This document shows, piece after piece, positions 1-64,000 of a stretch of DNA of 64,000 nt. The DNA comes from an uncultured bacterium. Lineage in GTDB: Bacteria > Oederibacteriota > Oederibacteriia > Oederibacteriales > Oederibacteriaceae. The first letter of the stretch is position 1; each line of letters starts with the position of its first letter. Under the pieces are notes generated by a model. The model saw nothing but the letters and a program-made list of their open reading frames with translations. It was not told the origin of the DNA and did not search any database. Made by a program: the position numbers and the translations under genes. The DNA lies in NCBI GenBank assembly GCA_965112635.1, contig OZ218778.1, positions 2,720,001 to 2,784,000 on the forward strand. Reading direction: 5' to 3'.

Positions 1-143
1 AGCTCGTGATAAAAACGGTGTTGTCGCTCATTATGAGTCTTTTGGGAATTTACTTTTTATACCAGGGCAAACGCAAGCAGGAAATAAAGCTCATGCTGGT
101 GGGTGGAACCTTACTGGTCCTCTCCTATTTCCTTTTCTTTTAA
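1..143 (+). CDS. 3' part of small two-TM membrane protein (truncated by window edge)
   Basis: Manual translation of frame 3: ...LVIKTVLSLIMSLLGIYFLYQGKRKQEIKLMLVGGTLLVLSYFLFF*, stop TAA 141-143; two hydrophobic helices around a basic loop. Confidence 0.6.
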   Translation, partial: LVIKTVLSLIMSLLGIYFLYQGKRKQEIKLMLVGGTLLVLSYFLFF

Positions 144-171
144 GCCCTCCTGTATCCGGGTTCAACCCCTT

Positions 172-3048
172 TCAACGAAGCACGGCGAATTTACCGATTA
201 CGCGTGCTTCCCGGGTGTTCCTTCTGGCCTGGATAGCATAATAATACATACCATTGGCCAAACGGTCATGATGCATATCCAGAAGATCGTAAGGCAGCGT
301 ATAAGTATATAGCGCCACCCCGTTTTCATATTCGATCTGGAGCAAAGGCGAATTGGCCGGGTCGTAGATCGAAAGGGACTGGACAAGACGTATAGAGGTC
401 GTATAGATCTTGAAAATCAATTGGTCCGGCACATCGGTCATCTTGATATAAACCTTCAACCCATTGCCATCCCGGACCGGGTTGGGATAAGGCACATGTT
501 TCATAATCCAAAGAGGCCCGCTGGCTGTCGGTGTGAACGTGGCTGTGTTGGTAAAGGTCATGCTGGAGGTAAGGGTACAACTCGGGGTCACGGTATTTGA
601 AGGAGTAAAAGAATAGGACGGGGTGAGGGTGCAGGTAAAAGTGAAAGTCTGGGTAAAAGTCGCTGTTTGTGTGGCTGTATTGGTATAGCTTGGGGTATTG
701 GTGATCGTGAATGTCTGGCTGGAGGTAAGGGTTTGGGTCGAGGTCATGGTCTGGCTGGCAGTCTGGGTCGCGGTCCCCGTGTAGGACTGGGTAAAAGTCT
801 GGGTAAAGGTCCGGGTCTGGCTGGCAGTCTGGGTCGCGGTTCCCGTGTAGGACTGGGTAAAAGTCTGGGTAAAAGTCCGGGTCTGGCTGAAAGTCATGGT
901 CTGGGTGGCAGTCTGGGTCGCCGTTCCCGTGTAGGACTGGGTAAAAGTCAGGCTGGAAGTCAGGGTCAGACTGGGAGTCAGGGTCTGAGTTGCCGTAAGC
1001 GTAAAAGTGGTTGTGGTGGTCACTGTCCCGGTCAGGGACGAGGTCAGGGTGCTGGTGGCCGTTTGGCTGGGGCCAGGCGTGAAAGTCTGGGTCGGCGTGG
1101 AGGTAGCAGTCCCCGTCATGGTCGAAGTTCTGGTCGGTGTCTGGGTGGCTGTTTGGGTGATTGTGCCGGTCGTCGTACAAGTACCGGTGGGTGTTCCGGT
1201 ATAGGTCGAGGTTGACGTCCGCGTATAGGTCATGGTCGGCGTGTAATTTTGCGGAGGGCATAAAGTGAGGTCATCCACCCAAATCGTATGGCTACCCATC
1301 TGGGTGGAGTCCAGGATGATACCTAGATCATAGATGTCGTTGAATAAAGGCATGGTGCCCCCGCTCGGGTGTGCAGTAAAAGAGGATGGCAGGTAAAAAG
1401 TAAATCTGGTCCATGCGTTGGTCGCTGTCTGTTGCGATGACCACGCCTGGTTAAAAAGCGGATAATCCCTTATCTGCACGCGAAATCTCTCTCCTCCCAC
1501 GCTCCCCTTGACCCAGATGGATAACTGGGTGTAGTTGGTCCAATTGGTCAGTGTTCCCAAAGAATTAAAAAATGACACCCATCCGTTTGGCTGCATATTC
1601 CAGGTGAGATTCATGGAATATCCCGCTCCGCCGTGATTATTGGCGCCATCATAGGTAGCGGTCCCCGTGGTGGTGGTATTGCTTGTGCTGTCATATCCGG
1701 AAGGGAGTATGGCGGTGATGCCGCCGCTGCTGGTCGGGTCCGTGCCGCCGTTATAGTCCGCGATTGTATCGAACGTTGAGCACGGAGTTGGATTAGGGGT
1801 CGGAGTCACAATAATTTCATCCGCCCCGATACAAGGCGGGTTTTGCCGCGGATGCAGGTAAATATCCTGGGTCACTTCGGGCAAACTCACTCCCTGCGCA
1901 ATGGCTCCCACTGCCTGGGCCGTCAGGTCCAGGTTGTTGGCCGCGGGATTGACCCAGTAATTCGCCGGGGTGCCCAGGTAATTGTTGCTGACAACCCCGG
2001 ACGTCAAACCCGAGGTGTCCAGTTGGCCGTCGATCAGGTTATTTTCGATATTTGTATTGGTGATCGTATTATAGGCAATGCAGCGGATACCCCTCGCCCC
2101 GTCATCCGGCCGGTAACAGCTGTTATTGTAAATTTTGCAGCCGTCCACCCAGCCCATTTCAATGCAGCAATCGACCGGGTTGGAGATGTAATTGTTCATG
2201 ACGGTCATATTCTGCCCGCTTATTTCACCGCAGCCGTAGAGCCCCAAACTGACCCCCCTGTCGCAATTTAAGATCTTGTTTCGTTGAAGAATGCAATTTT
2301 TACATCCCACCCAGAGTTGAAAGGCCGACCTCCCGCCTCCGTCGGCTCCTTTGATGTTCAAAAAAGTATTATCCTGGAAAGTCCAGCTATCCAAACGCAT
2401 CATATCAATGCCGGCGATATAGTCTCCGTTAAAGATCCAGCATGTGTTAGGGAGTTTGTTGTCCTCAAAGTAGCAGTTTTGCACCAGTCCGTACAAAGCG
2501 TGCGTATTGCCTGAGGTATCGGCAGTCCCTTTGATACAGCGGAATCCAAAATTGATGAACCGGCAGTTGAGTATCTCGATATCCTGGGGCGAGGAATAGG
2601 AATTCACTTTTATCCCGTAGCAGGCTTCGGTAAAGGTGATGGCCGAGATGGTCAGCGAGGTGCAAGTAGCAAAATCCGCGACCCACAGGCAGTCATTATT
2701 GCCTTCCCCCGGATGGGTTGAACAGGGCATTGAGCCATCATCAATAAAACCGATCCCCCGGATGATCACCTTGGTGGGGTCATTGGAAGCGCTGGTGAGA
2801 ACGACATTATTTGCGTTGTTGAACCTCAAGGGGCTGTTCTCGTTCAGCTGGTAGGTCCCGTCTGCCAGTTTGATGCAATCCCCTGGCTGGGCATTGGTTA
2901 CGGCGTTATACAAAGCGACCACATTAGCCACATTAACCGTATGCAGACAGGCTGCCTGGGCGGGAATAGCCAAATGAATGGCCGCGAGGACCAAGAGAAG
3001 TCCATAAAATGAAAAAAGAACCTTTCGGTATGCCCCTGTGTCTGACAA
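172..3048 (-). CDS. Secreted right-handed beta-helix (pectin-lyase-like) protein with CBM11/CIA30-like module, Thr/Ser stalk and T9SS type-A-like C-terminal domain
   Basis: Signal peptide ending AQA; PGDCIKLADGTY beta-helix start; QLSIWVKG...FRVQIRD...WVDDLTL CBM-like; ~240 aa T-x repeat; C-terminal YPNP...KIYT...LANGMYYY...KFAVLR; GAGGGAG RBS before TTG. Confidence 0.85.
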   Translation of the reverse strand: MSDTGAYRKVLFSFYGLLLVLAAIHLAIPAQAACLHTVNVANVVALYNAVTNAQPGDCIKLADGTYQLNENSPLRFNNANNVVLTSASNDPTKVIIRGIGFIDDGSMPCSTHPGEGNNDCLWVADFATCTSLTISAITFTEACYGIKVNSYSSPQDIEILNCRFINFGFRCIKGTADTSGNTHALYGLVQNCYFEDNKLPNTCWIFNGDYIAGIDMMRLDSWTFQDNTFLNIKGADGGGRSAFQLWVGCKNCILQRNKILNCDRGVSLGLYGCGEISGQNMTVMNNYISNPVDCCIEMGWVDGCKIYNNSCYRPDDGARGIRCIAYNTITNTNIENNLIDGQLDTSGLTSGVVSNNYLGTPANYWVNPAANNLDLTAQAVGAIAQGVSLPEVTQDIYLHPRQNPPCIGADEIIVTPTPNPTPCSTFDTIADYNGGTDPTSSGGITAILPSGYDSTSNTTTTGTATYDGANNHGGAGYSMNLTWNMQPNGWVSFFNSLGTLTNWTNYTQLSIWVKGSVGGERFRVQIRDYPLFNQAWSSQQTATNAWTRFTFYLPSSFTAHPSGGTMPLFNDIYDLGIILDSTQMGSHTIWVDDLTLCPPQNYTPTMTYTRTSTSTYTGTPTGTCTTTGTITQTATQTPTRTSTMTGTATSTPTQTFTPGPSQTATSTLTSSLTGTVTTTTTFTLTATQTLTPSLTLTSSLTFTQSYTGTATQTATQTMTFSQTRTFTQTFTQSYTGTATQTASQTRTFTQTFTQSYTGTATQTASQTMTSTQTLTSSQTFTITNTPSYTNTATQTATFTQTFTFTCTLTPSYSFTPSNTVTPSCTLTSSMTFTNTATFTPTASGPLWIMKHVPYPNPVRDGNGLKVYIKMTDVPDQLIFKIYTTSIRLVQSLSIYDPANSPLLQIEYENGVALYTYTLPYDLLDMHHDRLANGMYYYAIQARRNTREARVIGKFAVLR
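751..950. repeat. Intragenic 66-bp tandem repeat encoding TFTQTFTQSYTGTATQTASQT units
   Basis: Near-identical units start at 751 and 817, with a partial third copy at about 901-949. Confidence 0.8.
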
Positions 3049-3141
3049 CTTTTCTCCCTCGCCAAGTACTCTAAAGGCGCGTCAGTCGGCTAGCTCTCCC
3101 ATCATGGACTCGCGTCCACGATCGGCTTTTCGCTTGTTCTT
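3016..3141 (-). ncRNA. Candidate c-di-GMP-I (GEMM-I)-like riboswitch, copy 1
   Basis: Minus strand AAAAGCCG-ATCGTGGAC(GCGA)GTCCATGAT-GGGAGAGCTA...CTGAC/GTCAG...ACAGGGGCATACCGA; shares anchors with copy at 11541-11626; GNRA-capped P2. Confidence 0.6.
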
Positions 3142-3291
3142 GAATAATCTTCTTTAATTTGGTTGTTTTAGAACCCTGCCAGGTACTTTAAGTTAATTAT
3201 ACTATCCAAAATAAGATTTCCTACTAATAATTAGACAATTCCGGACTTTAAAAGTTCCCGTTGAAAGTTTTTTAATGGAAAAGTAAAGGGT

Positions 3292-4554
3292 TTAGGGGTT
3301 TGCGGGGGCTTGCTGGGAAGACGGCCCCGCGTTAAATTCACTGGCCCCGATATCCGGCGGGTCTTTTCTGGGATTGTGGTCTATATCCTCGGTCACCTCA
3401 GGCAAGGCGACCCCTTTGCCGATGGCTCCCTCGGCCTGGCTGGTCAAATGCAGGTCTCCGGCCCCGGGATTGACCCAGTAATTCGCCGTCGCATGGATCT
3501 CATTATTGCTGGTATCGCACTGGGAACCGGAGGTCTCCAGCCATTCGTTCATCAGGTTGTTCTTGATGCTCGTGTCCGTGACCGTGTTGTGACCGAGACA
3601 GGTGATCCCCGACCCACCCTCATCCGGCCGGTAACAGCTGTTGTTGTATATCTTGCAGCCGTCATTTCTGCACATTTCAATGGCGCTGTCTTTGTTCCCT
3701 GATATGAAATTATTGCGGACGACCTGGTTGTCCCCGTTCTCTTCCGTGCTGGCCGGCAGTCCCAGGGTGACCCCCCGGTCGCAACCCGTAATATGGTTCC
3801 GCTGGACGATGCAGTTCTGGCATCCCACCCAGATAAAAACAGCCGCGCGGGCCCCGCCATGGGCGCCCTTGATGTTCAGAAAAGTGTTGTCTTCGATGGT
3901 CCAGCTGTCCAAACGCATCATATCAATGCCAGCGATGTAATCTCCGTTGAAAACCCAGCAGGGAGGCGGAACTTTGTTGTCCTCAAAATAGCAGTCCCTG
4001 ATCAATCCGCGCATGGCATGGGCGTTGCCCCCCGTATCGGCCGTCCCCTTGATGCAGCGGTACCCCAAATTGATGAACCGGCAGCTGAGGATATCGATGT
4101 CCTGGGGTGAATTTTGCGAATACACCTTGATCCCGTAGCAGGCTTCGGTGAAAGTGATGGCCGAGACCGTGATGGATGAGCACACGGCGTTGTCCGCGAT
4201 CCAAAGGCAGTCGTTGTTTTCCTCTCCCCGGTGGGGTGAGCATGACTGAGAGCCGTCGTCCGTGAAACCGGTGCCCTGGATGATGACCTTGGTAGGATCG
4301 TGGGAGGCGCTGGTCAGGACAACACGGTTGACCCCATTGAACCGCAAGGGTCTGTTCTCGGTCAGATGGTAGGTGCCGTCAGCGAGCAGGATGCAGTCGC
4401 CGTCCTTGGCCCCCTTGACCGCGTCGTACAATGTGGTCACATCGGATACGTTGACGGTCTGGCCGCAGTCTGCCCCTATCCTCCCGGCTGGCAGCAGGGA
4501 AAAAAGGATAAGGGCTAACGAGATCACGCCAAATGTTTCAGCTGATTTCCGCAT
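3292..4554 (-). CDS. Secreted right-handed beta-helix protein, paralog of the N-terminal domain of 172..3048
   Basis: Signal peptide; long shared stretches (NNDCLW, SAITFTEACYGIKV, FNGDYIAGIDMMRLDSWT); lacks CBM, stalk and CTD. Confidence 0.85.
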   Translation of the reverse strand: MRKSAETFGVISLALILFSLLPAGRIGADCGQTVNVSDVTTLYDAVKGAKDGDCILLADGTYHLTENRPLRFNGVNRVVLTSASHDPTKVIIQGTGFTDDGSQSCSPHRGEENNDCLWIADNAVCSSITVSAITFTEACYGIKVYSQNSPQDIDILSCRFINLGYRCIKGTADTGGNAHAMRGLIRDCYFEDNKVPPPCWVFNGDYIAGIDMMRLDSWTIEDNTFLNIKGAHGGARAAVFIWVGCQNCIVQRNHITGCDRGVTLGLPASTEENGDNQVVRNNFISGNKDSAIEMCRNDGCKIYNNSCYRPDEGGSGITCLGHNTVTDTSIKNNLMNEWLETSGSQCDTSNNEIHATANYWVNPGAGDLHLTSQAEGAIGKGVALPEVTEDIDHNPRKDPPDIGASEFNAGPSSQQAPANP

Positions 4555-4987
4555 CTATTTTCCTCATGTTCCTGAACACCATTTCCCTCTCGTTGCGGGT
4601 GACATGCTGGTCAATGTAGGGATAGATGATATGTTCTTCCTTGAAAGTGTGGGATTCCAGTAAAGTCTCCAAGGCCGCTTCCTCGGGCCCGCTGAACCCT
4701 TTTTGCTCCAATCGCTTGGTCATAGCGCTCAGGAGGTTCAGGATCTCTCCGTGCTCCCGCCGGACCTCTTTGGTTGAATTGGCCAAATAGGCAACGCTCT
4801 CCGCTTCAAAGATAGGGAAGATCAACCTGTCCTCCCAAAGAATATGACGATGCAGGCTCTGCTTGAGGGTCCTCAGGTTTTCTGGTGAATGCTCCTTGTC
4901 CTTGGCCAGGGAATCCTGGTAATGGTCAAAAATCCCCCTGATCCTTTGGTGGTCCTTGTGGAAAAAATCGTAGAATGAATTTTCCAA
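4538..4987 (-). CDS. Hemerythrin/HHE cation-binding domain protein
   Basis: DH..., HILWED..IFP, EH, HTFKEE..IYP motifs. Confidence 0.85.
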   Translation of the reverse strand: MENSFYDFFHKDHQRIRGIFDHYQDSLAKDKEHSPENLRTLKQSLHRHILWEDRLIFPIFEAESVAYLANSTKEVRREHGEILNLLSAMTKRLEQKGFSGPEEAALETLLESHTFKEEHIIYPYIDQHVTRNEREMVFRNMRKIDAEIS

Positions 4988-5027
4988 TCTGCTCTCCCCG
5001 CGTGGTCCAATAATCGCTTAATTTTAA

Positions 5028-6023
5028 CTACTTTTCGCCTTTTTTGTCATGTAAAAACTTGATTAAATCTTCAGGCAAGGGTGCCGTAAAGGTGATGGGT
5101 TGGCAGTTGACCGGATGAGTCAAGGAAAGCCCATAGGCATGCAAGAGTTGGCGGTCCGCCCCATACCGGCCTCCAAAAGCCTGGTCGCCCCCGGCTTTGA
5201 CATGGTGGATGTAATCCAGGAATTCGGTGTCGGTCCGGCCATAGAGCTTGTCGCCCACGACTGGATGGCCAAGGTAGGCCAAATGAACTCGTATCTGGTT
5301 GGTCCGACCTGTTTTGGGAAAAGCCGCCACCAGGGTATATCCATCCAACCTCTCCAGGACTTTAAACTCGGTCACGGACTCCTTGGCCCCAGGGCTCCCC
5401 TCAGGGACTACGGCCCAGCGTATGGAGATCTCGCTCTGCTCGTCCCTGGCAACGGGCTGGTCAACCCTGTAAGAGTCCTTTTCCATCACACCGGCCACGA
5501 TACAGCGGTATTCTTTGCTTACCGCCCCTGACTCAAACTGTCTGAGCAAGTCTGCCAAAGCTTCCCTGGTTTTGGCGACCACCATCAGCCCGCTGGTCTC
5601 CCTGTCCAAACGGTGGCACAACCACAGTTTCCCCTGATAACCCCGCTGCTTGAGCATTTCTGTCAGTAGGAAGATGAAGGTGTGCTTGATAAAATTTCCG
5701 TCGCTGTGCGAAGGCAGGGTGGCTGGCTTGTTGGCCACCAGAAGATGGTCATCTTCAAAAAGGACCTGGATGTTCTTGTCCACCGGAGGTTCCCTCAAGG
5801 CCACCCAATAGCTGACCAGGTCACCCTTTATCAATTTTTCCTTGCCCGTGGCCGGCTTGTTGTTGAGCAGGAGTTTTCTGTCATCCAGGGCACCCTGCCA
5901 GGCTTGAGGGTTCCGGTAGGGATAACGCTTTTGGAGATATTCCATGAGGGACATTCCGGCATATTTGGTCGGTACGGGAGACTTGAGGAGGGTAAGTTCG
6001 TTCTGACCATCCGGCATTTTCAT
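5028..6023 (-). CDS. RluA/RluD family pseudouridine synthase
   Basis: NKP, HRLDRETSG (catalytic Asp), TGRTNQIRVH, GDKLYG, LHA motifs. Confidence 0.95.
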   Translation of the reverse strand: MKMPDGQNELTLLKSPVPTKYAGMSLMEYLQKRYPYRNPQAWQGALDDRKLLLNNKPATGKEKLIKGDLVSYWVALREPPVDKNIQVLFEDDHLLVANKPATLPSHSDGNFIKHTFIFLLTEMLKQRGYQGKLWLCHRLDRETSGLMVVAKTREALADLLRQFESGAVSKEYRCIVAGVMEKDSYRVDQPVARDEQSEISIRWAVVPEGSPGAKESVTEFKVLERLDGYTLVAAFPKTGRTNQIRVHLAYLGHPVVGDKLYGRTDTEFLDYIHHVKAGGDQAFGGRYGADRQLLHAYGLSLTHPVNCQPITFTAPLPEDLIKFLHDKKGEK

Positions 6024-6044
6024 CTTTTTTTTGCCAGGCCTTCC

Positions 6045-6242
6045 TATCGGGATAGCGCTTAGAGCACCACGGGCTCTGCCCGTGGGTGAATAAGCGCGAA
6101 TATAATAAACAGCTTCCTTTCCGAGAGGATTCCAAAGGAGGTTACTCCTTTGGTCAGCCAGCGCAGCTGGCTGGGTGTTTTGTGGGGGCCACGGGCCAGT
6201 CGCTTCGCCGACTAGGCGAGCTGTGTCCGTGGGGGACCCACG
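6045..6242 (+). repeat. Non-coding palindromic element (REP/PATE-like), copy A
   Basis: Terminal hairpins CCACGGGC..G(C/T)CCGTGG at 6067-6085 and 6189-6232; 38-nt core 6120-6157 identical to reverse complement of 10007-10044. Confidence 0.8.
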
Positions 6243-6245
6243 GCT

Positions 6246-8114
6246 TTAAACAGGCTCTACCCTCGGCATCTTGTAATATCCCTCGCCTTTTTTGAGCAAA
6301 GTCCGGGGAACATCAAGGCGGTAGAGGTCCAGGAAAACGCCCCATGCCTCGCCGCTGTCGGAACCAAGACCCACCAGCACCTCGTGCCTTCCTTTACCTG
6401 CTTTGAATTTTATCTTGGCGTCATCCGGCTTGGCGGGTCCACAGCCATCGGGGTCGTAATACTTTTCCTGGCCGTCGACCCAAATCTTTGTCGGGCCGTC
6501 ATAGCCGCAATACAGGAAAAGGCTCATCCTTTCATCACAATGGAACCGGCAAAGGAAATACACGAGCACATCCTTTGGCCTCAGGGCCCCGAGCTCCAGG
6601 TGCAGGTCGCAAAAATTGGCTCCGAACATCCTAGGCGCGAAACCCAGGGGTATATGGTCCTTGGGATAGCTAAGGTTTTCCAATCGTCCTGCCGAAGGCA
6701 TGAATTTGCTCACCCAAAGGTTTTTGATGAACCCTGTGCTGGCCACCATGGTGGACGATAAAGGCATGGGCCCGAAAACCGGGAGCGACCGGCCCGCGCT
6801 GTCCGTGACATTGCAAGCGGGATTGCACCCTGCTCCGTATTGCATCCTGCACTTGTAGATTTCATTGGGTAGGACAAGGGTCCGGTAATAGACCCTTGGT
6901 CCCTTCAGGTCGGCCCTATAACCGTAATCCTGGGTGTTCAACGCGAAACCCTTGGCTAACCCCTTGGACTGCAGACGGCCCGCCACATTTTTAAATGTCA
7001 CGACCACATCAGTCCAGATATCCGGCAGGATGCCCTTCTTGATCTCGATCTTGTCCGGCTGTATCTCCGGGTAACCTTTGCCGGTGAGCATAAAGTGCAT
7101 GGCCCTAGCCAGCCGCCTTCCCAGCACGCATTGCTCTTTACCTCGGACATGGATGTTGTCTTCCAGATCTAGATCTATAGCTGGCACTGTGGCAAGACGT
7201 TTTACTCTCTGAGGTAAGGTCCGTTGGGTTTCTTGAATCAGGTTCCATGGTTTGGGGTCCCTGGCCGGGTCAATGACACGGCCCAGCTGCACCATCACTA
7301 GCGGCAGGTTGCCGTCACCTAGGTCCTTCCGGAAACTTCTGACAAGCTCGATCATGTTCTGGCCGAAGACCAGGGAAGCCGTGCCATCCGCGTCTGACTC
7401 CCCCTGATACCAGACAATACCGGCGACCTTTGACCCGTTCTTGCGGAAACGCCTCAGGGTCGCTCCATACAGGCTCGCGCCTCCCTTATTTTTTAACTGG
7501 GGGCTCCATTGAGCCATGGAGGTGCCGCCGTGGCCGCAGACCAGGAGCCCCTGGGGGATTTTGGTCAGCTTTTGCATCTCCCGGCCAAAAGAAACGCCAG
7601 GTCCCGTGCCCATGACCTTATCTACCGGCGGTCTTCCGCCACTCAGGTCGATGTGCACCTGGTCCACGGTCGCCCACATGTTGTGCAGCGGGTCTTCAGC
7701 CACCCTCCACGCGTCATCCATGTAAAAAGCCCTGACCAAAGGATGCGGTTTTTCCCTTTCCGTGAGGATCCCGCGCCCCTGCATGTTGGACTGGCCTCCC
7801 AGGACCCATACGTCGCCGACCAGCACGTCTTTAAATGACAGGCTCTCAGCCTGGTTCCCTTGGCTGTCTTCTATCCAAAGTTCTATCTGGTAAGGCCCGC
7901 CAACAGGCAAGCCCGCCAGCTGGCCTGAAAAGCGGAAGCCGTCGGCATAGCCGACCTTCTTGGATCCGAAACCCTTGACTGTCTTTCCGCCTTTCACAGC
8001 GGTTGCTTTGACCGAACCTTTGGTGAAACAAAAACCTTCAACTTTCCCCGCACTGCGGTTTCGTTTGTCCCTCTGTAAAACCATATGATCAAAAAGGCCT
8101 GCAGAGATCTTCAT
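6246..8114 (-). CDS. Sialate O-acetylesterase-like (SGNH/SASA) carbohydrate esterase with C-terminal beta domain
   Basis: VGDVWVLGGQSNM, WYQGESD, DNIH motifs; ATG 8114 follows GGAGG RBS. Confidence 0.9.
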   Translation of the reverse strand: MKISAGLFDHMVLQRDKRNRSAGKVEGFCFTKGSVKATAVKGGKTVKGFGSKKVGYADGFRFSGQLAGLPVGGPYQIELWIEDSQGNQAESLSFKDVLVGDVWVLGGQSNMQGRGILTEREKPHPLVRAFYMDDAWRVAEDPLHNMWATVDQVHIDLSGGRPPVDKVMGTGPGVSFGREMQKLTKIPQGLLVCGHGGTSMAQWSPQLKNKGGASLYGATLRRFRKNGSKVAGIVWYQGESDADGTASLVFGQNMIELVRSFRKDLGDGNLPLVMVQLGRVIDPARDPKPWNLIQETQRTLPQRVKRLATVPAIDLDLEDNIHVRGKEQCVLGRRLARAMHFMLTGKGYPEIQPDKIEIKKGILPDIWTDVVVTFKNVAGRLQSKGLAKGFALNTQDYGYRADLKGPRVYYRTLVLPNEIYKCRMQYGAGCNPACNVTDSAGRSLPVFGPMPLSSTMVASTGFIKNLWVSKFMPSAGRLENLSYPKDHIPLGFAPRMFGANFCDLHLELGALRPKDVLVYFLCRFHCDERMSLFLYCGYDGPTKIWVDGQEKYYDPDGCGPAKPDDAKIKFKAGKGRHEVLVGLGSDSGEAWGVFLDLYRLDVPRTLLKKGEGYYKMPRVEPV

Positions 8115-8292
8115 GTCATCCTCCAAAACAATTTTAAAAAGCTGTCGATTTGCATTAGATTACCATATTTCCTTTGGAATAAAGCGCAAAACAGGGCCAC
8201 TCGAACGCAAAAATAAATGAAATTTATCTGCCAGCTGAATTGTTCTATTAGCTAAAGAAGACAATATACCAGAGAGAGGGGGTGAACTAAAA

Positions 8293-8541
8293 ATGAAAAA
8301 GTTTATAGTGATCTGTTTGGTGTTAGGTCTTATGGTTTCTCTGTTTGCCGTGACCCCGGCCATGGCCAAACCTAAATATCCCAATATTCAAAAAGCGATC
8401 CACGTTTTGGAAATGGCCAAGGGGGACCTGCAAAAAGCTGCCCATGATTTCGGCGGTCATCGCGCTGACGCCCTGGCGGCCTGCGACAAGGCTATCGAAC
8501 AGTTAAAGCTGGCCCTGCAGTACAAGGAAGCGGGCAAATAA
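8293..8541 (+). CDS. Small secreted helical protein
   Basis: Signal peptide ending AMA; A..DL..A.HDFGGHR..AL motif that I recognise from small secreted proteins; followed by a terminator. Confidence 0.85.
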   Translation: MKKFIVICLVLGLMVSLFAVTPAMAKPKYPNIQKAIHVLEMAKGDLQKAAHDFGGHRADALAACDKAIEQLKLALQYKEAGK

Positions 8542-8575
8542 AAAGACAATTAAAGATTTTTGATATACAGCTCAT

Positions 8576-8615
8576 AAAAAGGGGTGCGAGACGCAAATTT
8601 TCGCGCCCCTTTTTT
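8576..8615 (+). terminator. Rho-independent terminator (bidirectional)
   Basis: AAAAAGGGGTGCGA...TCGCGCCCCTTTTTT. Confidence 0.8.
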
Positions 8616-8719
8616 GTTTTCTCTTAGCAGCAGGCACCTAACCGCCCAGTTGATTGACACTTTCCTCTAATGCCGTTAACATATCCTTTAAACAAAATCT
8701 CACGGGGAGGAGCAATAAT

Positions 8720-9844
8720 ATGGAAGAAAAGTATAAAGGTAAAAAATTCCGCTTGACCATCACCGGAAGCAATGCCGGGATCGTGGAAGGCGCCCACCTG
8801 AAAGCCATTAAACGGATCCCAGAGATCGAGATCGTGGGCATGATGGACGTCAATGCCGAGCAAGGGAAAGCCAGGGCCGCTGAGAACCACTGCCCTTTTT
8901 TTACGGACCATAAAAAAATGCTCCTGGAAACCAGGCCGGATATCGACGTAGTCGCCACTCCCCATCCTTTCCACCCCGCTCAGGTCATCGAGTCCCTGCA
9001 GGCCGGGGCTCATGTCCTGACCGAAAAACCCATGGGCATTCAGGTCGCGGAAGCTGACGCCATGATCGAGGCTGCGGACAAGGCCAAAAAACTGCTGGCC
9101 GTGAACTTCCAGTCCCGCTTCTTCCCCTTTGTGGAAAATGCCAGGGCTTTGATCTCTTCCGGCTTCACCGGCCCGCTTCTCCGAATGCTCTGCGTGGAGC
9201 CCCATTACCGGCCGGCTGTCTATTTCCAGATGTCCCCCTGGCGGGGCTCCTGGACCGGAGAGGGAGGCGCCGTGCTCCTCAACCAGTCTCCCCATACCAT
9301 GGATGTGATGTGCCACCTGGCAGGCTTCCCCAAAAAAGTCACGGGTAAGGTCCAGCGTCGTATCCAGAAAATAGATTGCGAAGATACGGCCCAGGCTTTG
9401 CTGGAGTTCGAGAACGGTGCTCCGGGCTTTTTTTCCACCAGCACCGTGGAGTTGGGTTTGGAACGGCAGATCCAGGTGGTCGGCGACAAGGGCGGCATCC
9501 AGATCAGGGGCAACAAGCTGCAGACCTATAAATTTGTGCCTTCGCTGTCCGAACACCGCAAGACCGCTGACGAGCCTTTTAGTTCACCGGAGATGGAGAT
9601 GGAAAACCCGCAATCCCCCGACCCTGACCCAATCGCCCACTATCCCGTGTATCAGGACCTTTTGAACGCGATCGTGGAAAACCGCCAGCCCCGTTGCAAC
9701 GGCCGCGAGGGCAGGATGTCCCTGGAACTGGCCAACGCCATCGTGCTTTCCAGTTTCCTCGGCGAAACCGTGACCCTGCCTTTGGACCGCCAGGCCTATT
9801 CCAAGCTGTTAAAAGAACTCCAAACAGGAAAAAAGAAGCTGTAA
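8720..9844 (+). CDS. Gfo/Idh/MocA family oxidoreductase
   Basis: ATPH..H, HVLTEKP, GGAVLLNQSPHTMD, EDTA motifs; ATG 8720 after GGAGG. Confidence 0.93.
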   Translation: MEEKYKGKKFRLTITGSNAGIVEGAHLKAIKRIPEIEIVGMMDVNAEQGKARAAENHCPFFTDHKKMLLETRPDIDVVATPHPFHPAQVIESLQAGAHVLTEKPMGIQVAEADAMIEAADKAKKLLAVNFQSRFFPFVENARALISSGFTGPLLRMLCVEPHYRPAVYFQMSPWRGSWTGEGGAVLLNQSPHTMDVMCHLAGFPKKVTGKVQRRIQKIDCEDTAQALLEFENGAPGFFSTSTVELGLERQIQVVGDKGGIQIRGNKLQTYKFVPSLSEHRKTADEPFSSPEMEMENPQSPDPDPIAHYPVYQDLLNAIVENRQPRCNGREGRMSLELANAIVLSSFLGETVTLPLDRQAYSKLLKELQTGKKKL

Positions 9845-9945
9845 CATCTGGCATTCATCCCCAGCCCTTTAAAGGCGGGAACACACTAAAACGCGTGGCC
9901 ATGAGGACGTGAATGCCAGCCGGAGCCCCGAAATCATGAGGCAAA

Positions 9946-10210
9946 GTGGGTCCCCCACGGGCACAGCCCGTGGCTCCCACAAAACATTCAGCCCGCCTCC
10001 GGCGGACTGACCAAAGGAGTAACCTCCTTTGGAATCCTCTCGGAGAGGGTTGATTGGTCTGAATGACCAATCAACGGGCACATTCCTTTGTTCCTTATGA
10101 AGGAGTGCCCAGGATATAATTGTATGTACTATCGTTTTTTCATCCACGGGCAGAGCTCGCCTAGTCGGCGAAGCGACTGGCCCGTGGTCTTCGAAACGCT
10201 GATCCGATAA
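9946..10210 (-). repeat. Non-coding palindromic element (REP/PATE-like), copy B, inverted relative to copy A
   Basis: Same terminal hairpins (9955-9973; 10144-10187) and same core as 6045-6242, with extra internal hairpins at 10049-10075 and 10076-10110. Confidence 0.8.
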
Positions 10211-10599
10211 GCCCAATCCGCAGTTGTCATAGCTGTTGTCATAAAACCTATTGCAAAATAAGCTTTTTACATAGTTGTCCTCAACATTCAGGTCGAAAAA
10301 CCAGCTTAATATTTATGCCCCACTTTTATACACGAACTTTTTAGGCATGATTTTGTCCTTATTAAATAAGGAGATTTATACACGAACTCCAAAAGGTGCA
10401 CAATTATTTATGTCACATTTCGGGTCCGCTGTCCCCCAACCAGCGAGACCCGCGCCGAAGCCAAGGGTGTACTTCGGCAGGTATGCCACTATGTGCCCCA
10501 ACCCTGGCAAATCCACCCCACATTATTCTTATAAAATAAGGTGAGCTATTTTTGATAGAATACCCTTATAAAACAATGACTTTAGCCCGGAGAGGTGAT

Positions 10600-11298
10600 A
10601 TGCCACTATTTGATCCCAGTTTGCCGGAAGAATTTAAGACGGGCACGATGCTCGACGAGTACATGATCATCTATAAAGGGGTCATGCTGCAGGGCAAGAT
10701 ACTCACCCAGTTTGGCGAATATAAGGAGATTCTCACAGAAGCATCCGGTGACTTTCAGCGGAAATTTAAAATAGGCCAGCCCGGAGGACTTACAGACGGT
10801 CTTTTTATGACCTGGCTCCATCTTGATTTTCGTTTTGGTAAGACACAGGAGACGATTTGTGAACGTTTTCTTCAAGAACAAGGCAGTAAGCTCAATCACC
10901 CTGGACCGACCTGCCTTCGTCACCTAGCGGACAGCTACTGTACTCTCTATCAGCTCAAATCCTACCGTGATGAAAGGATCGTTTTTGAGGAAATTATGAC
11001 AGGAAAAGAATGGACTATCATTCGGGTGAACGAGCCCTTTGAGCTAAAGGTCGTCCCAGGGAATATTTGGTATGTCAGGCTTGTTGGTACTCCAGAGCAG
11101 GCTTTTGTTTTTATCGCACCCTTTATCTTTCCCGCAGAAGCGAAAGATGATCTGGTTAAGTTAGTCAGAGTGATGCGGAAAGATTACGAGGCATATGTAC
11201 AAAAGACGAAAATGGCACCAGAAAATATATTCAAGAATTTCAGCAAAGCCTCACTAATGGCTTGGGCTGAATATCTAATGTTAGGGAAAAAGAGTTAA
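10600..11298 (+). CDS. Hypothetical protein resembling the domain often associated with SEC-C motif proteins
   Basis: Long ORF; ATG 10600 after GAGGTG; S..TLYQ...EEIMTG.EW.I...PG.IW..R pattern; no SEC-C cysteines present. Confidence 0.65.
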   Translation: MPLFDPSLPEEFKTGTMLDEYMIIYKGVMLQGKILTQFGEYKEILTEASGDFQRKFKIGQPGGLTDGLFMTWLHLDFRFGKTQETICERFLQEQGSKLNHPGPTCLRHLADSYCTLYQLKSYRDERIVFEEIMTGKEWTIIRVNEPFELKVVPGNIWYVRLVGTPEQAFVFIAPFIFPAEAKDDLVKLVRVMRKDYEAYVQKTKMAPENIFKNFSKASLMAWAEYLMLGKKS

Positions 11299-11505
11299 GG
11301 AGCGGGATCCGTTCGCTAAGAGCTTACGCCGCTAAACCGTTAATCTGCTCATGCCATCTATTGCCGATTTGTATCAGCAATGAATCAATTTGCGACGATA
11401 CATTTTGATACATATTCCGAATGCTGCGAAGGGCATAGGATAGTAAAAGCAAGAAAACCCTTAAAATACAAGCTAATTTAAAGCCCTTAATATCTATATG
11501 TATTA

Positions 11506-11533
11506 TTGACAAATGTTAAAGATTTTATAAAAT
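11506..11533 (+). promoter_or_regulatory. Sigma70-type promoter
   Basis: TTGACA (11506-11511), 16-bp spacer, TAAAAT (11528-11533); predicted TSS near 11540, at the start of the riboswitch-like motif. Confidence 0.7.
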
Positions 11534-11540
11534 TAACTCC

Positions 11541-11626
11541 TCATTGAAAAAGCCGACTCTGCTGAAAGGCTGAGTGGGAGAGCTATCCTCCCTGAAAGAC
11601 AGGGGAACAAGGGGCATACCGATGGA
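11541..11626 (+). ncRNA. Candidate c-di-GMP-I (GEMM-I)-like riboswitch, copy 2
   Basis: P1 TCATTG/CGATGG; AAAAGCCG-ACTCTGCT(GAAA)GGCTGAGT-GGGAGAGCTA; P3 CCCTG/CAGGG; ACAAGGGGCATACCGATGG 3' end resembles the Vc2 3' end GGGGTTACCGATGG. Confidence 0.65.
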
Positions 11627-12509
11627 ACAAAGAAAAGTTAAGGCCAAAATTCCTTCCAAATCAGTTTGCTTCCCCAAAAACCAAAGCCAAGACACAAGAA
11701 CATTCACCGCAAAAACTATCACATCTGTTTTGATCCTTCTTTTTTCCGTCTTCTATATTTATAGACCGTCCGTTGCCCAGACGCAGGATGAGCAGGAGAC
11801 GCAACAAATAGTAAGCCAGATCCAAACCAACCAGAACAAAATCCAAACACTCCAAGCGGATGTCACGGTGGACCACACCATAAACTCAAAGACCAAAACC
11901 TTACGCTATCACTTTGGGATTGACCTGAAGAATATGCGGATACATGTGCAGATGCTGAACGGGCTGACCCCTATAGATGTTATCGTTGATGGGACAGATA
12001 TATCTATAAAAGGGAAAGACGGGATGTGGCGCAAAAAGGAGCAGTCGGCAAAGACAAAAGAGGTACTCAAGAATATGTTAGGAGAGAATTTTAATGGTTC
12101 GATAAACTCACCACAGGGCAAGCAGGACATGAAGGATATAACCAAGAATTATGAGATCAAAAGGAACAGGAGTGCGGATGGGTGGCTTGCGTCATTCGGC
12201 AACAACAGGGCAGTAGATTTTGTGCCGAAAGGGAAACCCTTCGGCGGAGCTCAGGGCGGGCAAAAAATGTTTGCCCGAAAAACAGCGTGGATAGACCGCA
12301 ACACAGGCGTCACCATGGAGTCGGCTGTTTATGATGAAAATGGGAAGGAAATCGTACACCATAAGACAAAGAGAGTAGATACGATAAATAACTGCAACCT
12401 TGCGACAGAGACAGAGAGCGACAGCCAGACACCCCAAGGAAAAATCCACAGCCATAGAGTTATGCAAAATGTATTTATAAACCAAGACATAAGCGGGGAG
12501 TTTAAGTAG
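11622..12509 (+). CDS. Exported protein, LolA-like/outer-membrane lipoprotein-sorting fold
   Basis: Hydrophobic signal/anchor; IQTLQADVTV start and TAWID...TG....AVYDENGKE pattern typical of LolA-like proteins; ATG 11622 after AAGGGG. Confidence 0.65.
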   Translation: MEQRKVKAKIPSKSVCFPKNQSQDTRTFTAKTITSVLILLFSVFYIYRPSVAQTQDEQETQQIVSQIQTNQNKIQTLQADVTVDHTINSKTKTLRYHFGIDLKNMRIHVQMLNGLTPIDVIVDGTDISIKGKDGMWRKKEQSAKTKEVLKNMLGENFNGSINSPQGKQDMKDITKNYEIKRNRSADGWLASFGNNRAVDFVPKGKPFGGAQGGQKMFARKTAWIDRNTGVTMESAVYDENGKEIVHHKTKRVDTINNCNLATETESDSQTPQGKIHSHRVMQNVFINQDISGEFK

Positions 12510-12554
12510 AAAAGAAATCAATATAAAAGTAGAAAATTTTAAGGAGGTCAGGAT

Positions 12555-13379
12555 ATGGGGAAGAAAACATTGTTTTATTTTTTAATTTCATTTCTTTTAG
12601 TGTTTGTTGGAATGGCAAGTAATGGTGAAATTCAAGCCGCAAGTAAGAAGCAAGTCCTGCCCCCTACTTCTTTGTCCGGACAAGCGCCTGAGGATATAGG
12701 GGGGATAGACCCTGGAGAAAAAAACGACAAGCAAGTATGGATTCAATTAATTCATAATTCTGGAACATCTACACATCCCCTTTTTTGTATTCAATCCTTG
12801 ATAGGTGAGGGTGATGAAAGAACCTTGGAGTATATAAAGTTTGTTTTGATTCAAAGTGGTATTGAGCAAAGCGATGAAAATATCAATTTGTTGAATAATC
12901 TTGCGCATACTATGGCGAAGTATTGGGTTTGCATCGGTGGGGTGGATAGAAATCCAACATATTATGAGCCCTTTATAAAAACCTATCAAAAGGAACTTGA
13001 CGATATGACAGAAAGGTTTTTTAAAAAGTTTAACCGCAAAGAAAGAGTGCGCCTATATTGTGTGATTGAGTGGTTTAGTTTAGCAGAAGGTGCCCTTAAG
13101 AAGGCTGTAGCAGTGAGACAAAAAGAAAAAATTGGGCTCTCGGATGTAAACTCTCGCACTATTGATTTATTAAATAAAAGGTTTCCAAATAATAATCAAC
13201 AAGTAATAAAGGATTTTTTAGACACAGTTTCCTATGTCAGGCCGATACCTTATCCTAAGGGGCACCCCAATCGTCATGAGACAGATAAATATGTTATGGA
13301 AAAAAAGAAGGAACGCTCTGAATTCTTAAGGAACCTTAAAACCTTTGACCACTTCAAGGCCCTAAAAACGGAGAAATAA
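12555..13379 (+). CDS. Secreted hypothetical protein
   Basis: AAGGAGG RBS; N-terminal signal peptide; no recognisable motif. Confidence 0.75.
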   Translation: MGKKTLFYFLISFLLVFVGMASNGEIQAASKKQVLPPTSLSGQAPEDIGGIDPGEKNDKQVWIQLIHNSGTSTHPLFCIQSLIGEGDERTLEYIKFVLIQSGIEQSDENINLLNNLAHTMAKYWVCIGGVDRNPTYYEPFIKTYQKELDDMTERFFKKFNRKERVRLYCVIEWFSLAEGALKKAVAVRQKEKIGLSDVNSRTIDLLNKRFPNNNQQVIKDFLDTVSYVRPIPYPKGHPNRHETDKYVMEKKKERSEFLRNLKTFDHFKALKTEK

Positions 13380-13382
13380 GTT

Positions 13383-14060
13383 GTGAGACGATTGCAGTTT
13401 TGTATCACTTGCATTTTATTACTTTTAATGCAAATTGCAGGCGCTGATAATTCACCATTTATTGTTACTGCTACTACCAATCCTATGTCTGGCTCAACCA
13501 TAACAAATATATTCTACGTTGCTCTTCCGTTTACAAAAACGAAAGATGATACAACGACAGTATTTGGGATACCTAATTATTCAAACCCGCAAGAGGTTGT
13601 TTTGAAAAGGGTGATAGTTAGTTATAAAGATTCAAATAATCATATTTTAAGTGTTATTGCGCCGATAAAAGATGCTGGGCCGTGGAATATTTTTGATAAT
13701 TATTGGTTAGATAATTCAAAGAGAGACAGAAATGGATTTAAGGTTTTTATTAGTCCTTCTCCTAATTCTACTGATATTCAAAATAACTGTAATGTGTCTG
13801 TTACTACTGGCCCAGTGCCTGATGAGAATGTCCCCGAGGCGGAAGCAGCATTCCCTCGCTTATTAACATCTTTTCATCTGGGCTATAGCGCATCTAAACC
13901 AGGGGACCCTAAAAATCCGGCAACATATTGTAATTTAAATTGTGACTGCCCTGTTAATCACATAAATTTTTTGAGATTTGATGGAACGAATATTCAACCC
14001 GGGACACAACAACAAACAAATGGAGTAAAGTTTGGTCGAATCCAACTGATGTTGCCATGA
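13383..14060 (+). CDS. Secreted protein with RlpA/DPBB-like domain, probably truncated
   Basis: Signal peptide; FYVALP...API.DAGPWN..DNYW motif; ends about 30 nt before the transposase inverted repeat. Confidence 0.6.
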   Translation: MRRLQFCITCILLLLMQIAGADNSPFIVTATTNPMSGSTITNIFYVALPFTKTKDDTTTVFGIPNYSNPQEVVLKRVIVSYKDSNNHILSVIAPIKDAGPWNIFDNYWLDNSKRDRNGFKVFISPSPNSTDIQNNCNVSVTTGPVPDENVPEAEAAFPRLLTSFHLGYSASKPGDPKNPATYCNLNCDCPVNHINFLRFDGTNIQPGTQQQTNGVKFGRIQLMLP

Positions 14061-14091
14061 CGCAAATTGATACAGCGGGAAAAATATAGGG

Positions 14092-15000
14092 AATCGGGGT
14101 CAGGTCTTCACATATCAGTTTTGCTTCTCTCTGTGCCGCCTGACCCTCATGCTTACCGTTGTATAATGCACGCCTAAATGCCTCGCCACTTCTACCATCT
14201 TATATCCCTCTTTAACGCCCTCATCAATCTCCGCGGCTGTCCCGCCTTGCTTAAATATCTCAGCCAAACCTTTTCTCAAAGGTCTCTTGTGTGCTTGCGG
14301 TATCTCCCTCTGCCTCTCATTGATCTTATGCTTCCGGATAAAAGCCTCGCTCCCATAGTAGATCTGCCCGGTCAGCTTTTCCCAGGGGCTTTCCTTTAGC
14401 CCGATTCCCTCCCTGACAAACTCCTTATACCGTTTTACCGACTCCCGCCTGTTATTCCCGAACTGTTCCAGGATCCATTTCCCGTCCATCCAACCCAGCC
14501 GGTGCTGCGGTTTCAAAGTCCCCCGGTAACTGCTCCACCTGTATTGTTCCGGCCTTTCCACCATCTTCGCTCTCACCGGGTTTAGCACCACATACCGGCA
14601 CAGCTCTAATGAATGCGCCCCTTTTTCCACATGAATAGCCTTATACCTGCCCTGGAATAAATGCCCCACCCGACTATGCTCATGGTTAAAGGATTGCGTA
14701 TAGACCCCGTTGAGATGCCGCATCCCCTGCGAAAGGCTGGCTTCTCTGGTCTCGATCAGTAAATGATAGTGGTTGCTCATCAGGCAATAGGCGTGGCAGT
14801 TCCAGGAATAACGGGAAAGGGTCTCAGCCAGAACAAGCAAAAACTTCTTCCGGTCAGCATCATTAAAATATATTTTTTGCCGTCCGTTGCCCCGGCTCGT
14901 GATGTGGTAAACAGCTCCCTCATATTGCAATCTCAATGGTCTCGTCATAGTTCAACATCCTATCATGCTAAACCTTATATGTGAAGACCTGACCCCAATT
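14092..15000. mobile_element. Y1-transposase element bounded by inverted repeats
   Basis: GGGGTCAGGTCTTCACATAT (14096-14115) and exact reverse complement (14977-14996); extends to 24 bp with 1 mismatch. Confidence 0.8.
14115..14948 (-). CDS. REP-associated tyrosine transposase-like (Y1/HUH) with C-terminal HTH
   Basis: YHITSRGN, YCLMSNHYHLL (HUH), GHLFQGRYK, YVVLNPVRA, WSSY; C-terminal EVARHLGVHYTTVS. Confidence 0.93.
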   Translation of the reverse strand: MTRPLRLQYEGAVYHITSRGNGRQKIYFNDADRKKFLLVLAETLSRYSWNCHAYCLMSNHYHLLIETREASLSQGMRHLNGVYTQSFNHEHSRVGHLFQGRYKAIHVEKGAHSLELCRYVVLNPVRAKMVERPEQYRWSSYRGTLKPQHRLGWMDGKWILEQFGNNRRESVKRYKEFVREGIGLKESPWEKLTGQIYYGSEAFIRKHKINERQREIPQAHKRPLRKGLAEIFKQGGTAAEIDEGVKEGYKMVEVARHLGVHYTTVSMRVRRHREKQN

Positions 15001-15004
15001 ATAT

Positions 15005-15041
15005 AAAAAAAGGGAAGACCTGGTTGGTCTTCCCTTTTTTT
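15005..15041 (-). terminator. Rho-independent terminator (bidirectional)
   Basis: AAAAAAAGGGAAGACC-TGGTT-GGTCTTCCCTTTTTTT. Confidence 0.85.
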
Positions 15042-15052
15042 GTCTTTAAAGT

Positions 15053-15895
15053 TCAAGCTTTGGCGTACACTTCCTCGAACACCCGGCAATATTTCCTGAA
15101 AACTTCCTTGGGGTCGCTCACTGGGTCGGCTTCCTTGGCCGCATGGGCTACCGAAGAGATATGAGGCTCCATAGTGTACCACCCGTCATACCCGCTCTTT
15201 TTCAGCATGGAAACGATCTCCGGGATCCGGCCCAGGCCTTCCCCGGGGAACACCGCCCTGCACCCATGGTCCCCGGCCGGGTCCTTTACATAATCCTTGA
15301 TATGGATATGGATGACCTCATGCTTGACCGCTTGATAAAATTCCATGACATCCCCGCCGTGGTGGGTAGGATTACCGGTATCAAAAATAAGTTTGAAAGA
15401 TTTGCTCTTGACCGCCTCGACCATGGCCAAAGTCCCCTCCGGGGTTTCCCCGTAACCCGAGCAGTTCTCATGAGCCAGGATCACTCCCCCGTCCTCGGCC
15501 ATGCGGCATAATTCCTTCATCCTCCTGATGACCTCTTCGCGCCATTGCTTTTCCGGCAGATTGTCATTGGGATAGCTCATGACCCGGACCAGCTTGGTCC
15601 CGGTCTGGTGCATCCGGGGTATGATGCGCTGGAGCTCTTCGGTATCCTTTTTAAAATCCGCGGTAACGGGCCTGGACCAGTTGGCGATCTGGCTCCCGTA
15701 GCACACGATCTTGATACCCGCCTTGTCCAGCTGGCCCTTTATGTTTTTGAACTCCTCCTCGCTCACGTCGTCAAAATGAACGCCGGAACGGATATTCCTG
15801 GTCTCTATCCCGTTCCAGCCGACCTCCTTGAGGAACGCGATCTGCCCCTCGATATTCGGCGACGCCTCATCCGTAAACCCGGCAAACTTGTTCAT
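15053..15895 (-). CDS. Sugar phosphate isomerase/epimerase (xylose isomerase-like TIM barrel)
   Basis: GFTDE, LAHEN, FDTGN, HIHIKD, GEG, MEPH motifs. Confidence 0.92.
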   Translation of the reverse strand: MNKFAGFTDEASPNIEGQIAFLKEVGWNGIETRNIRSGVHFDDVSEEEFKNIKGQLDKAGIKIVCYGSQIANWSRPVTADFKKDTEELQRIIPRMHQTGTKLVRVMSYPNDNLPEKQWREEVIRRMKELCRMAEDGGVILAHENCSGYGETPEGTLAMVEAVKSKSFKLIFDTGNPTHHGGDVMEFYQAVKHEVIHIHIKDYVKDPAGDHGCRAVFPGEGLGRIPEIVSMLKKSGYDGWYTMEPHISSVAHAAKEADPVSDPKEVFRKYCRVFEEVYAKA

Positions 15896-15958
15896 CTTCC
15901 TCTCCCTTCTAAAGATTTAAAGGTATTATACCAAACCATTTTACGGCCTAGAACTACT

Positions 15959-17938
15959 TCACTTTTTCAGCTGTTCGCTCATCTGTTCCCACTGGGCCAT
16001 TTTGGCCGCTAGCGCCTTGTCGATCTGGTGCAGTTCCTTGAACACGTCCACCAGCTTGTTCCGGTTCTCATAAGTGCCCTGGACTTCCAGGATGGCGTGG
16101 ATCTCTTGCTTCCGCTTTTCCAGGCCGGCAATTTCCTGCTCTAGGACAACCAGCTTTTTCTTTAATTCTTTGCGCTGCTCAACTTTTTCTTTTTCCAGCT
16201 GGGCCTGTTCCGGAGAAAGCTCCTCCTCTTTAGCCATCTTTCTGGCGGATCTATCCATGACCACGACCTGCCCGGATGCGCTTTCCACGGACATTTCGGT
16301 ATGGTGGACCAAGGAAGCTGCTTCCCGCATTTTCCGGGCCAGGTAATCGTCGTAATTCTCGACCAGTTTGCGAACTTCGGAATATTCTTCCACTGGTACT
16401 ATTTCCAGCACCGTGTCAATGAGCGGCCTCATAAACTCGCGATCGTGCGAGACCAGACACAGGGTCCCTTCATATGCCAAAAGCGCTTCCAAAAGGACCT
16501 GCCTGGACTGGGCATCCAGATGGTTGGTGGGCTCATCCAACAGGAGAAAATTATGCGGCTTCAAAAGGAGTTTGGCCAGCGCTACTCTGGCCTTTTCGCC
16601 TCCTGATAAGACCCGGCAGGGCTTGTCGATGTCATCCCCGGAAAACAGGAATGCCCCGGCCAGGCTCCGCAGCTCCAGAGGTGTTTTTGCCGATGTTGTA
16701 GCGTGCAACTCCTCGTAAATGGTCTTTTGCAGGTCCAGGCTGTCCACGGTGTGCTGGGCATAATAACCTATCTCCACGTTGTGGCCAAATCGGATGCTCC
16801 CTTGGGTGGGTCCCACAACCCCGGACAAGAGCTTGAGCAGAGTGGTCTTGCCTGCCCCGTTGACCCCCACAATGGCCAGCCTGGAATCCCGGCCGATGAC
16901 CCAATCCAAGCCCTGGAAGATCTTCTTTGCTCCGTAGGCAAAATTAACCTCCTCCAGCGTTACGGTCTGCTTGCCGCCCCGGCTAGAAGGAGGGAATCCG
17001 AAGTGGATGGTCTTGGTATGCTCGCCGGGTAGTTCTATCCTCTCCATTTTTTCCAACTGTTTCAAGCGGCTCTGCACTTGCCTGGCCTTGGTGGCCTTGT
17101 AGCGGAAACGCTCCGTGAACTTTTCGATTTGGGCGATCTTGTTCTGCTGGACCTTGTACCGAGCCCGCAACAGTTCTATATGCTTTTCTTTTTGGAACTC
17201 GTATTCATCCAGGCTCCCCTTATAGGAAAAAAGTTCCCTCTGCTCTATTTCCACGACCTCCCCGACCATGCGGTTTAAAAAGGCCCTGTCATGGCTAACC
17301 AGCAGTAGGGCTCCTTTATAGTCCAGCAGATATTCTTCCAGCCAAAGCAGGGATTCTAGGTCAAGATGGTTGGTGGGTTCATCTAGAAGCAGCAGGTCCG
17401 GGGACAAAAGCAGGATACGGGAAAGGACGGCCCGCATGCGCCAGCCTCCGCTGAATTCGGCCAGCCTCCGTCCAAGGTCAGCCGGCTTAAAACCCATGCC
17501 GGTCAGGACCTCTTTGGCCAAGGCCTCCAGGCGGTATTCATCCATATGTTCCAGTTCGGTCAGGATATGGCCGTAGCGCTCCAGATCTTCCTCGTGGCCG
17601 GGATAATCACCCTGCCGGCTGAAACGCTCCTCCAGCTCCTGTTTGGTGGCCAGCAGCTCTTCCCGGCGGCCCGTCAGTCTCAACACGCTGGCCAATACGG
17701 TTTCGTCCTCGGGGATACCAACCTCCTGGGGCAAGTAACCGATGGTCAAATGGCTGGCTTTGGCCACAGAGCCCTGGTCCGGCCGCTCCTCTTCCAGGAT
17801 AAGACGGATGAGCGTGGTTTTGCCCGACCCATTGGGACCGATCAGGGCGATCCTGGACCTGGGACCGACATGCAGGGACACCTTGTCAAAAATGGTCCGC
17901 GTCCCAAAATGTTTTTCTACATCAATGATGTCAATCAT
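15959..17938 (-). CDS. ABC-F family ATPase
   Basis: Two ABC domains (GPNGSGKT/FSGGW/LDEPTNHLD; GVNGAGKT/LSGGE/LDEPTNHLD), no TM, C-terminal coiled coil; start placed at MIDIIDVEK. Confidence 0.95.
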   Translation of the reverse strand: MIDIIDVEKHFGTRTIFDKVSLHVGPRSRIALIGPNGSGKTTLIRLILEEERPDQGSVAKASHLTIGYLPQEVGIPEDETVLASVLRLTGRREELLATKQELEERFSRQGDYPGHEEDLERYGHILTELEHMDEYRLEALAKEVLTGMGFKPADLGRRLAEFSGGWRMRAVLSRILLLSPDLLLLDEPTNHLDLESLLWLEEYLLDYKGALLLVSHDRAFLNRMVGEVVEIEQRELFSYKGSLDEYEFQKEKHIELLRARYKVQQNKIAQIEKFTERFRYKATKARQVQSRLKQLEKMERIELPGEHTKTIHFGFPPSSRGGKQTVTLEEVNFAYGAKKIFQGLDWVIGRDSRLAIVGVNGAGKTTLLKLLSGVVGPTQGSIRFGHNVEIGYYAQHTVDSLDLQKTIYEELHATTSAKTPLELRSLAGAFLFSGDDIDKPCRVLSGGEKARVALAKLLLKPHNFLLLDEPTNHLDAQSRQVLLEALLAYEGTLCLVSHDREFMRPLIDTVLEIVPVEEYSEVRKLVENYDDYLARKMREAASLVHHTEMSVESASGQVVVMDRSARKMAKEEELSPEQAQLEKEKVEQRKELKKKLVVLEQEIAGLEKRKQEIHAILEVQGTYENRNKLVDVFKELHQIDKALAAKMAQWEQMSEQLKK

Positions 17939-18048
17939 GGGGATTATATTACCGTGAGAAAGGGGGAAAGATACAGCGATTTGATGACCGCTTAGAAACA
18001 CTTACAGCCGAGAGATAATTACTTTGGAAAAACGGCGTGGTCAGCCAG

Positions 18049-19464
18049 TCAGAGGAAATAAAATCTCGCGCCCACCTTAATCTCCAGGCCGCTCATATCG
18101 CCTGTCACGGATTTTCCGTCCGCGCCGGTGATATAGTGGTCGATGTAACTGCTGTCCACGTAATCCAGATTGCCGGCCAGGAAGCTTGGCGTGTAATTAT
18201 AGTTGATGCTGACCTCTGGAGCGAACCAGCCAAATAGGGCTCTGACCCCAACTCCAGCGCTAAGGGTATCAGATACTCCCAACCAGTTATAACCCTTTGT
18301 ATTGGAATAGTTGACGAACTGCAAGTCTGTTCCAGGCTGAATCATCACAAAGAATTGGAATGGACCTGTTATCTGAAACGGCTTGTTGAGATTAAAATAA
18401 AGTCGTAAATAAAACTCGTTATCCATCAGGGAATAGCCGGAAGTACTCGTCCCGGTCAGACCATTTAGGGTCCCCGAAGAACCCACGTATTTGTAACCAA
18501 ACGCCAGGATATTCCATCCCATCCCTACGTCAATAGCGGTGGGATTGGTAAACACATCGGACCTGGTGAGATAAGGTGTGGTCCCACCCGAAGTCATATT
18601 GTATTTGAACATATTGTTCATCTGGTCCCATACGGAGGGATTATAAAGGGGCGACCACTGAAGGGTGAAATACCAATCGTTGTCGTATTGGGTGCTTTGT
18701 TTTTCACTCTCCTGCCTTTGCCGCTCTTCTTCATCCCGCTTTTGCTGGGCCAGTCGGTTGGCCTCATCGATCCGGTCTTGTTCGTCTTTTTGGGCTTTGA
18801 GCTGTGTTTTCAGCGTGTCGATCTTGGCCACGATCTTGGGGGCGTTGGGAGCGTCCGGCTCCAGTCTCAAATACCTCTGATACGCTGTCAGGGCGTCGTT
18901 ATAGTCCTTTAAATTTTCCTGGGAGATCCCGAGGCATACCCAGGCTTCCCCGTTCTGGGGATCGCTCACGGTCGCTCCCTGGGCTTCGTCACGGGCCAAT
19001 CCCCATTGCTGCAGTTTCATCAACTTCTTGGCTTTCTCAACCTTGGTAGCAGCGCTTTCCGAACTGGAGGACGCGGCCTCACCCATCCCCGCGGTCTCGG
19101 ACTCCCCGCTGCCTCCCAGCTGGACGATCTTGTCGCTGATCTTCTTGGCATTGGGGCTGTCCGGTGCCAGTTGGAGGTATTTCTTGTAGGCGGCCACCGC
19201 CTGGTCGTTGTTTCCCAGGTTTTCGTAAGCCAAGCCCAGGCAGATCCAGGCATCCGTGCTCTGAGAATCGGCCTTCGTGGCCAGCAAGGCTTCGTCCTTG
19301 GCCAGGTCATATTGTTTGAGTTTCAAAAGACTTTTGGCCTTTTCCACATGCCCTGCTGCATCTGAGCTGTCGGCCAGGACCAAAACAGGGGCAAATAAAA
19401 TAGTGACCAATAATGCCATCATAAAGATAAAGACCCCTGTTTTTTTTAATCGTTTAAAATCCAT
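18049..19464 (-). CDS. Secreted TPR protein with coiled coil and C-terminal beta-barrel-like domain
   Basis: Signal peptide; two similar TPR modules (AW.CLG...ENL...A..AY..YL.L.PD.PNA.KI); aromatic beta-strand C-terminus ending RFYFL. Confidence 0.8.
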   Translation of the reverse strand: MDFKRLKKTGVFIFMMALLVTILFAPVLVLADSSDAAGHVEKAKSLLKLKQYDLAKDEALLATKADSQSTDAWICLGLAYENLGNNDQAVAAYKKYLQLAPDSPNAKKISDKIVQLGGSGESETAGMGEAASSSSESAATKVEKAKKLMKLQQWGLARDEAQGATVSDPQNGEAWVCLGISQENLKDYNDALTAYQRYLRLEPDAPNAPKIVAKIDTLKTQLKAQKDEQDRIDEANRLAQQKRDEEERQRQESEKQSTQYDNDWYFTLQWSPLYNPSVWDQMNNMFKYNMTSGGTTPYLTRSDVFTNPTAIDVGMGWNILAFGYKYVGSSGTLNGLTGTSTSGYSLMDNEFYLRLYFNLNKPFQITGPFQFFVMIQPGTDLQFVNYSNTKGYNWLGVSDTLSAGVGVRALFGWFAPEVSINYNYTPSFLAGNLDYVDSSYIDHYITGADGKSVTGDMSGLEIKVGARFYFL

Positions 19465-19540
19465 TTTTCACTCTCCTTTGCAATATTTTTGATGAATCTG
19501 GGCCCTGACCTCACGAACAGATTTGGGACTAAATTCACTT

Positions 19541-20275
19541 TCATTTGACAATACGATACACCACGGTCCCCAGGCACCAGGTATTCTTGTCCATTTCCAC
19601 CAGTTTGGAAATAAGGTCGAAGAATTTGACCTTTGCCCCGGCGTTTTCCAAAAGTTTCACCTGGTTCTTACAGCAGACCACCCGCAGGGTTTCACTGGAC
19701 TCGTTCTTGCCCTGCGGCAGGCTGCCGCGAATAGCCATACCGTTGTCTTTCATGGGCTGGGTAGGCAGGACCAGGGTCTCCCCGCCCTTGACGAAATCGG
19801 CCTTATCCGCGTCATTGGGGAACAGGGGCCACACCAGATCGTCCTCGTCTACGGAAAAAACCGCCACATAAGCGTCCCTGGCCGGGGTGATCCTGACCTC
19901 TATCTCCTCCCCGTCCTTGACCGTGCTCGGCGCTTCCATCCGAACGGTGAAAAAGGGATCGGACTCACCTTTGGGGTATTTCACGTTGACCTGGAGCTTG
20001 ACCGTGTAGCGGTAGGAACCGCTACCCAAGTCTTCCGGTCCCGAGCGGTCCAGCTCTTTTTCTCCCGTGATAAGCCCGCGGTTGATGGCCTGCAATAATT
20101 CCCCGGCTGAATCGTATTGGCGTCCCGAATGTTCTTCAGAAATGGCGTAAAAGGTGGACTTGACCTGCTGCCCCGAGGAGGCCAGGACTTTGCTCCTGGC
20201 GTCCTCACGGGCGAGCCGGAATCCTTCGGCAGGCGCCCTCTGGGCGTCCACCACCGCTTCTCCGCTAACGGTCAT
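19541..20275 (-). CDS. DUF4384 domain protein
   Basis: GEEIEVRI...DAYVAVF.......PLFPN motif. Confidence 0.8.
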   Translation of the reverse strand: MTVSGEAVVDAQRAPAEGFRLAREDARSKVLASSGQQVKSTFYAISEEHSGRQYDSAGELLQAINRGLITGEKELDRSGPEDLGSGSYRYTVKLQVNVKYPKGESDPFFTVRMEAPSTVKDGEEIEVRITPARDAYVAVFSVDEDDLVWPLFPNDADKADFVKGGETLVLPTQPMKDNGMAIRGSLPQGKNESSETLRVVCCKNQVKLLENAGAKVKFFDLISKLVEMDKNTWCLGTVVYRIVK

Positions 20276-20331
20276 GGTAGTCGGCCTGTCATTGCCGCTC
20301 TCCCCTGGCCGTTCAGAAGGGAGAGAGCCGG

Positions 20332-20949
20332 CTATTTTCCCTGGGTAGGGGTCCCTCCGGCCGGCTGGGTCTGCGGTTGCTCCTGCTTGCTTATGATCTG
20401 TTCCATGTTGGCAAAGGCCTTGTCCGCGTTGGCTTTGACATAATCCCGGACTTGGGCGTCCAGCTCCTTCATGCTGTCCAGGTTCTTGGAGAGGTCAGCC
20501 GGGGCCAGTTTGGCCAAGGCGTAGAGCGTCCCGTCCGAAGGGTCTTTCCAGTGGTCGATAATCTCCACGCCGGAAAGAGCCATATCGGTGATGGATTGGC
20601 CCGTACTCTCCACGTACTGTTCCTCCGAGGACTTTTTGAAATCCCCGGCCGTGGTCGAAGCCATATAGTCGCGCAGCACGGACTGCACGGTAACCTTGAG
20701 GTTCTTAGCGACTTCGTTCCTGGCCCTGCTGTCCGCGGTCTGAGTGGCCAGGGAGACATTCTGGATGCCTGACACGATCCCCACGCCGTAGATGTATTTG
20801 GCTTCGTCCCCTTGGAACGCGGCCCTTCCTTTATCAATCCAGGCGGGTTTGTTGCTGGAGCCCGGCCCCTGGACAGCTTGGTTGCCTCCGCATCCGGCAA
20901 GGACCGCCACCGCCAGCGCTAGGATTACTCCTGACAATTTCTTAAACAT
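20332..20949 (-). CDS. LPP20 family lipoprotein
   Basis: Lipobox LAGC; KPAWI, YGVG, A..RAR.EVA, YALA motifs. Confidence 0.88.
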   Translation of the reverse strand: MFKKLSGVILALAVAVLAGCGGNQAVQGPGSSNKPAWIDKGRAAFQGDEAKYIYGVGIVSGIQNVSLATQTADSRARNEVAKNLKVTVQSVLRDYMASTTAGDFKKSSEEQYVESTGQSITDMALSGVEIIDHWKDPSDGTLYALAKLAPADLSKNLDSMKELDAQVRDYVKANADKAFANMEQIISKQEQPQTQPAGGTPTQGK

Positions 20950-21014
20950 ATTCCTTCCTCCTTTTTAAAATAAATTATTGACCCTTTGGTTCTATTCAAA
21001 AACTGTTGATCGGA

Positions 21015-22870
21015 TCAGGGGACGACAGGCTGGTCCTGGTTCCCTGAGAAATACGGTTTTTGGACCCTCTCTTCGCCTTTGAGCTTGTGCACCATCGTGG
21101 GGACCTCCCGCTGTAGAAAATCCTTTAATTTCCCAGAATCCCTGATCCCGCTCTGCAGCCCTTTTAAGAAATAGTAGGTGAAAACGCCATGGGCTTTTTC
21201 GTCGTACCAGGAAGCAACCTGGTTGGCCTCGCTGGCCGAAAAGACCTGGACTCCCTCAGGGATCACACCCGTGACCTTTTGGGTAAGGAGGAGCGGGCTG
21301 GCGCCTTTGACCAGGGTCCCTTTTTCCGAGCCACCGCTGAAACAGGCATCTATGACCACGGTCGTCTTGGCGGCTTTGAGAAGGGATAAGTTCTTGTAAA
21401 AAACGTCCACCGGATAGCCCGTGAACGAGACCTGGCTCAAGTCGCAGTCCGACGGCGCGAAATAGGCCCGGCCATCCTCTGAAAGGGCCGGTGTGCCATG
21501 TCCCGAAAAATAGACAAAGACCTTGGATTCCCCAGGCTTGACCATCTGGGCGAGCTTGGCTTTGCGCCGTTCAGCCGTGCCAAAGACCGCTTCCATCTTG
21601 GATTTGGTAGGATTGGCGTAAAAAAGGATGTTCTCCTCTTTGAACCCGTACATCTTGATGAGGTAATCCTTGACGGCCTCCGCGTCGTGGATGGCGTAAT
21701 CCACCGTGGGGATATCCTTGTTCATATAGTCGCGCACGCCCATGACCACGGCGATGCCGTTGCTGTTGTCCTTTTGGTACTCAGGGATGTTCTCGTCCAC
21801 TTCTGACGGCGGGTAGGTGACGAGGTCCGCCGAGTTGAAGGTATCCGCCACTTGGTATTTTTGTTCTTCCGTCCCCTTGGCCACCACCGGCACGGTGACA
21901 TCCTGGGCGGCTTTGATCGAGGGCCTTTTCTCATTGACCGTCAGGCTCAGTTGCAGGGCCTGGTCTTTGAACGCTTCCGGAATGATGACCTGGTAGCTCA
22001 CAGTGGCGATCTTACCGGGCTGGATCTCTCCGATCACCCGGGGCGATGAGACAACCTCCAATTTCTGGCCCGAATCCAGGTAGGCCTGGACCTCCTGGGC
22101 TTTGCCTCTGCCTTGGTTCTGTATGGCGAAAGAAACCGTGGCGACGTCCCCTTGCTTGATGGTCTTGCTGCCGTTCTCTCCCGCAATATTGTGGCTGGTC
22201 ACGGCCAATTTGGGAAGCTCCACGCTGGTTGTCTTGAAGACCAGTTTGACCGAACTGAAACTGAAATTCTTTTCCTGGATCTTGACCTGCGCGGCTACCG
22301 CGGCAGTCGCGATATCCTCTTGAGCCTCGATCGTGAAGCGCCCGCTTAGATCGGCCCCGGCCGGGATGTCCCCGATCGCGATCCTATCCGCAGACTGGCC
22401 CCCGCCGGTTTCCAATAAGGAAGACACCGTATCCCCGCCGGTCGAGCTGCTCTCTTCCATCTCGCCACCCTTGATGGCGATCTTGGTGTTATCGGGGATC
22501 AGGATCAAAGTGGCATACGCTTCCCGTGCCGCGCCTTTTCCCGTGTTCTTGACCGTGAACCTGATCGTGGCGTTCTCGCCTGCGCTCAAAACCTTCTCTT
22601 CATTGTTTAGAATCAGGGAAAGGCTGGTTTGGAGCTTGGGTTTCTCGTAGGTTTCGGGGGTAGCCTCTTGGAAATGGCTTGAAGAAGGTGAGTTGTTGTC
22701 TAAAAGCTGGTCAATATCAGTGTTTTGGTTGCTTTTTTGGGGTTGCGTAGTGACCTTGCTCCCCCCCCTAAAAGATCATCCACATCGTCAGCACGCAACG
22801 GCACAATGAAAAACGCCAAAAAAGCCGTAAAAACAATACAAAACAGGCATAGCCGTTCAAATGGTTTCAT
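21015..22870 (-). CDS. Secreted caspase-family (C14) peptidase with Ig-like domains; frameshifted at G8 tract
   Basis: YFSGHG and IDACFSG catalytic dyad; signal-peptide ORF from ATG 22870 joins the main frame only if C8 at 22761-22768 is C9. Confidence 0.85.
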
Positions 22871-22985
22871 GGAGTGCCTCCTGACCTTAAATAAGGATAC
22901 ATGCTTTAATTATAAAAGGATACGCAAGATAGTCAATAAAGATAAAAGATTTAATCAAGTTCTAACAAACCAGTAAAGCCGCAAC

Positions 22986-23936
22986 TTAGAAGTTCCAGTC
23001 CTGCCCGTTTTGCCCGATGATGAACTGGTCCGGTTTGACCTTGAAATCTTTCCTGGCTTCCTCAATGCCGCTGATGACTTGCTGAGGAACGTCATCGCCC
23101 AACTGGAAAGTACCGAAATGGCAGGCGATGCCGCATCTGGCCCGTAATATTTTGAACGCCCGCACCGCTTCCTCGGGGTTGATGTGGATATCCTGCATGA
23201 ACCATGCTGGCAAATAGGCGCCGCTGGGAAGGATAGCCAGGTCGAGTTTTGGAAAGCGGCTGGCGACCTCCTGAAAATGTCTATCCCATCCCGTGTCACC
23301 TGCAAAATACACGCTCTTTTTTCTAGCCTTGAGTACAAACCCTCCCCACAAGGCCCTGTTGTGGTCAAAAGGGCTACGGCTGGAAAAATGATGGCTGGGC
23401 ACGCAGGTTATTTCCAATCCTCTAAAAGGTTTGATCTGGTCCCACCAGTCCATTGCTTTGATGGGAACTCCCTTAAGAAATTTCAGGTAATTTTCGTTCC
23501 CCAACGGAGTTAAAACCAGAGGCCTATTCTTGTCGCCCAATTTGAGCAGGGTCTGCTTATCCAGATGGTCATAATGGTTGTGGCTGAGCAACACCAGGTC
23601 AATGGCCGGTAAATCTTCCCAGGCTAGACCCGGTGGGTTCTGCCTTTTGGGGCCGGCCCATTGCACCGGGCTGTCCCGTTCCGACCATATCGGGTCGGTC
23701 AGGATGTTGACTCCGGCCATCTGGACAAGAAAAGTCATATGGTTGACATAGATGACCTGGATCTGGCCGGGCTTGTTGCGCTGGGAAGGGGCCGGCGCCT
23801 GCTGAGGCTCCATGCCCTGCCAGGCCATCCGGTGGTGGGAAAACATCCATTTCAGAAAATCCCAGAAACTTCCCCTGGGCCTGGTCCGCGCGTTAAAGAA
23901 CCTTTTGCCGTCAAAATGATCCGAAATCTGGGCCAT
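22986..23936 (-). CDS. MBL-fold metallo-hydrolase (NAPE-PLD/RomA-like)
   Basis: LTDPIWS, SHNHYDHLD, FAGDTG, HINPEEA, HFGTF. Confidence 0.93.
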   Translation of the reverse strand: MAQISDHFDGKRFFNARTRPRGSFWDFLKWMFSHHRMAWQGMEPQQAPAPSQRNKPGQIQVIYVNHMTFLVQMAGVNILTDPIWSERDSPVQWAGPKRQNPPGLAWEDLPAIDLVLLSHNHYDHLDKQTLLKLGDKNRPLVLTPLGNENYLKFLKGVPIKAMDWWDQIKPFRGLEITCVPSHHFSSRSPFDHNRALWGGFVLKARKKSVYFAGDTGWDRHFQEVASRFPKLDLAILPSGAYLPAWFMQDIHINPEEAVRAFKILRARCGIACHFGTFQLGDDVPQQVISGIEEARKDFKVKPDQFIIGQNGQDWNF

Positions 23937-24039
23937 TTCCCTGGATCCCTCCAAATTATTTTTTCTTATCTCTTTAAGTAGTATTACAATATGATATCAA
24001 AAACAGTTTGAAGAAAATCCGCAAAAGGAGAATTGACCA

Positions 24040-25038
24040 ATGCAACCAAGATGGACAAAAGAACAGGCCTGGGCCTGGTATGAAAAACTACCCTGGCTCG
24101 TGGGGTGCAACTTCATCCCCAGCACCAGCATCAACCAGCTGGAGATGTGGCAAAAGGACACCTTTGACCCCAGGACCATCGACAAGGAACTCGGCTGGGC
24201 CAGAAATATCGGCATGAACACAGTGCGCGTTTATCTGCACGACCTGGTCTGGCACGCTGACGCGGAGAGGTTCAAAAAAAGGATTGACCGGTTTCTGGCC
24301 ATCGCCTCGGCACACGGCATACGCCCCCTTTTTTGCGTGTTTGACGATTGTTGGAACCCCAAGCCAAAACTGGGCAAACAGCTCTGTAACAAATTCGGCC
24401 GGCATAATTACGGCTGGGCCCAAAGTCCGGGCGTGGATGTGGTCAATGAGCCCAAGCAGTGGGGCCGGCTGGAAAAATATGTTCTTGGCCTCTTGAGGAC
24501 TTTTGGCCAGGATGAGCGGGTACTGCTCTGGGACCTTTATAACGAGCCCGGCAATTCCAAGCAGGACGAAAAGTCAGTCCCCCTGCTGGAAAAAACCTTC
24601 GAGTGGGCTCAGACCGCTGACCCCATTCAACCCCTGACCTCAGGGGTTTGGGCCCTCAACCGGTCAGTCAGCCACACCCAGCTTTCAGGCTCTGACATCA
24701 TCACCTTCCACAACTATGACAATCTGGAAAATCTACGGGGCACCATCAACGACTTAAAATCCCTGGGCCGACCTGTGATCTGCACCGAATACATGGCCCG
24801 GGGCAAAGGGAGCCTGTTCCTGACCCATTTGCCTGAATTTAAAAAGGGAAAAGTTGGATGTTACAACTGGGGTTTGGTGGACGGCAAAACAAGGACAAAA
24901 TATCCCTGGGGTAGTCCTGACAGCTGCCCTGAACCTGCCCCATGGTTCCATGAAATTTTCAGAAAAAACGGCAAACCCTATATCCCCTCAGAAACCGCTT
25001 TTATTAAGGCGATAACCAAAGACAACGACATTTTCTAA
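24040..25038 (+). CDS. Clan GH-A (GH5-like) glycoside hydrolase
   Basis: WDLYNEP acid/base, TFHNY, ICTEY nucleophile. Confidence 0.9.
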   Translation: MQPRWTKEQAWAWYEKLPWLVGCNFIPSTSINQLEMWQKDTFDPRTIDKELGWARNIGMNTVRVYLHDLVWHADAERFKKRIDRFLAIASAHGIRPLFCVFDDCWNPKPKLGKQLCNKFGRHNYGWAQSPGVDVVNEPKQWGRLEKYVLGLLRTFGQDERVLLWDLYNEPGNSKQDEKSVPLLEKTFEWAQTADPIQPLTSGVWALNRSVSHTQLSGSDIITFHNYDNLENLRGTINDLKSLGRPVICTEYMARGKGSLFLTHLPEFKKGKVGCYNWGLVDGKTRTKYPWGSPDSCPEPAPWFHEIFRKNGKPYIPSETAFIKAITKDNDIF

Positions 25039-25059
25039 ATATTTCAACCAATGGGTCGC

Positions 25060-26195
25060 TCAGTATTGGCAGTGCTTCCAGTATTCGTCCAGCATAGCCA
25101 TATAGTTGTCATATTTGGTCCCCACCGCAATGGAGTGGCTGGCTCCCAAAATAAATCTCCCGCCCTTTTTTGCGCAGGACATGGCCCGGCGCACATCCTG
25201 CCGCACCTCTTCGGGGGTACCGTGGACAAGGTGCTCCAGGTCCACTCCGCCCCACAGGGTGAGCCGGTCCCCGTAACGCTCCTTCACTTTCTTGATATCC
25301 ATAGAAGCGCTGGTTTGGATGGACTGGTAGGCGTCATAGCCGATTTCCAAGAACATGTCCATCAGGCTCCAAACATTGCCGCAGCAATGTTTCATCACTC
25401 TTTTGCCTCTCCGATGGACCTGCTTCACCCTTTCCTTATTGGCTTTCAAGAACATCTCCCGGAACATGGCAGGGCTGATAAAAGGACCGGTCTTAAAACC
25501 AAAGTCCGCGCCCCACAGCACGGCGTCGCTGTCAGGATGGAGCCAGGCATCATCGTTCATATTGGTCGATTTTAGGAAATAACTCGTCGCTGCCTTGACG
25601 GTCTCCTTATTGGTGGCCAGCTCCAGACAACCCTTTCGATGTCCCCCAAAAAAACTATGCCCACTTCGCCGCCGCTGGGCCCGCAGATGAACTTATCATC
25701 TTTGAAATTCCGGATTACAGTGTCCAAAATTTCCCAGGAACACTCGTCCCGAGCCTCTGGGGCTGGTTCTCCGCTGAACTCGGCAATGGTGAACTTCCTG
25801 GCCTCCAGCACGGGGTCCCGGACGCAGGTGATGTCCATGGAAGCGTCGGAGAACTTATAGACCCGGCCGTACTTGTCTTCCCAGGTGGTGCCATCGATCC
25901 GGCGTGGAGGAGCATCATTGGAAGGAACGGGGATTTGATAGGTGGCTGCTGCGAACGAAACTATGTCCAGGTCCAGTTTATGCATGAGCTCTATATGGTC
26001 TTTCTCGTAGCTTTCCGCGACTTCCTTATACCGACCTTCCCAAAAAGCGATCTGTGACTTGGCCTTTGCCCTGAAATAGGTCTCGTGGCCGAGGATCTTC
26101 TCGGCGGTGTCGAAATCCACCGCATATTCCCCCAGCGGTACCCTGTCGGGTATCCGGCCGTCAAGCACTGCCATCACCCGTTCTTTGGAAGTCAT
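25060..26195 (-). pseudogene. Uroporphyrinogen decarboxylase/methyltransferase-like family protein, split by a frameshift
   Basis: N-part MTSKERV..PDRVP; C-part DFG...ISP, HCCG, LWGGVD, GTPEEV, FILGASH; adding one G at 25631-25633 gives the continuous ...ERGCLELATNKETV...STNMNDD. Confidence 0.8.
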
Positions 26196-26230
26196 GCGCA
26201 AGCCTTTCTTCCAATTAAATCAACGCTTCT

Positions 26231-28360
26231 TTAACCTACGAAGGCCTCATGACTGTCATAAACAAGTTTAACCTTGTCCGGCACCCGGCCTTCTTCCTCA
26301 AAAATGACCAGCTCGTTCTTGCCTTTAAGCCATGGCTCCGGCAAATAATAATCCCGCTGGGGCTTGGGCTGCCAGTAACGGCCCACATTCCTGCCATTGA
26401 GATATATCTGGCCTTTGGACATTCCATCCATCCTGAGCCTGACCGGATAGGCCGGCCAACCCAGGTCAAAGGTCGTGCGCCATATTTTCAATGGGCCAAG
26501 CTTCTTCCTCTGGCCATGCTCCAGAGTCTCAAAGGGTGCAAAAAGGATTTCGCCTTTGAGCTCTGCCCCGCCTTCAACGAACTTGCAATCCTTGAGGAAA
26601 GCCGTGTCCTGGCCCTCTTGAAAGAGTTCTACTTCATTGACACCCGGCTTGACGAACTTAGTGACCTCCACTTCTAGGATGCCGGTGGCGATATGGCTAG
26701 GGCGTGCATAATAAACCTGCTTTCCGTTTATGAAAAGGCTCCTGTAAACCATATCCTTGGTAATGAATTCGGTAAAGTATCGCTTGCCCGCCTTGGCCTC
26801 AAAAGTAGTTTCGGCCAGGATAAACTCCCTGTCGTTCATGGGTTTAGCCGGCCACATTTTCTTTAACTCTCCCCCATGGCTGTAAATTTCCGCATCCCAC
26901 TGTTTATTGGGATAGAATTTGAACTTCTTTACTTTACTGACCACCCAGACAGGGTTGATCTTGACGCTGTCCGTGAACACAGGCCCGAAAATCCCTTTCA
27001 GCTCGCCTACCCGGAGGCTAAAGTTGAACCTGCCCATGTTGTCCACCAGGAACAACAGTTCGTTCTTACCCTTATTAAGCAATACCCTCACCGGCTCCTT
27101 GGATGCTGCCCTTCCAAAGGTGCCGTAATAACTTCCATTGGCAAAAACTTTGATCCTGTCTCCATATTGGGGAAAGTAAAGGGCTAAACTTTTGGCCTCA
27201 GCGGAATGCGCCAGGACTTTATAAAATCCGTAGCCCAGGTATCTTCCCAGTTTTTCAAAGGACTCGAACTTCTTTATTTTTTTCCACCCCTGGACCACCG
27301 GGTCAAAGTGAACCCATCTGGACAAAGTGGGGAGCTTGAGAAGTTTTTGGGGAGCCCGGGTCGGTTTGATACCCGGAGCCTTTTGTCCGTTCATGGCGTA
27401 GTTGACCTTGCTGAAATCGATGAACTTCTGAGTGATATTCCCGGCCTCTCCCAAAGGCGCGTGGAAATCGTATGTTGTGGGCATGAAAATGTGGTCGTCA
27501 GAACCAATGGTCCTTCCGCCCCAAAACCCGAAATTCGTGCCTCCGCAAAACATGTACTGGATATACATTCCGCCAATATCATTGATATCTTTAAGGTATT
27601 TGGCCATGACCTTTGGGTCTTTGGTGTTGTGGGAGTTGCCCCAGGAATCGAACCAGCCACACCAGAATTCCGTGATAATAAAGGGGTTTTTGGGGTAGGC
27701 TTTCCTATAGGCCTTGGAGATTTTCTTGAAATTCTCCCCGTTGTTGTGGGTCTGCAGTACACCCTTGATAGGTTGGGCCATGTGGTCGCAGGAACACAGA
27801 GGCACGTGGATGCCCCGTGCCCTCAGGCCATCACGCAGGTATTCCATGTACCTTTTACCTCCAAACCGCTTAGGGCAAAGATACTCGTTCTCTACCTGGA
27901 CCATGATAATGTTCCCTGCGTTGCCGAACTGGTGCTTGGCCACGATGGGGACGCAGCGGTCAAAATACTTGTCCACGGCCTCTAGGTAGGGACGGTTAAA
28001 AGTGCGTAGCCTTATACCCGGTTTAATGTTGAGCCAGGCAGGCAGTCCGCCGTTGTCCCACTCCGAACAGATATAGGGTCCGGGCCGCACAATGATATAC
28101 ATCCCGGCCTCTTCGCAGATCTTAAAATAGGCGTCCAGGTCCAGGTTACCCGAAAAATCAAATTCCCCCTCTCGGAACTCATGGGCGTTCCAGGCTAGAT
28201 AAGTTTCAATGGCATTGAGACCGGAAAGCTTTGCTTTATAGATCCTGTCCCGCCACAGTTCACGCGGCACCCTGAAATAATGGATGGCTCCGGCGGCGAT
28301 CCTTAACTTGCGCCCGCCTATGATGAAGTGGTCCTTATTGTAGGTTACCGGACTGTTCAT
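26231..28360 (-). CDS. GH35 beta-galactosidase
   Basis: IHYFRVP, RPGPYICSEWDNGGLP, QVENEY, EFWCGWF, YMFCGGTNFG, TTYDFHAP, KG...NG..GRYW. Confidence 0.95.
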   Translation of the reverse strand: MNSPVTYNKDHFIIGGRKLRIAAGAIHYFRVPRELWRDRIYKAKLSGLNAIETYLAWNAHEFREGEFDFSGNLDLDAYFKICEEAGMYIIVRPGPYICSEWDNGGLPAWLNIKPGIRLRTFNRPYLEAVDKYFDRCVPIVAKHQFGNAGNIIMVQVENEYLCPKRFGGKRYMEYLRDGLRARGIHVPLCSCDHMAQPIKGVLQTHNNGENFKKISKAYRKAYPKNPFIITEFWCGWFDSWGNSHNTKDPKVMAKYLKDINDIGGMYIQYMFCGGTNFGFWGGRTIGSDDHIFMPTTYDFHAPLGEAGNITQKFIDFSKVNYAMNGQKAPGIKPTRAPQKLLKLPTLSRWVHFDPVVQGWKKIKKFESFEKLGRYLGYGFYKVLAHSAEAKSLALYFPQYGDRIKVFANGSYYGTFGRAASKEPVRVLLNKGKNELLFLVDNMGRFNFSLRVGELKGIFGPVFTDSVKINPVWVVSKVKKFKFYPNKQWDAEIYSHGGELKKMWPAKPMNDREFILAETTFEAKAGKRYFTEFITKDMVYRSLFINGKQVYYARPSHIATGILEVEVTKFVKPGVNEVELFQEGQDTAFLKDCKFVEGGAELKGEILFAPFETLEHGQRKKLGPLKIWRTTFDLGWPAYPVRLRMDGMSKGQIYLNGRNVGRYWQPKPQRDYYLPEPWLKGKNELVIFEEEGRVPDKVKLVYDSHEAFVG

Positions 28361-29021
28361 GCTCCCTCCTTGTATTTTTAACCAAGCTGAAGAAATTTTT
28401 CAGGATCTTTGTTCCGTCCCCATGGTTCCTGTCGGTCTCCTCCGGATGGAACTGCACTCCCCAAATAGGTTTGCGGACATGGCGGAATGCTTGGAACCGG
28501 CAAGTGGTTGTGCTGGCCAGCAGTTTTATCTCCGGCCCCGGTGTTTTGATCTCACGGTAGTGATGCTCGTAAACCCAGATGACCTTGGGCAAGCCCTTAA
28601 ACAGGGGGTCGGCTTTTTTGATCCGTACCGGGTAAAACCCTATTTCATTGAAATATCCCGGCTTGCCCTGCGATTCCGGTTCGTTGGGCTTAAGCCTGCG
28701 CATGGGCGCCACCTTGGCCCCAAAAAACACGGCCAATAATTGCAATCCTCCGCAGATGCCCAACTGAGGCACAGTACAGTTCCTGACAGTTTCCCGGTAA
28801 GCTTTGTTCTTCATCACATCGTATTCTTCATAGTCCGTGCTGGTGCCACTGTGACAAATGGCCCAGGGCCTTATACGGGAAATGACCGCCGGGCTGATCT
28901 GCCTGTAATGCAGGACCAGGCAGGCGTCTTTGGCCGCTGCTTCAAAAATTTTGCGGTGCCGGGACCACTGCCTTCTCTTCCTGTATTCTTTATAGGTTTC
29001 CGTAACAACATAAAGGATCAT
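28335..29021 (-). CDS. Class I glutamine amidotransferase (GMP-synthase-like)
   Basis: LGICGGLQ nucleophile elbow and GVQFHPE. Confidence 0.9.
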   Translation of the reverse strand: MILYVVTETYKEYRKRRQWSRHRKIFEAAAKDACLVLHYRQISPAVISRIRPWAICHSGTSTDYEEYDVMKNKAYRETVRNCTVPQLGICGGLQLLAVFFGAKVAPMRRLKPNEPESQGKPGYFNEIGFYPVRIKKADPLFKGLPKVIWVYEHHYREIKTPGPEIKLLASTTTCRFQAFRHVRKPIWGVQFHPEETDRNHGDGTKILKNFFSLVKNTRREHEQSGNLQ

Positions 29022-29036
29022 ACTCAACTCCCCTTG

Positions 29037-31673
29037 CTACTTGAGGCCGTCCTGCCATTCTTTGATTTTCTTCAAAGCTTCCATGGGAGTCACTGCATTC
29101 AGGTCTATCTCTTTGACCTCTTCTTCCACCCAGGAAGGTTCGCTAGGTTTGGATTCAAACAGGCTGATTTGCGGCGAAGGCGCTCCTTTGACCCAAGCCG
29201 GCTTGCCGCCCTCTTTATAATGCGCCTTTTCAAGGGCTGCCAAGACCTGCTTGGCCCGTCCCAGCACATCTTGAGGCAAACCCGCTAAACGGCCCACCTG
29301 GATGCCGTAACTCCGGTCGCAGCTGCCCTCCACTATCTTGCGGAGAAAAATGAGATGTTCGCGCCATTCTTTCACGGCCACGTTCATATTTTTGACACGG
29401 GGAAGGGTCAAGGGTAGTTCCGTAAGCTCGTAGTAATGCGTGGCAAAAAGGGTCCTGGCTTTTATTTTGTCGTGCAAAAACTCAGCCACGGCCCAGGCAA
29501 TGGAAACCCCGTCAAAAGTGGAAGTCCCCCGGCCTATTTCGTCCAGGATAACCAAAGATTTTTCCGTGGCTGAATGCAGGATGTTGGCGGTCTCTATCAT
29601 TTCCACCATAAAAGTGCTTTGCCCCCGCAGGAGCTGGTCTGAAGCACCCACCCGGGTGAACACCCTGTCCACCACCGGTAAAACGGCTGATTTAGCCGGC
29701 ACAAAACTCCCTATCTGGGCCATCAAGCTAATGAGGGCTGTCTGGCGCAGATAGGTGGACTTACCAGCCATATTGGGCCCGGTGATGAGCAGGATCTGGG
29801 TCTGTTCGTTGAACTCCGTGTCATTGGGGATGAACCCTTCGGACACTACGCGTTCCAGCACAGGATGCCTGCCCTGTTCGATGAAATACCTGCCGTTCTC
29901 GGTCATTTCCGGCTGGATATAGCTGTGGTCCAGGCCGACCCGGGCCAGACAGGCCAGGCTGTCCACCTCGGCCAAAGCCCGGGAAACCTGCTGCAGCTCC
30001 GGGATGGACTTGGCAACCGTGTCCCGAACCTGGACAAAGAGGTCGAACTCCAGGGAAAATATCTTTTCCTCGGCGCCCAGGACCAGCTCCTCGTGTTTTT
30101 TGAGCTCCGGCGTGATGAACCGCTCGGCGTTGACCAGGGTCTGTTTGCGGTCGTAATCATCAGGCACTTTGTCCAGGTTAGACTTGGAGATCTCGATGTA
30201 GTAGCCAAAAACCTGGTTGAACTGCACCTTGAGGGAACCGATGCCGGTGCGCTCCCGCTCCTTTTGCTGGAGCTGGGCGATCCACTCCTTGCCTCCCTTG
30301 CTGATATGGAGCAGGTCATCCAGCTCCTTGGAATATCCCGGCTTGATAAGCCTGCCTTCTTTGAGGGACAGGTTGGCGTCTTCTCGGATACTTTTCTCCA
30401 AAAGGGCCCCTAGCTCGTCCAAAGGCAACATCTCTTTATGAAGGGTTTTCAACCGCTTGGCACTGAACCCGGCCAGAACTTTTTTGACCGCTGGAACCTG
30501 CAATAAGGTCTGCTTGAGGGAAAGAAGGTCCCGGGCATGGGCGATCTGGCTGCCCACCCTGCCGCAAAGCCTTTCCAGGTCATGGACCTGCTGGAGGATC
30601 TCCGTAAGTCCGGTGAGCTCGGCCTGCTTTTGGCTGAATTCAGCCACAGCCCCGTGCCTTTCCCGGATGCCTGCCAGGCTAGTCAACGGGTGCAAGACCC
30701 AGTAGCGCAGCAGCCTGGCGCCCATGGCAGTCTGGGTCTGGTCTAAAACGGACAAAAGAGTCCCATCCACCCCGCCGGTATGCCGGCTCTGCACCAGCTC
30801 CAGATTTTCTTGGGTGGAACGGTCCAGGACCATGTAATTTTCCCTGGAATAAACCTTGATCTCCCGGATATGCTTGAGGGCCACTTTGTGGGTCTGGGAA
30901 AGGTAGTACAGGATGGCTCCTGCCGCTGGGATTCCAGCGTGGGATTTGGGCAGCCCAAAACCGTCCAAAGTCGGCACCTCAAAATAACGGGTCAGCCGCA
31001 TAAAAGCTTCCTCTGGTTCAAAAGCCCAGTCTTCCAGGGATTGGATGGAAGCATCCGGTATTTCCCTTCTCAGGAACTGGCAGAGCTCATCCTCGTCGTT
31101 CAGGGATTTTTCAGGGATCAGGCATTCGCGGGGAGAGAGTAGCCCCAGCTCGTCGCTCAGCTTTTGGAAACTCCCCTCCCCTTCGAACTGGACCACACTG
31201 AAAGCGCCCGTGGAAACATCAGCCAAAGCCAGGCCTATCCTGCCGCTGTTTTCAACCAGGGCAATGAGGTAATTGTTGGTCTTCTCCGATAGGAGGTTGT
31301 TCTCCAAAGCCGTGCCGGCCGTGACCACCCGGATGACGTCCCTTTTGACCAATCCCTTGGCCAGCTTGGGGTCCTCCACCTGGTCGCACAGGACCACGCG
31401 CTCGCCCCGGTTGACCAGCTTGGAAATGTAACTGTCCACGGCGTGAGCCGGCACCCCGCACATGGGCACTTTGATCTGCCGGCCCTCCCCGGAACTGCGG
31501 CTGGTCAGGGCGATCTCTAAAATTTTGGAGGCCTTTTTGGCATCCTCCCCGAACATCTCAAAAAAATCCCCCAGCCGGAAAAAAAGGATGCAGCCCGGGT
31601 ACTGTTTTTTGACATCATAGTATTGTTTCATCATGGGAGAACTGACGGCGGGTTCTTTGGTTTCTTCTTTCAT
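29037..31673 (-). CDS. mutS: DNA mismatch repair protein MutS
   Basis: SPMMKQY, FRLGDFFE, TGPNMAGKST, STFMVEM, DEIGRGTS, SYGI. Confidence 0.98.
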   Translation of the reverse strand: MKEETKEPAVSSPMMKQYYDVKKQYPGCILFFRLGDFFEMFGEDAKKASKILEIALTSRSSGEGRQIKVPMCGVPAHAVDSYISKLVNRGERVVLCDQVEDPKLAKGLVKRDVIRVVTAGTALENNLLSEKTNNYLIALVENSGRIGLALADVSTGAFSVVQFEGEGSFQKLSDELGLLSPRECLIPEKSLNDEDELCQFLRREIPDASIQSLEDWAFEPEEAFMRLTRYFEVPTLDGFGLPKSHAGIPAAGAILYYLSQTHKVALKHIREIKVYSRENYMVLDRSTQENLELVQSRHTGGVDGTLLSVLDQTQTAMGARLLRYWVLHPLTSLAGIRERHGAVAEFSQKQAELTGLTEILQQVHDLERLCGRVGSQIAHARDLLSLKQTLLQVPAVKKVLAGFSAKRLKTLHKEMLPLDELGALLEKSIREDANLSLKEGRLIKPGYSKELDDLLHISKGGKEWIAQLQQKERERTGIGSLKVQFNQVFGYYIEISKSNLDKVPDDYDRKQTLVNAERFITPELKKHEELVLGAEEKIFSLEFDLFVQVRDTVAKSIPELQQVSRALAEVDSLACLARVGLDHSYIQPEMTENGRYFIEQGRHPVLERVVSEGFIPNDTEFNEQTQILLITGPNMAGKSTYLRQTALISLMAQIGSFVPAKSAVLPVVDRVFTRVGASDQLLRGQSTFMVEMIETANILHSATEKSLVILDEIGRGTSTFDGVSIAWAVAEFLHDKIKARTLFATHYYELTELPLTLPRVKNMNVAVKEWREHLIFLRKIVEGSCDRSYGIQVGRLAGLPQDVLGRAKQVLAALEKAHYKEGGKPAWVKGAPSPQISLFESKPSEPSWVEEEVKEIDLNAVTPMEALKKIKEWQDGLK

Positions 31674-31708
31674 TTACACCTCAATAAATAAACAAAGACT
31701 CTTCAAAT

Positions 31709-32287
31709 TTAAAAAACATAATCCACTCCTATTATTTTTTTTACCAAACTCCCTGTAGGTTGGCCAACCAAAAAACCTATATTAAGCCCAACATCTAAGA
31801 ATAACTTATTGTCAAAAAGAGATGCTGAAAGCCCAAAAACTAATGGAAATGCTAGAAGAAAAGAAGTTGTGTAATCATTATTAATTAGAATGCCAATGCC
31901 GGTTTCCCAATATGGACTTATTATCCATTTTGGGGACACTCGGAAATCAAAGGTTGTAGACAACCGCGCAGGGCTCACATAGGAACTTTTCAAAATAGGT
32001 GGGTTGTCAAAAACATATGAGGGAATTGAGACCTGTCGATAATAATCAAAAGAAATTGAGGGCCTCAGAAAAAGAGTTTCAGCATCGCTGGTACCATAAA
32101 GCCAAAACAACTTAACACCATAATATTGCTCATCCTCCTCTGTATCCTCAAGGTTTCCAATCCCAGAATTACTCCCTTCCACCCCAATACCAAATTTAGG
32201 ACCTTTCCCTTTTGAAAATACAAAGACTGGCATAATGAATATTACAATTAACAAAAAAACCAATCTTTTATTCATTTTAGCTCTCAT
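31709..32287 (-). CDS. Hypothetical exported/outer-membrane beta-strand protein
   Basis: Signal peptide; aromatic beta-strands, ends GVDYVF; AT-richer than neighbours. Confidence 0.65.
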   Translation of the reverse strand: MRAKMNKRLVFLLIVIFIMPVFVFSKGKGPKFGIGVEGSNSGIGNLEDTEEDEQYYGVKLFWLYGTSDAETLFLRPSISFDYYRQVSIPSYVFDNPPILKSSYVSPARLSTTFDFRVSPKWIISPYWETGIGILINNDYTTSFLLAFPLVFGLSASLFDNKLFLDVGLNIGFLVGQPTGSLVKKIIGVDYVF

Positions 32288-33998
32288 AGCCTTCGTAGTG
32301 GTTGGTCAAGGGCATCCGGCGGTCCCGTCCAAAGGCTTTGGGAGTGATCTTGACCCCTGGCGGCGCCTGCCTGCGCTTATATTCGCTTTTATCCACCATC
32401 CCGATCACCTGCCTGACCACCGCCCGGCTGAAACCCGACCCGGCGATCCTCTCCAAAGACTCGTCCTTTTCTACGTATTTTTTCAGGATGGGGTCCAGGA
32501 CAGGATAGGGCGGCAGGGAATCCGAATCTTTTTGGTTTTTCCGCAACTCCGCCGTGGGCGTCCGGCTGATAATATGCTCCGGGATGAGATAAAACCCGGC
32601 GGCCAGGTTCCGGGTGCGGCAAAGACTGTAAACTTTTTCCTTTAACACATCTTTTAATACGGCAAACCCCCCGGCCATATCACCGTAAAGCGTGGCGTAA
32701 CCCATGCTCATCTCGCTCTTGTTGCCCGTGGTCAGGACCAGCCACCCGAATTTGTTGGAAAGGGCCATGAGCAAAGAACCCCGGATGCGCGCCTGCAGGT
32801 TCTCCTCCGCGATATCCCACCCGGCCCCTTTGAAAGCGGGCTTGAGAACCTTCAAGTATTCCCTGAACATAGGTTCGATATTGAGGGACATCAAGGGGAT
32901 CCCCAGGTTGTCCGCCAGTTCCTGGGCGTCCCGCAGGCTGACCGGACTGGAAAAACGGGACGGCATGAAGACGAGGTGGACGTTCCGCGTTCCGATAGCG
33001 TCACCGGCGACCACGCTGGTCAGGGCCGAGTCCACCCCGCCGCTCAGCCCCACCACCACGTCCGTAAAACCGTTTTTCCGGATGTAATCCCGCGTGCCCA
33101 GGACCAGGGCCCGGTAGATCTCTTCCGTCGCGGAGAGAACAGGGGCCAGGGCTGGCTGCAAAGCTCCAGTTTCATTCCCGCCGGTCCTGACAGCTTTGGC
33201 CGTTACCCTATCCACCCCGGGAAGACCCTTCGGCCGTTTTTCCCGGGCCGGCAGCTCGATATCGAACACGGCCATTTCTTCCTCGAACGCCCTGCAGCGG
33301 GCCAAAACCTCGCCCCGGTCGTTATACACCAAGCTGTGGCCGTCAAAGACCAGCTCGTCCTGCCCGCCTACAAGATTGAGGTAAGCGATAAAGACCTTAT
33401 GGTCCAAAGAGCGCCTTTTGAGGATCGCCGCCCTCTCCCGCCATTTCTGGAGATGATAGGGCGAGGAACTGATGTTGAGGATCAGCTGGGCTCCGGCAGC
33501 CACCTGCCGGCCCGTCGGGCCCTCGTCGGACCAGATGTCCTCGCAGATGTTCACGCCCACCCGAACCTTTTTGAGGTCCAGGACCAGGGGCCGCTGTCCC
33601 GGCGTGAAATACCTTTTTTCGTCAAAAACCCCGTAATTGGGAAGTAAAATCTTGTGGTAAACACCAAGCAGCCGTCCGGCCTGGATGATCCCCGCGGCGT
33701 TGAAAATTTTGCCGTCCTTTTGGTCCACGAACCCGACCACGCAGACCAGCCTTGGTGTTTTTGAGGAGAAATGGACCACGCGGTGCAGGGCCTTGAGGTT
33801 GTCCCGGATAAAGGTGGGTTTCAAGAGCAGGTCTTCGGGGGGATAGCCGGTCAGGACCAGCTCGGGAAAACAGACAATATCCGCTCTTTGGCTGTCCGCC
33901 TGCTGGATATAGTTGCAGACTTTTTCTACATTGCCGTCCAGGTCGCCGACCGTCGCATTGATCTGGCCTAGCCCTAGACGCAGGGTGTTTTTATCCAA
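32277..33998 (-). CDS. nadE: Glutamine-dependent NAD+ synthetase
   Basis: Nitrilase domain (FPEL..TGYPPEDL, ICEDIW) plus GLSGGVDS, ENLQARIR, TGNKSE, GYATLYGD. Confidence 0.97.
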   Translation of the reverse strand: MDKNTLRLGLGQINATVGDLDGNVEKVCNYIQQADSQRADIVCFPELVLTGYPPEDLLLKPTFIRDNLKALHRVVHFSSKTPRLVCVVGFVDQKDGKIFNAAGIIQAGRLLGVYHKILLPNYGVFDEKRYFTPGQRPLVLDLKKVRVGVNICEDIWSDEGPTGRQVAAGAQLILNISSSPYHLQKWRERAAILKRRSLDHKVFIAYLNLVGGQDELVFDGHSLVYNDRGEVLARCRAFEEEMAVFDIELPAREKRPKGLPGVDRVTAKAVRTGGNETGALQPALAPVLSATEEIYRALVLGTRDYIRKNGFTDVVVGLSGGVDSALTSVVAGDAIGTRNVHLVFMPSRFSSPVSLRDAQELADNLGIPLMSLNIEPMFREYLKVLKPAFKGAGWDIAEENLQARIRGSLLMALSNKFGWLVLTTGNKSEMSMGYATLYGDMAGGFAVLKDVLKEKVYSLCRTRNLAAGFYLIPEHIISRTPTAELRKNQKDSDSLPPYPVLDPILKKYVEKDESLERIAGSGFSRAVVRQVIGMVDKSEYKRRQAPPGVKITPKAFGRDRRMPLTNHYEGYES

Positions 33999-34009
33999 GG
34001 GAAAACCTT

Positions 34010-34876
34010 TCAGGATGTCTTGGTCTTGACCGAGGCTTTGGAACGGGTCTCCTGCAGCTTGATGGTGGCAGTCCGGTGCTCCAGGCAGGCGAGCGAGATA
34101 TCGATGACCTCCTGGGCCTCAAGAGGGGTCATGGTGCCGATAGCGACCAGGTCCTGGTCCCGGATGGTGTTCCACACAAAGGTCAAGCCCTGCAGGGGCC
34201 TCAACTGCCCGGCGGCCAATGGCTTGATGGTCAGCACCGGTTTTTTGGCACTGAGGATGACGCGCTGGACCCAGTCCACCTCCACCTGCATCAAAAAACC
34301 CATGGAATTATAGATGGAGATATAGGTTTCCACGTCCGCCTTGTTCTCGTCCGCGTAGATGATGGTCTCGGGCATGTGGGTCGAAAGACCGGGGATCATC
34401 CCGCGCTCGCGGATCATCTTGGTCAGCGTGTCGATATGGCGGATCTTGCGGGTGCACCGGTCCACCAGGTTATCGGTCGTGCACTGGTGCGGCATGCAGA
34501 TCTTGACGTGGGGCATCTTGGCCAGTTCATCCAGCATCCGGCTGGCCTCATCGAGGTCAAGTCCCTTGGCCGGGGTATCGGGCGTGGTTGTGAAGTTGGG
34601 GATGGCGGCTACGTTCATCCTGCGGCCGCTTTTGTCTTCAGCGTCCTTGATAGCGTCGGTCATGAAAGGCCGGGTCGTGTCGCCGATCAAAAGGTCCACT
34701 CCCGCTTTCATAAACACGGTAAGAATGTCCGCGATTCGCTTGCGCTCTGTGAAATATTCCTTAATGAACACGTCTTTAGCATTAGTGGTGTGGCTGAAAC
34801 CAAGAAGCCAGTTGGTCCCTATGACCATTCTGGAAACGGACAAACCGCCTATCGAGGTCCTGGGAAATTCGCTCAT
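34010..34876 (-). CDS. Aldo/keto-reductase-like TIM-barrel protein
   Basis: IGGLSVSRMVIGTN start; GLSTH, IKPLAAG motifs. Confidence 0.7.
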   Translation of the reverse strand: MSEFPRTSIGGLSVSRMVIGTNWLLGFSHTTNAKDVFIKEYFTERKRIADILTVFMKAGVDLLIGDTTRPFMTDAIKDAEDKSGRRMNVAAIPNFTTTPDTPAKGLDLDEASRMLDELAKMPHVKICMPHQCTTDNLVDRCTRKIRHIDTLTKMIRERGMIPGLSTHMPETIIYADENKADVETYISIYNSMGFLMQVEVDWVQRVILSAKKPVLTIKPLAAGQLRPLQGLTFVWNTIRDQDLVAIGTMTPLEAQEVIDISLACLEHRTATIKLQETRSKASVKTKTS

Positions 34877-35137
34877 GGCACGTTATCCTTTCAAAAGAAT
34901 GGATGTAAGAACAAGAGAATTATAACAAAAGGAAATCTGCTTTGCATTTCTCAATTAGACGCTTTGGAGCACCAGAAAAAGGGCAGAAATATTGGAGAGT
35001 GCTGTGGGTTAAGCGGCCTGAAGGATCGTTCCTCCAAGCTCAAGTAATTTTTTAGGGCATACGCTCCAACATACACCTTTTGGGAGTAATCATGACTAAA
35101 AATTGCTCTCTCATCCTGAAATAGCGCAGAGAGATAT

Positions 35138-36394
35138 TCAATTACTTGCTGTTTTGATCTTTTTGAGGGCATCAAGGGCTTGCTTGCGCACATCCAGGTC
35201 ACCGTCTTTGAGCGCTTTGGTCAGGCCGGGCAAAACCTTTTTAGCCTCTGGCCCTATGTTACCCAAAGCTTCGGCCGCAGCCGCCCTTGTCTCGGCATCT
35301 GTATCGCCCAACGCCTTGTCCAGGCTGGAAACAGCCTCTCCGGCCAATGGCCCCAACCCACCGAGACCGTTCGCCGCGCTCTTGCGGACGCCGGAATTTT
35401 CATCAGCCAGGGCCCTCATAAGGCTGGGCAAGGCATTTTTAGCTGACTGTCCCATCCTGGCCAGGGCATCAGCGCTGCCTGAACGAATATGCGGGTCTTT
35501 ATCCAACAGCGCCCTAATGAGGCTGGGTAAACCAACCTTCCCGATAGAACCTAGGGCATCCGCAGCGACCTCGTGGCAATATTCATCCCCCAGGGATCTG
35601 ATCAGTTCAGGCACAGCTTCCTGAGCCGCTGGGCCTATCTCTCCCAGGGCGTTCGCAACACCTTCCCGAATATCGGTGTTTTTATCGCTCAGGGCTTTAA
35701 TGAGTTCAGACACAGCAGCTGGCCCAATGGCGCTTAAGGCCTCAATGGACGCATCCCGGCTGAATTGGTCTGCGATGGCCCTGATAAGACTGGGAACCGC
35801 CCCTTTGGCTTGCAAGCCCATAGAGTACAGCGCATTGGCCGCGTGCCTTCGTAAATCCGGATTTTCATCGGTTAAAACTTTGCAGAGGCCCGGGACAGCC
35901 TCATGGGCCTGGGGCCCCATCTTGGCCAGGATATCCACCGCACCCATCCGCACATGGAGATTTTCATCCCCCAGCTCCTGGACCAGCAGAGGCACGTCCT
36001 TAACGCTGGGCAAGCCGATATTATTCAGGGCATAGGTCACATGAATGGGGACCATATGGTTGCCATCCCCTAGCATCTTGATGAGGAGCGGCACGGCCCT
36101 TCTGGCCAGGGGACCCATCTCACCCAGCGCCTCGGCCGCGGTCTCACGCACGATCCAATTTTCATCTCCCAGCGCCTTGACCAGGCTGGGGATAGCCTCT
36201 TTGGCATCGGGACCCATCTTTCCCAGAGCTTCAGCGGCAGTTACGCGGACATCTGAACTGTTGCTGGAAAGCTTCTTGATGAGGCTGGAGACATCGCCTC
36301 CGGCTAAGAGCCTGCTATGCGGAAATAGCAGAACAACCATAAATACAACCAGATAAAAAATAATGTTTTTAGGCTTGGTGTATTTCAAAAACAT
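35138..36394 (-). CDS. Exported HEAT/PBS-lyase repeat protein
   Basis: Signal peptide then about 11 repeats of VR..AA.ALG.MGP.A..AVP.L...L.D. Confidence 0.92.
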   Translation of the reverse strand: MFLKYTKPKNIIFYLVVFMVVLLFPHSRLLAGGDVSSLIKKLSSNSSDVRVTAAEALGKMGPDAKEAIPSLVKALGDENWIVRETAAEALGEMGPLARRAVPLLIKMLGDGNHMVPIHVTYALNNIGLPSVKDVPLLVQELGDENLHVRMGAVDILAKMGPQAHEAVPGLCKVLTDENPDLRRHAANALYSMGLQAKGAVPSLIRAIADQFSRDASIEALSAIGPAAVSELIKALSDKNTDIREGVANALGEIGPAAQEAVPELIRSLGDEYCHEVAADALGSIGKVGLPSLIRALLDKDPHIRSGSADALARMGQSAKNALPSLMRALADENSGVRKSAANGLGGLGPLAGEAVSSLDKALGDTDAETRAAAAEALGNIGPEAKKVLPGLTKALKDGDLDVRKQALDALKKIKTASN

Positions 36395-36410
36395 TCTGTT
36401 TTCCTTATAT

Positions 36411-38243
36411 CTAGGCTTCGGCCGAGGCTTCCCTTTTCTGCACGCGCTTGCGTTCGGTTTCGCCCAGCAGTCTTTTCCTTAGGCGTAAATTTAGGGGCGT
36501 CACTTCCAGCAGTTCGTCTTTTTCCAAATATTCCAGGCATTGTTCCAGGCTCATTTTACGGTATGGGGTCAAGGTCAGCGCCTCATCCGAGGCTTTACTG
36601 CGCATATTGCTCATGGCCTTGGTTTTGCATACATTGACCACGATATCGTCATCCTTGCAGTTTTCTCCGACGATCATGCCGCCATAAACATCTACCCTAC
36701 TGGGGATGAAAAAAGTGCCCCTGTCCTGCAGTTGATACATGGCATAGGCCGTGGAGATCCCTTGCTCCATGGCGATCAAAACACCGCGGTTCCTGCCTGG
36801 CAAAGCCCCTTGGTATTCTCCGTAACCGTCGAACATATGGTTCAGGATGCCCTCGCCCCGGGTATCCGTCAAAAACTCTGACCGGTATCCCAGCAATCCC
36901 CGGGACGGTATCCTAAATTCCAGACGGGTATGCCCTTCTCCGGAAGGGTGCATATTGGCCATGTTCCCACGGCGGACGCCGGTTTTTTCCATGCATACGC
37001 CCACGTATTCCGTGGGCACGTCCAGGACCAGGTACTCGTAAGGCTCCAAGGTCTCACCCTTGGGCCCGGCCTTGAGGATGACCTCAGGTTTGGAGACCAT
37101 GAACTCATACCCTTCCCGGCGCATGGTCTCGATCAGGATGCCTAAGTGCAGTTCGCCCCGGCCGGAAACTTTGAGGGAATCCGGGCTGTCCGTATCTTCC
37201 ACCTTTAAGCTCAGGTTGGTCAGCGCTTCTTTATAAAGACGTTCCCTAAGATGTCGGGAGGTCACGAATTTGCCTTCCTTGCCGAAAAAGGGGCTGTTAT
37301 TGGAGGAAAAGATCATGTTCAGGGTCGGCTCGTCCACCTGGATAGCCGGCAAAGCCACCGGGTTTTCCACCGAAGCGACGGTTTCACCTATCTTGATGTC
37401 TTCTAGCCCTCCGACCGCCACGATATCTCCGGTCCCGGCCTGCTCGATCTCCACCCGCTTGAGCCCCTCATAGGTGGAAAGATGGGTGACCTTAAAATTG
37501 ACCACATCCCCGCCCAGCCTCACGCAGGAAACCTGCTGGTTCTTGGCCAGGGTACCGTTGGAGATCCTGCCCACGGCCAGTCTGCCCAGGTAATCGCTGT
37601 AATCCGTAGTGGTGACCATCATCTGCACCGGGGCGTTTTCATCGCCCTCGGGAGCCGGGATCTTTTTCAGGATGGTTTCCAGCAGGGGCCGCAGGTCCTT
37701 GCCCTCCTCGCGGAGATGCTCTTTGGCCATGCCCTGCCGGGAAGAGGCGTAGAGGAGAGGAAAATCCAGGTGGTGCTCCTCGGCTCCCAAAGCGATAAAA
37801 AGATCCAGGATTTTATCCAGCGTTTCCGCGGGCTGGGCATCCTTGCGGTCGATCTTGTTGATGACCACGATGATCTTGAGGTTTTTCTCCAGGGCTTTTT
37901 TAAGGACGAACTTGGTCTGGGGCAAAGGCCCTTCGGCGGCGTCCACCAAAAGAAGCACCCCGGAAACCATCTGCAAAATGCGCTCCACTTCCCCGCCGAA
38001 ATCCGCGTGCCCGGGGGTGTCCACGATGTTGAACTTGACGCCCTGATAAACAATAGAAGCGCTCTTGGAAAAAATGGTGATGCCGCGCTCCCGTTCCAGC
38101 TCGTTGCTGTCCATCACGCAATCCAGGACCTGCTCATTCTGCCTGAACACGCCGCTCTGCCGCAGCAGGCCGTCTACCAGCGTGGTCTTACCGTGGTCCA
38201 CATGGGCGACAATGGCAAAATTCCTTATGTTCTTTTTATCCAT
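36411..38243 (-). CDS. typA: Translational GTPase TypA/BipA
   Basis: [47 protein letters not shown]. Confidence 0.98.
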
Positions 38244-38306
38244 AATATTCAAATCCTCATTTCAGTTTCTTTTTGGGAGAAAGGGTTTGCAAGATGGAAA
38301 GGCTGG

Positions 38307-39011
38307 TTAGGCGACTTCCAAAGGTCCCTGATACCGCCCCAGGATCAGGTCGGCCAGCACCAGATCTTCGGGCACCGTGATCTTGATATTCTCGTAAGAG
38401 CCTTCCACGATCCGGACGGGCTTGCCCAGACGCTCCACCAGGGAGGCCTCGTCCGTGGAAACGAACTTGTCCGCGAGTGCCTTTTCAAAAGCCTCAAAAA
38501 GCAGTCCGGTCTCAAAGACCTGGGGCGTCTGGGCGCTCATGAGCTTGCTCCGGTCCAGGGTCTCCTGGATGACCATGGAGCTTTTGACGGACTTAATGGT
38601 GTCTTTGACTGCCACTCCCAGGATGGCCGCCTTGGTTTCCCCAGCTGTTTCCACCACTTTTCGCACCAGTTCCGGCGGGCACAGCGGCCTGACCGCGTCA
38701 TGGACCAGGATCAGGTCCCACTCCCTGCCGGCTTTTTTCAGGGCATTCCACACCGACTCCTGCCGGGTCTTGCCCCCGACCACCACCTCGGCCACTTTCT
38801 GCAAATGATATTTTTCCACCATCAACCCGCAGGAGGAAACCTCTTCCTGCGGTCCGGCCACCCAGATCTTCTCAATAAAGGGCTGTCTTTCCAGCAAATC
38901 CAAGGTATGGGCCAGGATAGGCTTGCCTTTCAAAAGTAAAAAAGGCTTTTTAACCTTGCCCTTCATCCTCTTGCCTTCACCCGCGGCCGGAACAATGGCA
39001 GCGACCCTCAA
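38307..39011 (-). CDS. ispD: 2-C-methyl-D-erythritol 4-phosphate cytidylyltransferase
   Basis: [42 protein letters not shown]. Confidence 0.96.
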
Positions 39012-39024
39012 AAAGCCCTCCTGT

Positions 39025-39152
39025 TAACAGTCTGCCAAAAGAGTGGTTTTTCACATTCATTCAGCAGACTGTTACTCCGAGATTTCCTCTGAAATCGAGG
39101 AGCTTCGTCCTTCTTGTTGAGCTGAAAAAGTCTCTAATTGGACTTTTTCAGC
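39025..39152. repeat. Intergenic inverted repeats (MITE-like remnant)
   Basis: TAACAGTCTGC (39025-35)/GCAGACTGTTA (39064-74); GCTGAAAAAGTC (39121-32)/GACTTTTTCAGC (39141-52). Confidence 0.55.
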
Positions 39153-39164
39153 GGACTCTTGGTT

Positions 39165-40139
39165 TTAGTGGTTATCCGCCTTGCGGGTAAAGATCATGCG
39201 CCCGGCAGTGGTCTGCAGAACGCTCGTCACCACGGCGTCGATATCCTGTCCGATGTAATGCCTGCCGTTCTCCACGATCACCATGGTACCGTCGTCGAGA
39301 TAACCCACTCCCTGCCCGCTTTCCTTGCCTTCCTTCAGGACCTTGATCCTCATGACTTCGCCCGGCATGACCACGGATTTGACCGCATTGGCCAGGTCGT
39401 TGACGTTGAGGACCTTGACCCCCTGCAGTTCCGCGACCTTGTTGAGGTTAAAATCGTTGGTCACAACAACGCCCTGGAGGACCTTGGACAACTCCACCAG
39501 TTTTTCGTCGACCTCCGGGATATGGGGAAAATCCTTCTCAAAGATCTTGATATCCACGCCTTTCTTTTTCTGCATCATATTCAAGATGTCCAGGCCCCGG
39601 CGCCCCCGCGCCCTTTTGATAGGGTCGGAAGAATCAGCCACCCGCTGGAGCTCCTGCAAAACGAACCGCGGGATAATCATCGGCCCTTCCACGAAACCCG
39701 TGCCTACGATGTCCGCAATGCGGCCGTCGATGATGACGCTGGTATCCAGTATCTTGGATTTGGCGTTGAGAGCCGGGTCGAACAGGGCGATCTCCTGCCT
39801 CTTTTTGATGCCGACCATCAGGCCCAGGTAACCGAAGAAGAAATACAAAAGCAAGCGGCCCAGGTTCAGAACAGTCTCCTCATTGATGATGGCGGTCATG
39901 GGCAATGAAATCAAAAATGCCAGTAAAAGCCCGAAAGCCAGGCCGATCGCGCCCAATGCGGTTTCCTTGAGGGAAATGTTATCCAGGGTGACTTCCAAAA
40001 GAACGATGATGCCGGAGATCAGGAGGCCGCCAGCGGCGCCCACCCAGATGGAAAAACCCCTTTCCATATTCCTCAGGATCAGCGCCCCGGCCAGAGCGCC
40101 GCAGAAAACAAATAGAACTCTAAGTCTTTTAACTCCCAT
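39165..40139 (-). CDS. PIN/TRAM domain membrane protein (YacL-like)
   Basis: N-terminal TMs; LDTSVIIDGRI, TNDFNLNKVA, GVGYLDDGTM, QTTAGRMIF. Confidence 0.95.
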   Translation of the reverse strand: MGVKRLRVLFVFCGALAGALILRNMERGFSIWVGAAGGLLISGIIVLLEVTLDNISLKETALGAIGLAFGLLLAFLISLPMTAIINEETVLNLGRLLLYFFFGYLGLMVGIKKRQEIALFDPALNAKSKILDTSVIIDGRIADIVGTGFVEGPMIIPRFVLQELQRVADSSDPIKRARGRRGLDILNMMQKKKGVDIKIFEKDFPHIPEVDEKLVELSKVLQGVVVTNDFNLNKVAELQGVKVLNVNDLANAVKSVVMPGEVMRIKVLKEGKESGQGVGYLDDGTMVIVENGRHYIGQDIDAVVTSVLQTTAGRMIFTRKADNH

Positions 40140-40206
40140 TCCGTAACACCTCCTGTCTTTTTAAAACAAACCCCCTCACCCGTCGATCTTTAGGCAAGGT
40201 CGGTGA

Positions 40207-41595
40207 TCACGATAAAACTTTTTTGAGATCTTTTCTGCGTAAAAGCTGGTCAATGGCTTCTCTCAGGTCCGCGACCCCGATGACCTCCAGGGGCGCCTTT
40301 TTGCCCAGCGATTTAAGCTGGTGCTGGGACAAATAACATTTTTTAAATCCCTGCTTGGCCGCTTCCATGACCCTTTTTTCTGCGTGCTGGACCCCCCGGA
40401 CCTCTCCGGCCAAGCCAATCTCGCCGAAAACGACCACTTCTTCAGGCACCGGGCAGTCCAGAGCGCTCGAAGCAATGGCTAGGGCCAGCCCCAAGTCGGT
40501 CGCCGGTTCCGTGGTCCTGAAACCGCCGGCCACGTTGGCAAAAATATCGTTTCCCTGCAACGGCAATCCGGCCTTTTTCTCCAGAACCGCCAACAGGATG
40601 CAAAACCGGTTGTAATCCACCCCGGTGGTCACACGCTGGGCCACCGGAAAGTTGGCCGGGCTGACCAGTGCCTGGATCTCGATCAGGAAAGGCCTGCTCC
40701 CCTCCATCGCGGGCACCACCACCGAACCCGAGGAACGGCTGGGCCTTTCGCTCAAAAGGAGCCGGGAGGGGTCCTTGACCTCCACCAGTCCCTGTTCCTG
40801 CATCTCAAAAAGGCCGATCTCGTTGGTCGAACCGAACCGGTTCTTGACAGCCCTCAAAACCCTGAGGTTGAGGAACCGATCGCCTTCAAAGTATAACACA
40901 GTATCAACCAGATGTTCCAAAACCCGCGGTCCCGCCAGGGACCCGTCTTTGGTAACGTGGCCCACTAGGAAAACGGGAATGCCCAAGTTTTTACACAGGG
41001 AAAAGAATAGGTGGCTGCACTCCCTTACCTGGCTGACACTGCCCGGCGCCGCCGGGACCTCGGGACGGTAAAGGGATTGGATGGAATCGATGATCACGCA
41101 ATGAGGCTTTTGTTGCTGGATGTGCTGGGCAATGACATCCGCGTTGTTCTCGGACAGCACAAAAAGGCCCGGGGCGTCCGCCTTGAGACGACTGCTCCGC
41201 AGTTTGGTCTGTGACACGGACTCCTCGCCTGAAACATAGAGAACCTTGGAGCCCTTCTCCGCCAGGGAGTGGCACATCTGGAGCAGCAGAGTGGACTTGC
41301 CGATGCCCGGCTCACCACCGATCAAAGTAAAACTTCCCGGCACGATGCCTCCGCCCATCAACCGATCCAGTTCCCCCAGCCCGGTGTTCAGGCGCTTGAC
41401 GTCCTCCTCTTTGACCTCTCTTAACGAGGTGACCTGGGCCGGGTTCTTGGAAAAGGGCAGGGTCTCATGGGGGGATTCTTCAGCTTGGACCTCTTCCTGG
41501 AGGGTATTCCACTTGCCGCAATCGGGGCAGCGGCCCAGCCAGCGGGCCGATTCATAACCGCACTCCTGGCAAACAAAGCTGGTCTTAGTCTTCAC
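40207..41595 (-). CDS. radA: DNA repair protein RadA/Sms
   Basis: CQECG..W.GRCPDC zinc finger, GEPGIGKST, KNRFG. Confidence 0.98.
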   Translation of the reverse strand: MKTKTSFVCQECGYESARWLGRCPDCGKWNTLQEEVQAEESPHETLPFSKNPAQVTSLREVKEEDVKRLNTGLGELDRLMGGGIVPGSFTLIGGEPGIGKSTLLLQMCHSLAEKGSKVLYVSGEESVSQTKLRSSRLKADAPGLFVLSENNADVIAQHIQQQKPHCVIIDSIQSLYRPEVPAAPGSVSQVRECSHLFFSLCKNLGIPVFLVGHVTKDGSLAGPRVLEHLVDTVLYFEGDRFLNLRVLRAVKNRFGSTNEIGLFEMQEQGLVEVKDPSRLLLSERPSRSSGSVVVPAMEGSRPFLIEIQALVSPANFPVAQRVTTGVDYNRFCILLAVLEKKAGLPLQGNDIFANVAGGFRTTEPATDLGLALAIASSALDCPVPEEVVVFGEIGLAGEVRGVQHAEKRVMEAAKQGFKKCYLSQHQLKSLGKKAPLEVIGVADLREAIDQLLRRKDLKKVLS

Positions 41596-41601
41596 GTCAA
41601 G

Positions 41602-42477
41602 CTACTTCTTCCACAAAAGTTTCCAGGGGTTTTTCTTGAGGTCCGCCACCAGGGATTTGATGTCATCCGCGAGCTGTTTGTCCGAAACCAGGGCGCCGAC
41701 CGTTCCCTCGCCCCTATCGATCTTCTGAGTGATGGAAGAAAGGGATTTTGAGGTCTGTTCCAGTTGGCTGGTGATGGTCCCCAGGTTGCTGATGGCTTTC
41801 TGAATCTGTTCTTTGTTGGTGGCGCTCGTGAGGTCGTTGAGGTTGCTGATCAAAGTGCCCAGGTTCTTGGCCAGGCTGTTGAGGGTCTCGGAGGCCTGGC
41901 TGAAGTTCTTCATGCCGTTATGGATGGCCGCCTTGTTGCCCTCCAGGATGTCATTGAGGTTCTGCATACTGGTCCCCGCGTTGCGGACCGTTCTGATGAG
42001 AGCCTCTTTCATCTGAGGGTCGCCGATGACCCCTCTTAATACATCCGCGATCTTATGCAGGGTCACCATAGTCTCGTCGCCGCTGACCGGGTCGTTGCCC
42101 CTCACCTCCGCGTTATTTTCCAGGTAACCGACACCGGCTTGGCGTGTGGGCACGTTGATCTCCACGTACTTTTCGCCGAGCAGACCCTGGGAATAGATCG
42201 TGATATCGGCGTCTTTCCTGATCTTGACCCCGGGGTCAATGGCCAGGACCACTTTGACCAGGTCTCCTTCAGACTTGAGGGCCTGGACCTTGCCGATCCC
42301 CACCCCGCCGGCGTATAAAACCTTGGCGTCGGTCTTGATGTTATTGACGAAGGAAAACAACACGTTGACAGTATAACCGCCGTGCCAGAAAGATAATCTT
42401 CCGACCATAAAAATAAAAATGGTCAGGAGGATCAAAGCGCTGGTGGCCATGATACCCACTTTGGTCTCTGGTTTCAT
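41602..42477 (-). CDS. mlaD: MlaD/MCE family protein
   Basis: ETKVG-TM anchor, MCE domain GLLGEKYVEI, helical tail, GEGTVGAL. Confidence 0.88.
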   Translation of the reverse strand: MKPETKVGIMATSALILLTIFIFMVGRLSFWHGGYTVNVLFSFVNNIKTDAKVLYAGGVGIGKVQALKSEGDLVKVVLAIDPGVKIRKDADITIYSQGLLGEKYVEINVPTRQAGVGYLENNAEVRGNDPVSGDETMVTLHKIADVLRGVIGDPQMKEALIRTVRNAGTSMQNLNDILEGNKAAIHNGMKNFSQASETLNSLAKNLGTLISNLNDLTSATNKEQIQKAISNLGTITSQLEQTSKSLSSITQKIDRGEGTVGALVSDKQLADDIKSLVADLKKNPWKLLWKK

Positions 42478-42478
42478 T

Positions 42479-43258
42479 CTACCCCCTCATAATATCGATA
42501 GGCCCGACCGCCTTGCCGTTGATGAACTGCTGCACTACAGGGTCCTGGCTCGATTTGATCTCTTCCGGCGACCCCTCGGCGATGATCTTGCCCTCGTAAA
42601 GCATAGCGATCCGGTCCGCGATCTTGTAGGCGCTCACCATGTCGTGCGTCACGACCACCGAGGTCTTGTGGAGCTTTGCCTGCAGGTCCAGGATCAGGTC
42701 GTTGATGGCATCCGCCATGATCGGGTCCAGGCCCGTGGTCGGTTCATCGTAAAGGATGATCTCCGGGTTCATGGCGATGGCCCGCGCCAGGCCCACCCTT
42801 TTGCGCATACCGCCGGAAAGTTCGGCCGGCTTTTTACGCTGCACCCCCGGCAGACCCACCAGGGCCAGCTTTTCCCTGACGACCGCCGCTTCCTGGTCCG
42901 GGGTCAGATCCCCGTAACGGTGCAGCCCAAAACTGACGTTCTCTTCCACGTCTAGGGAGTCAAAAAGTGCCGCTCCCTGGAAAAGCATGCCGAACTTCCT
43001 CCGCAGGATGGTCATCTGGTCCTCGTTTAGCATGGTGATATCCTTGCCGTCGACAAAAATATTACCGCTGTCCGGACGCAACAGGCCGATCAGGTGCTTC
43101 AAAAGTACGCTTTTGCCGCAGCCGCTCCGCCCGATGATGACCAAAGTCTCGCCCCGGTAGATCTTGAGATTGGTCCCATTGAGCACGATCTGCCCACCCA
43201 GGGATTTACCCAGGTTAGCGACCTCAATGATCACATCCTTTTGTTCGGGCATAAACAT
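42479..43258 (-). CDS. mlaF: Mla/Ttg2 ABC ATPase
   Basis: GRSGCGKS, LFQGAALFDS, LSGGMRKR, YDEPTTGLDP. Confidence 0.93.
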   Translation of the reverse strand: MFMPEQKDVIIEVANLGKSLGGQIVLNGTNLKIYRGETLVIIGRSGCGKSVLLKHLIGLLRPDSGNIFVDGKDITMLNEDQMTILRRKFGMLFQGAALFDSLDVEENVSFGLHRYGDLTPDQEAAVVREKLALVGLPGVQRKKPAELSGGMRKRVGLARAIAMNPEIILYDEPTTGLDPIMADAINDLILDLQAKLHKTSVVVTHDMVSAYKIADRIAMLYEGKIIAEGSPEEIKSSQDPVVQQFINGKAVGPIDIMRG

Positions 43259-43273
43259 CTCCTCAGCGGATAG

Positions 43274-44050
43274 CTAAAATAATAAAGCCGTTAGAAAATA
43301 ATCCGATACCAGGATACCCATTAAAGAAACGACTACCGACCAGGTCGTGGACTGCCCCACCCCCTCGGCTCCGCCCGTGGTCTTGAAACCTTTGTAGCAG
43401 CCGACCATGGCGATGATCGCCCCGAAGAAAACGGTCTTGATGAGACCGCTGAAAATATCTTTTAAGGTCAACATATCCAGAGCGTTATCAATAAAACTGG
43501 TCCCGGACAGGTTCAACTTGGCCGTAGCCACGATAAAACCCCCGAACACGCCAATCACATCCGCGAAAATGGTCAGAAGCGGCAGCATCACCAGGCAGGC
43601 TAGCAACCTGGGGACGGCGAGGTACTTAATGGGGTTGGTGGCCATAGTCACCAGGGCGTCGATCTGCTCCGTGACTTTCATGGTCCCAATTTCCGCGGCA
43701 ATGGAGGAGCCGATACGACCGGCCACGATCATGGCGGTCAGAAGCGGCCCCAATTCGCGCACCATCGGAATGGTGACCACTGCTCCAAGGTACTGGGAAA
43801 TGCCCACCATCTTGGACTCCAGCGTGATCCCTGACTGCAGGGCGAGGATCATTCCCGTGGAAAGCGCCGTGATCGTGGTCACGACAAGGGAATTGACCCC
43901 GATCTCTACCATCTGATTGATGGTATTGCGGATCTCCCAGGGCCTCTGCAGGGACAGCTGCAGGGTCTGGAAAAACAAGACGAGGATCTGTCCCAGGTCA
44001 TCCACAAAAGCAATGACCGTCTTGCCTACCGCCCGGATGTATTGCAGCAT
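43274..44050 (-). CDS. mlaE: MlaE permease
   Basis: RELGPLLTA, AAEIGTMKVTEQIDAL, GGAEGVG.STT. Confidence 0.95.
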   Translation of the reverse strand: MLQYIRAVGKTVIAFVDDLGQILVLFFQTLQLSLQRPWEIRNTINQMVEIGVNSLVVTTITALSTGMILALQSGITLESKMVGISQYLGAVVTIPMVRELGPLLTAMIVAGRIGSSIAAEIGTMKVTEQIDALVTMATNPIKYLAVPRLLACLVMLPLLTIFADVIGVFGGFIVATAKLNLSGTSFIDNALDMLTLKDIFSGLIKTVFFGAIIAMVGCYKGFKTTGGAEGVGQSTTWSVVVSLMGILVSDYFLTALLF

Positions 44051-44062
44051 AAAAACCCTTCT

Positions 44063-45199
44063 TTAACCAGTTTTGGCGACCCTGCGAACCCGCTGGGTGA
44101 TCAGGGTCGTGACTTCGTAATTAATAGTATTTAACTTTTTAGCAATTTCCTCAACAGTAATAATATCCTTACCCTGCCTGCCTATCAAGACGACCTCATC
44201 GCCGATCCTGGCATTTTTGATCTTGCCCGCATCGACCATGCAGGCGTCCATACACACGACGCCAACGACCGGGACCCTTTTCCCGTGGAGTAAAACCTCA
44301 GCCTGGTTGCCCAGCCGTCTGAGATACCCGTCCCCATAACCAACAGGAAGAGTCGCAATGAGGGTTGGTTTTTTAGTCCTAAAAGTGTGGCCGTAACTGA
44401 TCCCCGTGCCAGCGGGTACCCTTTTGAGGTAATCCACCCGCGTTTTCAGCGTCAGGACGGGTTTTAAGGAGATGTGTCTTTGGTGGGCTGGATGAGGATA
44501 CAACCCGTACAGGATAAGTCCCGGCCTGACCATATCCAGATGCGACTCGGGAAAAGACAGCAAGGAGGTGCTGTTGGCCATGTGTCTGCAAAATCCTCCC
44601 AAACCCCGGCCTTCCAGGTCAGTCAGCGTCCTGTTGAACATTTTGATCTGGTCCAGGCTGAACTGCTTGTCCGGGTAGGACAGGGGGAAGTGGCTGAAGA
44701 TGCCTTTGATCCTCAAATGAGGCAGCCGGGAAACTTTTTCCATGAACGGAAGGACGTCTTGGGGAAAAATGCCCAGACGCCCCATGCCCGTGTCCACTTT
44801 GATATGGACATTGGCGGTAAGGGATGGGCGCTTCAGGGAACGCGCCAGCCTTGACGCGGCCCGGGACAAAGCCTCGGCCAAGTCCAGAGTGCAGACCGAG
44901 GCCTCCAGGCCGGCCTCCACGACTTTTTCGGCTTCTTGGGGGAGGGCTTGAACGAGGAGCAGGATAGGCTTTTTAATCCCCAGCTTTTTGAGGGCCTTGC
45001 CTTCCCAGGGGGTTGCCACTCCAAAGGCATCGACCCCGCTGCGGTCCAGCACCGGCGCGACCAGCGAACTGTCATGGCCGTAGGCATTGGCCTTGACCAC
45101 GGCCAAAATCTTGGTGCGGGGTTGGAGCTTATTCCTGATCGCAGAAACATTGTGACGCAGGGCTTCGAGGTCTATTTCGACCCAAGTCTTGGGGTTCAA
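44063..45199 (-). CDS. alr: Alanine racemase
   Basis: AVVKANAYGH, KVDTGMGRLG, VRPG..LYG, GYGDG, CMD. Confidence 0.97.
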   Translation of the reverse strand: MNPKTWVEIDLEALRHNVSAIRNKLQPRTKILAVVKANAYGHDSSLVAPVLDRSGVDAFGVATPWEGKALKKLGIKKPILLLVQALPQEAEKVVEAGLEASVCTLDLAEALSRAASRLARSLKRPSLTANVHIKVDTGMGRLGIFPQDVLPFMEKVSRLPHLRIKGIFSHFPLSYPDKQFSLDQIKMFNRTLTDLEGRGLGGFCRHMANSTSLLSFPESHLDMVRPGLILYGLYPHPAHQRHISLKPVLTLKTRVDYLKRVPAGTGISYGHTFRTKKPTLIATLPVGYGDGYLRRLGNQAEVLLHGKRVPVVGVVCMDACMVDAGKIKNARIGDEVVLIGRQGKDIITVEEIAKKLNTINYEVTTLITQRVRRVAKTG

Positions 45200-45209
45200 G
45201 GGAGGGGGC

Positions 45210-46583
45210 CTACTGTTCTTCGGGTTCTTGGGCCATGGAATACGGCCTGAAACTGGTGAACTCTTTCATAAACACCAGCTTGAGCGAACCAAGCGGCCCG
45301 TTGCGGTTCTTGGCCACTTCCAAAATGCGCGTCCGGTCCTCTTCGCTCTCTTCTTCTTCGTTCTTCTTGAGCTCCTTGTAGAGCAACAAAACGACGTCCG
45401 CGTCTTGCTCCAGGGAGCCGCTCTCCCGCAGGTCCGACAGCTGGGGCTTGCGGCGGCTCTCCCCGCGCGCCGCCCCTTCCATGTTGCGGGTGAGCTGGCA
45501 AAGCGCCAGGACGGGGATATTGAGCTCCTTGGCCAGGGCCTTGAGAGAATGCGAGATCTGGCTGACTTCGACCTGCCGGCTTTCCACCCGGCGGGTGTCA
45601 TGGATCAGCTGGAGGTAGTCCACGATGATGATGCCGATGTCCTTGTCGGCTTTGATACGCCGCGCCTTGGCCCTGAGCTCCATGGAGCTCAAATAGCTGG
45701 AATCGTCGATGTAGATCTGGGCTTCGTCATACAACCCTGCGGCCGTGGCCAGCTTGGTGACATCGTCGCTCTGGGAAAATCCTGTATAGAGGTCGTGGAG
45801 GTTGACGCTTGCCTGGGCACAAAGGAGCCTTCCCACCAGTTCGGGGGCGGTCATTTCCAGGGAAAAGAAGGCGACCGGCACTTTTTGGGTGATACTCAGC
45901 CACCGGGTGATATCCAAAGCCAGGCTTGTCTTGCCCAGCGAAGGACGGGCGCCCAGGATGATGAAATTGCCGTTTTGGAAACCTCTCAGATAGTGGTCCA
46001 GCTGTTCAAACCCGGAGGTGACCCCGGAGTTCCAACCCTCTCCGTGCTTGATGCTGGCCATCTCGTTATAGGTGCTCCGGACAAGGGATTTGAAGTCCTT
46101 GAAATCCTTCCTGAGGGCCTGCTGGGAGATGGAAAAGATCTGCGACTCGGCGAAATCCACCAGCTTGTCCACTTCTTCCTCAGCCTTAAAAGAACGGGTG
46201 GCGATCTCGTTGGCCGCCTGGTTGAGGCGCCGCAGCATCGCGTTGTCCTTGACAATCTGGGCATAGTGGGCGGCATGGGCCGAAGTGGCCACGCTGTCGA
46301 GGATCTCGGTCAGGAACACGGCGCCTCCGACCCGTTCCAGCAGATTCTGGCGCTTGAGGTCGTCGCTCACCGTGATCAGGTCGATGGGCTGGTTCTTGTC
46401 GTAAAGGTTAAGGATGGATTGGTAGACGGTCTTATGGGAATCAAGATAGAAATCCTCGGGGCTTAAAAGCTCCCGGATGTTGATCAACGACTTGGGGTCC
46501 CTGAGGATCGCTCCCAAGACCGAGCGCTCCCCTTCCAGGCTGTGCGGAGGCACCTGGAAAGGGGCTGGAGAAGACGGAACCAT
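45210..46583 (-). CDS. dnaB: Replicative DNA helicase
   Basis: PPHSLEGE, ARPSLGKT, FSLEM, DYLQL, DLRESGSLEQDAD, KNRNGP; no intein. Confidence 0.98.
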   Translation of the reverse strand: MVPSSPAPFQVPPHSLEGERSVLGAILRDPKSLINIRELLSPEDFYLDSHKTVYQSILNLYDKNQPIDLITVSDDLKRQNLLERVGGAVFLTEILDSVATSAHAAHYAQIVKDNAMLRRLNQAANEIATRSFKAEEEVDKLVDFAESQIFSISQQALRKDFKDFKSLVRSTYNEMASIKHGEGWNSGVTSGFEQLDHYLRGFQNGNFIILGARPSLGKTSLALDITRWLSITQKVPVAFFSLEMTAPELVGRLLCAQASVNLHDLYTGFSQSDDVTKLATAAGLYDEAQIYIDDSSYLSSMELRAKARRIKADKDIGIIIVDYLQLIHDTRRVESRQVEVSQISHSLKALAKELNIPVLALCQLTRNMEGAARGESRRKPQLSDLRESGSLEQDADVVLLLYKELKKNEEEESEEDRTRILEVAKNRNGPLGSLKLVFMKEFTSFRPYSMAQEPEEQ

Positions 46584-46586
46584 GGA

Positions 46587-47108
46587 TTAGCTCTCCTTAT
46601 CAGCCTTCTTGGTTCGTTTCGCGGCTGGCTTTTTCTCTGTCTTTTTGGCGGCCTTTTCCGGGGCGGCCTGCGCGACCACCTGGACGCTCAGGTTGGCTTT
46701 GATTTCGTGGGCCAGGGCGATCGGGATGGAAAATTGGCCGACGGTCTTTAAGGGTTCCGCCAGTTCGATCTTGCGCCTGTCCACCTCGAACCCCTTGGCC
46801 TTGAGGGCCTCGGCAATATCGTGGGCGGTCACGGACCCGAACAACTTGCCTTCTTCCCCGGTGGTCTTCTCGATCACCAGCGAAAGGCTCTCCATCTGCT
46901 TGGCCAGGGCCTCGACCTCCGTCTTTTCCTTGGCGGCTTTGGCCGCGTGGGCCTTTTGAAGGTCCGCCACAAGCTTCAGATTGCTCTCGGTGGCCTCGAG
47001 GACGATCTTTTTGGGGAGCAGGTAATTCCGGGCATACCCTTCGGCCACGCTGACGACTTCGCCCACTTTCCCCAGCTTTTCAATGTTCTCTTTCAGGATC
47101 ACTTTCAT
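46587..47108 (-). CDS. rplI: 50S ribosomal protein L9
   Basis: MKVIL, GYARNYLLP, KLFGSVT. Confidence 0.98.
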   Translation of the reverse strand: MKVILKENIEKLGKVGEVVSVAEGYARNYLLPKKIVLEATESNLKLVADLQKAHAAKAAKEKTEVEALAKQMESLSLVIEKTTGEEGKLFGSVTAHDIAEALKAKGFEVDRRKIELAEPLKTVGQFSIPIALAHEIKANLSVQVVAQAAPEKAAKKTEKKPAAKRTKKADKES

Positions 47109-47171
47109 TTTGACACCCTCCTCGTTAATTTTGGATAGATGATATCCAGCATATTTCCAACCGGGCCTTGA

Positions 47172-48119
47172 TCAGACCACCCGGAGCTTCCTGAAGTCGA
47201 ACCAAAAATCAAACGCCCCCAGGACCGCTACCAAAATGGCTAAAAAAGGCTCCAGCATGATCACCACTAAAAGCATAACGGTCCAAAAAAAGGACCGCTG
47301 CCATTTCTGAAAAAAGAAAGCAGCAATAGCCATACCCATCATAAAATAAATCGACGCAAAAGTCGTCAAAAGATTCACGCTCAGGTTCGTCAAAAAGGTC
47401 ACTTTCAGATACGACGCGGCAAAGTAAAGGAAAAAACTGACGATAAAAACCCAAATCCAAAGGTCCGGCACCTTCCATTCCGTAAAAGGGGCAAAATCCC
47501 CGTCGAACCAGTCAACCCTTTTCAGGTATTTCGCGACTAGGCTGTAATTGAACCAGCTGATGGTCAGGGTAAAACTAAAAAGGAGCGCAGGGACCGTGAT
47601 CCTGATATATTCCAGGGTGTTCTCACACAATTCTCTGGCCATCCCCACCTTGGCCGCGTCCCCGCCGTTGTCCTGATAGGTCTTGATAGCGCTTTCCATC
47701 CATGTCCGCAACTGGGACAGGCTTGAACCGACGACATCCGCGTGAAAAAGCCTGGGTGAATAAATCAGCAGAACATAGATCAGGACAAAACTGATCAGGC
47801 TGCCGCTGAAAACCGCCTGGTTAAGGCTCCCGCGTCTGCGGATGACCAGCCCCAAGCAGGTAATGATGGGCAAAAACCCCAGGATCCAGATGAGCGTGTC
47901 CAGGGGGCCCGCCAAAAAAGTGACGACGGCCACGCTGACCGCTCCTCCCACGCTGCCCCATCCAAAACCGTACCGCACAAGAAGGATCAGCAGGGGCAAT
48001 GGGATGAACAAGACCACAAAAACGGCCGTGCCCGGGAAATGCAGGCCATAGGCGAGGAATGCGGAAGCCAGGCCTCCCAAAACGCTATCCTTTACTTTAA
48101 GCCAGAACGTTTGTTCCAT
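47172..48119 (-). CDS. DUF2232/YybS family membrane protein
   Basis: Multi-TM; F.EW..P and C-terminal G.FD.WFDFR; canonical position between rpsR and rplI. Confidence 0.9.
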   Translation of the reverse strand: MEQTFWLKVKDSVLGGLASAFLAYGLHFPGTAVFVVLFIPLPLLILLVRYGFGWGSVGGAVSVAVVTFLAGPLDTLIWILGFLPIITCLGLVIRRRGSLNQAVFSGSLISFVLIYVLLIYSPRLFHADVVGSSLSQLRTWMESAIKTYQDNGGDAAKVGMARELCENTLEYIRITVPALLFSFTLTISWFNYSLVAKYLKRVDWFDGDFAPFTEWKVPDLWIWVFIVSFFLYFAASYLKVTFLTNLSVNLLTTFASIYFMMGMAIAAFFFQKWQRSFFWTVMLLVVIMLEPFLAILVAVLGAFDFWFDFRKLRVV

Positions 48120-48201
48120 GATAGGTCCCGGTTTCCCTCAGAAGTTTTACGTAACGGATTGCCGGTGGAATGACTGCGGCCAGAGATTCAATGACGATGG
48201 A

Positions 48202-48504
48202 CTATTCGGCGGTGTAGGCAAGCAACGCTACGTTCCTGCCCCTTTTGATGGCCCTGGTCAGCTGCCTCTGATGCTTGGCGCAATTGCCCGTGACCCGCCG
48301 GGGAACAATCTTCCCCCGCTCGGAAAGGAAAGTCCTCAGCCTCGCAAAGTCCTTAAAGTCAATATGGACGACCTTCTCAGCGCAAAACCGACAGACCTTT
48401 TTCCGTTTGCGCTTAGGCTCTATGAAATCGAGGTCTTCCCTGCCCTTAGGCCTTCTTTTTTTGAACGGTTTCTTACCTTTTTTTATAGGCGGCACTTTAT
48501 TCAT
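48202..48504 (-). CDS. rpsR: 30S ribosomal protein S18
   Basis: [27 protein letters not shown]. Confidence 0.97.
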
Positions 48505-48510
48505 CCTTCT

Positions 48511-48939
48511 TTAGAAGGGGACTTCTTCCCCTTCAGTTTCTGTAGATGTTTCAACTGCTGGCGTACCTTCAGACGCTGGGGCCGGCGCTTCGCTCGCCTG
48601 TGCACCCTTGATCTTCCCGATGAACTGCACCCTGAGCGCCACGACCTCGAGGATGTTGTGCTTCTTGCCGTCTTCCGATTCCCAGCTCCGGCTCTGCAGA
48701 CGGCCTTCCACAAAGATTGGGCTGCCCTTGACCAAATACTGGCCGCAGCTCTCGGCCTGCTTGCCCCACACCACCACGTTGAGGTAACAAACGTCCTCTT
48801 TCTGCTCGCCTGTGGCGGATTTATAAGTATGGTTGATCGCCATCCTCAGGTTGGCGACCGGCGACCCACCCGCGGTGTATCTGAGTTCCGGGTCCTTGGT
48901 CAGATTACCCATCAAAAGGACCTTGTTCAAGTTAGCCAC
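48511..48939 (-). CDS. ssb: Single-stranded DNA-binding protein
   Basis: NKVLLMGNLTKDPELRYT, VEGRLQ, acidic EEVPF tail; GTG start after GGAGG. Confidence 0.97.
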   Translation of the reverse strand: MANLNKVLLMGNLTKDPELRYTAGGSPVANLRMAINHTYKSATGEQKEDVCYLNVVVWGKQAESCGQYLVKGSPIFVEGRLQSRSWESEDGKKHNILEVVALRVQFIGKIKGAQASEAPAPASEGTPAVETSTETEGEEVPF

Positions 48940-48978
48940 CGTGCCCTCCTTCAACTTCCCAAAACTGGCCTTGAGATA

Positions 48979-49347
48979 TTACGCCTTGACCGCCGCTGGC
49001 CTCGGAACCTCTTTCTTTTTCTTCTTCTTCGACAGCTTGGCGGGGATCTTCTTGACCTTGATGACCTTGACCGTCATGTTCTGCAAAATCTCTTCGGTCA
49101 CCCGGCAGGTGCCGCCCAGCTCCGCGATGGTCTGGGGGGAAGAGGTCTTGAATAAAAAGAAGAAAAAGTTCCCTTCCTTTTGCCCATTGACCTCATAGCT
49201 GAACTTGCGCTTGCCCCATTTATCGGCCTTTTCGATGGTCCCGCCGTTTTGGGTGATGATCTGGCTCAGCTTGTCGATCAGCTTGGCCGCTTTTTCGTCC
49301 TCCACTCTCGGGTCCAACGCGATGATGCTTTCGTAATAGTTTTCCAT
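48979..49347 (-). CDS. rpsF: 30S ribosomal protein S6
   Basis: YE...DP, WGKRKFSYEV, EG; upstream of ssb-rpsR. Confidence 0.95.
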   Translation of the reverse strand: MENYYESIIALDPRVEDEKAAKLIDKLSQIITQNGGTIEKADKWGKRKFSYEVNGQKEGNFFFFLFKTSSPQTIAELGGTCRVTEEILQNMTVKVIKVKKIPAKLSKKKKKKEVPRPAAVKA

Positions 49348-49363
49348 TTCTCTCTCTTCCCTT

Positions 49364-49897
49364 CTAAAATCGGTTCTGAACCAGCAATATCGGCTGGCCT
49401 TGCGGCCCCAAGCCGATGGTCGGGGTCAGATGATGCTCCTGATTATATTCCTCGGCCGCGATGGGCGCGTGCAAAAAATCCGCCGCCCAAGTGATCAAAA
49501 AGACCGCCGACGCCCCCCAGATGATATTGGCCCCGCTGGATTTGTCCCACGCCCAGATGCTGCCGATGGCTCCGCTTTGCACATCGTCAGCGGCCTGCCT
49601 CAGCCCGTAACCCAGCATGGCCAGGGACACCATTTCACCGCCGAATAAAGCGTATCCGGTCCTCAGGTCGTCCGCCATAACATGTCCAAGTCCGTGCACG
49701 ACAAACCCCGGGATCACAGCGACCATGAACACATTTTCCGGGGCCCTATAAGTGAACTCGGCCTGGGTCTGGGGCGCTTTGGTCTCGGATTGCTCTTCTT
49801 CAGTGGCCTCGAATCCCGCGGCCCAAACAGGAAGGGTGGCCATAAAACCCGCGATAACGAACCCAGCGATTCCCACCCCTATTTTGGCCCAATTCAT
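49364..49897 (-). CDS. Hypothetical exported/membrane protein
   Basis: Signal peptide; PG..HGLGH then hydrophobic helices. Confidence 0.7.
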   Translation of the reverse strand: MNWAKIGVGIAGFVIAGFMATLPVWAAGFEATEEEQSETKAPQTQAEFTYRAPENVFMVAVIPGFVVHGLGHVMADDLRTGYALFGGEMVSLAMLGYGLRQAADDVQSGAIGSIWAWDKSSGANIIWGASAVFLITWAADFLHAPIAAEEYNQEHHLTPTIGLGPQGQPILLVQNRF

Positions 49898-50017
49898 TTT
49901 TTCTCCAATATCTGCAACGACAAAATCAACTATTTATCTATGCAATTCGGTTGAGGGTGCAAAAATATCATACTTCTTAACCCCTGTCAACCAATACCCC
50001 CAAACTTGTGCTAACGA

Positions 50018-51289
50018 TCAAAAAAGTTCTATCTGGCCGGCATTTTTCTTTTTTTTCGAGCTCAAGCCCGCGCTCCGCTTGCTTTCCTCAAAGATCAGGA
50101 CCTTGCCGTATTCCCCGTCAAAACCGGGGATTATGTCGATATTCCCTTCCCTGACCCGGCGGATCCCTTCCAAAACCTTGGGCGGCACCGCCTTGGCCGC
50201 CTGTTCCAGGCTCATTTCCAGCAAAAGGTCCAGCTCCGAGATCCCGTGGCTGAGGATTTCCTCGTAGCATCTGCCCGCCTTGACCGAGGTAGGACCGGTG
50301 CCCAGGGCCTCCGCGATGATCTCGATCAACTGGACGCTGTGCTTCTGGGGTACAAAGCGCTCGTCGCTAAAATCCCACGGCCGGTCGGCCAGCTCCTCCA
50401 CCCTGTGCAGGACCCCAAGGGTCAAGGGTTTGTAACAGCGGGGACACCGATTTTGTTTTTCTTTGGATTCCCGCGGATGCAGGGATACTCCGCAATCCTT
50501 GTGCCCGTCGTAATGGTACCTGCCCTCGTCCGGGTAATATTCTATGGTACAGAGGAACTGTTTCCTGTCGTTGCTCTTGATCGCCCTTACGATCCCCTCG
50601 TAGCTCAGTTTGCAATCCAGGACATTGGCCTCCCGGCCCAGACGGCTGGGCGAATGGCTGTCCGAATTGGAGATCAGAGCCACGTGATCCAGGGCGGAAA
50701 GCCGGCGGTTCATGGTCATGTCCGAGGACAGGCCCGTCTCGATGGCGTAAATGTGCTTGGCCTCCTCCTCGAAACATTCTTCCAGGGAGTCGAACCCGGA
50801 TTTGGAACCAAAAACGGCGAACCAGGGCGTCCAGGCATGGGCCGGCACCAGGAAACAGCGGTCGTCGATGCCCAGGACGATCTTGACCAGCTCTTTGACC
50901 GGCAGTCCCAGGATAGGCCGTCCGTCCGAGGCGATATTTCCCCTGCTGGCCAGCTCCTTGTTGATCTTTTCCACCGAGGCGAGATCTGGCGCGAAAATAA
51001 GGGTGTGGACCCGGCGCGTCTTGCCTCCCTGGGAATAGATGCTACTGATCTCGCTGGTCAGCATGAAGTGGGTGCCACAGCCCCCTTTTTTCAGGAGATA
51101 CAGGCCGTCCGGCCCCTCTTTGAGTTTGCTTTTGAGCAGCTTGAAATATTCCGGGTGGGTGAAGTCGCCGGTCCCCAGCACCTGGATCCCCTTTTTCCTG
51201 GCCCAGGGGTCCATGCTCTCCACTTCCATGAGCGGGCTGGTGGCGCGGCTGAACTTGGAATGCACGTGCAGGTCGGCGATGATCTTCAT
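50018..51289 (-). CDS. Endonuclease Q-like PHP-domain protein (TIGR00375/YqxK)
   Basis: ADLHVHSKFS, GTGDFTHP, PAHAWTPW, ETGLSSD, SNSDSHS, GRYHYDGH, CPRC, PGFDGEYG; start at MKIIAD. Confidence 0.92.
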   Translation of the reverse strand: MKIIADLHVHSKFSRATSPLMEVESMDPWARKKGIQVLGTGDFTHPEYFKLLKSKLKEGPDGLYLLKKGGCGTHFMLTSEISSIYSQGGKTRRVHTLIFAPDLASVEKINKELASRGNIASDGRPILGLPVKELVKIVLGIDDRCFLVPAHAWTPWFAVFGSKSGFDSLEECFEEEAKHIYAIETGLSSDMTMNRRLSALDHVALISNSDSHSPSRLGREANVLDCKLSYEGIVRAIKSNDRKQFLCTIEYYPDEGRYHYDGHKDCGVSLHPRESKEKQNRCPRCYKPLTLGVLHRVEELADRPWDFSDERFVPQKHSVQLIEIIAEALGTGPTSVKAGRCYEEILSHGISELDLLLEMSLEQAAKAVPPKVLEGIRRVREGNIDIIPGFDGEYGKVLIFEESKRSAGLSSKKKKNAGQIELF

Positions 51290-51341
51290 AGGCGTGGCCG
51301 TGCTCTCAGAGGACCCTCCGGATTTGTCCCTTCCATCCTGA

Positions 51342-53759
51342 TTACAGGACGACCTTGATCTTGAGGTCCAGCCCCAGGGACTCAAAGGCCTTGACCCATT
51401 TCTTCGCTTCGCTGTCCCCGCAATCGGCCTGGAGCTTGGTCGGCTTGTAGACCTCTTGCCATACCTCGTAATAAATGTTCTGGGCTTCCCACAGGTTGAG
51501 CTCCAGGTTGATGGACCTGAGCAGGCGCAGGATGTTCTGCATTTCGTTGAAAAGAGCCGTGTTTTCCGAGTGTTCCTTGATCTTTTTCATGAAATTGTTG
51601 ATCCAGCCGCTGGCCACGAAGCCCAGGGCTTTGACCCCGACCTTGAGGTTCCATTTTTGGGCCTCTTTGATGAGCTTTTCCAGCCTGGCGGTGTCGATCC
51701 GCTCCGTATCAAAAAGTTTTTTGAGGTCCCGATTGACCACTTCTTCGATGGATACGAAGAACTGGCTGGGAAGCGGGATGCGCAGGGACTGGAAGAAGTT
51801 CATGATGGCGTAATTGTCCTCGTAGATATGGCGGTAGGTGTCCTCGATCTCGTCGTAGGTCATCTGCAGGATCTGGTTAATGATCTTCCGCTGCTCGTCC
51901 GTGAACAGATGGCTGATGGAATAATTGTTGTAGCCGAAATGTTTGTCCATGAGCCGGATGACGTCGGACACGTCCCCTTTTTCGTAGGCGTTCTGCATGT
52001 CCTCTTTCATCGCCGTGAACTCCGCGTCCCCCTTGAACTTCCTGACCCCCGCGTTGATGTTATGGTCGCCCAGATGCAGGACCGCGTAATCAATGACTTC
52101 CTCGTTGAGGGTGATCTGGGACATGATCCGGGACTTGCCGATGGCCAGGCGGGACCTTCCGGCCCCCAGGCTGAAATACGACTCCTGCTTGGCCCGGTAA
52201 CAAAAGCTCTCCTCCGCGTGGCCTTCGCTGAAAAGGGCCGTGATGGCGTAATGCGCCCCGACCCGGAACAGGTCGGCCATGGCCGGCTTGGCGTACATCT
52301 CGTAGGCCTTGGCCCCGCTGGGGACAAGATTGCTGGGCGCTTTCTCCAGGTCCTTGACGAACTCCCCTTCCAGATTGACCCCCTGGATCTCCTCAATGAG
52401 GTGCATCACCCGGGCGGCGTACTGCATCACCTGCACGGTCTCGATGCCCGAGATCTCGTCGAAGAACCAGCCGCAGCTGGTGAACATGAGCATGGCGTTC
52501 CGTTGCATCTCCATCAATCTCATGGCCAGCGTCTTTTCGTCGCGGGTAAGCTCCTTGAGCGCGTTCTCCTGGAGGAACTTATCCACCTGCGCCTCATTGC
52601 GGTCCAAAATGACCTCGATATACCTGTCCCGGGCCTGCCAGGGGTCTTTAAAAAGCTTGGCGCTTTCCTGGACAAAAAGGATCACCCCGTAATCCCTGAG
52701 CCAATTGAGGGCCTCCCGGAGGGGTTTGCGCCACTCCTGGGTCCAGCCCGGATGCATTCCCGAGTTGCATCCGCAGTTATCCCGCCACCGTTCCACGCCG
52801 TGGGCGCAGCTCCAGGAAGAGTTCTCCAGGATCTCCGCCTGGAACTGCGGGGGATGTTTTTCCAGGTATTCGCCGTAATTGGTCAGCCGGGCCAGGTTGT
52901 TGGACTCGATGAAATGCAGGCAATAGGTCAGGGCCATCTCGCCGAACTGGTGGTGGTGGCCGTAAGTTTCGCCGTCCGTGGCGATATTGGAGATCTGCGG
53001 CTCATCCTCCCGGTTGAGGACCCCCAGTAGCCTCCTGGCGAAATTTTCCCCGTTGTTCAAAAGATCGCCGAACGCCACCTCATGGGAGATGTTGCCGTCG
53101 TAAAAGAACAGGTTGATGGTCTTGCCGGAGGGGAGCACGCACCGGTAGGCCCTCGTGGTATCGATCTGGCCGTTCTTGACCTCGGCCCATTCCCCGCCGG
53201 AAAGGGGCTTGACCCTCCTGGCCTGATGCGGGGCCAGCACCGTAAAAAGGACCCCCCGCTCCGCCAGCATCTCCAGGGATTCGGTGTCCACCGCCGTTTC
53301 CGGGAGCCAGATGCCTTCCGTCTCCCGGCCGAACCTCTTTTTGAAATCATACAGTCCCCAGTTGATCTGGGAAGCCTTGTCCCGGTGGTTGGCCAGAGGC
53401 AGGATCATGTGATTATAGACCTGGGCCATGGCTGACCCGTGTCCGGAGAACTTTTTCATGGAAAGTTTGTCGGCCTCCAGGATGGCCTCGTAAATGACCG
53501 GCTGGTGCTTTGCCATCCAGGACAACAAAGTGGGCCCGAAATTGAAGCTCATCTTGGAATAGTTGTTGATGATGCCGATGACGCGCTTTTCGTTGTCCAG
53601 GATCCTGGAAGCGGCGTTGGTCCCGTAGCATTCGGCCGTGATCCGGTCGTTCCAGTCATGGTAGGGATAGGCGGAATCCTGCAATTCCACCTCTTCCAGC
53701 CAGGGATTTTCTCTGGGCGGTTGGTAAAAATGGCCGTGGATACAAACGTATTTTTCCAA
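51342..53759 (-). CDS. GH57 family protein with DUF3536
   Basis: HGHFYQPPRENPW, WLPETAVD, TDGETYGHH, SWSCAHGVERW, MFTSCGWFFD. Confidence 0.95.
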   Translation of the reverse strand: MEKYVCIHGHFYQPPRENPWLEEVELQDSAYPYHDWNDRITAECYGTNAASRILDNEKRVIGIINNYSKMSFNFGPTLLSWMAKHQPVIYEAILEADKLSMKKFSGHGSAMAQVYNHMILPLANHRDKASQINWGLYDFKKRFGRETEGIWLPETAVDTESLEMLAERGVLFTVLAPHQARRVKPLSGGEWAEVKNGQIDTTRAYRCVLPSGKTINLFFYDGNISHEVAFGDLLNNGENFARRLLGVLNREDEPQISNIATDGETYGHHHQFGEMALTYCLHFIESNNLARLTNYGEYLEKHPPQFQAEILENSSWSCAHGVERWRDNCGCNSGMHPGWTQEWRKPLREALNWLRDYGVILFVQESAKLFKDPWQARDRYIEVILDRNEAQVDKFLQENALKELTRDEKTLAMRLMEMQRNAMLMFTSCGWFFDEISGIETVQVMQYAARVMHLIEEIQGVNLEGEFVKDLEKAPSNLVPSGAKAYEMYAKPAMADLFRVGAHYAITALFSEGHAEESFCYRAKQESYFSLGAGRSRLAIGKSRIMSQITLNEEVIDYAVLHLGDHNINAGVRKFKGDAEFTAMKEDMQNAYEKGDVSDVIRLMDKHFGYNNYSISHLFTDEQRKIINQILQMTYDEIEDTYRHIYEDNYAIMNFFQSLRIPLPSQFFVSIEEVVNRDLKKLFDTERIDTARLEKLIKEAQKWNLKVGVKALGFVASGWINNFMKKIKEHSENTALFNEMQNILRLLRSINLELNLWEAQNIYYEVWQEVYKPTKLQADCGDSEAKKWVKAFESLGLDLKIKVVL

Positions 53760-53790
53760 TTAATGCTCCTAGAACACAAGGAATATGCGT

Positions 53791-53826
53791 AAAAAAATAG
53801 GGTAGAGGCACAAGCCTGCTACCCTT
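53791..53826 (-). terminator. Rho-independent terminator after the MarC gene
   Basis: Minus strand AGGGTAGCAGGC-TTGT-GCCTCTACCCT-ATTTTTTT. Confidence 0.65.
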
Positions 53827-53883
53827 AAATTAACACGCATTTTAGCACACGGCCCCGTGGCCCGCAAGACGAGGAGTCGGAGC

Positions 53884-54477
53884 TCATTTCCCGTAGTTGA
53901 GGATGCCGGTCATGATAAATTTCACGGCGATGGCCGCCAGGATCAGGTACATGATCTTGGAAATGAGCTTGGCCCCAAAATCTCCCAGTACTCTGAAAAG
54001 GGGGACCATGAAACGCAGGGCGAGCCAGACCATGAAAAAAACCAGGAACACGATGAAAGCCGCCATGCCCAATCCGTCCTTTTGCTGGAGTAAAAGCGCC
54101 GTGACGATCGCGCCCGGTCCCACGAGCAGCGGGAACGCCAGCGGCACCGCGCTGATCTCCGGTGTGGTCTGGCGCTCCACCTCGGCGCGGGAATAGAGCC
54201 TGAAGACCAGGCTGCGGATGGATAGGACCAAAAGGATCACCCCGCCTGCTATTTTAATATCGTTGAAGCTGATGTGGATGGCGTCCAGCAACTCCTGGCC
54301 CAGCAGGGTGAAAGCGAGGAGGATGATGAGCCCTATAAGCGGAGCCAGGTTGAGGGTGGCGGCTTTCTTCTTGGCGGACCAGTTGGCCATGAGGTCCATG
54401 AATACGGGAAAATTCCCTATAGGGTTGACGATGGCGAACAGGGTGAGCACGTCAGCTAAAAATTCGCGTAGTTCCAA
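53884..54477 (-). CDS. MarC family membrane protein
   Basis: LFAIVNPIG, IAGG, VPLAFPLLVGPGAI. Confidence 0.95.
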   Translation of the reverse strand: MELREFLADVLTLFAIVNPIGNFPVFMDLMANWSAKKKAATLNLAPLIGLIILLAFTLLGQELLDAIHISFNDIKIAGGVILLVLSIRSLVFRLYSRAEVERQTTPEISAVPLAFPLLVGPGAIVTALLLQQKDGLGMAAFIVFLVFFMVWLALRFMVPLFRVLGDFGAKLISKIMYLILAAIAVKFIMTGILNYGK

Positions 54478-54499
54478 ATCCTAACCTCCCCAAGCCCGC

Positions 54500-55024
54500 T
54501 CAATCCCTTTTAAAAGGCTCGATATCCACGTCCAGGTTGAGCTTATCGCAGAGTTTGACCAGACTGTCCTTGAACTCCCTGAACGAAGTGTTCCCAGGAA
54601 CTTCGGCGACGATGTGCATGTTGAATATTTCCGTTCCCGAGTGCGGGGCCGGGGCGATCCAGGTCTCCATGCTGGCCACGTTGGCGCCCTGCGTCTTGAG
54701 GTGGTGGGTGATCGAGCGCACCAAACCCGGCGCGTCGTTGCCCATGATCCGGATGGCGTATTCGAAACGGTCCTCAGAGAGGCTCCGCTGGCTGACTTCC
54801 TTGACCTGCGCGGCCAGGCTCTTGATGCCGTTGACCTCCGCCGTCAGCCCGGCCAGGTTGGAGGCCTCTCCCGCTATCAGCATCAGCACCGAAAAATGGT
54901 CTCCCAGGATGGCCATGCGCGAGTCGGAGATGTTGAAATGGTTCTTGAACACGCTGCTGCTCAGCTCATCGACCAGCCCTTTGCGGTCCGGCCCGAAAGC
55001 GCTGATAATATAGTGGTTGGCCAC
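54500..55024 (-). CDS. Double ACT-domain protein (GcvR-like)
   Basis: GPDRKGLV...NISDSRM and GNDAPGLV...NVASM. Confidence 0.9.
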   Translation of the reverse strand: MANHYIISAFGPDRKGLVDELSSSVFKNHFNISDSRMAILGDHFSVLMLIAGEASNLAGLTAEVNGIKSLAAQVKEVSQRSLSEDRFEYAIRIMGNDAPGLVRSITHHLKTQGANVASMETWIAPAPHSGTEIFNMHIVAEVPGNTSFREFKDSLVKLCDKLNLDVDIEPFKRD

Positions 55025-55166
55025 TAAAACTCCTTGCTCGCAAAAGTTTGTTCAGGCCTGTTAACAGACTCAACTCTACCATAATGTATTTCCCCTGAAA
55101 AGAAGCCCTTACCCGCTTTTGAACAAATCTCCTGCCATAGAACGGGTTTTGGGATAGAATAACCAC

Positions 55167-57812
55167 ATGCAAAAAAATAGACTGCTTAAAATCTTTTTCC
55201 TCGGGTTCGCTCTGCTATGGATCCTTTCCTTATTCCTTGAGGCCCAGACCACCTATGCCCCGGCTATGTTCCCATTTGTCATTCCCTGGGATGACGCAAG
55301 TATGACAATCACCGATGTTTCTTCCTTAAACCCCGCTCCCCTGACCGAGCAGAGCCGGGTTGTGGCCAAAAACAGCCACTTTTTCGACCAGACTGGCCGC
55401 CGGGTGAAATTTTTAGGTACCAACTTCACCTTTAACGCAAACTTCCCGAATAAACCGGACGCGGAAAAAGTCGTGGCCCGTCTCCACAAGTACGGGTTCA
55501 ATATGGTCCGTATGCACCATATGGACTCCCGCAAGGCGCCCTTTGGGCTCTGGGACAAAGCTTTTCCGGACACCCAGCATCTGGACAAGGACCAGCTCGA
55601 CCGCATGGACTATCTAATTTCCCAGTTCAAAAAACAGGGTATTTATGTGGACCTCAACCTGCACGTGGGCAGGGAGTTCAACAAGGCGGACGGTTTTCCG
55701 GACACGGACAAGCTGCCCCGCCACAGCAACATCGTGACCTACTTTGACCCAAAGATGATCCAATGCCAAAAAGATTACGCCCGCGACCTGCTGACCCATT
55801 TCAACCCCTACACCAACTCTAAATATATCGATGAGCCGACCGTGGCCCTCATAGAGATAGACAACGAGGACACTTTGCTGGGCGCCGCCCAGAGCAAAAA
55901 CCTTTCCAGCCTCCCTCCTTATTATCTTGGCGCGCTCACCTGGCAGTGGAACGACTGGCTTATAAAAAAATACAAAAATACAGCGGCCCTTAAAAAATCC
56001 TGGAACATGCAAAGCGAAACAGGCCAGCCCAACCTTCTCGCCAACGCGAACTTCTCCCAGAGTGCCAACTCCTGGCATCTGGAAAAACACGCCGTTGCCC
56101 AGGCCCAGCTCAGCGTAGAGGACATTCCGGGGTCTGATCAAGTCCCGCTCGGCAAAGCCGCCCATATCGCCATCACCCAGCTGAGCGATGCGACCTGGCA
56201 CATCCAGTTCAACCAAAGCGGCCTTGACCTCAGCCAGGGCCAGGCCTACACCCTCTCCTTTTGGGCCAGGTCCGCAGCTCCCCTGACCATGCAGCTTTTC
56301 GCGGGTCTGGATAAGGAGCCGTGGGGCCACATCGGACTGGATGAAACAGTCAATCTCACCGGCGAGTGGAAAAAATATGTTTATTATTTCACCCCGGACA
56401 AGCCCCAGCCCAACCACAACCGCCTCAGCTTTGTCCTGGGCGGCGTTTTGGGACAGGTTTGGTTCGCCGACTTCCGCCTGATGAAAGGCTCCATCATCCC
56501 TAGAGAGGCTCATTGGTCCCTGCAGGCCAAGAATCTTGAACTGCCGGTTTCCTCCCTGTCCAGGCAGGGCCTGGACTACACCGCCTTTCTGGTGGAAATG
56601 GAAAAGCGCTACAGCCAGGGCATGCGGGATTATATAAAGAAGGAGCTTAAGGCCAAAGCTATGGTCACCTGCTCGCAGGCCAGCTATGGCGGCCTGGGTG
56701 GAGTTGATCGGGAATCCCAAATGGACTATGTGGACATGCACGCCTACTGGCAGCATCCCCGTTTCCCCCATAAACCCTGGGACCCTGTGGACTGGAACAT
56801 ACTTAACACCGCCATGGCCAAGGACGCTTCCGGAGGCACGCTCTGGCGTTTGGCTGCCTACCGTGTGGAAGGAAAGCCTTTTACGGTCAGCGAATACAAC
56901 CATCCCGCACCCAGCGACTACGCCTGTGAAGGCCTGCCCATGCTGGCGTCTTTTGCCTTGCAGCAGGATTGGGACGGCATCTTTTTGTTCGATTACAACG
57001 GTGACAGGACCAAGTGGAATAGCGATAAAATAAAAGGGTATTTCGATATCGACACCAACCCCGGCAAGATCGCCTTTATGCCCAGCGCGGCCAGGATATT
57101 TTTGGGAAGCGACTCAGCGGCCCAGCCATCCGCCAAAAAAGTTTTGGTCATTCCCACCGACAATCTCATCGAGCTTATTGCAGGCCAGGGTAAAAAAATG
57201 GAAGACCTTTGGCAAAGCCAAAATACATCCTGGACGGACACGCTCACCAGCCAGCTTTTCATCCGTCTTGTCTCCGCCAAAGGCTCACCGACCGTTGAGA
57301 CTACTGGTCCCGCTGTTGAGCTTTCCAGTCAGCCCGTTAACCTGGCCTGGCAGGACGGCCTCTATAGCTTTGATAACCCGGTCTCACAGGGCATCATTGG
57401 TTTCCCAGCTACGCGTACCGCTACCAGCAGCCCCCTGTCCATTACATCCGCAGACGCTAATTTTCTTACTTTAGTTTTAGCTAGTATGGACGGCCAGCCT
57501 GTCCGTCAATCCCACTCCCTTCTTTTGACCGCGGCGGGTAAAGTGGAGAACCAGAACATGGGCTGGAATGCGGACAGGACTTCGGTTGGCCGGGATTGGG
57601 GTATTGGCCCTACCCTGTGCCAGGGTATTAACGCCGAGGTGAGCCTTGAGACCGAGGCGGCCGCAGCCAAAGTCTACGCTCTGGACTCGACCGGCCAGCG
57701 CCTGAACACCGTCCCCTGCAGACTGGAGAACAAGCGCCTTTCCTTCCGCCTCACCCCGGATTACAAAACAGTTTGGTTCGAGATCCAAAGCTCTGCAACT
57801 TCCCCGCAGTAA
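55167..57812 (+). CDS. Secreted GH5-like glycoside hydrolase with inserted CBM4/9-like module
   Basis: Signal peptide; G.NMVRMHHMD, GIYVDLNLH, EIDNE, HAYWQHP, VSEYNHP; insert with WHIQF, YTLSFWA, WFADF. Confidence 0.9.
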   Translation: MQKNRLLKIFFLGFALLWILSLFLEAQTTYAPAMFPFVIPWDDASMTITDVSSLNPAPLTEQSRVVAKNSHFFDQTGRRVKFLGTNFTFNANFPNKPDAEKVVARLHKYGFNMVRMHHMDSRKAPFGLWDKAFPDTQHLDKDQLDRMDYLISQFKKQGIYVDLNLHVGREFNKADGFPDTDKLPRHSNIVTYFDPKMIQCQKDYARDLLTHFNPYTNSKYIDEPTVALIEIDNEDTLLGAAQSKNLSSLPPYYLGALTWQWNDWLIKKYKNTAALKKSWNMQSETGQPNLLANANFSQSANSWHLEKHAVAQAQLSVEDIPGSDQVPLGKAAHIAITQLSDATWHIQFNQSGLDLSQGQAYTLSFWARSAAPLTMQLFAGLDKEPWGHIGLDETVNLTGEWKKYVYYFTPDKPQPNHNRLSFVLGGVLGQVWFADFRLMKGSIIPREAHWSLQAKNLELPVSSLSRQGLDYTAFLVEMEKRYSQGMRDYIKKELKAKAMVTCSQASYGGLGGVDRESQMDYVDMHAYWQHPRFPHKPWDPVDWNILNTAMAKDASGGTLWRLAAYRVEGKPFTVSEYNHPAPSDYACEGLPMLASFALQQDWDGIFLFDYNGDRTKWNSDKIKGYFDIDTNPGKIAFMPSAARIFLGSDSAAQPSAKKVLVIPTDNLIELIAGQGKKMEDLWQSQNTSWTDTLTSQLFIRLVSAKGSPTVETTGPAVELSSQPVNLAWQDGLYSFDNPVSQGIIGFPATRTATSSPLSITSADANFLTLVLASMDGQPVRQSHSLLLTAAGKVENQNMGWNADRTSVGRDWGIGPTLCQGINAEVSLETEAAAAKVYALDSTGQRLNTVPCRLENKRLSFRLTPDYKTVWFEIQSSATSPQ

Positions 57813-57880
57813 AAGAAAAAAGCCCGGGACATGACCCCCAGGCCTTTTTATAATCGGTTCCTATTTTGTTCTAAGGTAAC

Positions 57881-58222
57881 CTATTTGTTCCCTGTTAGGT
57901 TTTTCTTCAATTGCTTTTGCTGGCGCCGGAGTTGCCTGGCAGCGGCTTTCAGTTTCATGTGGTCGCTGGTCAGCTGTCCCCAGTCTTTCTTGAGCTGGGC
58001 CCTGTCCGCCTCCACCGCGGCCTTGTTGCCGCTGGCGATGTCGGCTTTCATTTTTTCCCTGTCAGCATTGAGAGCAGCCTGGTCGGCCTTGACCGCGTTG
58101 TGGTCTGCTTCTACCATCGCTTTGGTGACCGGGGTCACGCTGGAGGTCTGGGCCGGCAATACGGAAGCACCGCAAAATGTAAAAACTAAAATAACGAGCA
58201 AGAAAATTTTAATAAAATCCAT
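57881..58222 (-). CDS. Small secreted coiled-coil protein
   Basis: Signal peptide; heptad AD repeats; ATG after GGAGG. Confidence 0.75.
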   Translation of the reverse strand: MDFIKIFLLVILVFTFCGASVLPAQTSSVTPVTKAMVEADHNAVKADQAALNADREKMKADIASGNKAAVEADRAQLKKDWGQLTSDHMKLKAAARQLRRQQKQLKKNLTGNK

Positions 58223-58318
58223 ATCTTCCACCTCCATCCAGATGCTCTGCCTTACCAGGGCTCATATTTCATTAACAATCCAGCTGCTCATTAAATTTCG
58301 AAAAACTCATAGAATTCC

Positions 58319-59869
58319 CTACTCTTTCCGCATATTTCCATCCCAGGCCGTAAATTTATTGCGGGCTATCTGGCGCCGGGCTTGTGAAATATACACCTTT
58401 TTCTCGATTTTCTCCGGGTTCCACTGGGCCAACAGGGCCTTTTTCAGGCGTTGGGACGGCCCCTTGTAGCCCGGTTTAGCGTAAAGGTCCTTTAACTCGT
58501 CCGGGTCTTTGGCGAGGTCGTAGAGCCGGCATTCTGCCGTGTGGTTATAAACCAGTTTAAAACGCTTGTCCCGGATAAACGCCCGCGGATGGTTCCAGCC
58601 TTCGCCGTTACATTCGCCAAACACCAGCCCTTTCCCGAATTTGTCTTTTCGCTCCCATTTGCCCTTTCCCTCCAGGGCCGGCAAAAGGGACGAGCCGGAC
58701 AAAGGCAGGTGGGGCGGCAGTTCCACGCCGGCGATGTCCACAAGCGTGGGAAAAAGGTCGATCAAGGAGGCCGGCTGGGCCACCCTTTTGCCAGAGGGAT
58801 AATGACCGGGCCAGCTGATGACCAGGGGCACCTTGACCGAGCTTTCCAGCATCACCACTTTGAACCATAACCCGTGCTCGCCGGCCATCTCGCCGTGGTC
58901 GGACACATAAATGACGACCGTGTTGGGGTCATCCTTCACGACATCAATGAGCTTGCCGGTTATTTCGTCCATCTCCGTGATCATGGCAAAATAAGTTTCC
59001 CTGCACCTGAGAATGGCTTCCTTGGGCAGGTCCACCAGGTTGCCGTTATATCGCTGAATATATTTGTCGCAGGTGTCCAGGCCCAGGCCTTTGGTGTTGA
59101 CCGGCAAATCAGCCTTACCCTTGTAGGTTTCTAAAATATCTTTCCTGGCCTTCCAGGGTGGATGGGGCAAATTGATGCTCGCGCATATGGCCCAGGGTTG
59201 CCCGGCCGGTTCCTTTTTCTTTTCCTTCAAAATTTTTAGAGTTTTTTCCAGGACCTCGTAATCGCGCCGCGTGGCCGGCATCCGCTCCGGCTTGTCCGCC
59301 CCGGCTTCCATGATCGCGTCCCAGTCGCTTTTGCCTCCTCCGCTCCTGTAATCGTCGCTGCTGTAGGGCAGAGGCTTGGTCCAGTCGTGGCTGACGCGGA
59401 TGCCGTAGGAAAAGAACTCCTCGCCGCTGGACCCTTCGCCGATGGGCCTCTGGTCAAACCCGTAATATTTTTGGTAGCCGTTGAAATGCATCTTACCGAC
59501 GAGGGTCGTCTCATAACCGGCCAGGGAAAGGATATGCGCCCAGGTCACCGTGTCCTCGGGCATGGCGCAGGAATTGTCCCACACCCCTATTTCGTGGCAG
59601 TACAGCCCGGACATAAAGGACTGCCGGCTGGGCGAGCACAAAGGATAGGGACAGTAGGTGTTTTCAAAGACCACGCCTGTCCGGGCCAAACGGTCCAGAT
59701 TGGGCGTGCGGACTACAGGGTGCCCGCTAAACCCCGCGTAACCCGCGTTGTGCTCGTCCGAATTTATAATAAGGATATTGGGAGGCCTTTTGCTGGTCTT
59801 CCTGGGCAAACGCTCATACCCCAGCGCATCCCCGTAATATCTCTTATATTTCGAAAAATCCGTCGCCAC
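58319..59869 (-). CDS. Sulfatase (choline-sulfatase-like, Cys-type)
   Basis: PNILII.SDEH, CSPSR, GKMH, SDHGEMAGEHGLW.K. Confidence 0.95.
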   Translation of the reverse strand: MATDFSKYKRYYGDALGYERLPRKTSKRPPNILIINSDEHNAGYAGFSGHPVVRTPNLDRLARTGVVFENTYCPYPLCSPSRQSFMSGLYCHEIGVWDNSCAMPEDTVTWAHILSLAGYETTLVGKMHFNGYQKYYGFDQRPIGEGSSGEEFFSYGIRVSHDWTKPLPYSSDDYRSGGGKSDWDAIMEAGADKPERMPATRRDYEVLEKTLKILKEKKKEPAGQPWAICASINLPHPPWKARKDILETYKGKADLPVNTKGLGLDTCDKYIQRYNGNLVDLPKEAILRCRETYFAMITEMDEITGKLIDVVKDDPNTVVIYVSDHGEMAGEHGLWFKVVMLESSVKVPLVISWPGHYPSGKRVAQPASLIDLFPTLVDIAGVELPPHLPLSGSSLLPALEGKGKWERKDKFGKGLVFGECNGEGWNHPRAFIRDKRFKLVYNHTAECRLYDLAKDPDELKDLYAKPGYKGPSQRLKKALLAQWNPEKIEKKVYISQARRQIARNKFTAWDGNMRKE

Positions 59870-59870
59870 C

Positions 59871-62021
59871 CTAACCTCCTACTCTGTTATACATGACCAA
59901 CTGACTGGTCATGGGGCTTTCCAGGCGGATAGCTAGGCCGGTCATGGCTAGTTCCTTGCCGCTGGTCCTGAACTTCTCCTGCTGGTTGTCCATGGCCACC
60001 TCGTAGGTGGCTCCCAGCTCAACGCCCCGCAGCCTCAAAAGGTACTCGTCCGCACCGCTCCCCACCTTGAACACTCCGGCGTACCCGGCCTTTTTATCCG
60101 GCATGGTGTATTCCAGCACGCACCACTCCGCCGGGCTGTACAGGCCGATGTCAGGGGTATGGTGATAAACAACCGGCTTGGCGGCCATGATGGGCCAGCA
60201 GAATTTTTTACCCATCTGGATATACCGCCTGGTTTTCTCGAAATAAGCCGTGCTCCGGTCAGCGTCCTGCCCTCCGAAACCAACAAAAACAGGCTTGGCA
60301 AAAAGCGTGACCCGCAAATGGGTGTCCAGGTCCGTCTTTTGGTGCGCCACCGGCATGTGGTTATGGTAGTAGCACAGGGCTTCGGGCGGCAAAAACCGCG
60401 TCAGGCCGTTGATGGCCCGGATGCTGCGCGGGAACATGGAAAAGTCCGACTCGCAGGCATAGTGGAACCGCGACATCATACCCAGGTCGTCGCGTCCGCC
60501 CCCGCTGGCGCAGCATTCCAGCGCCACCTGGGGCATTTCCCGGCGCACCTGGTCAAAGACGCTGTAGAGCGTCTCGTAATGCCTCCACCCTTCGCTCTCG
60601 CGGAACCCCAGGCGCTGCCTCTGCCCGCCCTCCTCGACACGCTCGTTGTAGTCGATCTTGAAAAAGTCCAGTTGGTGCTCTTTGATGACCCGGACCACCT
60701 CTTGCCTGAAGAACGCCGCGGCCTGGGGATGGCTCAGGTCCAGCACCTTCCTAATCTCCCGGTTATCGTCCGTGCGGAGCATCCATTCCGGATGTTCCCG
60801 GTTGAGCTTGCTCTTGACTCCGACCGTTTCCGGCTCCATCCACAGCCCAAAAAGAAGGCCCTTTTTGTGGCACAGGTCCCGGCAGGTTTTGAGGCCGCCA
60901 GGCAGCCAGCTCCCCACCTGCCAGTCGCCCCTATTCTCCGGCCAGCCTGCAAAATCATCCCCATACCAGCCCGCGTCCACCATGAAAGACTGCACGCCCA
61001 TTTCAGCCGCTATCTCTATCTCCCGGTGTATCCAGGTCCCGGGCTGTTCCACCACCCGGCCCGCCACGCTGAAGACCTCTTTGCCCCGCGGAGCCTGCGG
61101 GATGACCGAGGCCCGCAAATGTCCGTGCCAGGCTCCCACCATCTCATCCTCCCCGCCATGCAGGAGGCCCAGATGCGTTTCCGGCGTCTGGATGGTCTCG
61201 CCCGGCTCGATCACCCTCTGCGGCCCCGGAGCATGCGGCCCCATGCGGAAGGCCAGGTTCAGTCCCCTGGCCGGCTGGTTGGCCAGGTCGCGAAAGGGGT
61301 CGTTCCAAAATTCGGCGTACCAGTTGCCTGACCAGGCCAAAGACATCATGGCCGTCTCGCCGTTGGCCTGGTTGCGTACTACAAAAAACGGGTTGCCAAA
61401 TCCGCTCTGGCCAAAAGTGCTCTCCACCCGGCGCCAGCCTACAGGCAATTTTTCCCATTGAAAATTGCCTTCCGAGCCCTGGCACAGACCATTGAACCAC
61501 CCTAAAGAAAAGTTCCCTTCTTGAGCGGGAGCCATTTCACCCCAGTGTTCGCCCTGGTTCCAGGTCCACAACAGGCCTGACCAGGGGCTGACCCGGGAAA
61601 GGGCCGCGGGCCGGCCTCCCGTATTGGTGATGGCCAGGTAACGGCATAAAAAGGGCGTGCCATCCAGCCTAGTGATGACCTTGACCGTCAGCGGCCGCAG
61701 GGTATGGCGCAGTTCCACCACGGCTTCTATAGTATTAGGGCGTGCTCCCTCGCGCTGGCTTGTGGACACCATTTCCCAGCCGTTACGCAGGTCCTGGCCG
61801 TCTATTTCCAGGTCAAAAGCATGATAGGGCAGGACAATGGTATCTTCTTTGGGCAGGCTGGCCGCGAGGTTCTCCCTTTGCACCTGTCCGCTGGCCGACC
61901 AGTAAAGCCCTATCCAGCGGCCGTGGTGGAGCGCTTCCTCGTAAACAAGGGTGCCGGAAACATAACGGCTGGCTTTCCGCGCTCCCTGGTCATAAAAACA
62001 AACTTCCATTCCTTTGCTCAT
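59871..62021 (-). CDS. GH36 alpha-galactosidase-like protein
   Basis: VDAGW, GDW, FGLWMEPE, HPEW, KIDYN, ECCASGGGR.D. Confidence 0.93.
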   Translation of the reverse strand: MSKGMEVCFYDQGARKASRYVSGTLVYEEALHHGRWIGLYWSASGQVQRENLAASLPKEDTIVLPYHAFDLEIDGQDLRNGWEMVSTSQREGARPNTIEAVVELRHTLRPLTVKVITRLDGTPFLCRYLAITNTGGRPAALSRVSPWSGLLWTWNQGEHWGEMAPAQEGNFSLGWFNGLCQGSEGNFQWEKLPVGWRRVESTFGQSGFGNPFFVVRNQANGETAMMSLAWSGNWYAEFWNDPFRDLANQPARGLNLAFRMGPHAPGPQRVIEPGETIQTPETHLGLLHGGEDEMVGAWHGHLRASVIPQAPRGKEVFSVAGRVVEQPGTWIHREIEIAAEMGVQSFMVDAGWYGDDFAGWPENRGDWQVGSWLPGGLKTCRDLCHKKGLLFGLWMEPETVGVKSKLNREHPEWMLRTDDNREIRKVLDLSHPQAAAFFRQEVVRVIKEHQLDFFKIDYNERVEEGGQRQRLGFRESEGWRHYETLYSVFDQVRREMPQVALECCASGGGRDDLGMMSRFHYACESDFSMFPRSIRAINGLTRFLPPEALCYYHNHMPVAHQKTDLDTHLRVTLFAKPVFVGFGGQDADRSTAYFEKTRRYIQMGKKFCWPIMAAKPVVYHHTPDIGLYSPAEWCVLEYTMPDKKAGYAGVFKVGSGADEYLLRLRGVELGATYEVAMDNQQEKFRTSGKELAMTGLAIRLESPMTSQLVMYNRVGG

Positions 62022-62066
62022 CCCATCCTCCTTGGCCGATAAAGCCTCTGCCCTTCCTTAGTAAGG

Positions 62067-62098
62067 AAAAAAAGGGCGGTTTTTAGGCCGCCCCTTTT
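62067..62098 (-). terminator. Rho-independent terminator (bidirectional)
   Basis: AAAAAAAGGGCGGT...GCCGCCCCTTTT. Confidence 0.75.
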
Positions 62099-62132
62099 CT
62101 CTTTTCTTGTTTGTTTTTAACCTTGTCTGTCC

Positions 62133-63058
62133 TTACTGCCCCAATTGGTACACCAGGCTGATCTGTTGTGAAGACCCCAGGTCTCCATAGGGTAAAAATG
62201 CGTAGTCCAGCACCCACTTTTGCATCGTGAGCCCGAGCCCAAAACTAAGCCCATTGAGCCCTCCCTGCTGCTGGTCCGTAAAATTGGCCACATAACCGAT
62301 CCTTCCGGCTATCAGGGAATTATAACTGTCCTCCACGCCGAACTCCGCTTTGCCGTCCCCGCTGGACTCAAAATCCAGGGCCCCGGCGAACAGCATATTG
62401 TTTTTATCCCCGGCCGTAGTGTTATAGGAACCTCCGACCTGGGCTCCCGACGCCCGGTTGCTGCCGCCCACCTGGGTGCCGAGGTTGGTATAGGCCAGGC
62501 CCAGCCTCACGCCTTGGGCCGCCTTCCAGATGACCCCGAGGTCCGCTCCCAGGGAGTTGTAGTTCTGATCGGACAGGGTCTGCATAGTATCCTTGAGGGT
62601 CAGTCCCGCGTTCCATCCTTTGGCGACCTCCAGCCCCCAGCCCGCACCTATTTCTATATCTGAGGCGTTAAAACTGCCTGTTAACAATCCCGTGCTGTCC
62701 CGCTGGTCAAAGGAACCGAAGTTGACATAACCCAGGTAAGCTGCCATGCCTCCCATATTTTTGACCGGCATGCCGAAAACCACGGTATCTTTCATGGTGC
62801 TGGCTATCCACGAATTATGATGCACCGCCGCCTCCATGCCCGTAAGGCCGGCCAGGCCCGCCGGGTTCCACAAGATGGCGGAGGAATCATCAGCCACGCT
62901 CACGAACGCCGAACCCAGAGCCCCGGCTCTGGCACCGCCGCCGCTATTTTCCATGCCCAGGGCCGAGCCTGCCGCAGAAAGAGGGTTCTCGGTAGCGGCA
63001 TGCGAAAAACTCACTGCCATCAAGATCACTGCGGCCGCGAGGATTATTGTTTTTTCAT
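62133..63058 (-). CDS. PorV/PorQ (UPF0164) family beta-barrel; frameshift in A-tract after the start codon
   Basis: GARAGALGSAF..VADD.SA..WNPAGL, DLG, DYAF.PYGDLG; ATG 63058 after GGAGGAGG gives a full signal peptide MKKTIILAAAVILMAVSFSHA only if A6 is A7. Confidence 0.88.
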
Positions 63059-63070
63059 TTTTTCCTCCTC

Positions 63071-64000
63071 CTACTTGATCACTACGAATTTTTTGGTGGA
63101 TTGGGTCTCCGAACTGCCGTCGCTGTAGCTGATCCGGACGATGTAGAAATACACGCCCGGCGCAAAGCTTTTGATGGAGAACTGCACGCTGTTGGTGCCG
63201 GCCGCGCCGGTCCCGTTCAGGGTGTCCACCAGCCTGCCGCCTTCGTTATACACCAGAACCTTGATCGTGCCCGGCCCTTTCAGGGCCACGGCCACGCCGG
63301 CCGTATCGCCCCTGGCGGGCTGGGGATAGACATAGGAGCTCCCGCTGGGCGCGGTTACGACGGGGTTGGGCGTGGGCTGGACGATAAGAAAGCCCAGCAC
63401 ACGGTTGTTATTTTCATCAGCCACATAAACATTGTTCCCTGCCGCGCAAACACCATATGGAAAATACAGGTTGTTAGGGCCGGTATCTACATTGTCGTTG
63501 GGCTTTCTCGTGGTGAAATCAGGATGGCCCAAGACCAGGTCTGCCGAGGCCCCGCTGCTCGTGGGGATGGTGTTGAAGACAAGCACGCGGGAATTGCCGT
63601 TGTCAGAGACGAAAAGCTGTCCGTTGCTTGCCCAAACTCTGACAGGGCAGTTCATGGTGCTGGCGCTGTATCCCGTACTGCCTGAGTTCAAATTGGCCTG
63701 GCCGATCACCATATCGGCCGGCCTGGCGTAGCTCCCGTTGCCCGGGAAAGAATTGAATACCAGCACCCGATTATTATAGAAATCCGCCACAAAGATCCTG
63801 GTCCCGTCGCTCCAGACCCCGTGCGGATTGTTCATGGTCGTTGCGCTGCATCCGGTTCCAAAGTTGGTGCCGTTCGTTTGTCCTAGGATAGCGTCCGCGG
63901 CAGCTCCGTCGCTCGCGGGAAAACTGTTGTAGACCAGGACCCGGTTATTGTAGTCGTCGGCGATCAAGACACGCGTGCCGTCGCTCCACACTTCCGCCGG
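63071..64000 (-). CDS. NHL-repeat protein with T9SS-like C-terminal domain (5' truncated by window edge)
   Basis: Repeated P.GV.SDG.R..VAD..NNRVLVFN..P....AD..LGQ; C-terminal YPQP...VYNEGGRLV...PGVYFY...KFVVIK. Confidence 0.9.
   Translation of the reverse strand, partial: PAEVWSDGTRVLIADDYNNRVLVYNSFPASDGAAADAILGQTNGTNFGTGCSATTMNNPHGVWSDGTRIFVADFYNNRVLVFNSFPGNGSYARPADMVIGQANLNSGSTGYSASTMNCPVRVWASNGQLFVSDNGNSRVLVFNTIPTSSGASADLVLGHPDFTTRKPNDNVDTGPNNLYFPYGVCAAGNNVYVADENNNRVLGFLIVQPTPNPVVTAPSGSSYVYPQPARGDTAGVAVALKGPGTIKVLVYNEGGRLVDTLNGTGAAGTNSVQFSIKSFAPGVYFYIVRISYSDGSSETQSTKKFVVIK

Follow-up and report, generated by a model that had tools for sequence, protein, structure and literature searches.

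The gene for a secreted protein of 958 amino acids, located at 172-3048 on the minus strand of the 64,000-nt stretch of DNA analysed here (the window), is preceded and partly overlapped by a structured leader, which raises the question of what this RNA senses and how its 3' end came to be coding sequence. The protein, as defined by the ORF list and Pfam, combines a right-handed β-helix (PF13229, 1.7e-6) with a CBM_11 domain (PF03425, 1.8e-6). A preliminary description had placed a GEMM-I-like leader at 3016-3141 and related it to a second one at 11541-11626. Both are real: the former, here called copy A, lies on the minus strand and the latter, copy B, on the plus strand, and AAAAGCCGA, TGGGAGAGCTA, and AGGGGCATACCGA are common to the two in the same order. 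Exact occurrences of GGGGCATACCGA and TGGGAGAGCTA number two each in the window and are confined to copies A and B. When up to two mismatches are allowed, GGGGCATACCGA is no rarer in the window than expected by chance (4 found versus 6.1 expected); the evidence thus lies in the collinear combination of blocks. The three-block pattern occurs three times in the genome, while its reversed control does not occur at all. As had been noted, the P2 stems of the two copies pair in spite of their different sequences, AUCGUGGAC/GUCCAUGAU being capped by a GCGA loop in copy A and ACUCUGCU/GGCUGAGU by a GAAA loop in copy B.

The family extends beyond these two members. A regular-expression search of the same genome gave 17 rows, from which nine compact elements were kept and eight long coding-like stretches were dropped. 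A covariance model, R1, trained on the nine compact copies was used to search the 2.88-Mb genome at E ≤ 1 and returned ten copies (A to J) scoring 66.8 to 85.8 bits, namely the nine training sequences and copy J, on which the model had not been trained (66.8 bits). Copy A has the third best aptamer score of the ten (78.5 bits, with a match spanning 3023-3135), and copy B scores 71.3 bits. The count of two in the preliminary description was therefore too low by eight, and the ten copies display three styles of expression platform; the further covarying homologs that a model built from both copies might reveal in a genome scan were found with the nine-copy model. All ten copies are sense-oriented and lie directly upstream of, or overlap, a gene start.

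For covariation analysis, the ten copies were aligned with three elements from relatives. Pairing was found in 93.0% of the pair cells of these 13 sequences versus 83.4% in shuffles, none of 500 shuffles reaching 93.0%, and 10 of 18 pairs were changed on both sides (1 of 500 shuffles), a test that overstates the support because the alignment was fitted to R1 and the sequences are paralogous. Slid controls were 35-50% paired. Changes on both sides were seen in seven of the ten pairs of helix 2. Helix 3 is 97.3% paired; its pair 46-176 is GC in eight sequences, GU in three, and AU in two, pair 47-175 is CG in ten and UA in three, and at the P3a pair G50-C, copy G has G-U, whereas copy J and one relative have A-U. 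The inner P1 pairs are CG in 12 sequences and UG in one, and GC in all 13. A GNRA loop caps P2 throughout (GAAA in seven, GUAA in three, GCGA in two, and GUGA in one). The P2a helix is CC/GG or CU/GG in 11 of the 13 sequences and GC/GC in copies D and E only, and the internal loop of P2 is a G/G mismatch in what we call type-1 copies and GA/GG in D, E, and the relatives. Among the eight type-1 copies, the P3b stems are unrelated. Folding of single sequences gives modest z-scores (-1.1 to -2.05). The minimum free energy (MFE) folds of copies B and I are the full three-way junction; those of A, C, and G have an AGC/GCU pairing in place of P3a and inner P1. The outer P1 duplexes of B, D, E, and J do not outperform those of shuffles. 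Taken together, the predicted fold of the family is a P1/P2-GNRA/P3 three-way junction supported by covariation.

All parts of this junction can be placed on copy A, of which the ends given in the preliminary description are exactly the outer ends of P1. The 5' strand of P1 (3131-3141, minus strand, as for all parts of copy A) consists of an outer AAGAAC (3141-3136), a loop AAG, and an inner CG (3132-3131), the partners of which are GUUCUU (3021-3016) and CG (3027-3026), respectively. The outer duplex has a predicted energy of -5.9 kcal/mol and on its own is not better than shuffles. The counterpart of G20 of the c-di-GMP-I aptamer is at 3126 and is followed by P2 (3098-3125). In P2a, CC (3125-3124) pairs with GG (3099-3098); a 1 × 1 G/G loop (3123, 3100) separates it from P2b, in which 3122-3114 pairs with 3109-3101 around the GCGA loop (3113-3110). 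The counterpart of A47, at 3097, precedes P3 (3030-3095). The P3a helix pairs AGCU (3095-3092) and CC (3089-3088) with GG (3036-3035), GGC (3034-3032), and U3030, leaving A3031 bulged, and P3b pairs CUGAC (3085-3081) with GUCAG (3046-3042) and an inner CGCC (3079-3076) with GGCG (3063-3060). The MFE fold retains P1, P2, and P3b. The C at 3028 aligns with C92, the Watson-Crick partner of Gβ, in the alignments with both RF01051 and RF03167. In copy B, P1 pairs UCAUUG (11541-11546) with CGAUGG (11620-11625), P2 lies at 11553-11578 (GAAA, 11564-11567) and P3 at 11581-11617, and G20, A47, and C92 correspond to 11552, 11579, and 11619; its MFE fold is exactly the three-way junction.

Standard models miss these RNAs. 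In the 64-kb window, no match to any Rfam family attains the gathering score, and a search of the genome with RF01051, the c-di-GMP-I model, gave no copy at or above its gathering score of 35 bits; the best is copy D with 26.1 bits, while the other nine have no match even at E ≤ 10, and copy A had none in a 241-nt search either. This agrees with the earlier expectation that replacement of the usual AAA/GAC internal loop would hide the motif, and it sets the motif apart from canonical members of the class. Relatedness to RF01051 is nevertheless evident in both directions. The near-canonical copy D aligns with RF01051 over its full length (1-87 of 87 positions), and R1 matches 10 of the 19 RF01051 loci of relatives at E ≤ 10 and 8 of the 19 at E ≤ 0.01 (best score 32.8 bits), at full length and at the same coordinates. 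In addition, RF03167 aligns over its full length with copy B (17.9 bits) and with one relative's element (19.9 bits), its cut-off being 59. By these alignments, the copies are a lineage-specific, strongly diverged subfamily of c-di-GMP-I (GEMM-I) RNAs homologous to RF01051; that the motif is lineage-specific and resembles a GEMM-I junction with placeable G20, A47, and C92 had already been proposed.

Three output styles are found in the family. In copies B, I, and J (style 1), the 3' strand of P3a is the Shine-Dalgarno (SD) sequence and the start codon lies in the 3' strand of P1, so that sensor and expression platform appear to be one structure and the folded aptamer would itself hide the initiation region. 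In copy B, the SD GGGG (11611-11614) and the AUG (11622-11624) of an ORF of 295 amino acids are arranged in this way, and a σ70-like promoter (TTGACA-16-TAAAAT at 11506-11533, plus strand; 11 of 12 positions, by consensus match) is predicted to start the transcript at about the first base of P1. In style 2, which comprises C, F, G, H, and, ancestrally, A, a U-tract immediately follows P1, and the ligand-stabilised P1 would probably be the stem of an intrinsic terminator. A U-tract directly 3' of P1 is present in five of the ten copies (A, C, F, G, and H) and in all four elements of relatives, with compensated outer P1 strands (AAGAUA/UAUCUU versus AAGAAC/GUUCUU); by this comparison, the layout is kept in this genome and in another family of the same phylum. 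A simple terminator scan did not call P1 plus the U-tract, and an AU-rich stem closing a large multibranch structure, such as P1 next to this tract, is unusual for an intrinsic terminator. The near-canonical aptamers of copies D and E (style 3) lie about 150 nt upstream of STAS genes.

The coding overlap of copy A, correctly noticed in the preliminary description and confirmed by the sequence and the ORF list, is best understood by comparison with the paralogous copy G. An SD-like GAGGGAG (3060-3054) lies in the internal loop of P3, 5 nt 5' of a TTG codon (3048-3046), the G of which is the first base of the 3' strand of P3b. Past an in-frame stop (3084-3082), no other ATG, GTG, or TTG codon occurs before the hydrophobic core of the signal peptide, which leaves this TTG as the sole canonical start available for the 958-aa gene. 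Translation of the 33 motif nucleotides from here (3048-3016) gives MSDTGAYRKVL, and the 3' strand of P1 with the adjoining U-rich tract (GUUCUUUUUUCAUUUU, 3006-3021), which lies within the reading frame, reads V L F S F (Y). A pairwise DNA alignment of the leaders of A and G reveals a 44-nt gap in A just 3' of the U-tract (junction at 3000/3001); the 44 nt present in G hold the rest of the SD, the start codon, and the n-region of the signal peptide. The two proteins are 54% identical over 411 amino acids, and the alignment of their signal-peptide cores begins at residue 13 of A, so a start upstream of this residue is required; with the 44 nt lost, initiation is forced to TTG 3048 inside P3. 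On the evidence of paralogue G, the overlap in copy A is a derived state that results from this deletion and not a design feature of the family. Copy A would have begun as a style 2 element with P1 followed by a U-tract, before the loss of the SD remnant, start codon, and n-region; translation would now proceed from TTG 3048 with the GAGGGAG of the P3 loop as SD, and the 3' strands of P3a and P1 and the U-tract would be translated as MSDTGAYRKVLFSFY.

As the SD of copy A is located in an internal loop and is itself unpaired, sequestration would rest on the structured codons 1 to 11. Ligand binding would lock P3 and P1 over these codons and might, in addition, still terminate transcription at the U-tract; by either route, high c-di-GMP would turn the secreted β-helix/CBM11 protein off. 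Copy A is thus probably an OFF switch, as had been suggested, albeit perhaps not an exclusively translational one. A tentative extension, which we consider possible but doubtful, is that the family has no separate expression platform, P1 plus the U-tract being a ligand-gated intrinsic terminator, and that the 33 nt of copy A serve three purposes. If true, nucleotides of P3a, P1, and the U-tract of copy A became codons 1 to 15 of the signal peptide, and a single 33-nt stretch is ligand-sensor strand, terminator strand, and coding sequence at once.

As to the ligand, the counterparts of G20, A47, and C92 are invariant in all 13 aligned sequences in the register anchored by D and E, and these are the positions to which the relevant parts of PMC6140456 and PMC5888326 attribute reading of the ligand. 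The genome has 11 matches to PF00990 (best 1.5e-50), corresponding to about ten GGDEF genes. The genes under the copies encode secreted or surface proteins and STAS regulators, which fits the spectrum of GEMM-associated genes as far as it is covered in PMC7266159. With canonical pocket positions and GGDEF genes in the same genome, the ligand is most likely still c-di-GMP, made by the GGDEF enzymes, and the altered ligand considered in the preliminary description is disfavoured. A weaker addition is that the remodelled P2a region might shift affinity or specificity from those of canonical c-di-GMP-I RNAs.

Other readings of the sensor were weighed against this one. The same fold could recognise another cyclic or linear dinucleotide (3'3'-cGAMP, pGpG, or c-di-AMP) if the pocket were retuned by the remodelled P2a and internal loop, by G48, or by a shifted register with G at position 47 as in c-di-GMP-I-GGC. 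The best Rfam alignments of B and the relative's element are indeed with RF03167 instead of RF01051, with a G in the column of position 47; 11 of the 13 sequences have lost the AAA/GAC loop and have the pair adjoining the pocket flipped, and rare GEMM-I variants have switched to c-AMP-GMP according to the part of PMC7266159 that concerns them. If the GGG run were read in another register, position 47 would likewise be G. However, D and E have an unambiguous GC/GC P2a followed by A, and their GA/GG internal loop maps the type-1 U-G-GG-A onto A47. The RF03167 scores are far below the cut-off, position 20 is G where cGAMP-sensing members have A (as stated in the portion of PMC6140456 on these RNAs), C92 is invariant, and the near-canonical D and E, with the same 3' core in the same genome, argue for one ligand; a different ligand is therefore rather unlikely. 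That the copies are no ligand sensors at all, being a dispersed repeat or a protein-binding leader resembling GEMM-I by chance, is very improbable: the ten high-scoring copies do come from a single genome and none attains an Rfam cut-off, but stem sequences vary with pairing kept, every copy is positioned in sense at or over a gene start, full-length detection works in both directions between the copies and genuine RF01051 members, and the pocket nucleotides do not vary.

Two further readings concern what copy A does. The polarity could be ON if, in the absence of ligand, an alternative fold such as AGC/GCU extending P2 blocked expression and the ligand released it. An AGC(G)/GCU helix that competes with inner P1 and P3a, present in the MFE folds of A, C, and G, would allow this, and ON switches exist among GEMM-I-type RNAs, the cGAMP switches of Geobacter being an example. 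We give this little chance, since the SD and start codon of B, I, and J are themselves parts of P3a and P1, nine elements have the U-tract directly 3' of P1, both layouts couple the ligand-bound fold to repression, and the downstream sequence showed neither an anti-SD nor a separate terminator/antiterminator pair. It is quite unlikely, too, that the locus is crippled, with its real initiation region deleted, TTG 3048 and GAGGGAG fortuitous and little used, and the aptamer a relic or by now only terminating transcription inside a dying gene. The deletion did take the SD remnant, start, and n-region that G has, decay does occur among the paralogues (the sister gene C, of the same family, is split by a frameshift), and an open frame of 11 to 27 codons with one TTG is, by estimate, not improbable by chance. 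Against this stand the intact frame of 958 codons with its identity to G, a 5' extension that supplies exactly what a signal peptide needs (R-K and then a hydrophobic run), the good SD 5 nt before the TTG, and the rank of the aptamer within the family. All in all, it is fairly probable that copy A is a functional member of the diverged GEMM-I subfamily, most likely binding c-di-GMP, with its start moved into P3 and acting as an OFF switch.

As these observations illustrate, a well-known riboswitch class can escape curated covariance models throughout an entire genome, in this case at ten putatively regulated operons of an uncultivated lineage found in peat metagenomes; since standard models miss such copies, surveys of c-di-GMP regulons would undercount. 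The ten paralogues form a natural series of output designs on one sensor, with SD and start inside the aptamer, a U-tract directly after P1, or a distant platform. Copy A offers a case, dated by its paralogue, of a start codon that migrated into an aptamer after a deletion, with constraints of RNA structure and of signal-peptide coding on the same 33 nt. The 13-sequence alignment could seed a better family model.

The copies share with c-di-GMP-I (RF01051; type example Vc2 of Vibrio cholerae) the three-way junction of P1, GNRA-capped P2, and P3, an A-rich J1/2 ending in G20, a two-pair P2a followed by A47, a P3 that opens with an A-U pair, and the 3' core GC(A)UACCGA, with C92, followed by the two inner P1 pairs. 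They also share the location upstream of secreted, surface, and signalling genes in a host with GGDEF proteins. They differ in that the G21-C46 pair is flipped to C-G in eight of the ten own copies, a G/G mismatch is all that is left of the AAA/GAC internal loop, the 3' strand of P3a has one more A, located between its C and its U, and the length of P3 varies from about 20 nt to over 100 nt. The 11-nt tetraloop receptor is absent, D alone having a receptor-like CCUAAA...UAUGG. Some known GEMM-I RNAs also lack this receptor, so its loss does not exclude membership. Of the Rfam models, only that of c-di-GMP-I-GGC (RF03167), said to stem from a PNAS article of 2017 about variant classes of riboswitches, aligns at full length with type-1 copies; identity with this class was rejected on its scores for B and the relative's element and on the A, not G, at position 47 in the D/E register. 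GEMM-Ib RNAs, which sense 3'3'-cGAMP (e.g., Gs1761 of Geobacter), are likewise a GEMM-I sub-lineage that departs from the parent consensus; as they have A at the position of G20, according to the passage of PMC6140456 cited above, this identity was rejected as well, all 13 sequences having G.

The aptamers of SAM-II, SAM-III/SMK box, and preQ1-II riboswitches contain the ribosome-binding site. Copies B, I, and J resemble these in having the SD in an aptamer helix, P3a, and the start codon in P1. The folds and ligands of the SAM-II, SAM-III/SMK, and preQ1-II RNAs are different, and in the present case a single paralogous family uses this arrangement as one of its three output styles. Copy A goes further, in that 33 nt of its aptamer would be translated.

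The element at 3016-3141, here called copy A, was found at the coordinates of the preliminary description, with the qualification that it reads on the minus strand. Its outer P1 strand AAGAAC (3141-3136) is followed by a small loop, the inner P1 bases CG (3132-3131), the J1/2 sequence AAAA with a G (3126), and by CC (3125-3124) and a G that precede the P2 hairpin, which has 9 bp and a GCGA loop (3122-3101). On the 3' side of this hairpin are a G, GG (3099-3098), A (3097) and a further G, after which P3 begins with the P3a strand AGCU (3095-3092), two bulged bases, CC (3089-3088) and a long P3b (3085-3042). The element continues with ACACA, GG-GGC-A-U (3036-3030), A, C (3028), CG (3027-3026) and AAAG, and ends with GUUCUU (3021-3016). 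The plus-strand site at 11541-11626 (copy B) has the identical block order with different stem sequences. An exact 11-mer and 12-mer are confined to these two sites within the window, and the genome contains three matches to the three-block pattern and none to a reversed control. The minimum-energy folds of B and of another genomic copy, I, are exactly the proposed three-way junction; z-scores from single-sequence folding were only -1.1 to -2.05, and the P1-outer duplex energies of copies B, D, E and J were no better than those of shuffles.

A regular-expression scan of the genome returned 17 rows, nine of which are compact elements; the other eight, long coding-like stretches, were dropped. 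The trimmed alignment of the nine was the source of a covariance model, R1 (92 positions, 18 pairs). With it, ten matches were obtained in the 2,876,006-base genome at E ≤ 1 (66.8-85.8 bits), namely the nine training elements and the untrained copy J (G000:C1:1816755-1816835). Copy J has AACU and GGGGU-A-U where AGCU and GGGGC-A-U are found elsewhere, which replaces G-C by A-U in the predicted P3a helix with full compensation; copy G carries the G-U intermediate of this pair. Covariation was examined in 13 sequences, the ten own copies and three from relatives, one more relative locus being omitted as a duplicate. In this alignment, which was fitted to R1 and whose rows are paralogues, 93.0% of the pair cells hold standard pairs versus 83.4% upon shuffling, a value matched by none of 500 shuffles. 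Both sides have changed in 10 of the 18 pairs, and only 35-50% remained paired when the partners were slid by 1-3 columns.

On the sequence evidence, the element is a diverged c-di-GMP-I (GEMM-I) riboswitch. The assignment made in the preliminary description thus stands as one of homology and fails by Rfam thresholds, as no copy reaches any cut-off. Rfam at gathering gave no match across the window, and a permissive Rfam search of 2960-3200 returned nothing for copy A. Copy D aligns to the c-di-GMP-I model RF01051 over all 87 positions with 26.1 bits (cut-off 35) and possesses a GAAA loop together with a receptor-like CCUAAA...UAUGG. The unusual 3' core ACAGGAGCAUACCGA is common to D, E and the other eight copies, which links the near-canonical type (D and E) to the diverged one. 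Copy B gives a full-length alignment of 17.9 bits with the clan member RF03167 (c-di-GMP-I-GGC). Conversely, R1 recovers loci that RF01051 reports in genomes of the same phylum (31-69 bits), 10 of 19 at E ≤ 10 and 8 of 19 at E ≤ 0.01, and these matches are full length with identical coordinates.

With the register of the pocket positions set by D and E, all 13 sequences carry G, A and C at the sites that correspond to G20, A47 and C92. In PMC6140456 and PMC5888326, G20 is described to read the Hoogsteen edge of one ligand guanine, C92 to pair with the second guanine, and the backbone of A47 to touch a ribose, while relatives that sense cGAMP have an A at position 20. Eleven GGDEF matches are present in the genome. 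With the pocket positions kept throughout and GGDEF proteins encoded, c-di-GMP is the expected ligand of the family; the altered ligand proposed in the preliminary description is not supported by these canonical counterparts.

All relatives searched are related at the level of the phylum only. R1 matches were obtained in 4 of 150 genomes of relatives and in 4 of 99 genomes of the phylum, the own genome included in both counts. The other three positive genomes belong to one genus of another family of the phylum (f11) and score 29.8-32.7 bits at loci absent from the RF01051 results. A scan of 185,579 species for the exact pattern CGAAAAGCCG...GGGARAGYTA yielded 28 stretches, three of which pass R1 at E ≤ 0.01; all three are titled Candidatus Firestonebacteria. 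The 85 stretches from the exact scan with GGGAGAGCT...GGRGCATACCG were judged by eye from their flanks, which look coding or chance, about 30 being one conserved Clostridia gene. The pattern GGGNRRAGCT...GGRGCATACCG gave two foreign matches in 60 relatives (L016, L017), which were rejected by eye as they lie in GC-rich, coding-like sequence; this pattern cannot match the eight diverged (type-1) copies, because they are one base shorter. Two metagenome scans gave no matches each, an orthologue of copy A was not found, and the pseudouridine synthase of the window, used as a query, retrieved no close relative (best, 38% identity). Among the material searched, the variant thus appears in this lineage only, with the proviso that exact patterns would miss divergent members elsewhere.

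The copies differ in what follows the aptamer. In B, I and J, the sole SD-like sequence is the G-run of the P3a 3' strand, and the start codon lies within the P1 3' strand, 7-8 nt past this G-run, in the contexts CCG-AUG, CCG-GUGAUGAUG and CCG-GUG. Their P1 outer helices vary (AUCAUCA/UGAUGAU in I, UCAUUG/CGAUGG in B), and a near-consensus promoter would, by consensus match, place the 5' end of B at the first base of P1. With the SD in P3a and the start in P1, folding of the aptamer would hide both, and we infer that these three copies are translational OFF switches without a separate platform. Copy I is predicted to place under c-di-GMP-type control a giant protein of 1,996 aa (G000:C1:2652161-2658151, L175), which no Pfam family matches at E ≤ 0.01. 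Spacers of about 150 nt separate copies D and E from the STAS-domain genes downstream. These spacers (L043:200-355, L044:200-340) have the conserved blocks UUUCUUUAAUUAC, CUGUUUCC, CCAAUUAGA and UCAAUCC in common and resemble a common expression platform or a second RNA element more than they do coding sequence.

In C, F, G, H and A, the outer P1 helix AAAGAAC/GUUCUUU is directly followed by UUUUUU-N-UUUU(UU), and in G and H a strong SD belonging to the gene itself lies further downstream. The elements of the relatives have the same layout, with P1 either compensated (AAGAUA/UAUCUU) or formed by an A-run and a U-run, and then at least 7 U each. Ligand-stabilised P1 may act as the terminator stem of the U-tract copies; a simple terminator scan did not call P1 with the U-tract.

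The gene of copy A (172-3048, minus strand) encodes a protein of 958 aa with Beta_helix and CBM_11 domains; this gene and the one behind copy G are paralogues (54% identity over 411 aa). Their leaders can be aligned base for base across the aptamer and U-tract, after which 44 nt are missing in A that in G comprise the remainder of AGGAGG, the region of the start and the n-region of the signal peptide. Since the protein alignment takes in A only from residue 13 onward, a position inside the hydrophobic core, translation has to begin upstream of 3012. A stop at 3084-3082 bounds this frame, whose sole canonical start is TTG 3048, with GAGGGAG 5 nt upstream; MSDTGAYRKVL is therefore read from the 3' strands of P3b, P3a and P1, and FSFY from the U-tract. 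The conserved CGAAAG thus accounts for the R-K of the n-region, and the U-run for the first hydrophobic residues. With 78.5 bits, the third-highest score of the ten, the aptamer is intact. Codons 1-11 would be covered by P3 and P1 in the ligand-bound state, and the SD lies unpaired in an internal loop; on balance we lean towards OFF regulation of this gene. The ancestral termination site would now fall within the reading frame. A diverged DNA contig over 3048-3104, the only one in two DNA contig sets, was considered as a strain variant and rejected as cross-mapping, because its differences match the leader of paralogue G. The sequencing runs listed for this DNA included no RNA run. No relevant paper on natural aptamers that include a start codon and coding sequence came up in a literature search; the overlap is not claimed as unpublished.

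The gene behind copy G (G000:C1:2830004-2831338, L179; leader L045/L139) has no in-frame ATG, GTG or TTG before the signal-peptide core. The one plausible start is an AUA that follows a perfect AGGAGG at a distance of 6 nt, a nearby GTG overlapping the SD in a different frame; either AUA serves as a rare start codon here, or the sequence contains a frameshift or an assembly error. A frameshift near residue 100 divides the gene behind copy C (L001:1604-2269 and 1906-3075; G000:C1:212780 onward) into two ORFs, which align to residues 23-99 and to residues 103-463 of the intact copy F paralogue (912 aa); the latter lies in tandem 2.7 kb downstream, with a separate riboswitch for each gene. Several secreted proteins (window 172-500, the C-terminus of the 958-aa protein; L001:1100-1382) have long Thr/Ser/Pro-rich linkers and end in a similar domain of about 100 aa (PLWI..., PYPNP, ...LQIEY...), unnamed by Pfam, which may function in sorting or anchoring. 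Directly upstream of copy A, a gene on the same strand (3292-4554, minus strand) encodes a right-handed beta-helix protein (PF13229, 7.9e-9; weak NosD), so that the riboswitch is flanked by two beta-helix genes. In one DNA contig of run X1, 79 nt at 10048-10128 are replaced by 13 other letters, which points to an indel that distinguishes co-occurring strains in an intergenic or short-ORF region.

Compared to canonical c-di-GMP-I riboswitches, eight own copies and the elements of the relatives have a C-G instead of the G21-C46 pair adjoining the pocket, an AAA/GAC internal loop shrunk to G/G (own copies) or GA/GG, often a G at position 48, an additional A within the P3a 3' strand, no 11-nt receptor, and a P3b of variable length (about 20 nt to over 100 nt). 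Papers retrieved on the c-di-GMP-I-GGC/UAU variants only list their names, and PMC5737381 does not describe them. As a consequence of these differences, RF01051 matches only one of the ten copies at E ≤ 10, below its cut-off, in agreement with the earlier expectation that standard models may miss the element. The family is a variant of a known riboswitch class, to which copy A adds a derived overlap of sensor and coding sequence.

Follow-up and report, generated by a model that had tools for sequence, protein, structure and literature searches.

How is the gene at 11622 controlled? In the 64-kb window (the whole stretch of DNA that was analysed), this gene is preceded by a three-helix leader RNA of 85 nt (11541-11625) that begins 7 nt past the end of a promoter. 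The arrangement raises the question of what kind of RNA this leader is, which signal it may read, and how that signal might reach the ribosome.

The start of the gene: promoter, fold and start codon

The leader occupies the end of an intergenic region, together with a sigma-70-type promoter (Table 1). This TTGACA-16-TAAAAT promoter, which had been proposed from the letters of the DNA, is indeed present, with 11 of 12 consensus bases, and it is the top one among four promoter-like sites in 11250-11750, where shuffled sequences gave a mean of 1.0. Transcription would start near 11540, about 7 nt past TAAAAT, that is, at the start of the structured RNA.

The minimum free energy (MFE) fold of 11540-11640 formed the three-way junction unaided, at -26.7 kcal/mol, and the fold z-score of this single sequence was weak (-1.52). 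As the original prediction had it, P1 (UCAUUG/CGAUGG) pairs over the ATG at 11622 in this fold. The same prediction took the ribosome-binding site AAGGGG to be the 3' strand of P3, and the MFE fold agrees, with the GGGG of the Shine-Dalgarno sequence inside P3 and ending 7 nt before the ATG. Every sequence feature of that prediction lies at the position it had been given.

A revision of the ORF start from 11574 to 11622 had been suggested as well and is sound. The GTG at 11574 was rejected as a start codon, being part of the conserved aptamer core GUGGGAGAGCUA; all six other aligned copies read G-rGGGArAGCUA at this core (first base A or G). We place the start at ATG 11622 because the copies of the same design (type B, described below) share their start-codon offset directly after ACCG.

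Table 1. Positions of the leader, its helices and the associated genes in the window.
Feature	Position	Strand	Basis and detail
Intergenic region	11299-11621		Promoter-leader unit at its end
Sigma-70-type promoter	11506-11533	+	TTGACA 11506-11511, 16-nt spacer, TAAAAT 11528-11533
P1, 5' strand UCAUUG	11541-11546	+	MFE; partner 11620-11625, 6 bp including two G-U
J1/2 AAAAAG	11547-11552	+	G11552 = Vc2 G20 equivalent
P2	11553-11578	+	MFE, pair counts; closing pairs C11553-G11578 (Vc2 G21-C46, flipped) and C11554-G11577 (Vc2 C22-G45)
P2, upper part	11557-11563/11568-11574	+	7-bp stem above a small GA/UG internal loop
P2 GAAA tetraloop	11564-11567	+	GNRA loop in every copy
J2/3 AGA	11579-11581	+	A11579 = A47, G11580 = position 48, A11581 = A49 equivalents
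P3	11582-11615	+	MFE; GCU 11582-11584/GGC 11613-11615, CCU 11587-11589/AGG 11610-11612
P3 inner hairpin	11590-11594/11600-11604	+	MFE; 3' internal loop GAACA 11605-11609
Shine-Dalgarno AAGGGG	11609-11614	+	GGGG 11611-11614 in P3 3' strand 11610-11615
J3/1 AUAC	11616-11619	+	C11619 = Vc2 C92 equivalent
P1, 3' strand CGAUGG	11620-11625	+	MFE; contains start codon ATG 11622-11624
Putatively regulated ORF, 295 aa	11622-12509	+	ORF translation; N-terminal signal/anchor segment
ORFs 2 and 3 of three secreted-looking ORFs	12555-13379, 13383-14060	+	ORF translation
Copy 1 (type A)	3016-3141	-	R1 85.2 bits, training copy; P1 AAGAAC/GUUCUU, then directly a U run
Copy 1 gene, 958-aa beta-helix/CBM11 secreted protein	172-3048	-	Copy 1 overlaps its start

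Copies, covariation and relation to GEMM-I

The genome is a single contig of 2.876 Mb, in which an exact pattern of the core found three copies of the element, the pattern with one mismatch found five real ones, and a looser regular expression found seven. The seven copies were aligned, and a covariance model (R1) was built from them with a structure set by hand. When RNAalifold was given the raw MAFFT alignment, the variable length of the P3 insert led it to wrong pairs in P3, and the hand-set structure was used instead and then checked. A search of the genome with R1 returned ten copies of at least 50 bits; the scores of the seven training copies are circular, and the three copies from outside the training set scored 67, 57.4 and 50.4 bits. 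One further match, at 1503426 on the forward strand (19.6 bits), was excluded as dubious. Eight of the ten copies are of the variant type and two are canonical-like. R1 also found the second element predicted in the window, copy 1, which is real. Among the copies the inner part of P3 ranges from about 25 to about 100 nt. All ten lie 5' of an ORF on the same strand, which they either overlap at its start or precede by no more than about 135 nt, measured to the open frame.

Covariation was scored on 13 distinct sequences, ten from this genome and three from another genus. Standard pairs filled 91.6% of pair cells, compared with 39-51% when partners were slid by 1-3 columns, in an alignment that was fitted to R1 and favours the hand-set structure. 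Changes on both sides of a pair were found in 16 of 23 pairs, and none of 500 shuffles gave a covariation score as high as that observed. Such compensatory changes affect eight of the nine P2 pairs; the pairs at the base of P3 (helix 4, 96.1% paired) covary. The P2 stems are wholly different in sequence among the copies, capped by GAAA, GUAA, GCGA or GUGA. Given the slid-partner control and these differences between P2 stems, the fold is convincing.

At gathering thresholds, Rfam had no match in the window. When 501 nt around the site were searched, RF03167 (c-di-GMP-I-GGC), a member of the c-di-GMP-I clan, was the only family with E < 1, covering 11543-11624 at 17.9 bits (E 0.11; cut-off 59). 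The site dropped out of an E-value-mode search over the whole window, and a 451-nt Rfam search gave no c-di-GMP-I clan match for copy 1. The search with RF01051, the c-di-GMP-I or GEMM-I riboswitch family, that the original prediction recommended made no call at the site copy either, where RF03167 was the one clan member to appear. Across the genome, RF01051 gave no match at E ≤ 0.001, and the best of the ten copies, at 26.1 bits, stayed below its gathering score of 35 bits.

Relatives were more informative. Of the 99 genomes of the phylum, 10, from three families, have true RF01051 members that exceed the cut-off. R1 was run against 11 loci of such members and matched five at the same coordinates with E ≤ 1 (33.5, 33.0, 24.7, 16.5 and 15.6 bits); the sites with the three highest of these scores reach 50-59 bits on RF01051. 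Because R1 recognises bona fide RF01051 sites in relatives, we take the variant to be a descendant of GEMM-I. This is in keeping with the claim that the aptamer is non-canonical: Rfam misses the RNA, yet the model built from it finds true members of the class. Two copies in the genome, 991758 and 1605199, are intermediate: their closing pairs are the canonical GGC...GC, they carry a CCUAAA/UAUGG tetraloop receptor, and their RF01051 scores are 26.1 bits or less. Judged from sequence and predicted fold, the leader is very probably a GEMM-I-derived structured RNA, a conclusion that we hold much more firmly than the regulatory reading developed below.

The family name of the top-scoring Rfam model fits less well. 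RF03167 is broadly alike in architecture, but its 17.9 bits stand against a cut-off of 59, and the position-47 equivalent is A, with no G, in all 13 sequences, an assignment that hinges on which two of three consecutive Gs are paired. In c-di-GMP-I-GGC, GGC would stand for positions 20/47/92, to judge from two consensus lines. The label 'GGC variant' was rejected for this RNA and is probably a register artefact, because RF03167 pairs the first two of the three Gs, whereas the last two are paired both in the MFE fold and when the RNA is aligned to canonical relatives.

R1 matched in 4 of the 99 phylum genomes, this one included. The other three belong to one genus of another family, with 32.5-39.9 bits (whole-genome E 5e-7 to 6e-5), and Rfam had no match at these sites even at E ≤ 1. 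Genomes of the genus that we label g7 carry RF01051 matches of 42-55 bits and, in addition, variant sites that Rfam missed. Exact-pattern scans, strict enough that divergent members elsewhere could be missed, yielded 78 stretches of genome contigs with 11 R1 matches at E ≤ 1, and 70 stretches of metagenome contigs with four matches, all of them g7 sequence types. Only three of the 11 genome-contig matches were strong (39.5-39.9 bits), in records titled Candidatus Firestonebacteria; the other eight look like chance. The finds of the variant are confined to two lineages within a single small candidate phylum. Literature searches with partial journal coverage found nothing on Firestonebacteria and riboswitches, and no paper on c-di-GMP-I-GGC that dealt with this lineage by title. 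The element extends one of the most intensively studied classes of signalling riboswitch by a branch that is not annotated, and curated models miss whole candidate-phylum lineages.

The weak R1 matches L051, L060, L076, L066, L071 and L081 had no c-di-GMP-I clan match in Rfam and were not counted as members because their loci had been preselected by pattern. One of them, L051:1194-1278 (-) in a Clostridium thermobutyricum MAG, scored 24.2 bits on R1 and has a variant-like GCC...GGGAAAG core and a non-GNRA P2 loop, with no Rfam call; it may be a chance match or a distant member.

Output designs and putative target genes

The copies couple the aptamer to the gene in two ways. In three of them (type B), namely window 11541-11625, genome 2658144 (-) and genome 1816749 (+), the start codon lies in the P1 3' strand, directly after ACCG and at an identical offset (CCG|AUG, CCG|GUG and CCG|GUG). 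Type A comprises five copies of this genome, copy 1 among them, and the copies of the other genus. Here P1 is AAGAAC/GUUCUU or the covarying AAGAUA/UAUCUU and is followed at once by 6-9 U. Because P1 runs directly into a U run, the type-A aptamer would sit inside a terminator-like stem, with P1 as the putative terminator stem; a simple terminator scan made no call at the type-A sites. An aptamer embedded in a terminator has reportedly been published for another class, the HMP-PP/thiS riboswitch. The type-A copies resemble it in that the whole aptamer is predicted here to lie within a terminator-like stem. They differ in aptamer class, and the site copy, being type B, would instead occlude the Shine-Dalgarno sequence and the start codon. 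One aptamer would in this way serve about ten uses in this genome through two output designs, each a minimal platform that employs P1 either to hold the start codon or as a terminator stem.

At copy 1, the signal peptide of the 958-aa protein has a single in-frame ATG, GTG or TTG ahead of it, TTG 3048. This TTG is preceded by GAGGGAG, and both lie within the P3 insert of copy 1. Translation from TTG 3048 would make the 3' third of the riboswitch, together with its U run, code for the N-terminus of the protein.

Pfam had no family for any of the three ORFs behind the site copy, and the first of them has a LolA/TP_0789-like match in a protein atlas, which we treat as a lead only. The other variant copies precede two paralogues of about 900 aa, a UPF0164-like barrel candidate, a beta-helix paralogue, and two proteins of 2014 and 612 aa with no clear signal peptide. 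One of the paralogues of about 900 aa is predicted at 914 aa, and the other is split into open frames of 223 aa and 708 aa. STAS-domain genes follow the two canonical-like copies, and translations from the other genus read as a GAF/PAS-like protein behind the element. Most of the eight variant copies thus stand before proteins with N-terminal signal or anchor peptides. The original prediction had spoken of a regulon of secreted proteins; the survey supports a multi-gene regulon and makes it larger than claimed. About eight secreted or surface-protein loci, most with no Pfam family, are pointed to as candidates for second-messenger control, which would offer a handle on their function.

Some side observations concern these genes and their surroundings. 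Outside the window, two tandem paralogous loci (genome 212663-213443 and 215369-218226) carry one type-A copy each and are alike in a conserved segment upstream, which contains the inverted repeat GGCCAAG...CTTGGCC. The split into 223 and 708 aa in the first of them, set against the 914-aa paralogue, suggests a frameshift or a sequencing error. In the window, 10000-14000, which holds the riboswitch operon, is low in GC (0.39-0.44, against about 0.54 elsewhere). The three-gene operon is followed by a gene for an IS200-like Y1 transposase with a C-terminal HTH (14115-14948, -). A weak STnc320-like Rfam match at 14989-15046 (+; 30.3 bits, cut-off 50) covers a strong hairpin with A/T-run flanks between convergent genes and is probably a bidirectional terminator. 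A sub-threshold match to the SAM_alpha riboswitch lies at 32622-32696 (-; 23.1 bits against 36, E 0.58).

Pocket, ligand and rival readings

The genome has matches to 11 GGDEF, 3 HD_5 (HD-GYP-type) and 17 PilZ domains. Searches of this genome (96.9% complete) for EAL and DAC domains gave no match, and no c-di-AMP cyclase was found in it. Because GGDEF, HD_5 and PilZ domains are present, c-di-GMP should be available in this organism, which can synthesise, break down and sense it. Of the eight best GGDEF domains, two, at genome positions 693390-693869 (-) and 1532700-1533158 (+) outside the window, have N for the usual D in the GH..G-D segment and keep GGEEF.

Through the alignment to canonical relatives, we mapped the leader to the numbering of Vc2, the Vibrio cholerae riboswitch that serves as structural reference for RF01051 (Table 1). 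The variant shares with RF01051 and Vc2 the three-helix junction, the GNRA-capped P2 and a P3 base of AGCU.../...GGC-N-U. As in RF01051, J1/2 (AAAAG) ends in the G20 equivalent, J2/3 reads A-R-A, J3/1 ends in the C92 equivalent, and the element sits in 5' leaders of genes for signalling and for secreted or surface proteins. Each of the G20, A47, A49 and C92 equivalents is invariant (13/13). According to PMC6140456, the two guanines of c-di-GMP are recognised in Vc2 by G20 and C92. PMC3764141 and PMC11705072 describe A47 and A48 as key pocket nucleotides, with A48 in a Hoogsteen pair with U90 in Vc2; in their account A49 docks on C22-G45, the C44-G83 pair clamps P2 to P3, and A23, A25, G42 and C44 are among the strongly conserved bases of the class.

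Around these fixed points the RNA departs from the class. Position 48 is A or G (G in seven of the 13 sequences, A in six). At the G21-C46 pair, 11 sequences have the flipped order C-G and two keep G-C; the C22-G45 position is kept (11 C-G, 2 U-G). The 3x3 loop of A23-A25/G42-C44 has shrunk to GN/UG, and its last 3'-side base is G in all 13 sequences, compared with C in 11 of 11 canonical relatives, which were read by eye. The variant copies also differ from RF01051 in having no 11-nt GAAA receptor, with GAAA, GUAA, GCGA or GUGA as GNRA loops. Because the variant has no C44, a clamp of the Vc2 type (C44-G83) cannot form. As a conjecture, it might be replaced by a G-C pair that joins the P2-loop G to the ACA conserved in the 3' loop of P3. 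The pair flip, the loss of the clamp and the A48G change would together amount to a natural mutational experiment around the GEMM-I pocket.

Our preferred reading is that the leader, with promoter and start codon built into one unit, is probably a divergent GEMM-I riboswitch that acts as a c-di-GMP-responsive translational OFF switch. A cyclic dinucleotide, most probably c-di-GMP, would bind at the junction and lock P1 and the base of P3. The locked 3' strand of P3 would bury the GGGG of the Shine-Dalgarno sequence and the locked 3' strand of P1 the AUG, so that translation of the three-gene secreted-protein operon would be off. With no ligand bound, the weak P1, of only six pairs, two of them G-U, would open, and ribosomes could load.

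The fold may instead have kept its GEMM-I descent and changed its ligand, to 3'3'-cGAMP, another cyclic or linear dinucleotide, or pGpG, with a separate regulon. The flipped pair next to the pocket, the remodelled P2 loop, G48 and the alteration of several class-conserved nucleotides would fit such a change, as would the coexistence of variant and canonical forms in the same genomes, the division of targets between secreted or large proteins (eight variant copies) and STAS genes (two canonical-like copies), and the N for D after GH..G in two of the eight best GGDEF domains. Similar in some respects is GEMM-Ib of Geobacter, which senses 3'3'-cGAMP and, according to PMC6140456, likewise derives from GEMM-I, occurs beside canonical copies and controls genes of extracellular function. 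However, the same source gives A as base 20 of the cGAMP-sensing GEMM-Ib RNAs, and here the specificity bases are unchanged, with G at 20 and C at 92 throughout. Position 48 alternates between A and G within the variant, and one canonical-like copy has G, so that this change resembles neutral drift; the DAC search of the genome came back empty. We therefore consider a changed ligand unlikely, if worth keeping in view. The same low probability applies to the wider proposal that the variant is a distinct GEMM-I subclass, responding to another signal or at a very different c-di-GMP set-point and, alongside the STAS-controlling copies, in charge of a separate regulon made up of secreted and giant surface proteins.

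The c-di-GMP switch that we prefer was also weighed against two readings with no sensor at all. The leader could be a structured RNA that binds a protein or governs stability, or a decayed riboswitch that acts as a constitutive damper or terminator. Such a role would be consistent with scores below the Rfam thresholds and with the absence of two features of the parent class, the conserved internal loop and the tertiary pair, but the junction nucleotides are invariant and the three helices covary across two families, as in a maintained pocket, and ten maintained copies have two different expression platforms wired to P1; we regard this reading as quite improbable. A chance resemblance, in which an AT-rich intergenic region happened to offer a promoter-like match and accidental hairpins, would accommodate the single-sequence z-score of only -1.52 and the Rfam E of 0.11 in the 501-nt search. 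It is nevertheless hardly credible, given ten copies with compensatory changes, a covariation score that no shuffle reached, and independent matches in three genomes of another genus.
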